The notes under the pieces are model-generated. The model searched no databases. It was not told the DNA's origin and worked only from the letters and a program-made list of their open reading frames with translations. A stretch of 11,483 bases of DNA from a virus. Its lineage: Duplodnaviria > Heunggongvirae > Uroviricota > Caudoviricetes. Every line of letters starts with the position of its first letter. Positions within the stretch are counted from its first letter, which is position 1. This document shows positions 1 through 11,483 of this stretch, in pieces. Where the stretch lies: IMG/VR virus record IMGVR_UViG_2690315922_000005; one strand, written 5' to 3'. The translations under genes and the position numbers were made by a program.

Positions 1-1034
1 ACCGCCAGTTCATTTTTTGCAATGGAGATATTGTCTGCCGGTGTAAGCAACTGATGGCTGTATTCCCCGTTCGCACCGGAAATCGCCTCACTGATACGCG
101 ATACCTTCAGTTCTCCCTGCGGATAACCATCACGCAGCAGGAACGAACGCAACTCCGCGGTGATGGCAGCCCGTATTTCCGGTGTGTCCGGCGTCACGCG
201 GATATGAAAATCCACCGTATGTGCCACCGGCCTGAACACATACAAATCAGAGCCTGCCACCGGGGCCAGTGGCCCGATATGTTGTCTTGCCGCCGTTTCC
301 GTTGATTCTTCCGGAATGGGATTAATCAGGTCACTGCTGGCAATCATCACACCGACAGTTCCCGTTCCCATCCAGTGACGGTATGTCCATGCGCGGGTAA
401 TGCCGGGAACTTCTTTAGCCCAGACGACATAGTCCCCGTCAGCCCCGCCCTGCGGCGTCCAGTAATACCGCTCAATGACGCGGGCGCGCCACGTTTCCAG
501 ATCTTCAGTATCGAATCCGCCAGTCAGAGTATCTGCAACACCGGAAGACGGCAGACCATTCACCGGCGTGACCAGGATTAATGCCGTACCGTCGTCAGCG
601 TTACCGACCGCGCCTGCACTTGAGCAAGTGATCGGCACGCGCAGGACACCACCGGAGCTGGTTGCATCAGCAGTTGCCGTGTACTGAACCAGGTCATCGC
701 GCTGAATCACGCTCCCGGCAGTCACCTTCAGGCCATCGCTGACACCTTCCCAGCGCATATACCCGCTGGCAGCCGTGGCCCCCTTGCGCGGACACCGTTT
801 CATCGCAGCATGTCGCGCCAGCCAGGACTCATCGCACAGGTCAGGCAGCATGTTCATTGCCAGATAATCGATGTACCCGTAAACCGTATGCAGCGCCGCC
901 GCATACACCTTTGCCCGCACGTCTTCATCCATGCGCCGGAGCGTGTCGCTGACGTCCAGCCTGGCGAATAAATCGTTACGGAGCATACTGATATTTTCTG
1001 CCAGCGTCGGGCGCTGAAATTCACTGTCCGCCAT
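1..1034 (-). CDS. Baseplate J-like protein (Mu gp47 / P2 gpJ family), N-terminal part; gene continues past the window start
   Basis: Hand translation of the minus strand from ATG at 1034-1032 gives MADSEFQRPTLAENISMLRNDLFARLDVSDTLRRMDEDVRAKVYAAALHTVYGYIDYL... I checked several stretches across the region and found no in-frame stop; the rest rests on a single quick pass. Not in the ORF track because it has no stop inside the window. Its start overlaps the stop of the upstream GP46-like gene by 14 nt (ATGGCGGACAGTGA). Position right after the gp45/gp46 homologues matches Mu-type baseplate order. Confidence 0.7.
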   Translation of the reverse strand, partial: MADSEFQRPTLAENISMLRNDLFARLDVSDTLRRMDEDVRAKVYAAALHTVYGYIDYLAMNMLPDLCDESWLARHAAMKRCPRKGATAASGYMRWEGVSDGLKVTAGSVIQRDDLVQYTATADATSSGGVLRVPITCSSAGAVGNADDGTALILVTPVNGLPSSGVADTLTGGFDTEDLETWRARVIERYYWTPQGGADGDYVVWAKEVPGITRAWTYRHWMGTGTVGVMIASSDLINPIPEESTETAARQHIGPLAPVAGSDLYVFRPVAHTVDFHIRVTPDTPEIRAAITAELRSFLLRDGYPQGELKVSRISEAISGANGEYSHQLLTPADNISIAKNELA

Positions 1035-1449
1035 GCGTTATCGCACTCCACAGATCATCAAAAGAAATCATTACCGGTCCGTCACGACGCCAGAGAGTGA
1101 TACTGTTACCCAGTTCATTAATCCCGGTGCGGCGGATATCCAGATCAATACGGGACACCACGCCATCATCAATCATCCATTGCAGGCATTCGCGGATATA
1201 CCCCCTTACCGTCTGCACCAGCTGATTGGTCAGTTTGCTGCGCTGAAGCAGCCACAGTCGGGAGCCGTAACGGTCATTCTGTACTGCAGGCCAGGTATCC
1301 CCCCACCATCCCATCGGGACGTCGGCGTTGTCATCAGGCTCCGCCCGCCGCCAGGTAAACAGGGAAATCACCACGGCGCGGGTCAGCGGATCCAGCGGTG
1401 CGCTGGCGCAGGTGCGTTTACCGTTCACCGTCAGCCACAGTTCCATCAT
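1021..1449 (-). CDS. Baseplate wedge protein, phage GP46 family (Mu gp46-like; T4 gp25 / P2 gpW-like)
   Basis: 142-aa ORF in the track. Size and position between the gpV-like spike and baseplate J-like genes fit. Start overlaps the upstream gene's stop. Confidence 0.65.
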   Translation of the reverse strand: MMELWLTVNGKRTCASAPLDPLTRAVVISLFTWRRAEPDDNADVPMGWWGDTWPAVQNDRYGSRLWLLQRSKLTNQLVQTVRGYIRECLQWMIDDGVVSRIDLDIRRTGINELGNSITLWRRDGPVMISFDDLWSAITHGGQ

Positions 1450-1994
1450 GCCTCCATCGCTTTATCCGGTTTGTCGGTGTTACTGCCCTGACCGTTCTCT
1501 CTGTGACTATGCCCGTTATAGGCAAGCCGCATCGCTGACATGGTGGTGCCGCCGGAGTCGCACAGGTCTTTCACCTGTCCTGTCACTTCCAGGTCCATTT
1601 CAAAACGTGCTTCAGGTGCATTGCGAAACGTGATCGTTTTACCTGCACCGTCCACCACGATCCCCTCCCGGGTCAGCGTCACGGACTGCCCCTGATCGTC
1701 ATAGACAGCCACCTCACCCGTCTGCAGCCCTTTCAGGCGGTAGCGACGGTCCGACACCGTAACAACCACCGCATGAGAACGGTCGCCATCCGGAAACAAC
1801 ACCACCGCTTCCGCACCGCTGTTTGCCCTTGCGGTAAAACCGTAGGGTTCAAGATGTTCAACCCCGGCTTTGGGTTCACCGGCAATCAGGAACACATCCA
1901 CGGTCTGACATTTCGTGGCGGCACTGATGCTTTTCACCACGGCCCGCCCAATCAGGCCGAGGAGTTGTCGCTGCATGGCTTCAATCGTCCTCAT
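1446..1994 (-). CDS. Baseplate assembly protein V-like spike (Mu gp45 / P2 gpV family)
   Basis: 182-aa ORF. Size and position immediately after the gpP-like gene fit, with a glycine-rich C-terminal tail. Shares an ATGA start/stop overlap with the upstream gene. Confidence 0.7.
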   Translation of the reverse strand: MRTIEAMQRQLLGLIGRAVVKSISAATKCQTVDVFLIAGEPKAGVEHLEPYGFTARANSGAEAVVLFPDGDRSHAVVVTVSDRRYRLKGLQTGEVAVYDDQGQSVTLTREGIVVDGAGKTITFRNAPEARFEMDLEVTGQVKDLCDSGGTTMSAMRLAYNGHSHRENGQGSNTDKPDKAMEA

Positions 1995-3073
1995 CAGAAC
2001 GGGTCCTCCTGTACTCTGGCTTTTTTCTTTTTCCGCGCGCCGGGGGCTTCGGGTTCAGGCAGATAAGCATCAGGCGGGCCGACACGGATTTCCGTCAGGG
2101 TGCCGTTCTGGTCCTGAGTAAACGTGACTTCCGAAACAAGCAGTTCGGTATTGTCGAAACCACAGACCGGATCAAAGACAATCACCCGCTGGTTGGGCTG
2201 CCACAGCGTACCGTTACCCTGTCGCCAGCCCTGCACCACATAGGTGGTTTCATCCGTCCGCGCCGCCCGTTGTCGGGCTTCAAAGTCCGCACGGGCAATA
2301 CAGCCTGCCCCCGTAGCCTGCCCTGTCTGCCTGATATACATCGGACGGTAACGGGCAATAAATGCGTCCTCTGTGCGGGCCCGCAGCGCGGTGGTGGTGG
2401 CCTCACCGAAATCATCGTCGTTTCCGGCACGCTGCCCCGCCACCTGGTAAACTGAAAACCGCTCCCGGATACTCTTCTCCGTATCGCAGGAAAGGATGTT
2501 TTCCCCGAGTACCAGCGCAGTATGTGCCCGCGTTGAGCCAATACCACCAATCACCAGCCTGCCGTGCGGGTCGTCGTAAGCCAGTGCCTGCTGCTGACCG
2601 AGTATTTTGTTGATTACCTCAATCACCGTTTCACCGTGATCGGGCTGGACGTCAGGAATAACACCCGACTGCGCACCGTTGTTCACCACCTCAATGCCGA
2701 AAGGCGCAGCAAGCGCCTGCGCAATCTGTACCAGCGATCGTCCGTTAAACTGTGTCGGTTCGGCTGCACAGTCAATCAGGTCAGCAGTCAGACTACGTCC
2801 GGCAATACCGGTGCTGACCGAACGGGCATCGTAACGAACGGGGGTCGCCTCCACCCAGCCGGTGATCACCAGCTCATCACCAATCAGCACTTCCACTTTT
2901 GAACCATTTTTAATGCGCGGCTGAAGCGTGGTGATACCCTCATCTCCCGGCCACTGGCGGGTGATCTCCACGCTGAAATCCCGCGCCAGCCGTTCAATAC
3001 CGGCACCGATGCGCACCGATGTCCAGCCATTCCACTCCCGGCCATTTACCCGTAGCGTGACATTGTCGTTCAT
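1994..3073 (-). CDS. Baseplate hub protein, Mu gpP-like (gp44; phage late control D family)
   Basis: 359-aa ORF (MNDNVTLRVNGREWNGWTSVRIGAGIERLARDF...) sitting between the gpN-like and gpV-like genes. Ends in a poly-lysine tail (KKKKARVQEDPF). Confidence 0.75.
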   Translation of the reverse strand: MNDNVTLRVNGREWNGWTSVRIGAGIERLARDFSVEITRQWPGDEGITTLQPRIKNGSKVEVLIGDELVITGWVEATPVRYDARSVSTGIAGRSLTADLIDCAAEPTQFNGRSLVQIAQALAAPFGIEVVNNGAQSGVIPDVQPDHGETVIEVINKILGQQQALAYDDPHGRLVIGGIGSTRAHTALVLGENILSCDTEKSIRERFSVYQVAGQRAGNDDDFGEATTTALRARTEDAFIARYRPMYIRQTGQATGAGCIARADFEARQRAARTDETTYVVQGWRQGNGTLWQPNQRVIVFDPVCGFDNTELLVSEVTFTQDQNGTLTEIRVGPPDAYLPEPEAPGARKKKKARVQEDPF

Positions 3074-4398
3074 TGCACTGGCACCTTCAGAGGGATCACC
3101 GGCACAAAGCCGGGATGCGTAATGGCATTACGCAGGATAATGTCCGCGTCACGCGCCGCGTTATCAAACCAGGTCGCCGCCAGCACCAGCGCGGGTAAAA
3201 CCTCATCCGGCGTGCGCTGAATGATCCGAGCAGACTGTTCAAGGCGCGTGTTGATATCCGCATTCAGATCTGCTTTCACCCGGCGCAGCGCCAGAAACAG
3301 CGCATCACTGGTTGTACGGGACAACTCCTTATCAATTGCCATATTCAGTGTGTCGCGAATGTCGGTCAGTTCTTCCCACGTTGGCAGGTCAACCGTGTTT
3401 TTCACCGCCGGTGCATTGTTCAGCACCGGATGCGTGACGGCAGGCCAGCCGGAGCTCTGCGCGGGTGTTGTTGACTGCCCCACTGCGGCATTCTGCATCA
3501 CCGCAGAAGTTGTTGGCGCAGGCAATCGGGTAACGGCATACGCCGCTTCGCTGATTGCGGTCGTACGAAGGGTGCTGGCAACCACGTTACGCTGCTGCGT
3601 CGCCGTGGCGGTGGTTTTACTGTCCGTTTTCCAGACGCCGCGCGGTTGCAGATCGCTGCCGAGGCTGACACCGGAAAGCGTTTTGATCATGGTGACCAGG
3701 TCGCTGGCGTTACCATAAAGGCGTTTCCCGGTACGCCACATTTTCTGCACCTGCTCAACGAAATTTTTGCCTGACGATGGCGGCGGCAGAAGTACCGAGA
3801 TATCCCCCTGCAACAGCCTGGCGGCATCCGATACGGCAGAATCCACCACTTTCATCGCATCAGAAACATACCCAAGCATTGTGCTGGCATTACCGACGAC
3901 ATCGTTCTGCACAAAATCTGCCACGCCATCGATACTGAAACTACTGAAACTGTCACTGATGCAGTCATCCAGTGCAGAACAGGATGACATCAGCGTCTGC
4001 GCCGTCGCCGCACCTGATGTGGGGTAAGAGAGTTCTCCCGCTTCGACAAACTTCAGGTCAAAGCGGACAATACGCCCTTCACTCTTCGATGTGCTGACCC
4101 GAAATTCTCCGTCAACACAGACTTTCAGCTCACCGTAAGTCGGATGGACAAGCGTGCCGGGACCGGGTTTATTCAGCGCGTCAATCAGGCGATCGCGCTG
4201 GTCAAAGCAGTCATCTCCCACCACATAAGCCGTGATGGACGGGCGGAAAGTGATTTTCCCCAGGTCTTCGGTATAGGGTTTGTCGCGGTTCGGGTATTCG
4301 TGCGTTTCCACACGACGGCCAGTTCCCGCACTTTCTTCTTCAACCTTAAACGGCACACCTCGAAATGACGCATCCTGAAGCCTGTCTTTCCACGTCAT
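3070..4398 (-). CDS. DNA circularization protein N-like tail protein (Mu gpN / gp43 family)
   Basis: 442-aa ORF (MTWKDRLQDASFRGVPFKVEEESAGTGRRVETHEYPNRDKPYTEDLG...). The conserved N-terminal region is recognisable. GGAG Shine-Dalgarno 5 nt upstream of the ATG. Confidence 0.75.
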   Translation of the reverse strand: MTWKDRLQDASFRGVPFKVEEESAGTGRRVETHEYPNRDKPYTEDLGKITFRPSITAYVVGDDCFDQRDRLIDALNKPGPGTLVHPTYGELKVCVDGEFRVSTSKSEGRIVRFDLKFVEAGELSYPTSGAATAQTLMSSCSALDDCISDSFSSFSIDGVADFVQNDVVGNASTMLGYVSDAMKVVDSAVSDAARLLQGDISVLLPPPSSGKNFVEQVQKMWRTGKRLYGNASDLVTMIKTLSGVSLGSDLQPRGVWKTDSKTTATATQQRNVVASTLRTTAISEAAYAVTRLPAPTTSAVMQNAAVGQSTTPAQSSGWPAVTHPVLNNAPAVKNTVDLPTWEELTDIRDTLNMAIDKELSRTTSDALFLALRRVKADLNADINTRLEQSARIIQRTPDEVLPALVLAATWFDNAARDADIILRNAITHPGFVPVIPLKVPVQ

Positions 4399-4408
4399 AT
4401 ATACTCCG

Positions 4409-4439
4409 AAAATTAAAAAGCCACCTATTAGAAGGTGGC
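4409..4439 (-). terminator. Rho-independent terminator downstream of the moron ORF
   Basis: Minus strand reads GCCACCT-TCTAAT-AGGTGGC (7-bp perfect stem, 6-nt loop) followed directly by TTTTTAATTTT. It lies 20 nt past the moron stop codon and ends about 10 nt before the gpN-like ATG. Confidence 0.75.
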
Positions 4440-4459
4440 CTTGTAATGAATTTTATTAA

Positions 4460-4990
4460 TTAGCGAGTCAGAAACAACGAATCTTTATACTTTTGCTGTT
4501 GTTCATTTAAATACTTAGCTGTTTCATCGCTGGCAAATGGAAATATTACCGTATTTTTAGGCATGGTAATTTCTTTTTTGTCCAGCGTCAGAGTAAACAT
4601 AGGAACATACTGAGCAGAGTAACGCACCGCAGAAACGAGCTCTAGTTTAGACTCTTCAACAACACTTAAATTATCCAGGCTAACTTTCTCTTCATCTTTT
4701 TTCTTTGACGCATTTAAAGTTTTTATTACTTTATTTAATTTCTCCTGAAAATCCTCCTTAAAGTTTTCAGGATTGCCGTCGACAACAAGAATCTGTTCAC
4801 CCTGATTATCTGGAAAAATAATCTTTGCACTTATCAATTTATTTTCTTTATAAACATCACCAAGTTTTATGGCTCCTCCAGATAACTGAATAATATGTTC
4901 ATCTTTAAAGGAGATGTTGCCAGAGATTATGAGAGATGAAAAAATAGCCGCTGCTCCAAGAATTACACTTGCTGTGATATAGCCTTTCAT
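4460..4990 (-). CDS. Moron-encoded hypothetical protein, 176 aa, with an N-terminal membrane anchor or signal sequence; lysine/glutamate-rich; family not recognised
   Basis: Intact ORF in an AT-rich island (about 30-35% G+C by eye against about 55-60% in flanking tail genes). The N-terminus MKGYITASVILGAAAIFSSLIISG is a roughly 20-residue hydrophobic segment after a basic residue; it has no cysteine, so it is not a lipoprotein. Has its own promoter and terminator. Confidence 0.8.
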   Translation of the reverse strand: MKGYITASVILGAAAIFSSLIISGNISFKDEHIIQLSGGAIKLGDVYKENKLISAKIIFPDNQGEQILVVDGNPENFKEDFQEKLNKVIKTLNASKKKDEEKVSLDNLSVVEESKLELVSAVRYSAQYVPMFTLTLDKKEITMPKNTVIFPFASDETAKYLNEQQQKYKDSLFLTR

Positions 4991-5025
4991 TTTTCGCCTA
5001 TTAACATTTTTCTAAATGTGCATTA

Positions 5026-5053
5026 ATTCTATCACTCTATTTATGACTTACAA
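5026..5053 (-). promoter_or_regulatory. Candidate sigma70 promoter for the moron gene
   Basis: Minus strand reads TTGTAA (-35, 5053-5048), a 16-nt spacer, then TAGAAT (-10, 5031-5026) preceded by TG-A (extended -10 like). About 35 nt upstream of the moron ATG at 4990, in the gap after the tape-measure stop. Confidence 0.5.
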
Positions 5054-5081
5054 CCAGCAATACCTGTGAGGGGAATCCTGG

Positions 5082-6914
5082 CTACCAAAATCGGGTATAG
5101 CCAACATCGTGATTTATATCAATGCCACTGGAGCGTGTTTCCGTAACCCGCATACCTGATGGCATATTTATAAATGATACCTTGATCTCACCATCAACTT
5201 TTGGCGCGGTAGCTTTATTAATCATGAAGGGATTCGGGCCTGTGGCACCGGAGGCGTTGTTTGCCTGAGCCGGATCCACCGCCGGATAAGGTGTGTATCC
5301 CCGCGCCGGTATTCCCGTCCCATAAGCATCATAAGCACCCGCGCCCCACTGCGCAGAGTTAATGGCATCGACCGTGTCACCGGAACTGTCGGTAAACCAC
5401 TCAATAATTGGCTTCAGCTTGTCCCACATATCCTGAAACCACTTAACAACCGGTCCCCAGTTATTGATCACCATCCCCAGCGGCGACCAGGCAAAAACCT
5501 TCTTCAGAAGTTCCCAACCTGCCTCAAAATAAGGACCAATGGTTTCCCAGAGCTTCTTGAAATAAGGTCCGACAACATCCCAGTTAGTGATAATTAATCC
5601 CGCAGCCAGAGCAATCGCCGTCGCAATCATGCCAATCGGCGTCATCGACATAATCCTGCTGACAATACTGATGGCACTGCCCACGCCCATCAATCCCAGT
5701 TTCAGAATCGCAAGACCGGCAGCAAGCCCGACGACGCCGCGAATAACCCGGGGATTTTCATCCGCAAACTTCGTGAATTTCTCCCCCAACTCCCCCAGCC
5801 ATTGTGTGATATTTTTAGCGTCACCAGAAAATGCGCCGCCAATAGCCGCAAGGCCGTTAGTTGCGGTCCCTGTCATTGCCTCCCACAGGTTGGACAGCGT
5901 ACCAAGCTGTGCCTGAACACGTTTATTCAGGCTGGCCTGTTTATGCATCTTCTGCTGGATCTGATCGTAGCCATCCTTTCCTTTATCGATTAGTGCATTG
6001 ACCACCTGAAGGGTTTCGGCATCATCACCAAATATTGCCTTAAGTACACCGGTTCGCTTAACGTCGGTCAGTTTTCGCAGCTTTGCCAGTTGCCTGAACA
6101 TGTTATCAAGACCGCCAAAACTTCCTTTGCCGTCAGTAAAATCGAGCTGTACCCCGAGTTTCTGGCGGGCCATAACTTTATTAACGTCCCTGATTTTCTT
6201 AACGCTTAATCCGGACTGGATAACTTTTCGCAGGGCATTACCTGCCGACTCCCCGTTCATCCCCATCTGATCCATCATGACGCTGATGGGGGCAAGGCTC
6301 TGTGCAGCCTGAAGACCATCCTTGTTCACCATCTTCAGAACAGAACTGGTTTTAGTGAAGAAGGACAACATGTTGGTATCGTCAACGCCCAGATAAAACG
6401 CCTTCTGGATAGTGTCGAACAGCCCCATCATGTCTTCTGACGCCGTTCCGGTAGCATCCTGCATCTTTGCAGCAAACTCGGCAGCCGCTTCCGGTGTTTT
6501 TTTCAGTTGTACCGCAAGATAAGCTGTCGCTTTACCCACACCACCCAGAATGTTTTCTGCCGGGATCCCCTGACGCACCAGCATCTGCATCATGTTCTGG
6601 AAATCAGCCGTTGTACCGGGTAGCTGGTTACCCAGGCCAATAGCCAGTTTATTGATGTCCTGAAAGCTCTTTCCAACCTCGCCGTTCGCATCCATCATGG
6701 CGACTTTCAGCCCGGTGGCGGCGTTTTCCTGATCGGCATAAGATTTCAGGGAAAGCGTCAGACCCGCTGCCAGTCCGCCCCCAAGCGCCAGCCCACCCTG
6801 TGACGCTTCTTCCGCCTGGCGTTTAAATCCCCGGATTTTCTTTTGCATTTTCGACAGCGCGGGAGAAAGCCTGTCGACACCGGTGATCAACGCCTTAAGC
6901 TCAAATTCAGCCAT
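5082..6914 (-). CDS. Tail tape measure protein
   Basis: 610-aa ORF, Ala/Gly/Leu-rich with an internal hydrophobic stretch. Immediately follows the chaperone pair, and its start overlaps the end of the frameshift-extension ORF, which is the canonical arrangement. Confidence 0.85.
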   Translation of the reverse strand: MAEFELKALITGVDRLSPALSKMQKKIRGFKRQAEEASQGGLALGGGLAAGLTLSLKSYADQENAATGLKVAMMDANGEVGKSFQDINKLAIGLGNQLPGTTADFQNMMQMLVRQGIPAENILGGVGKATAYLAVQLKKTPEAAAEFAAKMQDATGTASEDMMGLFDTIQKAFYLGVDDTNMLSFFTKTSSVLKMVNKDGLQAAQSLAPISVMMDQMGMNGESAGNALRKVIQSGLSVKKIRDVNKVMARQKLGVQLDFTDGKGSFGGLDNMFRQLAKLRKLTDVKRTGVLKAIFGDDAETLQVVNALIDKGKDGYDQIQQKMHKQASLNKRVQAQLGTLSNLWEAMTGTATNGLAAIGGAFSGDAKNITQWLGELGEKFTKFADENPRVIRGVVGLAAGLAILKLGLMGVGSAISIVSRIMSMTPIGMIATAIALAAGLIITNWDVVGPYFKKLWETIGPYFEAGWELLKKVFAWSPLGMVINNWGPVVKWFQDMWDKLKPIIEWFTDSSGDTVDAINSAQWGAGAYDAYGTGIPARGYTPYPAVDPAQANNASGATGPNPFMINKATAPKVDGEIKVSFINMPSGMRVTETRSSGIDINHDVGYTRFW

Positions 6915-7074
6915 GTGTGCGTTTCTCCTGCTCTATCCTGTTTGCCTGACTGACCAGTAAGGGAATTTCACTGATCGGCATATTCAGCAATTCGAAAGGA
7001 TTAATGCGCCAGTAGCTGGCGCAGTCAAAGAAGCGATCAGTGAGGTATTCAGCCGTCAGGCCTGGAGGAAAAAA
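6907..7074 (-). CDS. -1 frame extension of the tail assembly chaperone (gpGT-like fusion product, predicted programmed frameshift)
   Basis: The -1 frame ORF (track 6907..7089) overlaps the 3' end of the chaperone gene and stays open to a TGA at 6907, overlapping the tape measure start. The slip site T TTT TTC is at 7074-7068 on the minus strand. Confidence 0.5.
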   Translation of the reverse strand, partial: FFPPGLTAEYLTDRFFDCASYWRINPFELLNMPISEIPLLVSQANRIEQEKRTHG

Positions 7075-7325
7075 CCAGCCACAAGCCACGCCGCTGCATT
7101 CAGGTCTGCCGGAGACATCTGGTCGACAGAGCTTTGCGGCACTTTCGCCAGCCGCACAATGTATTTCGACACCACATGCGCCAGAAGTTTGACTGACTCA
7201 TCCTGATTCATCTGGTAGGGATACCCCAGCTCGCGGACATCCTTCCCGGTGGGCTCATCAAACTCCAGTACGGAGAGTGTCTCGCCATGAGCAGTAATCG
7301 GTTTCTTTAACTCAAGCTCTTTCAT
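7056..7325 (-). CDS. Tail assembly chaperone (Mu gp41-like; lambda gpG analogue)
   Basis: 89-aa ORF between the tube and tape measure genes. Ends ...GGT TTT TTC CTC CAG GCC TGA, containing the slippery heptamer T TTT TTC. Confidence 0.7.
   Translation of the reverse strand: MKELELKKPITAHGETLSVLEFDEPTGKDVRELGYPYQMNQDESVKLLAHVVSKYIVRLAKVPQSSVDQMSPADLNAAAWLVAGFFLQA
7068..7074 (-). promoter_or_regulatory. Slippery heptanucleotide U UUU UUC (X XXY YYZ) for -1 ribosomal frameshifting
   Basis: Plus strand is gaaaaaa at 7068-7074, so minus strand is TTTTTTC in the zero-frame register T TTT TTC, four codons before the chaperone stop. Confidence 0.5.
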
Positions 7326-7681
7326 TACTGGTAATCCCCTTCTTCACCGTGGAACTCAAGATCAACCGTGCCTTCTTCGGCATTATGGTTCGCTTCGCCG
7401 TGCAGCCAGGCAGACGACAGTACATAGACCTGACCGTTCGCCAGCTCGGCAGTGATAGTCATCTCATCAGACGAGGTGATTTTGTTCACCGGAAAATTCT
7501 TCGGCACCTTGAAAGTCCCTTTGACATAAGGCGCACGGTGAGTTTCCTTGCGGTCCACTGAACCGTCCAGGCCGATGATGTCATCATTGACCGTCCTGTT
7601 CATGGGCACCTCAATGCCGCCGGTCAGCGATAGCTGTTGACCGTCAATTTTGAAATAACAGGTTCCCCCGATACGGGCCAT
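7325..7681 (-). CDS. Tail tube protein (Mu gpM / gp40-like)
   Basis: 118-aa ORF directly after the sheath gene with a 1-nt start/stop overlap. The size and position are as expected for the tube protein of a contractile tail. Its stop overlaps the chaperone start (TAATG). Confidence 0.75.
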   Translation of the reverse strand: MARIGGTCYFKIDGQQLSLTGGIEVPMNRTVNDDIIGLDGSVDRKETHRAPYVKGTFKVPKNFPVNKITSSDEMTITAELANGQVYVLSSAWLHGEANHNAEEGTVDLEFHGEEGDYQ

Positions 7682-9071
7682 TATGCAGACTCCTCTGAAT
7701 ACTGAAGACGGAACTGGTTAACCACGGCAAAGACACGCAACTGGTTAACATAGTCAGGCGGGAACAGCGTGTTCAGGCGGTTCGGATCGCTGGCATCACG
7801 CTCCACAACCAGGTACTGCTTAAACAGTTCGTAGTTTTCCACGGTCCCCGCACGCTCAAGCTGACGGTAGGTTGCCAGCAGTTCCCCTTTGATCACCGCC
7901 GGTGTGACAATCGCCTGACCTGGACCAAAGCGGGTACCGTCGCTGGCAAGCTTGTGACGCCCGTACTTACTGGTAATGACGGATTTCAGTTTGCGCAGCA
8001 CATACGCGCTGGTATGCAGCGTCTCGCTGTCGAGGTAGCTGTTATCCGCAACACCGTAAGCGTTTTTCCTGTACGTGGTGACATCACGCTGAATGCGCAG
8101 CACCCCGCTTTCGACATACGCCGTTGCCACGCCATGAGACAGCAGGGTCTGTTGTTCGGTCATCGTGAACCGTTTCCCCTTCGGCGCAGGCAGCATACCC
8201 ACCAGCTCACCGGTCTGCGTGGGACGTGCCGGATCGTTGCGGATAAACACCGCTGCGCNNNNNNNNNNNNNNNNNNNNTTGCCGTATACACATGACCATA
8301 CAGCTGACGCGCATAGCTCCAGCGACCGCTGGTATCGTTCATCTCGGTCACCAGCGTGTTAACGGAGGCTGTGTCGTTGAACGGCAGGCCGATATAATCA
8401 AACGGCTCATCCGCCATTGCAGCCACCGCGCCGGTGAGAACAGGAGCGCCCGTTCCGGCGGTACCCGTCGCCACGGCAATCTGTACGCCCGCTGGCAGCA
8501 CTTCGCCCCCACCAAAGCCGTAGTAATTGAGGCTGACAGGAATTTCATTCCCGCAAAGCCCCTTATGACGCGCGGTCAGTGTGACCACGCCTGCCGAAGA
8601 TGAGGCAGTAAACGGCAGGGTCGGAACGGCATTGATGGCATCCTGGATACTGCTGGCAATCGTCGCAACGTTATCGCCGTTGGTCACCGGTGCCTGCACG
8701 CGGGTACGTCCCACATAAACATTCACCGTGCCGGTTTCGGTTGCCGCGCCGGTCACCGTCAGCGTAACCGTTGCCGCCGCGCCCGTGGATTCAGGAACGG
8801 CAATCACATACAGCTCGCCAAACGGGTCGGTCTGGCGATAAGCCTCGACCATACGCGCCAGCTGACTTCCCGCACCACAAATCTGGCGTGCATAGTCTGC
8901 CGACGGCATCAGTACCAGACTGTTGGCAACAATCTCTGCACCGTTATTGGCATGACCAATCAGCAGCGATGCTCCGCTGTCCTGTGCAGTATTCGCCGCC
9001 TGATTATCCATTTCCGCATAAAACAGCGGAACCAGCGTATTCGACGGAATGGTGTTAAAGCTTATCGTCAT
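7681..9071 (-). CDS. Tail sheath protein (Mu gpL / gp39-like), interrupted by an assembly gap
   Basis: Track ORF 8160..9071 gives the N-terminal roughly 264 aa up to the N run. Track ORF 7681..8250 is the C-terminal roughly 190 aa, and its frame stays open up to the gap, so its M is not a real start. The two halves are in different registers across the 20 N, so the gap length is unknown. Content and position are typical of a sheath. Confidence 0.8.
8259..8278. other. Assembly gap (20 N)
   Basis: Literal run of n characters in the sequence. Confidence 0.99.
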
Positions 9072-9225
9072 CGGTGTTCACCTTTTTATTCACGCGCCGG
9101 ATATCACCCGCTACTTCACGGCGCAGCCAGTAGTTGTTCTCGTCAACATTTCGCCCTTCGGCGGGCAAAAGGTCGCCGCGGGCAGGGTCAGGAACTGACC
9201 GCCCTTTAACAGGTTTGACAAACAT
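9055..9225 (-). CDS. Small hypothetical protein (56 aa) just upstream of the sheath gene; possibly the DUF2635-type small protein seen at this position in related tail clusters
   Basis: Not in the ORF track, presumably below its length cutoff. Hand translation from ATG at 9225-9223 gives MFVKPVKGRSVPDPARGDLLPAEGRNVDENNYWLRREVAGDIRRVNKKVNTDDDKL, stopping at 9057-9055 and overlapping the sheath start by 17 nt. It fills an otherwise unexplained 160-nt gap in a tightly packed operon. Confidence 0.35.
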   Translation of the reverse strand: MFVKPVKGRSVPDPARGDLLPAEGRNVDENNYWLRREVAGDIRRVNKKVNTDDDKL

Positions 9226-9233
9226 GAGGATCC

Positions 9234-9794
9234 TCAGGAAGGAAGGGTTATTTCGGTGTGATGTTCGATATCGCCGTCAGGCCCGTTACCGGGCTCGAGA
9301 TAATCAACATCAATCGCCAGCGTTTGCAGTTCATCCAGACTGTTCAGATCATCCTGCTGGCGGGTATCGTCTTCAGTCAGCTCGCTGATGACCGAAAAAT
9401 CGAACTGATAAATCAGCTCATGACGATTCAGATCCAGCAGCGTGCCGCCGTCATAGGTAATCGGGTTACCGCACGCTTCCGGGTTCCAGCCCAGCAGGGC
9501 CTTAAAGAGCATCTGCCGGACATCGTCCACCACATCATACGAGGCAAACTGACCGCGCTCATCACGCCCGTTACTCAGTATGACAACCACGGAGAAGCCC
9601 TCTTTCAGCTCCTGCCAGTAGTCGGTCTGGCTTTTGTTTTCTCCCGGAGAGTCATCACCCGGTACCACATACGCCGCCGGGAGTCTCAGCTTTCCGACCT
9701 CCGGCAGATTTTTGAACTGGGCCGCGCCTGCCACCCGTTTTTCAAAATACGGGCAGCGGGCACGCAGCGCAGCAATAACAGGCGTCAGTTTCAT
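9234..9794 (-). CDS. Putative tail terminator / neck protein (Mu gp37-like or DUF1834/DUF3168-like), assigned by position
   Basis: 186-aa ORF between the gp10-like gene and the sheath. Shares a 4-nt start/stop overlap with the upstream gene. Assignment rests on gene order, not a recognised motif. Confidence 0.45.
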   Translation of the reverse strand: MKLTPVIAALRARCPYFEKRVAGAAQFKNLPEVGKLRLPAAYVVPGDDSPGENKSQTDYWQELKEGFSVVVILSNGRDERGQFASYDVVDDVRQMLFKALLGWNPEACGNPITYDGGTLLDLNRHELIYQFDFSVISELTEDDTRQQDDLNSLDELQTLAIDVDYLEPGNGPDGDIEHHTEITLPS

Positions 9795-10297
9795 CTGTGT
9801 CGTCGCTCCGGCTTCAGTGATTTACGCAATTCCCGCGCCAGAAAATAGCGTGTCCAGCTGCGGTTCTTTTCAAGAGTTTCCACCATGAAGTTATTACGTG
9901 GAGCCAGTCGCCAGCCGCTGCCACCGGATGCACCACGATGATGACTACGACGACGTTTTGCTCCTCCCCGGACACCAAAAAACAGAAATGCCGGATAGAA
10001 GTCACCAGAGATCATCCGGTTCCCCTTCCCGTTGCGCTGGTTAGGGGCAATGCGTGTCATAAAACCGGCTCGCTTTTTACTGGCTCTCGGCACCATATAA
10101 CCAATCGAACGAGCCAGGCGTCCGGTCTGATAACCGGGGTTTTCACCTGGTGCCGACCGCGCACGGCGCATCACCAGCCGACGGGCATCACGCATATGAC
10201 GCTGCCCAATCGTGACAAACGCCCGCCGGACACGGGCGCGGTTAAAGCGCATCTCGGCGGGCTGCTGAACATCAACGTGAAAAAAGGGAGTCGCCAT
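9791..10297 (-). CDS. HK97 gp10-family head-tail (neck / tail completion) protein
   Basis: 168-aa basic ORF containing ...PGENPGYQTGRLARSIGY..., resembling the TGxLRxSI core of the HK97 gp10 family. The annotated start overlaps the upstream gene by 26 nt, so the true start may be a downstream Met. Confidence 0.6.
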   Translation of the reverse strand: MATPFFHVDVQQPAEMRFNRARVRRAFVTIGQRHMRDARRLVMRRARSAPGENPGYQTGRLARSIGYMVPRASKKRAGFMTRIAPNQRNGKGNRMISGDFYPAFLFFGVRGGAKRRRSHHRGASGGSGWRLAPRNNFMVETLEKNRSWTRYFLARELRKSLKPERRHR

Positions 10298-10682
10298 TGC
10301 TGCCTCCGTGACTCTGCCTACATTCGCCCAGCTCAGTACACTCCAGCAGCAGAAAGCGCCGCGCCCCGTTCAAATCGCGCTGACGTTTCACCCGGTACAC
10401 ACTGTCATCACAGACCACCTCATAATCAGCAGTGATCCCCCAGCGGTAACGAATGGTGATGTAATGGGTGATGGCGTCCCCGGTCTGCGCGGTTTCCTGC
10501 CAGGTGGTGGCACTGGTCTGGATAACCTTCGCCCATGTCCGGAACGTAACCGGGTATTGAGGCTCCACGCCAAAGTTATCCGCGGGCATATCCACCCGCT
10601 GGCGGATCAGGACGCGTTTATTCAGTTCACCGGGGTCCGGCAGAATGTAGGTTGCGCTGGTCTGCGCCTGACGAATTTTCAT
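10272..10682 (-). CDS. Head closure / head-tail adaptor protein (Phage_H_T_join, HK97 gp9-like)
   Basis: 136-aa ORF with ...RVLIRQRVDMPADNFGVEPQYPVTFRTWAKV..., matching the general head-closure pattern. Position after the gp6-like gene fits. Confidence 0.55.
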   Translation of the reverse strand: MKIRQAQTSATYILPDPGELNKRVLIRQRVDMPADNFGVEPQYPVTFRTWAKVIQTSATTWQETAQTGDAITHYITIRYRWGITADYEVVCDDSVYRVKRQRDLNGARRFLLLECTELGECRQSHGGSNGDSLFSR

Positions 10683-11002
10683 TGCGGAAAGTACCTGTAC
10701 GGGCCGACAAGCCAGCCAAAACTCTGCGGCATGTCGAGTTTCTCCACTTCCGTAACCGACGAGCGGTTTTCGTAAAAATGGCTGATAAGCATCAGCATCC
10801 CCAGACGAATATCATCCGGCAGGTGCAGCCCGTCCGGATCGCTGTCCGGAATGGTTTCATCCGGTGCATAGAGCTTCCGGTTCAGATACGTTTCCGTCCG
10901 CTTTTGTGCCGCACAGGCCAGCAGTTGCAGATGGCGGTCATCAGCATCGAAATCCTCATCCAGCCGGAGTTGGGCTTTAATCTCTTCCATTGTCAGAAGC
11001 AT
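10679..11002 (-). CDS. gp6-like head-tail connector protein (Phage_connect_1 family)
   Basis: 107-aa acidic ORF; the N-terminus MLLTMEEIKAQLRLDEDFDADDRHLQLLACAAQKRTETYLNRKL matches the characteristic start of gp6-like connector proteins. 4-nt overlap with the downstream gene. Confidence 0.6.
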   Translation of the reverse strand: MLLTMEEIKAQLRLDEDFDADDRHLQLLACAAQKRTETYLNRKLYAPDETIPDSDPDGLHLPDDIRLGMLMLISHFYENRSSVTEVEKLDMPQSFGWLVGPYRYFPQ

Positions 11003-11004
11003 AC

Positions 11005-11205
11005 TCAGCCCTCTTTACTGGTCGTGGCTTTTTTCTCTTTTGCCGCTTTACTGCTTTTTGCACTGATTCCGCGCTCTGCTAACCCGGCCTGAAGTGCAAT
11101 CTCCTGCACCCGGGCAGGAAGTGCCCCGTCGTCATACTCACCGGCCCGAATGACCTCAACACGCATACCGTCCGGTGACCATTTCAGATCTTGTTTCAGG
11201 ATCAT
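11005..11205 (-). CDS. Small hypothetical head-module protein (66 aa)
   Basis: ORF tightly packed between the probable capsid gene and the connector gene, with a Lys/Ala/Ser-rich C-terminal tail. No family recognised. Confidence 0.4.
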   Translation of the reverse strand: MILKQDLKWSPDGMRVEVIRAGEYDDGALPARVQEIALQAGLAERGISAKSSKAAKEKKATTSKEG

Positions 11206-11226
11206 GATTCTTCACCCGTCAGAACA

Positions 11227-11246
11227 GGGGGCGCGGTTCCGCGCCC
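11227..11246 (-). other. GC-rich stem-loop in the gap after the probable capsid gene (possible partial terminator or RNA stability element)
   Basis: Inverted repeat GGGCGCGG / CCGCGCCC on either side of a 2-4 nt loop, followed on the minus strand by the only weakly U-rich CCTGTTCTG. Confidence 0.3.
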
Positions 11247-11254
11247 TTGAGTGA

Positions 11255-11483
11255 TTACGCCGCTGCAATCTTCAGCAGTTTGATGGCCTGCGAATCGACC
11301 AGCATCCCGCCGGTGCGCTTGGTAGTATAAAAACCGACAAACGGTTTATTGGTGTACGGGTCACGCAGAATGCGGGTGCCGATACGGTCAACGATGGTGT
11401 AACCCCGTTTGAAGTTACCAAATGCAATGGCTTTCGCATCAGCGGCGATATCCGGCATCTGTTCGTTTTCAGCGATACCGTAA
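11255..11483 (-). CDS. C-terminal fragment of an upstream structural gene, probably the major capsid protein by position; gene continues past the window end
   Basis: The reading frame is open from the window edge (...YGIAENEQMPDIAADAKAIAFGNFKRGYTIVDRIGTRILRDPYTNKPFVGFYTTKRTGGMLVDSQAIKLLKIAAA) to a stop at 11257-11255. The M in the track is internal, not a start. Capsid identity is inferred only from HK97-type gene order. Confidence 0.35.
   Translation of the reverse strand, partial: YGIAENEQMPDIAADAKAIAFGNFKRGYTIVDRIGTRILRDPYTNKPFVGFYTTKRTGGMLVDSQAIKLLKIAAA

Follow-up and report, generated by a model that had tools for sequence, protein, structure and literature searches.

The AT-rich stretch between the tape measure and gpN-like genes of this SfV-like E. 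coli prophage, with its Mu-like tail and lambdoid regulation, is with a probability of about 0.9 an accessory, moron-type cassette residing in a recombinational hotspot of such prophages. Its single cargo gene encodes a predicted membrane-anchored protein, for which a role in envelope-level superinfection exclusion is tentatively proposed. The features found in the window, i.e. the whole stretch of 11,483 nucleotides that was analysed, and relevant to this interpretation are as follows.

3070-4398, minus strand: gpN-like DNA-circulation (baseplate) gene, the downstream flank (PF07157, DNA_circ_N, E 6e-34)
4411-4447, minus strand: intrinsic terminator with a 10-bp G+C-rich stem (4442-4417), a 6-nt loop and a T-run
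4423-5081, minus strand: variable AT-rich cassette (moron), with the tape measure stop codon at one end and the terminator stem (its 3' side) at the other
4460-4990, minus strand: cargo ORF of 176 aa, a member of phrog_5485, with an ATG start and AGG 6 nt upstream
4463-4903, minus strand: predicted periplasmic alpha/beta domain (codons 30-176, ~150 residues)
4922-4987, minus strand: N-terminal hydrophobic helix, a predicted signal-anchor with the N-terminus in the cytoplasm (codons 2-23)
5026-5053, minus strand: sigma-70-like promoter candidate, a consensus match composed of TTGTAA (5053-5048), 16 nt and TGaTAGAAT (5034-5026)
5082-6914, minus strand: tail tape measure gene, the upstream flank (PF10145, E 1e-26)

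The cassette of ~660 bases sits exactly between the two flanking genes, both of which belong to a full Mu-like tail and baseplate operon; the counterpart of the downstream one in phage SKA5 is annotated as Mup43/N-like. The original prediction had postulated an AT-rich island interrupting a Mu-like tail operon between the tape measure and gpN-like genes and carrying one ORF in the late-operon orientation. The Pfam matches of the flanks and the position and strand of the ORF agreed with this description, and so did the base composition: the G+C content was 0.343 in 4423-5081 versus 0.560 ± 0.028 in same-size segments elsewhere in the window, the minimum among them being 0.489 (z = -7.9). The profile of G+C and codon usage, proposed as a check, proved strongly deviant as well, with a GC3 of 0.30 in the cargo ORF versus 0.56-0.64 in nine neighbouring tail genes. 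In the adjoining tape measure gene, too, the last ~120 nt are low in G+C (0.38-0.43).

The boundaries of the cassette are sharp and correspond to the tape measure stop codon and the terminator T-run. Homology to the empty site of SfII and to the variants with SKA5, PH-domain, OB-fold and lipoprotein cargos stops at 5082-5088 and restarts at 4422-4425 (4401 for the OB variant). The C-terminal residues of the tape measure protein vary by cassette type, the last codons before the stop encoding RFW, RFR, RFGR, HIGR or RFGMGG. It was also considered whether divergence of the tape measure gene at its 3' end goes with the phrog_5485 cargo; this was rejected, since the variant residues are also present in the OB-fold variant, so the cassette-specific part is confined to the last 1-4 codons. 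The Rfam scan of the whole window found nothing.

The island was expected to be absent from close relatives, and this was the case. In SfI, SfII, SfV and most E. coli relatives the flanks are 93-97 % identical, the two tail genes lie ~20-60 nt apart and there is no ORF between them. The extra DNA between genes that are adjacent in relatives, the deviant composition and the terminator support the moron interpretation in the sense of the Hendrix/Juhala definition. The junction was found in 1094 of 5426 complete E. coli genomes (~20 %), and most junctions in a spread sample of 60 were empty, with a span of 1079 bp. The commonest cargo was the phrog_5485 gene, detected in 179 genomes, with 174 of the 181 matching E. 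coli records from these genomes showing at least 99 % identity. The other named cargos were an SKA5-type Sec-signal protein (85 genomes), a tRNA_anti-like OB-fold protein encoded on the opposite strand (72 genomes), a 225-aa lipoprotein with an LLGGC lipobox (55 genomes) and a bPH_1 protein (28 genomes). At least five unrelated cargos alternate at this site, the five named having 31-42 % G+C each, which points to a multi-cargo hotspot rather than a single insertion.

The junction resembles the accessory and defence hotspots known from temperate phages and satellites, among them P2 and P4 (Rousset 2022; PMC13586616), in being a fixed slot with sharp boundaries between core genes that is either empty or occupied by many unrelated, exchangeable AT-rich cargos. 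It differs from them in the phage group and the location, here the tape measure/gpN junction of SfV-like phages, and in the lack of a PADLOC defence match for its five cargos; PADLOC-DB 2.0 likewise returned no defence match for three distant members of the phrog_5485-type family. A limited literature search for the tape measure/gpN slot, for such a hotspot and for WP_001560827 did not find a description.

The cargo protein is identical or nearly identical to WP_001560827.1. The phrog_5485 profile matches residues 1-176 of 176 (E 6.2e-108) and also all 57 aligned relatives, but the family has no functional annotation, so the membership is uninformative as to what the protein does. The protein gave no match in Pfam at E ≤ 1 and none in NCBIfam or PADLOC; profile searches of PDB sequences revealed no relative. 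Scans of the 57 relatives in Pfam, NCBIfam and PADLOC were equally fruitless, with no Pfam family recurring among them. No function could be assigned from any of the libraries, in line with the original prediction, where the protein was placed in no family and its function was taken as possibly uncharacterised. A tblastn search against 50,697 GenBank phage records found nothing, and the phrog_5485 match shows that PHROGs contain close relatives absent from this set; our guess is that they come from prophage-derived sequences.

The protein is predicted to be a single-pass inner-membrane protein with the N-terminus inside and a periplasmic domain. The best 19-residue Kyte-Doolittle window, at residue 5, scores 2.1, the AlphaFold model (pLDDT 92) has a helix at residues 2-23, and in 54 of the 57 family members the N-side of the anchor is more positive than the C-side, according to the positive-inside rule. 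The absence of cysteine indicates that the window protein is not a lipoprotein. The modelled periplasmic domain carries the family motif G-x-[VI]-[KR]-L-G-x-V-Y-x-E, with G44 and Y124 invariant and G39, L43, E49 and L134 conserved, and its predicted alpha/beta fold has no solved relative.

Some entries in the databases are shortened, as would be expected of a decaying non-functional passenger or a spurious ORF, but the selection and conservation data effectively refute this explanation. The dN/dS ratio between Leclercia-type alleles is ~0.08 (pN 0.2-0.3 versus pS 0.75-0.9), which shows purifying selection, and the profile search recovered 78 clusters at E ≤ 0.001 whose full-length members all have one architecture. 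Most copies in a database cluster of 524 members are full length, and at least one shortened copy stems from an assembly with many errors, most of its phage genes being frameshifted. The near-invariance of the E. coli copies and the confidently modelled fold also speak against decay.

Relatives of the cargo protein occupy the same junction in Leclercia, Lelliottia and Edwardsiella and in a more distant phage, at protein identities from ~59 % down to 30 %, and are still AT-rich, so the presence of the gene at this site is not a recent one-off insertion. Other members were found elsewhere. In an unrelated myovirus the gene lies between the baseplate hub and spike genes, sharing 4 nt with the spike gene downstream of it. 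In a lambdoid prophage it is located just downstream of the Q antiterminator gene, beside genes for a Ser/Thr kinase and a PP2C phosphatase, and distant members are carried by recombinase-bearing islands of the Pseudomonas type, one of which also encodes an Mrr nuclease. A 180-aa gene upstream of the Pseudomonas homologue was considered as a paralogue and rejected (hhalign probability 0.6 %). The sole structural relative is the lipoprotein CNR37_00111 (Foldseek E 7e-7, TM-score 0.66), encoded by ventosus, a lytic phage of Pseudomonas; CNR37_00078, another candidate for this homologue, was rejected. In CNR37_00111 an LLLTGC lipobox is followed by the family motif, which indicates the same domain on a different membrane tether. 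Queries of IMG/VR with single distant family members mostly returned nothing.

This spread over several kinds of mobile element suggests that the family members are accessory rather than structural. The fact that the gene is found between those for the tape measure and the baseplate in several genera might suggest a structural or assembly component of the tail or baseplate in a subset of phages, but such a role is highly improbable. Close relatives with ~95 % identity in the flanking tail proteins are viable without the gene. The gene has a strongly foreign composition and is followed by a terminator, its product has a predicted N-terminal membrane anchor, and some members of the family lie outside tail modules.

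The intrinsic terminator announced in the original prediction is indeed strong: it folds at -17 kcal/mol versus -4.45 ± 1.84 kcal/mol in shuffled sequences (z = -6.8) and ends 12 nt before the gpN start codon. A hairpin and T-run with differing stem sequences were present at the same place in all five aligned homologous cassettes and also in L026, while no terminator followed the gene in the homologous cassette L031. A hairpin precedes the same T-run even at empty sites, so the junction itself accounts in part for the terminator.

The gene had also been credited with its own sigma-70-like promoter at 5026-5053. The consensus match is present, scoring 9/12 with an extended -10 TG, but statistical support for it did not materialize, as the region 4200-5400 contains 2 such sites versus 2.8 ± 1.8 in shuffles. 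The site is thus regarded as a candidate on the grounds of its match to the consensus. Across the homologous cassettes, promoter-like sites are good in 3-4 and weak in 3. Comparable sites precede the homologous genes in L020 (TTGTCA-16-TATAAT), L008 and L031 (TGTTATAAT), and weak ones only were seen in L004, L017 and L019. Given the 4-nt overlap with the spike gene in one relative and the lack of a terminator in another, the gene may be expressed exclusively late in these.

For the function of the cargo protein, envelope-level superinfection exclusion as exerted by HK97 gp15 is put forward by analogy, with somewhat less than an even chance of being right. In the lysogen the gene would be transcribed from its own putative promoter and additionally as part of the late transcript, which, being Q-antiterminated, would read through the cassette terminator. 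Late genes of phages of this group are under Q antitermination (PMC3851460), and an antitermination protein is annotated in RefSeq; such regulation would allow a terminator to be tolerated inside the late operon. The protein would reside in the inner membrane and most likely block the envelope step of infection by an incoming phage, namely penetration of the tail tip or tape measure and DNA entry, in a manner similar to HK97 gp15, T4 Imm and P22 SieA. That a homologue is found in a strictly lytic phage speaks for involvement in infection by phages or in conflicts between them, and not in host virulence.

The founding moron is gp15 of HK97 (Juhala 2000; Cumby 2012; reviewed in PMC3594210), a gene adjoining that for the tape measure. 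Its small product, located in the inner membrane, is made from the prophage and blocks DNA entry depending on the tail region of the incoming phage (PMC3594210). The cassette described here shares with it the AT-shifted single-gene insert beside the tape measure gene of a Q-antiterminated late operon, the terminator, the absence from close relatives and the small, here predicted, inner-membrane product; to the promoter of gp15 the candidate at 5026-5053 would correspond. The two proteins have no sequence relationship, gp15 being reported as YebO-like (PMC3594210) and the window protein having no Pfam match, and the latter is also distinguished by its large predicted folded periplasmic domain. 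Moreover, HK97 is a siphovirus with gp15 upstream of the tape measure gene, and here the phage is of the contractile-tail type with the cargo gene on the downstream side; the exclusion function has been shown for gp15 while that of the window protein is proposed by analogy.

The phage-encoded proteins T4 Imm, P22 SieA, T5 Llp, phi80/N15 Cor and TP-J34 Ltp are membrane-tethered in the envelope as well and act at DNA entry or at the receptor. No homology of any of them to the window protein was detected in Pfam, NCBIfam or the PDB, and no similarity to known exclusion or defence proteins in general was found in these libraries or in PADLOC. The phrog_5485-type family is like the lipoprotein excluders in that it includes the lipoprotein-anchored member of phage ventosus, whereas the window protein, unlike Cor, Llp and Ltp, has no lipobox. 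SNIPE, Tab and Tai were considered as relatives and rejected, since their size, location and architecture are different and no sign of homology was seen.

Many other functions would also be consistent with an envelope anchor. One typical form of immunity protein is a small periplasmic protein anchored in the membrane, and the protein could be a lysogenic-conversion factor giving the host a benefit unrelated to phages, such as immunity to a bacteriocin acting in the periplasm or to a T6SS effector, tolerance of envelope stress or colonisation. The moron layout combined with the envelope location would suit such a factor, as would the wide distribution of the gene in E. coli of animal, human and wastewater origin and the occurrence of distant members in non-phage integrative islands. 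This possibility is nevertheless considered unlikely.

The repeated placement of the gene beside tail-tip genes could instead mean that the protein serves the infection cycle of the phage that encodes it. If expressed mainly from the late transcript, the protein might act as a periplasmic regulator of lysis timing, like an antiholin or T4 RI, or might condition the envelope for tail penetration or progeny release. The late-operon orientation inside the tail genes, the conservation at the same junction over a wide range of protein identity, the weakness of the promoter in several relatives and the homologue in a lytic phage are in agreement with such a role, and the overlap with the spike gene in another myovirus suggests translational coupling. 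The anchor of the window protein consists in 53 % of Gly, Ala, Ser and Thr, a composition reminiscent of signal-anchor-release domains. Against this role, which is judged improbable, the gene is dispensable, as it is missing from the plaque-forming isolates SfI, SfII and SfV and from most E. coli junctions; other members occupy an early/moron slot after Q or islands without tail or lysis genes, and at the junction itself the gene is replaced by unrelated cargos with quite different predicted locations.

Tail-operon morons are a classic source of prophage functions in exclusion, defence and virulence. As it stands, the cassette is a well-documented ordinary moron with an uncharacterised cargo, and it is clean, common and tractable, since it comprises a single 176-aa gene with sharp edges and a confident structural model, and natural, isogenic-like "empty" and "alternative cargo" alleles exist at the same junction. 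If the protein does not block phage entry, it would remain an ordinary moron; if it does, envelope-level exclusion would gain a new fold and perhaps also a new target, and the tape measure/gpN slot would be a place in which to search for more single-gene phage-conflict functions in E. coli. The broader proposal that phrog_5485 represents a new fold class of membrane-tethered periplasmic exclusion proteins directed against the incoming tail tip or tape measure, and that the junction is an undescribed hotspot whose five or more cargos are all phage-conflict genes, is doubtful at present.

The window is a stretch of prophage late genes, all encoded on the minus strand. Its G+C of about 0.56 falls to 0.30-0.37 where the tape measure gene gives way to gpN. 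The AT-rich insert (4423-5081) has a G+C of 0.343 in comparison to 0.560 ± 0.028 for equal-size windows elsewhere in the window (z = −7.9), and GC3 of its only ORF is 0.30 versus 0.56-0.64 in nine neighbouring genes. The original prediction of a single ORF in a low-G+C interval was thus borne out. The features of the junction are as follows:

5082-6914, minus strand: tape measure gene (Pfam PF10145)
5053-5026, minus strand: promoter-like TTGTAA-16-TGaTAGAAT, a consensus match
4460-4990, minus strand: cargo ORF of 176 aa, the sole ORF of the interval
4442-4417, minus strand: terminator, stem and T-run (whole element 4411-4447)
3070-4398, minus strand: DNA_circ_N/gpN gene (Pfam PF07157)

The other tail and head genes identified by Pfam, also on the minus strand, correspond to head completion, tail terminator, tube, assembly chaperone, gpP, gp45 and gp46. 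A 60-aa ORF (6907-7089, minus strand) spans the gap ahead of the tape measure gene and overlaps, in another frame, the end of the tail assembly chaperone gene (7056-7325), which is the usual arrangement of a programmed-frameshift chaperone pair. An Rfam scan of the whole window detected no RNA family.

Megablast of 3900-5600 against GenBank phages retrieved the Shigella/E. coli SfI, SfII and SfV group, 93-96 % identical in both flanks but spanning 1079 bp instead of 1701 bp, so the insert is missing from close relatives. In SfII an annotated terminator comes 18 nt after the stop codon of the tape measure gene, with gpN next. Phage SKA5 has a span equal to that of the window with an unrelated 170-aa ORF (phrog_8976) inside. 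Pairwise BLAST demonstrated identical boundaries in every variant: homology stops at the tape measure stop codon (5082-5088), only the last 1-4 codons of that gene being cassette-specific, and restarts at 4422-4425, i.e. at the 3' end of the terminator stem and the T-run.

The junction was present in 1094 of 5426 complete E. coli genomes (~20 %). In a spread sample of 60 records approximately half of the junctions were empty (the 1079-bp configuration), and the remainder carried one of several inserts or another tape measure gene with only the gpN end matching.

Cargos of the junction and number of complete E. coli genomes found in a search with each
Window cargo: 179 genomes (174 of 181 matching records at ≥ 99 % identity)
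SKA5-type 170-aa ORF with Sec-type signal peptide (phrog_8976): 85 genomes
tRNA_anti-like OB-fold gene, on the opposite strand: 72 genomes
225-aa predicted lipoprotein with an LLGGC lipobox: 55 genomes
bPH_1 bacterial PH-domain protein: 28 genomes

The G+C of all five cargos is 31-42 %, and PADLOC defence models matched none of the five. Since at least five unrelated AT-rich cargos alternate with the empty state, the tape measure/gpN junction is an accessory-gene hotspot, of which the window cargo is the commonest occupant. The cassette is a dispensable, exchangeable, AT-rich, single-gene unit, and its interpretation as a moron stands: it is a textbook case, now with comparative proof. The hotspot loci are window 4399-5081 and records L001, L009, L010, L011 and L012.

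Several observations concern the state of the prophages. E. coli CX04 has, besides a chromosomal copy (NZ_CP081713.1), a 37,667-bp circular 'plasmid' (NZ_CP081716.1) comprising a whole SfV-like phage genome including the cassette; it resembles a phage circle that had excised and was then assembled as a plasmid. Its genes are mostly annotated as frameshifted, which suggests assembly errors; these account for a 104-aa truncated version of the cargo protein and perhaps likewise for phrog_34391. In the window itself the tail sheath gene (7681-9071, minus strand) is broken at 8259-8278, where 20 unrelated bases replace 126 bp of SfII (net loss 106 bp). Residues 265-307 are gone and the reading frame is shifted, giving two overlapping ORFs (8160-9071 and 7681-8250). 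None of the 12 top-ranking records, out of 1088 from E. coli with a match, has the deletion, as each spans the undeleted length (351-base query, 457 bp spanned in the matches, the 20 replaced bases unmatched), and the gene is intact (1497 bp) in the near-identical prophage of strain WP5-S17-ESBL-11. Hence the window prophage probably has a defect in tail production, unless an assembly error is responsible. The WP5-S17-ESBL-11 prophage carries, outside the stretch shared with the window and beyond the tail-fibre genes, an acyltransferase family gene (12828-13895 of L024) near an IS1 element and an ImmA/IrrE-HTH pair. It might be a candidate O-antigen-modifying serotype-conversion gene; such conversion is known among Shigella phages of the SfV-like group (PMC3851460).

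The strong intrinsic terminator that had been predicted folds at −17 kcal/mol (z = −6.8 versus shuffles). A G+C-rich hairpin with a T-run just ahead of the gpN ribosome-binding site occurs in 5/5 aligned homologous cassettes and in a distant phage (L026); no such hairpin was found in the Edwardsiella cassette. The stem sequences vary (GCCACC, CCCGCC, GCTCACC), which argues for maintenance of the structure. Since a hairpin precedes this T-run and ribosome-binding site in the empty SfII site as well (L002 2007-2045, versus window 4411-4447), the terminator is a constant feature of the junction with or without cargo, its stem being supplied by each cassette. RNA polymerase modified by Q is well known to pass terminators of this kind, so they do not prevent gpN and the baseplate genes from being expressed late. 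An antitermination protein is annotated in the relatives' prophage records, in agreement with lambdoid Q antitermination in these phages (PMC3851460).

With the G+C shift, ORF, promoter-like site and terminator all found, the original observation was confirmed as written. The sigma70-like promoter stood as a consensus match at 5053-5026, but the number of promoter-like sites in the region (2) was not above that in shuffled sequences (2.8 ± 1.8). Good promoter-like sites lie upstream of the cargo in the window, in two further homologous cassettes (L020, TTGTCA-16-TATAAT, and L008) and in Edwardsiella (TGTTATAAT), and weak ones in the Leclercia types (L004, L017) and L019. Independent transcription of the cargo is plausible from these motifs. 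The weak promoters of some relatives, together with the persistent placement of the gene among tail-tip genes, lend weight to a rival reading in which the gene serves the lytic cycle of the phage itself, e.g. in lysis timing; we consider this unlikely but worth taking seriously.

The window protein matches phrog_5485, a family of unknown function, over its full length (E 6e-108), as do 57/57 aligned members. No match was obtained in Pfam, NCBIfam, PADLOC or PDB sequences, in line with the earlier failure to assign a family. Apart from E. coli copies, a word-indexed protein search recovered nothing but proteins of 52-59 % identity from Leclercia, Lelliottia and metagenomes; when 1.8 billion representative proteins were searched exhaustively with a profile, the result was 78 clusters at E ≤ 0.001, whose full-length members (166-250 aa) have a common architecture. 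In Leclercia and Lelliottia-type prophages, in Edwardsiella anguillarum and in the more distant phage, homologues lie at this same position of a Mu-like tail module, between the tape measure and DNA_circ_N genes. In the two relatives profiled (L004 and Edwardsiella) the cargo G+C is 0.33-0.40 versus 0.47-0.57 in the flanks.

Identity to the window
Leclercia types (L004, L017): gpN 68-71 %, cargo 53-54 %
Edwardsiella: gpN 67 %, cargo 41 %
Distant phage (L026): gpN 44 %, cargo 30 %

Since cargo divergence follows that of the tail module, the gene is an old resident of the slot, outpacing the baseplate in evolution and still AT-rich. A recent arrival in E. coli was rejected, as cargo and gpN diverge together across Leclercia, Edwardsiella and the distant phage.

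Elsewhere, a 30 % identical relative in an unrelated myovirus lies in another AT-rich patch between the baseplate-hub gene and a gpV-like spike gene, overlapping the latter by 4 nt. A 33 % relative in a lambdoid prophage fragment (L028 1-3796) is directly downstream of a Q-type antiterminator. Next come a Ser/Thr protein kinase, which two ORFs seem to share between them, and a PP2C phosphatase; comparable prophage kinases such as 933W Stk mediate phage exclusion. Relatives of 23 % identity reside in integrative islands with serine recombinases and an Mrr-like nuclease, or with an integrase and a DUF5906 protein, a domain associated with P4-type primases. One Pseudomonas-type homologue (L013 1-12534) is within an island of ~11 kb with FKBP_C fragments at either end, which suggests that it interrupts an FKBP-type gene; the island encodes two recombinases, a large serine recombinase and a small resolvase, as well as an Mrr-family nuclease. 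The 180-aa gene just upstream of this homologue had no Pfam or PADLOC match and was rejected as its paralogue. The family was seen only in phages, including an apparently lytic one, and mobile elements. Its presence at hub/spike, post-Q and island sites marks it as portable accessory cargo and not as part of the tail, and a structural role is highly improbable.

dN/dS is ~0.08 in the sole pair unsaturated at synonymous sites, and pN is 0.2-0.3 versus pS 0.75-0.9 in the remaining pairs (Nei-Gojobori). By these comparisons the cargo is a functional coding gene whose product is under purifying selection; that it is a non-functional passenger is the least credible explanation of all. Across the family G44 and Y124 never vary and G39, L43, E49 and L134 hardly do, giving the motif G-x-V-[KR]-L-G-x-V-Y-x-E. 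Nothing conserved in the alignment points to catalysis, and Cys and Trp are absent from the window protein, which has only one His; we therefore infer that a binding role is likelier than an enzymatic one.

The N-terminus contains a hydrophobic 19-residue window (Kyte-Doolittle 2.1), and positive charge is higher on its N-side than on its C-side in 54/57 members, which predicts a cytoplasmic N-terminus and a periplasmic C-terminus. The modelled product is a membrane-anchored protein with a folded periplasmic domain. Foldseek gave one significant BFVD match, a 144-aa "Lipoprotein" of Pseudomonas phage ventosus (E 7e-7, probability 1.0, TM-score 0.66), encoded by CNR37_00111 of MG018930, a 97-kb Pseudomonas syringae phage judged lytic from its gene content and family. 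This protein begins with MKRLLFLGITALLLTGC, a lipobox, followed by KDTIIHTRSAVVNVGEVTAEG, which aligns to the family motif. One domain is therefore held by two membrane tethers, a lipid in ventosus and a transmembrane helix in other phages, which supports an extracytoplasmic, membrane-proximal site of action.

Our favoured, still tentative reading (probability about 40 %) is that the cargo protein would be made in the lysogen and act in the envelope to exclude incoming phages. The step affected would most likely follow adsorption and be either penetration by the tail tip or tape measure, or entry of the DNA. The best parallel is the founding moron, HK97 gp15, which also adjoins the tape measure gene; its product inserts into the inner membrane and prevents DNA entry in a way that depends on the tail (PMC3594210). 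A host-benefit function without a link to phages is about as improbable as the lytic-cycle role.

No description of the slot or the protein was found in the literature, the coverage of which was incomplete. New here are the comparative proof, the identification of a multi-cargo hotspot at a junction that ~20 % of complete E. coli genomes possess, and the assignment of its commonest cargo to a small, mobile-element-restricted family whose confident predicted fold lacks a solved relative. Proof that the protein excludes phages, by way of a new fold and a new target, would raise the interest of the finding.

What the first reader, a model, noticed from the sequence alone, without database searches (positions are those of the whole stretch)
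4460..4990. Moron product is a membrane-anchored, Lys/Glu-rich 176-aa protein of unknown family; candidate superinfection-exclusion or defence effector
The N-terminus MKGYITASVILGAAAIFSSLIISG is a single hydrophobic segment with no lipobox cysteine and no clear AXA cleavage site, suggesting a signal-anchor or uncleaved signal peptide with an exported C-terminal domain. The rest is charged and lysine-rich with no motif I recognise. Small envelope proteins expressed from prophages often block DNA injection by related phages or alter surface properties. A single-gene abortive-infection function is an alternative.
Basis: inference. Interest (0 to 1): 0.75.

Follow-up and report, generated by a model that had tools for sequence, protein, structure and literature searches.

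The report
Membrane-anchored periplasmic prophage moron protein
An extra, AT-rich gene inserted next to the tape-measure gene of an E. coli prophage encodes an uncharacterised inner-membrane-anchored periplasmic protein that most likely stops other phages from injecting their DNA, and it sits in a previously undescribed hotspot where five unrelated envelope-protein genes alternate.

Summary
A 176-aa ORF lies at 4460-4990 (minus strand) in a 35%-GC island. It is inserted between the tape-measure (TMP) and DNA-circulation genes of an SfV-like E. coli prophage with a Mu-type tail, and it has a strong promoter-like site and a robust terminator.

It belongs to a small uncharacterised family (phrog_5485; 78 clusters at 50% identity, named members all Gammaproteobacteria). 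Pfam, NCBIfam and PADLOC give no match, and a pLDDT-90 model has no PDB fold relative.

Family-wide charge bias, N-terminal extensions in some members and a lipoprotein-anchored remote relative in lytic Pseudomonas phages indicate an uncleaved N-in/C-out anchor with a periplasmic alpha/beta domain. Long-term selection is purifying (dN/dS about 0.04).

The gene keeps the TMP-adjacent slot down to about 30% identity. It also lies beside the TMP, on the opposite strand, in an unrelated myovirus prophage, and it survives alone in a decayed prophage.

The junction is a hotspot: empty in most prophages, otherwise filled by one of five unrelated envelope proteins, one matching a "Sie-like" PHROG.

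Superinfection exclusion at the DNA-entry step, analogous to HK97 gp15, T4 Imm and Ltp, is the best-supported function. It is unproven (confidence about 0.45).

The parts
4460..4990 (-). CDS of the 176-aa moron protein (RefSeq WP_001560827.1; phrog_5485)
   Evidence: ORF list and translation. Annotated identically in NZ_AP022107.1. Full-length match to phrog_5485, E 6e-108.
4922..4984 (-). Codons for residues 3-23: the single transmembrane helix (uncleaved signal-anchor, N-in/C-out)
   Evidence: KD19 of 2.1. AF2 helix at 3-23. Family-wide: uncharged segment averages 24 aa, net charge +1.9 on the N-side and -0.5 on the C-side, 86% of members N-in, and three members carry 30-116 aa ahead of the helix.
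4844..4897 (-). Codons for residues 32-49: the membrane-proximal beta-hairpin carrying the family signature (H/N-x-I-x3-G-G-x-V/I-K-L-G-x-V-Y-x-E)
   Evidence: G39, L43, G44 and E49 are invariant or nearly invariant across 71 members. The same motif follows the lipidated Cys in the ventosus lipoprotein.
4475..4903 (-). Codons for residues 30-172: the predicted periplasmic alpha/beta domain (hairpin, then beta-beta-alpha, beta-beta-alpha)
5026..5053 (-). Sigma-70 promoter-like site: TTGTAA, 16 nt, TAGAAT with an extended -10 TG, ending 35 nt upstream of the ATG
   Evidence: Consensus scan. Score 10 of 13, against 1 of 484 control windows from flanking tail genes reaching 10. This is predicted only; there are no expression data.
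4994..4999 (-). Weak Shine-Dalgarno-like AGGCGA, 4 nt upstream of the ATG
   Evidence: Read directly from the sequence.
4407..4442 (-). Intrinsic terminator: a 10-bp stem with a 6-nt loop, followed by a T-run
   Evidence: Terminator scan. RNA fold -17.3 kcal/mol, z -4.7, with 0 of 200 shuffles folding as well. Analogous hairpins follow the gene in L003, L007, L086, L092 and L093.
4411..5081 (-). The whole inserted AT-rich cassette (promoter, gene, terminator) relative to empty-slot phages such as SfII
   Evidence: Alignment with SfII and Leclercia. Composition profile. Empty-slot span 1,036 bp against 1,656 bp with the cassette.
5082..6914 (-). Upstream neighbour: tail tape-measure protein (610 aa) with two predicted membrane helices at about residues 390-448. 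This is the candidate target class, not part of the moron.
   Evidence: PF10145, E 1e-26. PHROG TMP families. Hydropathy.
3070..4398 (-). Downstream neighbour: Mu gp43-type DNA-circulation / baseplate hub protein (442 aa)
   Evidence: PF07157, E 6e-34. phrog_184.

Best explanation
The gene is a moron: a horizontally acquired, self-contained transcription unit inserted at the tape-measure / DNA-circulation junction of an SfV-like prophage with a Mu-type contractile tail.

Its product is a bitopic inner-membrane protein. It has a very short cytoplasmic N-terminus, one uncleaved transmembrane helix (residues 3-23), and a compact periplasmic alpha/beta domain of about 145 residues. The most conserved element, a beta-hairpin, lies right at the membrane surface.

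The most likely job is superinfection exclusion. When expressed from the lysogen, the periplasmic domain would intercept the genome-delivery machinery of an incoming tailed phage at the periplasm / inner-membrane step. The most plausible target is the ejected tape-measure protein that has to build the channel through the inner membrane. Adsorption would proceed but DNA would not enter.

Shown here: the moron anatomy, the gene's reality and purifying selection, the topology (computationally), the lack of any known family or solved-structure fold neighbour, and the recurrent TMP-adjacent position in a cargo hotspot.

Inferred: expression in the lysogen, the exclusion function, and the TMP as target.
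For: MORON ANATOMY
- GC is 34% against 52-58% in the neighbours.
- The gene is absent from SfII and from about half of the E. coli prophages that share both flanks.
- It has a promoter-like site scoring 10 of 13, against 1 of 484 control windows, and a terminator with z -4.7.
- In L091 the homologue is on the opposite strand to the tail operon, so it must be transcribed independently there.

PERIPLASMIC, MEMBRANE-ANCHORED
- Positive-inside statistics over 71 members, and N-terminal extensions of 30-116 aa ahead of the helix in three members.
- A remote relative in the lytic Pseudomonas phage ventosus carries a lipobox (LLTGC) in place of the helix, followed directly by the family hairpin motif (Foldseek E 9e-7).

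SELECTED FOR ITS OWN SAKE
- dN/dS is about 0.04.
- An intact copy with only about 100 bp of TMP remnant survives next to icd in Lelliottia amnigena after the prophage was lost.
- The window's own prophage context in NZ_AP022107.1 has truncated tail-fibre genes and an IS1, yet the gene is intact.

LINKAGE TO THE TMP
- The slot TMP-X-DNA_circ is kept at 53%, 38%, 30% and 33% identity.
- In an unrelated E217/PhiTE-type myovirus prophage, X lies between the tail chaperone and the TMP.

HOTSPOT OF ENVELOPE PROTEINS
- The same junction alternatively carries a TM+OB-fold protein, a lipoprotein, a signal-peptide protein or a 2-TM protein. All are AT-rich and mutually unrelated.
- The OB-fold protein matches phrog_8545, 'superinfection exclusion Sie-like', at E 7e-49.

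PRECEDENTS
- HK97 gp15, the founding moron, lies between the tail chaperone and TMP genes. It is an inner-membrane exclusion protein whose block depends on the incoming tail (PMC3594210; PMC10883804).
- T4 Imm binds the T4 TMP directly (bioRxiv 10.64898/2026.03.06.709160).
- The lipoprotein Ltp targets a TMP (Bebeacua 2013, cited in PMC3952083 and PMC10883804).
Against: - There is no functional datum of any kind for this family.
- There is no sequence or fold similarity to any characterised exclusion protein.
- Promoter-like sites are strong only in the E. coli alleles and are unremarkable (7-9 of 13) in other lineages.
- In SfV-like phages the gene is co-oriented with the late tail operon, so it could be expressed mainly late.
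- Within E. coli, pN/pS is about 0.7 (16 synonymous and 40 non-synonymous segregating sites). Recent constraint therefore looks relaxed.
- The 'Sie-like' label on the alternative cargo is itself a homology-based PHROG annotation, not an experiment in E. coli.
- Several distant members lie in apparently non-phage chromosomal contexts (L094, L103).
- Morons beside tail genes can have functions unrelated to phages, such as lambda lom.
Confidence: 0.45

Rival explanations
1. It is a lysogenic-conversion envelope factor that benefits the host for reasons unrelated to phages, for example stress, serum or bile resistance, adhesion, or envelope homeostasis. This would be in the manner of lambda Bor and Lom, which are also moron-encoded envelope proteins.
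For: The moron anatomy and periplasmic location are the same as in the main explanation. A copy is retained in a decayed prophage and in non-phage chromosomal contexts, so selection acts at the host level. There is no similarity to any known exclusion protein. PMC3594210 reviews morons with such roles.
Against: The gene recurs immediately next to the TMP gene in two unrelated tail-module types. A homologous lipoprotein exists in strictly lytic Pseudomonas phages, which gain nothing from long-term host fitness. A Sie-like protein is an alternative cargo at the same junction.
Confidence: 0.25
2. It is a defence effector of another type, such as an abortive-infection or membrane-perturbing protein that is triggered by infection and kills or arrests the cell.
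For: It is a single small membrane protein carried by a prophage. Some single-gene Abi proteins are membrane proteins (general knowledge).
Against: PADLOC gives no match for the protein and no consistent match among 71 members. There is only one TM helix, and the rest is a compact, well-folded periplasmic alpha/beta domain with no amphipathic or pore-forming features. A cytoplasmic sensing surface is essentially absent, since the N-terminus has only two residues before the helix.
Confidence: 0.1
3. It is an accessory of the phage's own lytic cycle, expressed with the late tail operon. Candidates are a periplasmic lysis-timing or spanin-like component, or a factor that protects the lysing cell or its progeny.
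For: It is co-oriented with the tail operon in SfV-like phages, so late read-through is likely. Its size and type-II topology resemble an i-spanin (Rz, about 150 aa; general knowledge).
Against: The gene is absent from most closely related phages, which are viable (SfII, SfV, SfI, SfIV). The prophage already has a complete lysis cassette with an i-spanin-like DUF2570 protein and an Rz1-like LysC. The domain is a globular alpha/beta fold, not a coiled coil. In L091 the gene is on the opposite strand to the tail genes. In Lelliottia it is retained without any phage.
Confidence: 0.1

Closest known systems
HK97 gp15 (moron-encoded superinfection-exclusion protein; YebO-like)
   Same: It is a moron with deviant GC and its own promoter and terminator, inserted in the tail operon directly beside the tape-measure gene. 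The product is a small inner-membrane protein expressed from the prophage. Its exclusion acts at DNA entry and depends on the tail region of the incoming phage (PMC3594210; PMC10883804).
   Different: There is no sequence relationship: no Pfam or PHROG link. The protein here is larger, and most of it is a folded periplasmic alpha/beta domain rather than little more than a membrane helix. The host phage has a contractile Mu-type tail, whereas HK97 is a siphovirus. The function here is untested.
T4 Imm
   Same: It is a phage-encoded inner-membrane protein that blocks genome entry by a contractile-tailed phage, and it has been shown to bind the tape-measure protein (bioRxiv 10.64898/2026.03.06.709160).
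   Different: Imm is a small, largely helical protein embedded in the membrane, from a lytic phage. The protein here has one helix plus a periplasmic globular domain. There is no match to the Pfam Imm family.
Ltp of Streptococcus phage TP-J34, and lactococcal Sie2009-type proteins
   Same: These are prophage-encoded, membrane-tethered, extracytoplasmic proteins that block DNA injection. Ltp's target is the TMP (refs in PMC3952083, PMC10883804). The OB-fold (tRNA_anti-like) protein that alternates with this gene at the same junction matches the 'Sie-like' phrog_8545.
   Different: They occur in Gram-positive hosts. Ltp is a lipoprotein with helical repeat domains. The protein here matches neither family.
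Lipoprotein CNR37_00111 of Pseudomonas phage ventosus and relatives (uncharacterised)
   Same: It is the only significant structural match (Foldseek E 9e-7, TM 0.55/0.65). It shares the hairpin motif, and the profile-profile comparison gives E 6e-5 over 124 columns.
   Different: It is anchored by a lipobox instead of a TM helix. It is shorter (144 aa) and lacks part of the first helix region. It is encoded among early/middle genes of lytic phages of about 95-100 kb, not in a tail module. Its function is also unknown.

Membership tests
Moron (Juhala/Hendrix definition) | An extra gene present in one phage genome but absent between the same neighbours in close relatives | tested here: met
   SfII has only a terminator hairpin between the TMP and DNA-circulation genes. 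About half of the sampled E. coli prophages with both flanks have an empty slot.
Moron (Juhala/Hendrix definition) | Base composition different from the surrounding phage genes | tested here: met
   34% GC (GC3 30%) against 52-58%. The same contrast (31-43% against 48-57%) is seen in all prophage-borne homologues examined.
Moron (Juhala/Hendrix definition) | Own promoter and terminator, allowing expression from the repressed prophage | tested here: inconclusive
   The terminator is strong. The promoter-like site is strong in the window and in L086 (10 and 11 of 13, against 1 of 484 controls reaching 10) but ordinary in other lineages. The opposite-strand copy in L091 requires its own promoter. 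No expression data are available.
HK97 gp15 / YebO family | Sequence membership (YebO-like N-terminal region) | tested here: not met
   No Pfam family at E <= 0.1. The only PHROG matches are phrog_5485 and phrog_34391 (both unknown function) and a marginal chance-level match to phrog_15137 (endonuclease, E 0.01).
T4 Imm, P22 SieA/SieB, Cor, Llp and Ltp exclusion families | Sequence or fold membership in any annotated exclusion family; a lipobox for Cor, Llp and Ltp | tested here: not met
Sie2009-like / tRNA_anti-like OB-fold membrane proteins (phrog_8545) | PF12869 OB-fold domain behind an N-terminal anchor | tested here: not met
   There is no PF12869 or phrog_8545 match for this protein. The alternative cargo at the same junction (E. 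coli 3CM and 042) does match: PF12869 at E 1.5e-18 and phrog_8545 at E 7e-49.
Superinfection-exclusion proteins (functional class) | Expression in the lysogen blocks infection by a superinfecting phage after adsorption, at DNA entry | not testable with these tools
   This requires plating, adsorption and DNA-entry assays.
Known anti-phage defence systems (PADLOC-DB 2.0) | Match to any defence-system protein model | tested here: not met
   There are 0 matches for the protein at E <= 1. Among 71 family members there are only four scattered single-member hits at E 2e-4 to 3e-3.
i-spanin (Rz-like) | Type-II inner-membrane protein with a coiled-coil periplasmic domain, paired with an o-spanin lipoprotein in the lysis cassette | tested here: not met
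   The topology fits, but the domain is a globular alpha/beta fold. The gene lies in the tail module. The prophage has a separate lysis cassette with a DUF2570 protein and an Rz1-like LysC.

The most novel reading that the evidence does not exclude
The tape-measure / baseplate-hub junction of SfV-like prophages, and TMP-adjacent positions more generally, could be a dedicated 'entry-immunity' locus. Under this reading, interchangeable and structurally unrelated periplasm-facing proteins are kept genetically linked to the TMP because each is a specific blocker of TMP-mediated channel formation, comparable to colicin immunity proteins linked to their pore-forming toxins.

The 176-aa protein would then be the founder of a new-fold class of periplasmic TMP binders. 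Its membrane-proximal conserved hairpin and open beta-sheet face would capture the extended TMP as it leaves the tail tube. The same domain has been ported onto a lipid anchor in lytic Pseudomonas phages.
Probability: 0.15. Interest if true: 0.7.

Novelty: new variant of a known kind. Interest (0 to 1): 0.45.

Why it matters
Membrane proteins that block phage genome entry are common in prophages, but very few families are characterised, and almost none for temperate contractile-tailed phages of enterobacteria.

This family is present in about 3% of complete E. coli genomes (175 of 5,426). It has a confident predicted structure with no solved relative, and it sits in a compact, easily assayed hotspot where at least five unrelated envelope proteins alternate.

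If these are exclusion factors, three things follow:
- The hotspot is a ready-made panel for working out how Mu-type tails cross the periplasm and inner membrane.
- The same panel could show how tape-measure proteins are targeted.
- It could help predict resistance of clinical E. coli to therapeutic phages.

If they are not exclusion factors, the locus is still a clean example of moron turnover at a fixed junction.

Tried and rejected
- Family searches (Pfam, NCBIfam, PADLOC) on the protein, and Pfam and PADLOC on all 71 aligned members, gave nothing consistent.
- A sequence search of the PDB gave only chance-level hits, E >= 0.5.
- The afdb50 and afdb_sample libraries were unavailable.
- tblastn against 50,697 deposited phage genomes gave no match, so no isolated phage in that collection carries the gene.
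- The search for related loci with the deep alignments failed for lack of a conserved stretch. With A4 it returned almost only the identical E. coli allele.
- Literature searches for the RefSeq accession, for tail-module morons in SfV-like phages, and for the OB-fold/Sie link found no description of this family or hotspot. The only moron discussed for SfIV is elsewhere in that genome.
- The Tai/Tab tail-assembly-interference systems were looked at only in outline, and nothing linked them to this gene.

Full report
1. THE OBSERVATION

It lies in a sharp AT-rich island. Sliding-window GC drops to 0.35 across 4400-5200 against about 0.55 on either side. The gene has 34% GC and 30% GC3, while the neighbouring genes have 52-58% GC and 56-62% GC3.

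The protein contains no cysteine, so there is no lipobox. The only candidate signal-peptidase sites are weak. 'Lys/Glu-rich' is only mildly true: K 11.9%, E 8.0%, and the part after the helix is slightly acidic (pI 5.6).

2. THE SETTING

All the large ORFs of the window are on the minus strand and form a Mu-type contractile-tail module:
- tail tube (PF10618)
- tail assembly chaperone (PF10109)
- tape-measure protein (TMP; 5082-6914; PF10145)
- the 176-aa gene
- DNA-circulation / baseplate hub protein (3070-4398; PF07157)
- Mu gp44-, gp45- and gp46-like baseplate proteins

The DNA is 100% identical to a prophage of E. coli WP5-S17-ESBL-11, where the gene is annotated 'hypothetical protein' WP_001560827.1. 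That prophage has an HK97-type head, a lambdoid early region and an O-antigen acyltransferase, so it is an SfV-like phage. It looks partly decayed, with truncated tail-fibre genes and an IS1.

The Shigella phages SfII, SfI, SfV and SfIV match only the flanks. In SfII the TMP and DNA-circulation genes are separated by nothing but a terminator-like hairpin. The gene is therefore an insertion of about 670 bp.

It is preceded by TTGTAA-16 nt-TAGAAT with an extended -10 TG. In my own scoring that site gets 10 of 13, a value reached by 1 of 484 equal-sized control windows from the flanking tail genes. It is followed by a 10-bp hairpin and T-run (-17.3 kcal/mol, z -4.7).

By the classical criteria this is a moron. 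Only expression from the repressed prophage remains unshown.

3. THE FAMILY

PHROGs holds a full-length family of unknown function (phrog_5485, E 6e-108). Pfam, NCBIfam and PADLOC give nothing, and the PDB sequence search gives nothing.

The word-indexed search found only enterobacterial relatives: E. coli, and Leclercia and Lelliottia at 52-59% identity. An exhaustive profile search of 1.84 billion cluster representatives found 78 clusters, nearly all 165-200 aa and matching end to end. The named members come from Mangrovibacter, Lelliottia and an Aeromonadaceae MAG.

No deposited phage genome in INPHARED encodes it. About 3% of complete E. coli genomes (175 of 5,426) carry the cassette.

Across 71 aligned members, the conserved positions fall in two places. 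One is a motif just after the hydrophobic helix (G39, L43, G44, E49). The other is in later strands (N93, Y124, L134).

The gene evolves under strong long-term purifying selection. Between a Leclercia prophage copy and the Lelliottia copy, dN is 0.13 with dS saturated, so dN/dS is about 0.04. Within E. coli the polymorphism is less constrained (16 synonymous and 40 non-synonymous segregating sites, pN/pS about 0.7; one of 27 alleles has a premature stop).

4. STRUCTURE AND TOPOLOGY

With 15 sequences AF2 gave a mediocre model (pLDDT 65). With 71 sequences it gave a confident one (mean pLDDT 90.3, pTM 0.75). The elements are:
- helix 3-23
- a beta-hairpin at 33-42
- strands 46-58 and 67-72
- helix 74-93
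- strands 114-126 and 132-143
- helix 149-171

This is a two-layer alpha/beta domain built from two beta-beta-alpha units.

The BFVD viral library gave a single significant hit, a 144-aa 'lipoprotein' of the lytic Pseudomonas phage ventosus (E 9e-7, TM 0.55/0.65). I located it as CNR37_00111. It has a textbook lipobox (LLTGC), and directly after the cysteine comes the family's hairpin motif: TKDTIIHTRSAVVNVGEVTAEG against the consensus kdeniisltnGaVkLGkVysE. Profile-profile comparison gives E 6e-5 over 124 columns. Three other lytic Pseudomonas phages of about 95-100 kb have it.

The same domain on a lipid anchor means the domain works outside the cytoplasm.

Independent support for an uncleaved N-in/C-out anchor comes from the family alignment:
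- The uncharged segment averages 24 residues (minimum 19).
- The N-side flank has net charge +1.9 and the C-side flank -0.5.
- 86% of members obey the positive-inside rule.
- Three members carry 30-116 residues before the helix.

5. GENOMIC CONTEXTS

In Leclercia (53% identity), Mangrovibacter (38%) and two metagenomic prophages (30-33%), the gene occupies the same TMP-X-DNA_circ slot. It always has intergenic gaps on both sides and is always AT-rich relative to its flanks (31-43% against 48-57%).

In an unrelated E217/PhiTE-type myovirus prophage of a Lelliottia MAG, a 24%-identity member lies between the tail chaperone and the TMP, on the opposite strand to the whole structural operon.

In Lelliottia amnigena, an intact copy with its terminator and about 100 bp of TMP 3' end sits alone just downstream of icd, a classical prophage attachment site (general knowledge). 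The rest of the prophage is gone.

A 23%-identity member lies between a cI-like repressor/CsrA cluster and an integrase in an integrative element. A few distant members are in apparently ordinary chromosomal surroundings.

6. THE JUNCTION IS A CARGO HOTSPOT

I searched E. coli genomes with the two flanks joined together. 863 genomes hold both flanks close together. In 47 evenly spaced rows of the ranking, the spans indicate the following states. One representative of each non-empty class was inspected, so the other rows are assigned by span length.

| Slot state | Rows | Example |
|---|---|---|
| Empty | 26 | as in SfII |
| This 176-aa gene | 10 | the window, NZ_AP022107.1 |
| 164-aa protein with a cleavable signal peptide | 5 | E423 |
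| TM + OB-fold protein, opposite strand | 4 | E. coli 042, 3CM |
| 225-aa lipoprotein (LLGGC) | 1 | Yu5 |
| 145-aa protein with two TM helices, opposite strand | 1 | 2017.10.01CC |

The five cargo proteins are mutually unrelated by BLASTP. All are AT-rich (31-42% GC), and all carry an envelope-targeting signal.

The OB-fold protein is PF12869 (tRNA_anti-like) and matches phrog_8545, 'superinfection exclusion Sie-like', at E 7e-49. The others fall in PHROGs of unknown function.

I found no description of this hotspot in the searchable literature.

7. MECHANISM

The anatomy says this is a bitopic inner-membrane protein whose conserved hairpin sits at the periplasmic face of the membrane. It is made from a self-contained cassette carried by temperate phages, retained when the phage decays, and also used in lipoprotein form by lytic phages.

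The closest analogues by logic rather than by sequence are these:
- **HK97 gp15.** This is the original moron, located between the tail chaperone and TMP genes. It is an inner-membrane protein that blocks DNA entry in a way that depends on the incoming phage's tail (PMC3594210; PMC10883804).
- **T4 Imm.** It binds the T4 TMP and so prevents channel formation by a contractile-tailed phage (bioRxiv 10.64898/2026.03.06.709160).
- **The lipoprotein Ltp.** Its target is a TMP (Bebeacua 2013, cited in PMC3952083 and PMC10883804).

The TMP encoded next to the gene has two predicted membrane helices (residues about 390-448), as expected for a channel-forming TMP.

I therefore consider superinfection exclusion at the DNA-entry step the most likely function (confidence about 0.45). 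The TMP is the most plausible, but quite uncertain, target.

Every functional step is inference. Nothing here shows expression, localisation or any effect on phages.

8. RIVALS

- **A host-fitness envelope factor of the Bor/Lom kind (0.25).** It explains retention after prophage decay. It does not explain the repeated TMP adjacency or the presence of the domain in lytic phages.
- **An Abi-type effector (0.1).** It lacks any support from PADLOC or from the fold, and the protein has almost no cytoplasmic surface.
- **A lytic-cycle accessory or spanin-like role (0.1).** This is contradicted by the gene's absence from viable sister phages, the complete separate lysis cassette, the globular fold, the opposite-strand copy and the phage-less copy.

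9. NOVELTY AND VERDICT

The kind of thing is well known: a moron encoding an envelope protein, probably an exclusion factor. The protein family is uncharacterised and has no solved structural relative. The hotspot with five alternating envelope proteins beside the TMP appears undescribed.

I rate it a new variant of a known kind, with interest 0.45. It is a solid, cheaply testable lead rather than a surprise.

Noticed in passing
window 4400-5081, and loci L095-L099 (E. coli 042, 3CM, Yu5, E423, 2017.10.01CC): The TMP / DNA-circulation junction of SfV-like E. coli prophages is a cargo hotspot. It is either empty or filled by one of at least five mutually unrelated, AT-rich genes, each encoding an envelope-targeted protein. 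These are this gene, a TM+OB-fold 'Sie-like' protein, a lipoprotein, a signal-peptide protein and a 2-TM protein. Two of them lie on the opposite strand.
   Followed up: partly
L002 (SfII) 3109-3147; window 4407-4442: Even empty-slot phages have a terminator-like hairpin between the TMP gene and the DNA-circulation gene, in the middle of the late tail operon. Each cargo brings a different hairpin, but the conserved CGGAGT-N-TATATG start region of the DNA-circulation gene follows directly. The hairpin may attenuate baseplate-gene expression, or it may serve as the landing site for cassettes.
   Followed up: no
L007 9633-10560 (Lelliottia amnigena): An intact family member, with about 100 bp of TMP 3' end upstream and its own terminator, sits alone immediately downstream of icd. 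No other prophage genes remain. It looks like a domesticated remnant.
   Followed up: partly
L101 1995-2429 (Pseudomonas phage ventosus CNR37_00111): A lipoprotein-anchored remote relative of the domain is encoded among early/middle genes of lytic Pseudomonas phages of about 95-100 kb (ventosus, UAVern, Bitten, vB_PF_Y1-MI). Its function is unknown.
   Followed up: partly
window 8259-8278: A run of 20 N (masked bases) interrupts the tail sheath gene. The ORF list therefore shows it as two pieces (7681-8250 and 8160-9071). The gene is intact (1,497 nt) in the identical E. coli record.
   Followed up: yes
window 6907-7325 (minus strand): The tail assembly chaperone gene (PF10109; 7056-7325) is followed by an overlapping 60-aa ORF (6907-7089), with a TTTTTTC heptamer near the end of the chaperone ORF. 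This arrangement is expected for the programmed frameshift that makes the long chaperone form (as in P2 E/E+E' and Mu gp41).
   Followed up: no
L001 8669-15098 (NZ_AP022107.1 context of the window): The prophage that matches the window 100% appears defective. It has an IS1, truncated StfP and tail-fibre-assembly genes, a RusA gene with an internal stop and a frameshifted DinI. Its cargo includes an acyltransferase (Oac-like), a GIY-YIG protein and an ImmA/IrrE-HTH pair near the end.
   Followed up: no
L003-L006, genes at about 12013-13808 (Leclercia prophages): Relative to E. coli, the Leclercia SfV-like prophages carry two extra ORFs with no Pfam match (about 503-520 aa and 94 aa) between the DNA-circulation gene and the gp44-like baseplate gene. 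This is a second variable position in the same tail module.
   Followed up: no

What the first reader, a model, noticed from the sequence alone, without database searches (positions are those of the whole stretch)
6907..7325. Predicted programmed -1 ribosomal frameshift in the tail assembly chaperone, giving a gpG/gpGT-like pair
The 89-aa chaperone ORF ends ...GCT GGT TTT TTC CTC CAG GCC TGA. The heptamer T TTT TTC (7074-7068) is a canonical X XXY YYZ slip site placed four codons before the stop. A -1 slip enters the overlapping ORF (track 6907..7089), which continues for roughly 55 more residues and terminates overlapping the tape measure ATG. This matches the conserved frameshift arrangement upstream of tape measure genes in tailed phages.
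Basis: partly seen in the sequence, partly recalled or inferred. Interest (0 to 1): 0.5.

Follow-up and report, generated by a model that had tools for sequence, protein, structure and literature searches.

The report
Phage tail chaperone frameshift site
This is the usual programmed -1 frameshift by which tailed phages make a short and a long tail-assembly chaperone from one gene, here in an SfV-like prophage of E. coli/Shigella; it looks real and strongly conserved but is of an ordinary, well-known kind that genome annotations simply leave out.

Summary
On the minus strand an 89-aa chaperone gene (7325-7056, Pfam PF10109) lies between the tail tube gene and the tape measure gene. It carries an in-phase U_UUU_UUC heptamer (7074-7068). 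A -1 shift there opens 53 more codons, which end at 6907, 8 nt inside the tape measure gene, giving 89-aa and 139-aa products.

Comparison supports function. In 36 distinct relatives (99% to 38% protein identity) the heptamer is always present and in phase: the preceding codon ends in T in 36 of 36, and the first Phe codon is TTT in 36 of 36. The -1 peptide is conserved (invariant W, P, R, I), while the zero-frame tails vary in length and sequence. Many relatives have no start codon in the -1 frame.

Phage P2 gpE/gpE+E' belongs to the same Pfam family and is annotated with a -1 shift. It has the same layout (91/142 aa, GGT TTT TTG) with the shift at the same profile position.

No stimulatory RNA structure lies next to the site. 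A conserved hairpin sits 44 nt downstream and remains unexplained.

Verdict: interpretation supported, though no protein evidence is available here. It is a new member of a known kind that public records do not annotate. Interest is low.

The parts
7056..7325 (-). Zero-frame tail assembly chaperone gene ('G'/gpE-like), 89 aa
   Evidence: ORF and translation. Pfam PF10109 Phage_TAC_7, E=1e-16, residues 4-86 = profile 2-78/79. AlphaFold2 model pLDDT 94.8; its best BFVD fold matches are tail assembly or tape measure chaperones, including Mu FS-gp41.
7068..7074 (-). Slippery heptamer U_UUU_UUC in X_XXY_YYZ phase (codons GGT TTT TTC)
   Evidence: Sequence. In 36 distinct relatives the codon before ends in T 36/36 (GGT 28, CGT 3, AAT 4, AGT 1) and the first Phe codon is TTT 36/36. 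Background shares are GGT 0.36 and TTT 0.48.
6907..7068 (-). -1 frame extension ('T'/E'-like domain): 53 codons plus TGA, entered by re-reading C7068
   Evidence: Translation. phrog_32181, E=4e-40. Conserved across relatives, with invariant W106, P110, R130, I131 in fusion numbering. Third positions of this frame are the most variable: 40/47 against 17/47 for second positions. No start codon in this frame in 26 of 75 distinct loci.
6907..7325 (-). Predicted fusion product GT (7325-7068 joined to 7068-6907), 139 aa
   Evidence: Built. Collinear with P2 gpE+E' (142 aa) by hhalign over 120 columns, E=9.4e-5, probability 59%.
5082..6914 (-). Tape measure protein gene; its ATG (6914-6912) overlaps the -1 ORF stop by 8 nt (ATGGCTGA); Shine-Dalgarno AGGAG at 6929-6925
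   Evidence: PF10145, E=1e-26. Sequence. P2 has the same 8-nt overlap between E+E' and T.
7325..7681 (-). Tail tube gene immediately upstream (its stop overlaps the chaperone ATG)
   Evidence: PF10618 Tail_tube, E=3e-33. PGAP annotation of an identical E. coli locus.
7005..7023 (-). Conserved RNA hairpin UGCGCCAG-CUA-CUGGCGCA inside the -1 ORF, beginning 44 nt 3' of the heptamer; role unknown, probably not a classical frameshift stimulator
   Evidence: -13.7 kcal/mol, z=-5.1. RNAalifold consensus. All 4 stem wobble bases are invariant in 13 clade members, while 15 of the other 19 amino-acid-invariant codons vary. 93% of cells paired, but almost no covariation. One compensatory G-C to A-U change (L188) and one C to U wobble change (L250) among 39 metagenome variants. 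Lost in L022, L024 and L027 and in the SfIV/ST64B clade.

Best explanation
The window carries the tail module of an SfV-like prophage (HK97-type head, Mu-type contractile tail). The gene between the tube and tape measure genes is a tail assembly chaperone of the P2 gpE family.

Most ribosomes read it in the zero frame and terminate three codons after the heptamer, giving the 89-aa protein. A minority do something else. With tRNA-Phe on UUU in the P site and tRNA-Phe on UUC in the A site, these ribosomes slip one nucleotide back on U_UUU_UUC. Both tRNAs re-pair with UUU. The ribosome then continues in the -1 frame for 53 codons, giving a 139-aa protein with the same N-terminal 86 residues and a new C-terminal domain.

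By analogy with lambda G/GT and P2 E/E+E', the shared part would bind the tape measure protein. The extension would recruit the tube protein, and the slip frequency would fix the ratio of the two forms. The heptamer seems to act without an adjacent stimulatory structure.

What is shown: the anatomy, family membership, nucleotide-level and phase conservation of the heptamer, and protein-level conservation of the -1 ORF. What is inferred: that the shift is ribosomal, its efficiency (perhaps a few per cent), and the roles of the two proteins.
For: 1. Anatomy.
2. Position and family: PF10618 tube, then PF10109 chaperone, then PF10145 tape measure; 98.8% DNA identity to phage SfV.
3. Heptamer conservation: in 7 phages and 32 GTDB genome loci (99% to 38% identity) an in-phase T_TTT_TTY sits at the invariant FF. 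The -1 extension is 50-59 aa and ends at or within a few nucleotides of the tape measure start.
4. Wobble bases: the codon before FF is always NNT although the amino acid varies (G, R, N, S), and codon 1 is TTT in 36/36. Background is GGT 0.36, TTT 0.48, and neighbouring Ala codons use all four bases.
5. Coding evidence for the -1 frame: the peptide is conserved and substitutions show -1 frame codon periodicity. Zero-frame tails are 3 to 26 sense codons long and not conserved.
6. Independent initiation is unlikely: 26 of 75 distinct loci have no ATG/GTG/TTG in the -1 frame.
7. The P2 record annotates a -1 shift at GGT TTT TTG. P2 has the same product sizes (91/142 aa), the same 8-nt overlap with the tape measure gene, and PF10109 ending at profile position 78/79 in both. 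The fusion aligns collinearly with E+E'.
8. Literature: the G/GT-type frameshift is conserved in long-tailed dsDNA phages, and P2 shifts at TTTTTTG without a downstream structure (PMC5009743; PMC3091744).
9. All 39 distinct metagenome variants that passed a filter requiring a 40-70-codon -1 ORF carrying the T-domain motif were recovered with a slip-site pattern; 25 other pattern matches failed that filter or were unusable.
Against: - No protein or reporter evidence is available for this phage group. None of the public records examined annotates the shift, and I found no paper describing it.
- No stimulatory structure lies at the usual 5-9 nt spacing: the first 40 nt fold at z=0.23, and there is no Rfam match.
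- The -1 domain does not match Pfam PF06528 (P2 GpE) in any of 23 fusions. The link to P2 E' rests on an hhalign probability of only 59%.
- Four of 86 IMG/VR copies have GGT changed to GGG, which leaves an imperfect heptamer.
- The sequence data alone cannot exclude transcriptional slippage, which would give the same protein.
Confidence: 0.87

Rival explanations
1. Transcriptional slippage. RNA polymerase adds one extra U while copying the T6 run. A fraction of mRNAs then carries U7 and encodes G-F-F-P-P... in a single frame, the same 139-aa protein, without any ribosomal event.
For: The site is a homopolymer (T6 here, T7 in the SfIV/ST64B/Yersinia clade). An extra U gives exactly the same product, as the sequence shows directly. 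Bacterial RNA polymerase slippage on A/T runs is documented (PMC5009743).
Against: - Efficient slippage is reported for runs of about 9 A or T. It is not detectable at T5C5 without a special upstream hairpin (PMC5009743). Here the run is only 6.
- The phase of the run is fixed in 36 of 36 sequences (NNT TTT TTY, never NNV TTT TTT), although both would encode FF. Phase matters for tandem tRNA slippage but not for polymerase slippage.
- The homologous P2 site is annotated as a translational frameshift.
Confidence: 0.06
2. Two separate genes. The -1 ORF (listed as 6907-7089, GTG start, 60 aa) is translated on its own as a small protein, as one GenBank record annotates it.
For: the ORF listing finds a GTG at 7089. 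ON470584.1 annotates a 60-aa 'hypothetical protein' there. The ORF forms its own PHROG, phrog_32181.
Against: - No Shine-Dalgarno sequence precedes the GTG (upstream AATGCAGCGGC).
- 26 of 75 distinct loci, and most of the divergent ones, have no ATG/GTG/TTG anywhere from the upstream -1 frame stop to 10 codons past the slip site.
- Conservation in the -1 frame begins only after the heptamer.
- This model does not explain the invariant in-phase heptamer.
Confidence: 0.03
3. Chance. The heptamer and the open -1 frame are coincidental, and the 141-nt gap before the tape measure gene is non-coding.
For: TTTTTTY occurs 8 times in the window, not significantly more than expected. About 9% of in-phase positions have 53 or more open -1 codons.
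Against: The heptamer, its phase, the ORF length, the ORF end point and the peptide sequence are conserved across relatives down to 38% identity. Coding periodicity is present in the -1 frame. The P2 site is homologous.
Confidence: 0.01

Closest known systems
Phage P2 gpE / gpE+E' (-1 frameshift at T_TTT_TTG in the FETUD tail operon; Christie et al. 2002, cited in PMC3091744; annotated in NC_001895)
   Same: - Same Pfam family for the zero-frame part (PF10109), with the shift at profile position 78/79 in both.
- Same codon context GGT TTT TTN.
- Product sizes 91/142 aa against 89/139 aa.
- The long form's stop overlaps the tape measure ATG by 8 nt in both.
- Located between the tube and tape measure genes of a contractile tail.
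- No adjacent RNA structure (PMC3091744).
- The whole fusion aligns collinearly.
   Different: - Only about 21% identity (BLASTP E=0.43).
- The last base of the heptamer is C or T, not G, so the A-site tRNA is tRNA-Phe rather than tRNA-Leu.
- The -1 domain does not reach Pfam PF06528, which covers P2 E'.
- The surrounding tail genes are Mu-like, not P2-like.
Phage lambda gpG / gpGT (G_GGA_AAG; Levin et al. 1993; Xu, Hendrix and Duda 2004, 2013, 2014, as cited in PMC5009743)
   Same: Same gene position upstream of the tape measure gene. Same logic: a short abundant form plus a rare -1 extended form from one start codon. The proposed roles are also the same (shared part binds tape measure, extension binds the tail tube subunit).
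   Different: No detectable sequence relation: the only Pfam match here is PF10109. The heptamer differs. Lambda has a non-contractile tail. Function in this phage group is inferred, not shown.
Phage Mu gp41 / FS-gp41
   Same: The rest of the tail module in the window is Mu-like: DNA circulation protein, gpP, gp45 and DUF2635. Mu gp41 also touches PF10109 weakly. Mu FS-gp41 is a fold match to the model.
   Different: Mu is reported to use a -2 shift (PMC2628397; PMC5009743). Its chaperone is 144 aa and belongs to PF23746, which the window protein does not match.

Membership tests
Conserved tail-assembly-chaperone frameshift pair (G/GT class of Xu, Hendrix and Duda 2004) | Gene lies between the major tail or tube gene and the tape measure gene | tested here: met
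   Tube PF10618 at 7681-7325, chaperone at 7325-7056, tape measure PF10145 at 6914-5082. Same order in the annotated relatives examined.
Conserved tail-assembly-chaperone frameshift pair (G/GT class of Xu, Hendrix and Duda 2004) | Two overlapping ORFs; the second is reached only by a frame change and has no conserved start of its own | tested here: met
   The -1 ORF overlaps the end of the first ORF. 26 of 75 distinct loci have no start codon in that frame.
Conserved tail-assembly-chaperone frameshift pair (G/GT class of Xu, Hendrix and Duda 2004) | Slippery sequence in the correct phase in the overlap | tested here: met
   T_TTT_TTC at 7074-7068, in phase. In phase in 36 of 36 distinct relatives.
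Conserved tail-assembly-chaperone frameshift pair (G/GT class of Xu, Hendrix and Duda 2004) | Slip site and second ORF conserved among homologues | tested here: met
   Exceptions: 4 of 86 IMG/VR copies have GGG in place of GGT.
Conserved tail-assembly-chaperone frameshift pair (G/GT class of Xu, Hendrix and Duda 2004) | Two proteins with a common N-terminus are made in a fixed ratio; both are needed for tail assembly and are absent from virions | not testable with these tools
   Needs mass spectrometry, western blotting, reporter assays and genetics. No published data for SfV-like phages were found.
P2 gpE / gpE+E' family | Zero-frame part belongs to Pfam PF10109 (Phage_TAC_7) | tested here: met
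   E=1e-16, 61 bits against a cut-off of 25. All 23 aligned relatives match. P2 E matches at E=1.8e-12.
P2 gpE / gpE+E' family | -1 shift on GGT TTT TTN at the C-terminal end of the PF10109 domain | tested here: met
   The domain ends at profile position 78/79 at the heptamer in both proteins. P2 context GTCGGTTTTTTGTCG. The two sites fall in the same hhalign column.
P2 gpE / gpE+E' family | -1 extension belongs to Pfam PF06528 (Phage_P2_GpE) | tested here: not met
   No match at E up to 10 for the window peptide, and none at E up to 1 for any of 23 fusions. P2 E' matches at 1.2e-21. hhalign is collinear through this part but only at 59% probability, so distant homology remains possible.
Mu gp41 / FS-gp41 | Chaperone of Pfam PF23746 (Gp41_Mu) with a -2 frameshift | tested here: not met
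   The window protein matches only PF10109; Mu gp41 matches PF23746 at 9e-35. The open extension here is in the -1 frame, and the +1/-2 frame is open for only 16 codons.
Known cis-acting frameshift stimulators (downstream stem-loop or pseudoknot at 5-9 nt; upstream Shine-Dalgarno-like element as in dnaX) | Stable conserved structure starting 5-9 nt after the heptamer, or a Shine-Dalgarno-like sequence about 10 nt upstream | tested here: not met
   The first 40 nt fold at -5.4 kcal/mol, z=0.23. RNAalifold finds only 2 local pairs there. No Rfam match. Upstream is GCGTGGCTTGTGGCTGG, with no GGAGG-like motif, and it varies among relatives.

The most novel reading that the evidence does not exclude
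The 19-nt hairpin at 7023-7005 may be a functional RNA element of the SfV-like clade. It is held invariant at all four stem wobble positions and shows one compensatory change. Possible roles are a distal modulator of the frameshift, a processing or stability signal, or a regulator of tape measure translation. It might act together with the potential pairing between the UUCCU that straddles the 3' end of the slip site (7070-7066) and the tape measure Shine-Dalgarno AGGAG (6929-6925). If so, this would be a new kind of cis element coupled to a G/GT frameshift, which is generally thought to need only the heptamer.
Probability: 0.1. Interest if true: 0.45.

Novelty: new member of a known kind. Interest (0 to 1): 0.2.

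Why it matters
The practical value is for annotation. This prophage type occurs in about 20% of complete E. coli genomes (1085 of 5426) and in the Shigella serotype-converting phages SfV, SfI and SfII. None of the records examined, RefSeq/PGAP included, carries the 139-aa frameshift product. One record miscalls the -1 ORF as a separate hypothetical gene.

The analysis also links a PHROG of unknown function (phrog_32181) to the C-terminal domain of a tail assembly chaperone. It further shows that P2-type U_UUU_UUN frameshifting is used with a Mu-type tail, whereas Mu itself is reported to shift by -2. No open biological question is affected.

Tried and rejected
1. An outer stem (7042-7034 with 6977-6969) from the single-sequence fold is not conserved: 62% of cells paired. 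Rejected.
2. The database "fusion" proteins P0001-P0003 (137-139 aa) looked like natural in-frame GT genes. Their sequences show several scattered indels in singleton contigs, so they are assembly errors and not evidence.
3. The apparently split tail sheath gene, and the in-phase GGGAAAC at 8178 with a 163-aa -1 extension, are caused by a run of 20 N at 8258-8277. It is not a second frameshift.
4. Searching solved structures by sequence and by fold gave no meaningful match for the chaperone.
5. Rfam, promoter and terminator scans of 6700-7500 found nothing relevant.
6. NCBIfam has no model for the fusion or for P2 E+E'.
8. IMG/VR scans with divergent queries added few new sequences.
9. The primary papers on P2 (PMC135442) and SfV (PMC134923) are not held. 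Whether Xu et al. 2004 already listed SfV could not be checked.
Full report
**What is in the window.** All genes of interest are on the minus strand. Pfam scans give this order:
- tail sheath (two fragments),
- tail tube, 7681-7325 (PF10618),
- an 89-aa protein, 7325-7056 (PF10109, "Phage tail assembly chaperone proteins, E, or 41 or 14", E=1e-16),
- a 141-nt gap with no annotated gene,
- tape measure protein, 6914-5082 (PF10145),
- a 176-aa protein of unknown function,
- Mu-type DNA circulation, gpP and gp45 baseplate proteins.

The region is 98-99% identical to the Shigella serotype-converting phages SfV, SfI and SfII. It is 100% identical to prophages in E. coli chromosomes, and 1085 of 5426 complete E. 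coli genomes carry a copy.

**Checking the observation.** The 89-aa ORF ends GCT GGT TTT TTC CTC CAG GCC TGA. T_TTT_TTC is at 7074-7068 in the X_XXY_YYZ phase. The -1 frame entered at C7068 is open for 53 codons and stops at 6909-6907, inside the tape measure start (ATGGCTGA; ATG at 6914). The coordinates and description are therefore correct. The extension is 53 residues, giving predicted products of 89 and 139 aa. On its own the pattern is only mildly unusual. TTTTTTY is not enriched, there are six in-phase heptamers in 9.9 kb of coding sequence, and 9% of in-phase positions have 53 or more open -1 codons. The question was therefore settled by comparison with relatives.

**Comparative test.** I collected seven phages whose DNA similarity ranges from 99% to none in this gene. 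I added 32 loci from one-per-species bacterial genomes, with protein identity from 99% down to 38%. A 33rd locus was a spurious weak hit. Every one has:
- an in-phase T_TTT_TTC or T_TTT_TTT at the two invariant phenylalanines at the end of the PF10109 domain;
- a -1 extension of 50-59 residues;
- an extension stop at or within a few nucleotides of the tape measure start.

Among 36 sequences distinct at the DNA level, the codon before the Phe pair always ends in T although its amino acid varies (GGT 28, CGT 3, AAT 4, AGT 1). The first Phe codon is TTT in 36 of 36. Elsewhere in the same genes GGT is 36% of Gly codons and TTT 48% of Phe codons, and the adjacent Ala codon uses all four third bases.

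The -1 peptides align with invariant W, P, R and I and a motif [FY][DN]xAx[YF]W[RK][IL]NP...A.RI. The zero-frame tails after the heptamer are 3, 8-9, 14, 21 or 26 sense codons long and unrelated in sequence. Downstream of the zero-frame stop, variation concentrates at third positions of the -1 frame: 40 of 47 columns variable, against 17 of 47 at second positions. A slip-site pattern scan of metagenomes gave 39 further distinct variants that passed a filter requiring a 40-70-codon -1 ORF with the T-domain motif; 25 other pattern matches failed it or were unusable. Of 86 near-identical IMG/VR copies, 82 have the intact heptamer. Four have GGT changed to GGG, leaving G_TTT_TTC or GGG TTT TTT. 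These may be decaying prophages or reduced-efficiency sites.

**Rivals.**
- *Independent translation of the -1 ORF* is annotated in one GenBank record. It is unlikely: the GTG at 7089 has no Shine-Dalgarno sequence, and 26 of 75 distinct loci have no start codon at all in that frame.
- *Transcriptional slippage* on the T run would give the same protein and cannot be excluded from sequence. However, the run is only six long, and slippage is described as efficient at about nine A or T (PMC5009743). The run's phase is also fixed in all sequences, which matters for tRNA re-pairing but not for RNA polymerase.
- *Chance* is excluded by the conservation.

**RNA structure.** The 40 nt after the heptamer fold no better than shuffles (-5.4 kcal/mol, z=0.23). 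The same holds for the equivalent regions of SfIV and P2. No Rfam family matches.

There is, however, a perfect 8-bp hairpin, UGCGCCAG-CUA-CUGGCGCA, at 7023-7005 (-13.7 kcal/mol, z=-5.1). It begins 44 nt after the heptamer.
- In 13 clade members all four stem wobble bases are invariant. Of the other 19 amino-acid-invariant degenerate codons in the -1 ORF, 15 vary at the third base.
- RNAalifold recovers the hairpin.
- Pair counting shows conservation rather than covariation.
- Among 39 metagenome variants there is one compensatory G-C to A-U change and one C to U wobble change.
- It is broken in L022, L024 and L027 and absent from the SfIV/ST64B clade, all of which keep the slip site.

It is therefore too distant and too clade-specific to be a general stimulator, and I leave it unexplained. 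An outer stem from the single-sequence fold is not conserved. RNAalifold also pairs UUCCU, which straddles the 3' end of the heptamer, with the tape measure Shine-Dalgarno AGGAG. Both sides are invariant for other reasons, so this cannot be tested.

**Comparison with known systems.** The closest case is phage P2. Its record annotates E (91 aa) and E+E' (142 aa) with a "site of -1 translational frameshift". The context is GTC GGT TTT TTG, and the E+E' stop overlaps the tape measure gene T by 8 nt. PF10109 ends at profile position 78/79 exactly at the heptamer in both P2 E and the window protein. Pairwise identity is only about 21%. A profile of 23 predicted fusions aligns collinearly with E+E' over 120 columns, including the extension (hhalign E=9.4e-5, probability 59%). 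The extension does not reach Pfam PF06528, which covers P2 E'. Instead it forms phrog_32181, of unknown function.

Literature held in the library describes the frameshift as conserved among long-tailed dsDNA phages:
- It gives a set ratio of the two forms, 30:1 in lambda, and the efficiency is 2- to 3-fold higher in P2 (PMC5009743).
- It occurs at TTTTTTG in P2 without downstream structure (PMC3091744).
- It is -2 in Mu (PMC2628397).

An AlphaFold2 model of the 89-aa protein is confident (pLDDT 94.8). Its best matches among predicted viral structures are tail assembly or tape measure chaperones, including Mu FS-gp41. No solved structure matches.

**Verdict.** The anatomy, family membership and conservation are shown here. 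The ribosomal mechanism, its efficiency and the proteins' roles are inferred from the homologous P2 and analogous lambda systems. It is a new, unannotated member of a well-known kind, so interest is low. The main value is correcting annotation in a very common E. coli/Shigella prophage family. The downstream hairpin is a minor open point.

Noticed in passing
window 8258-8277: A run of 20 N lies inside the tail sheath gene. About 126 nt present in intact SfV and E. coli sheath genes are missing or replaced. This splits the gene into two ORFs (9071-8160 and 8250-7681) and creates a spurious in-phase GGGAAAC at 8178 with a long -1 extension. It is an assembly or masking gap, not a mutation or a second frameshift.
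   Followed up: yes
window 7005-7023 (minus strand): A perfect 8-bp hairpin (-13.7 kcal/mol) lies inside the -1 ORF, 44 nt after the heptamer. It is invariant at all four stem wobble positions across the SfV-like clade, with one compensatory change in a metagenome variant (L188). It is lost in more distant relatives. Function unknown.
   Followed up: partly
window 7066-7070 and 6925-6929 (minus strand): UUCCU, which straddles the 3' end of the slip site, is complementary to the tape measure gene's Shine-Dalgarno AGGAG 140 nt downstream. RNAalifold pairs them in all 20 sequences, but both sides are invariant, so there is no covariation to test.
   Followed up: partly
L051, L081, L112, L118 (IMG/VR copies), at the position equivalent to window 7074: Four of 86 near-identical prophage copies have GGT changed to GGG just before the T run. 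This leaves an imperfect heptamer (G_TTT_TTC, or GGG TTT TTT C). They may be decaying prophages, or the site may tolerate a mismatch in the first position.
   Followed up: partly
window 4460-4990 (minus strand): A 176-aa ORF lies between the tape measure and DNA circulation genes. It has no Pfam or NCBIfam match and belongs only to PHROGs of unknown function (phrog_5485, E=6e-108). PGAP calls it a hypothetical protein.
   Followed up: partly
L006-L009, L030-L041 (SfIV, phiP27, ST64B, YeP1 and related prophages): A second clade, with about 40% identical chaperones, uses T_TTT_TTT followed by A. Its zero-frame tail is 8 to 26 sense codons long (mostly 21), acidic and Ser/Thr-rich. The -1 domain still ends at or within a few nucleotides of the tape measure start. 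The shift is not annotated in those phage records either.
   Followed up: partly
database proteins P0001-P0007: Singleton 'fused' or odd-length versions of the chaperone in metagenome assemblies carry scattered indels around the T run and elsewhere. They look like homopolymer sequencing errors and should not be taken as natural fusions.
   Followed up: yes
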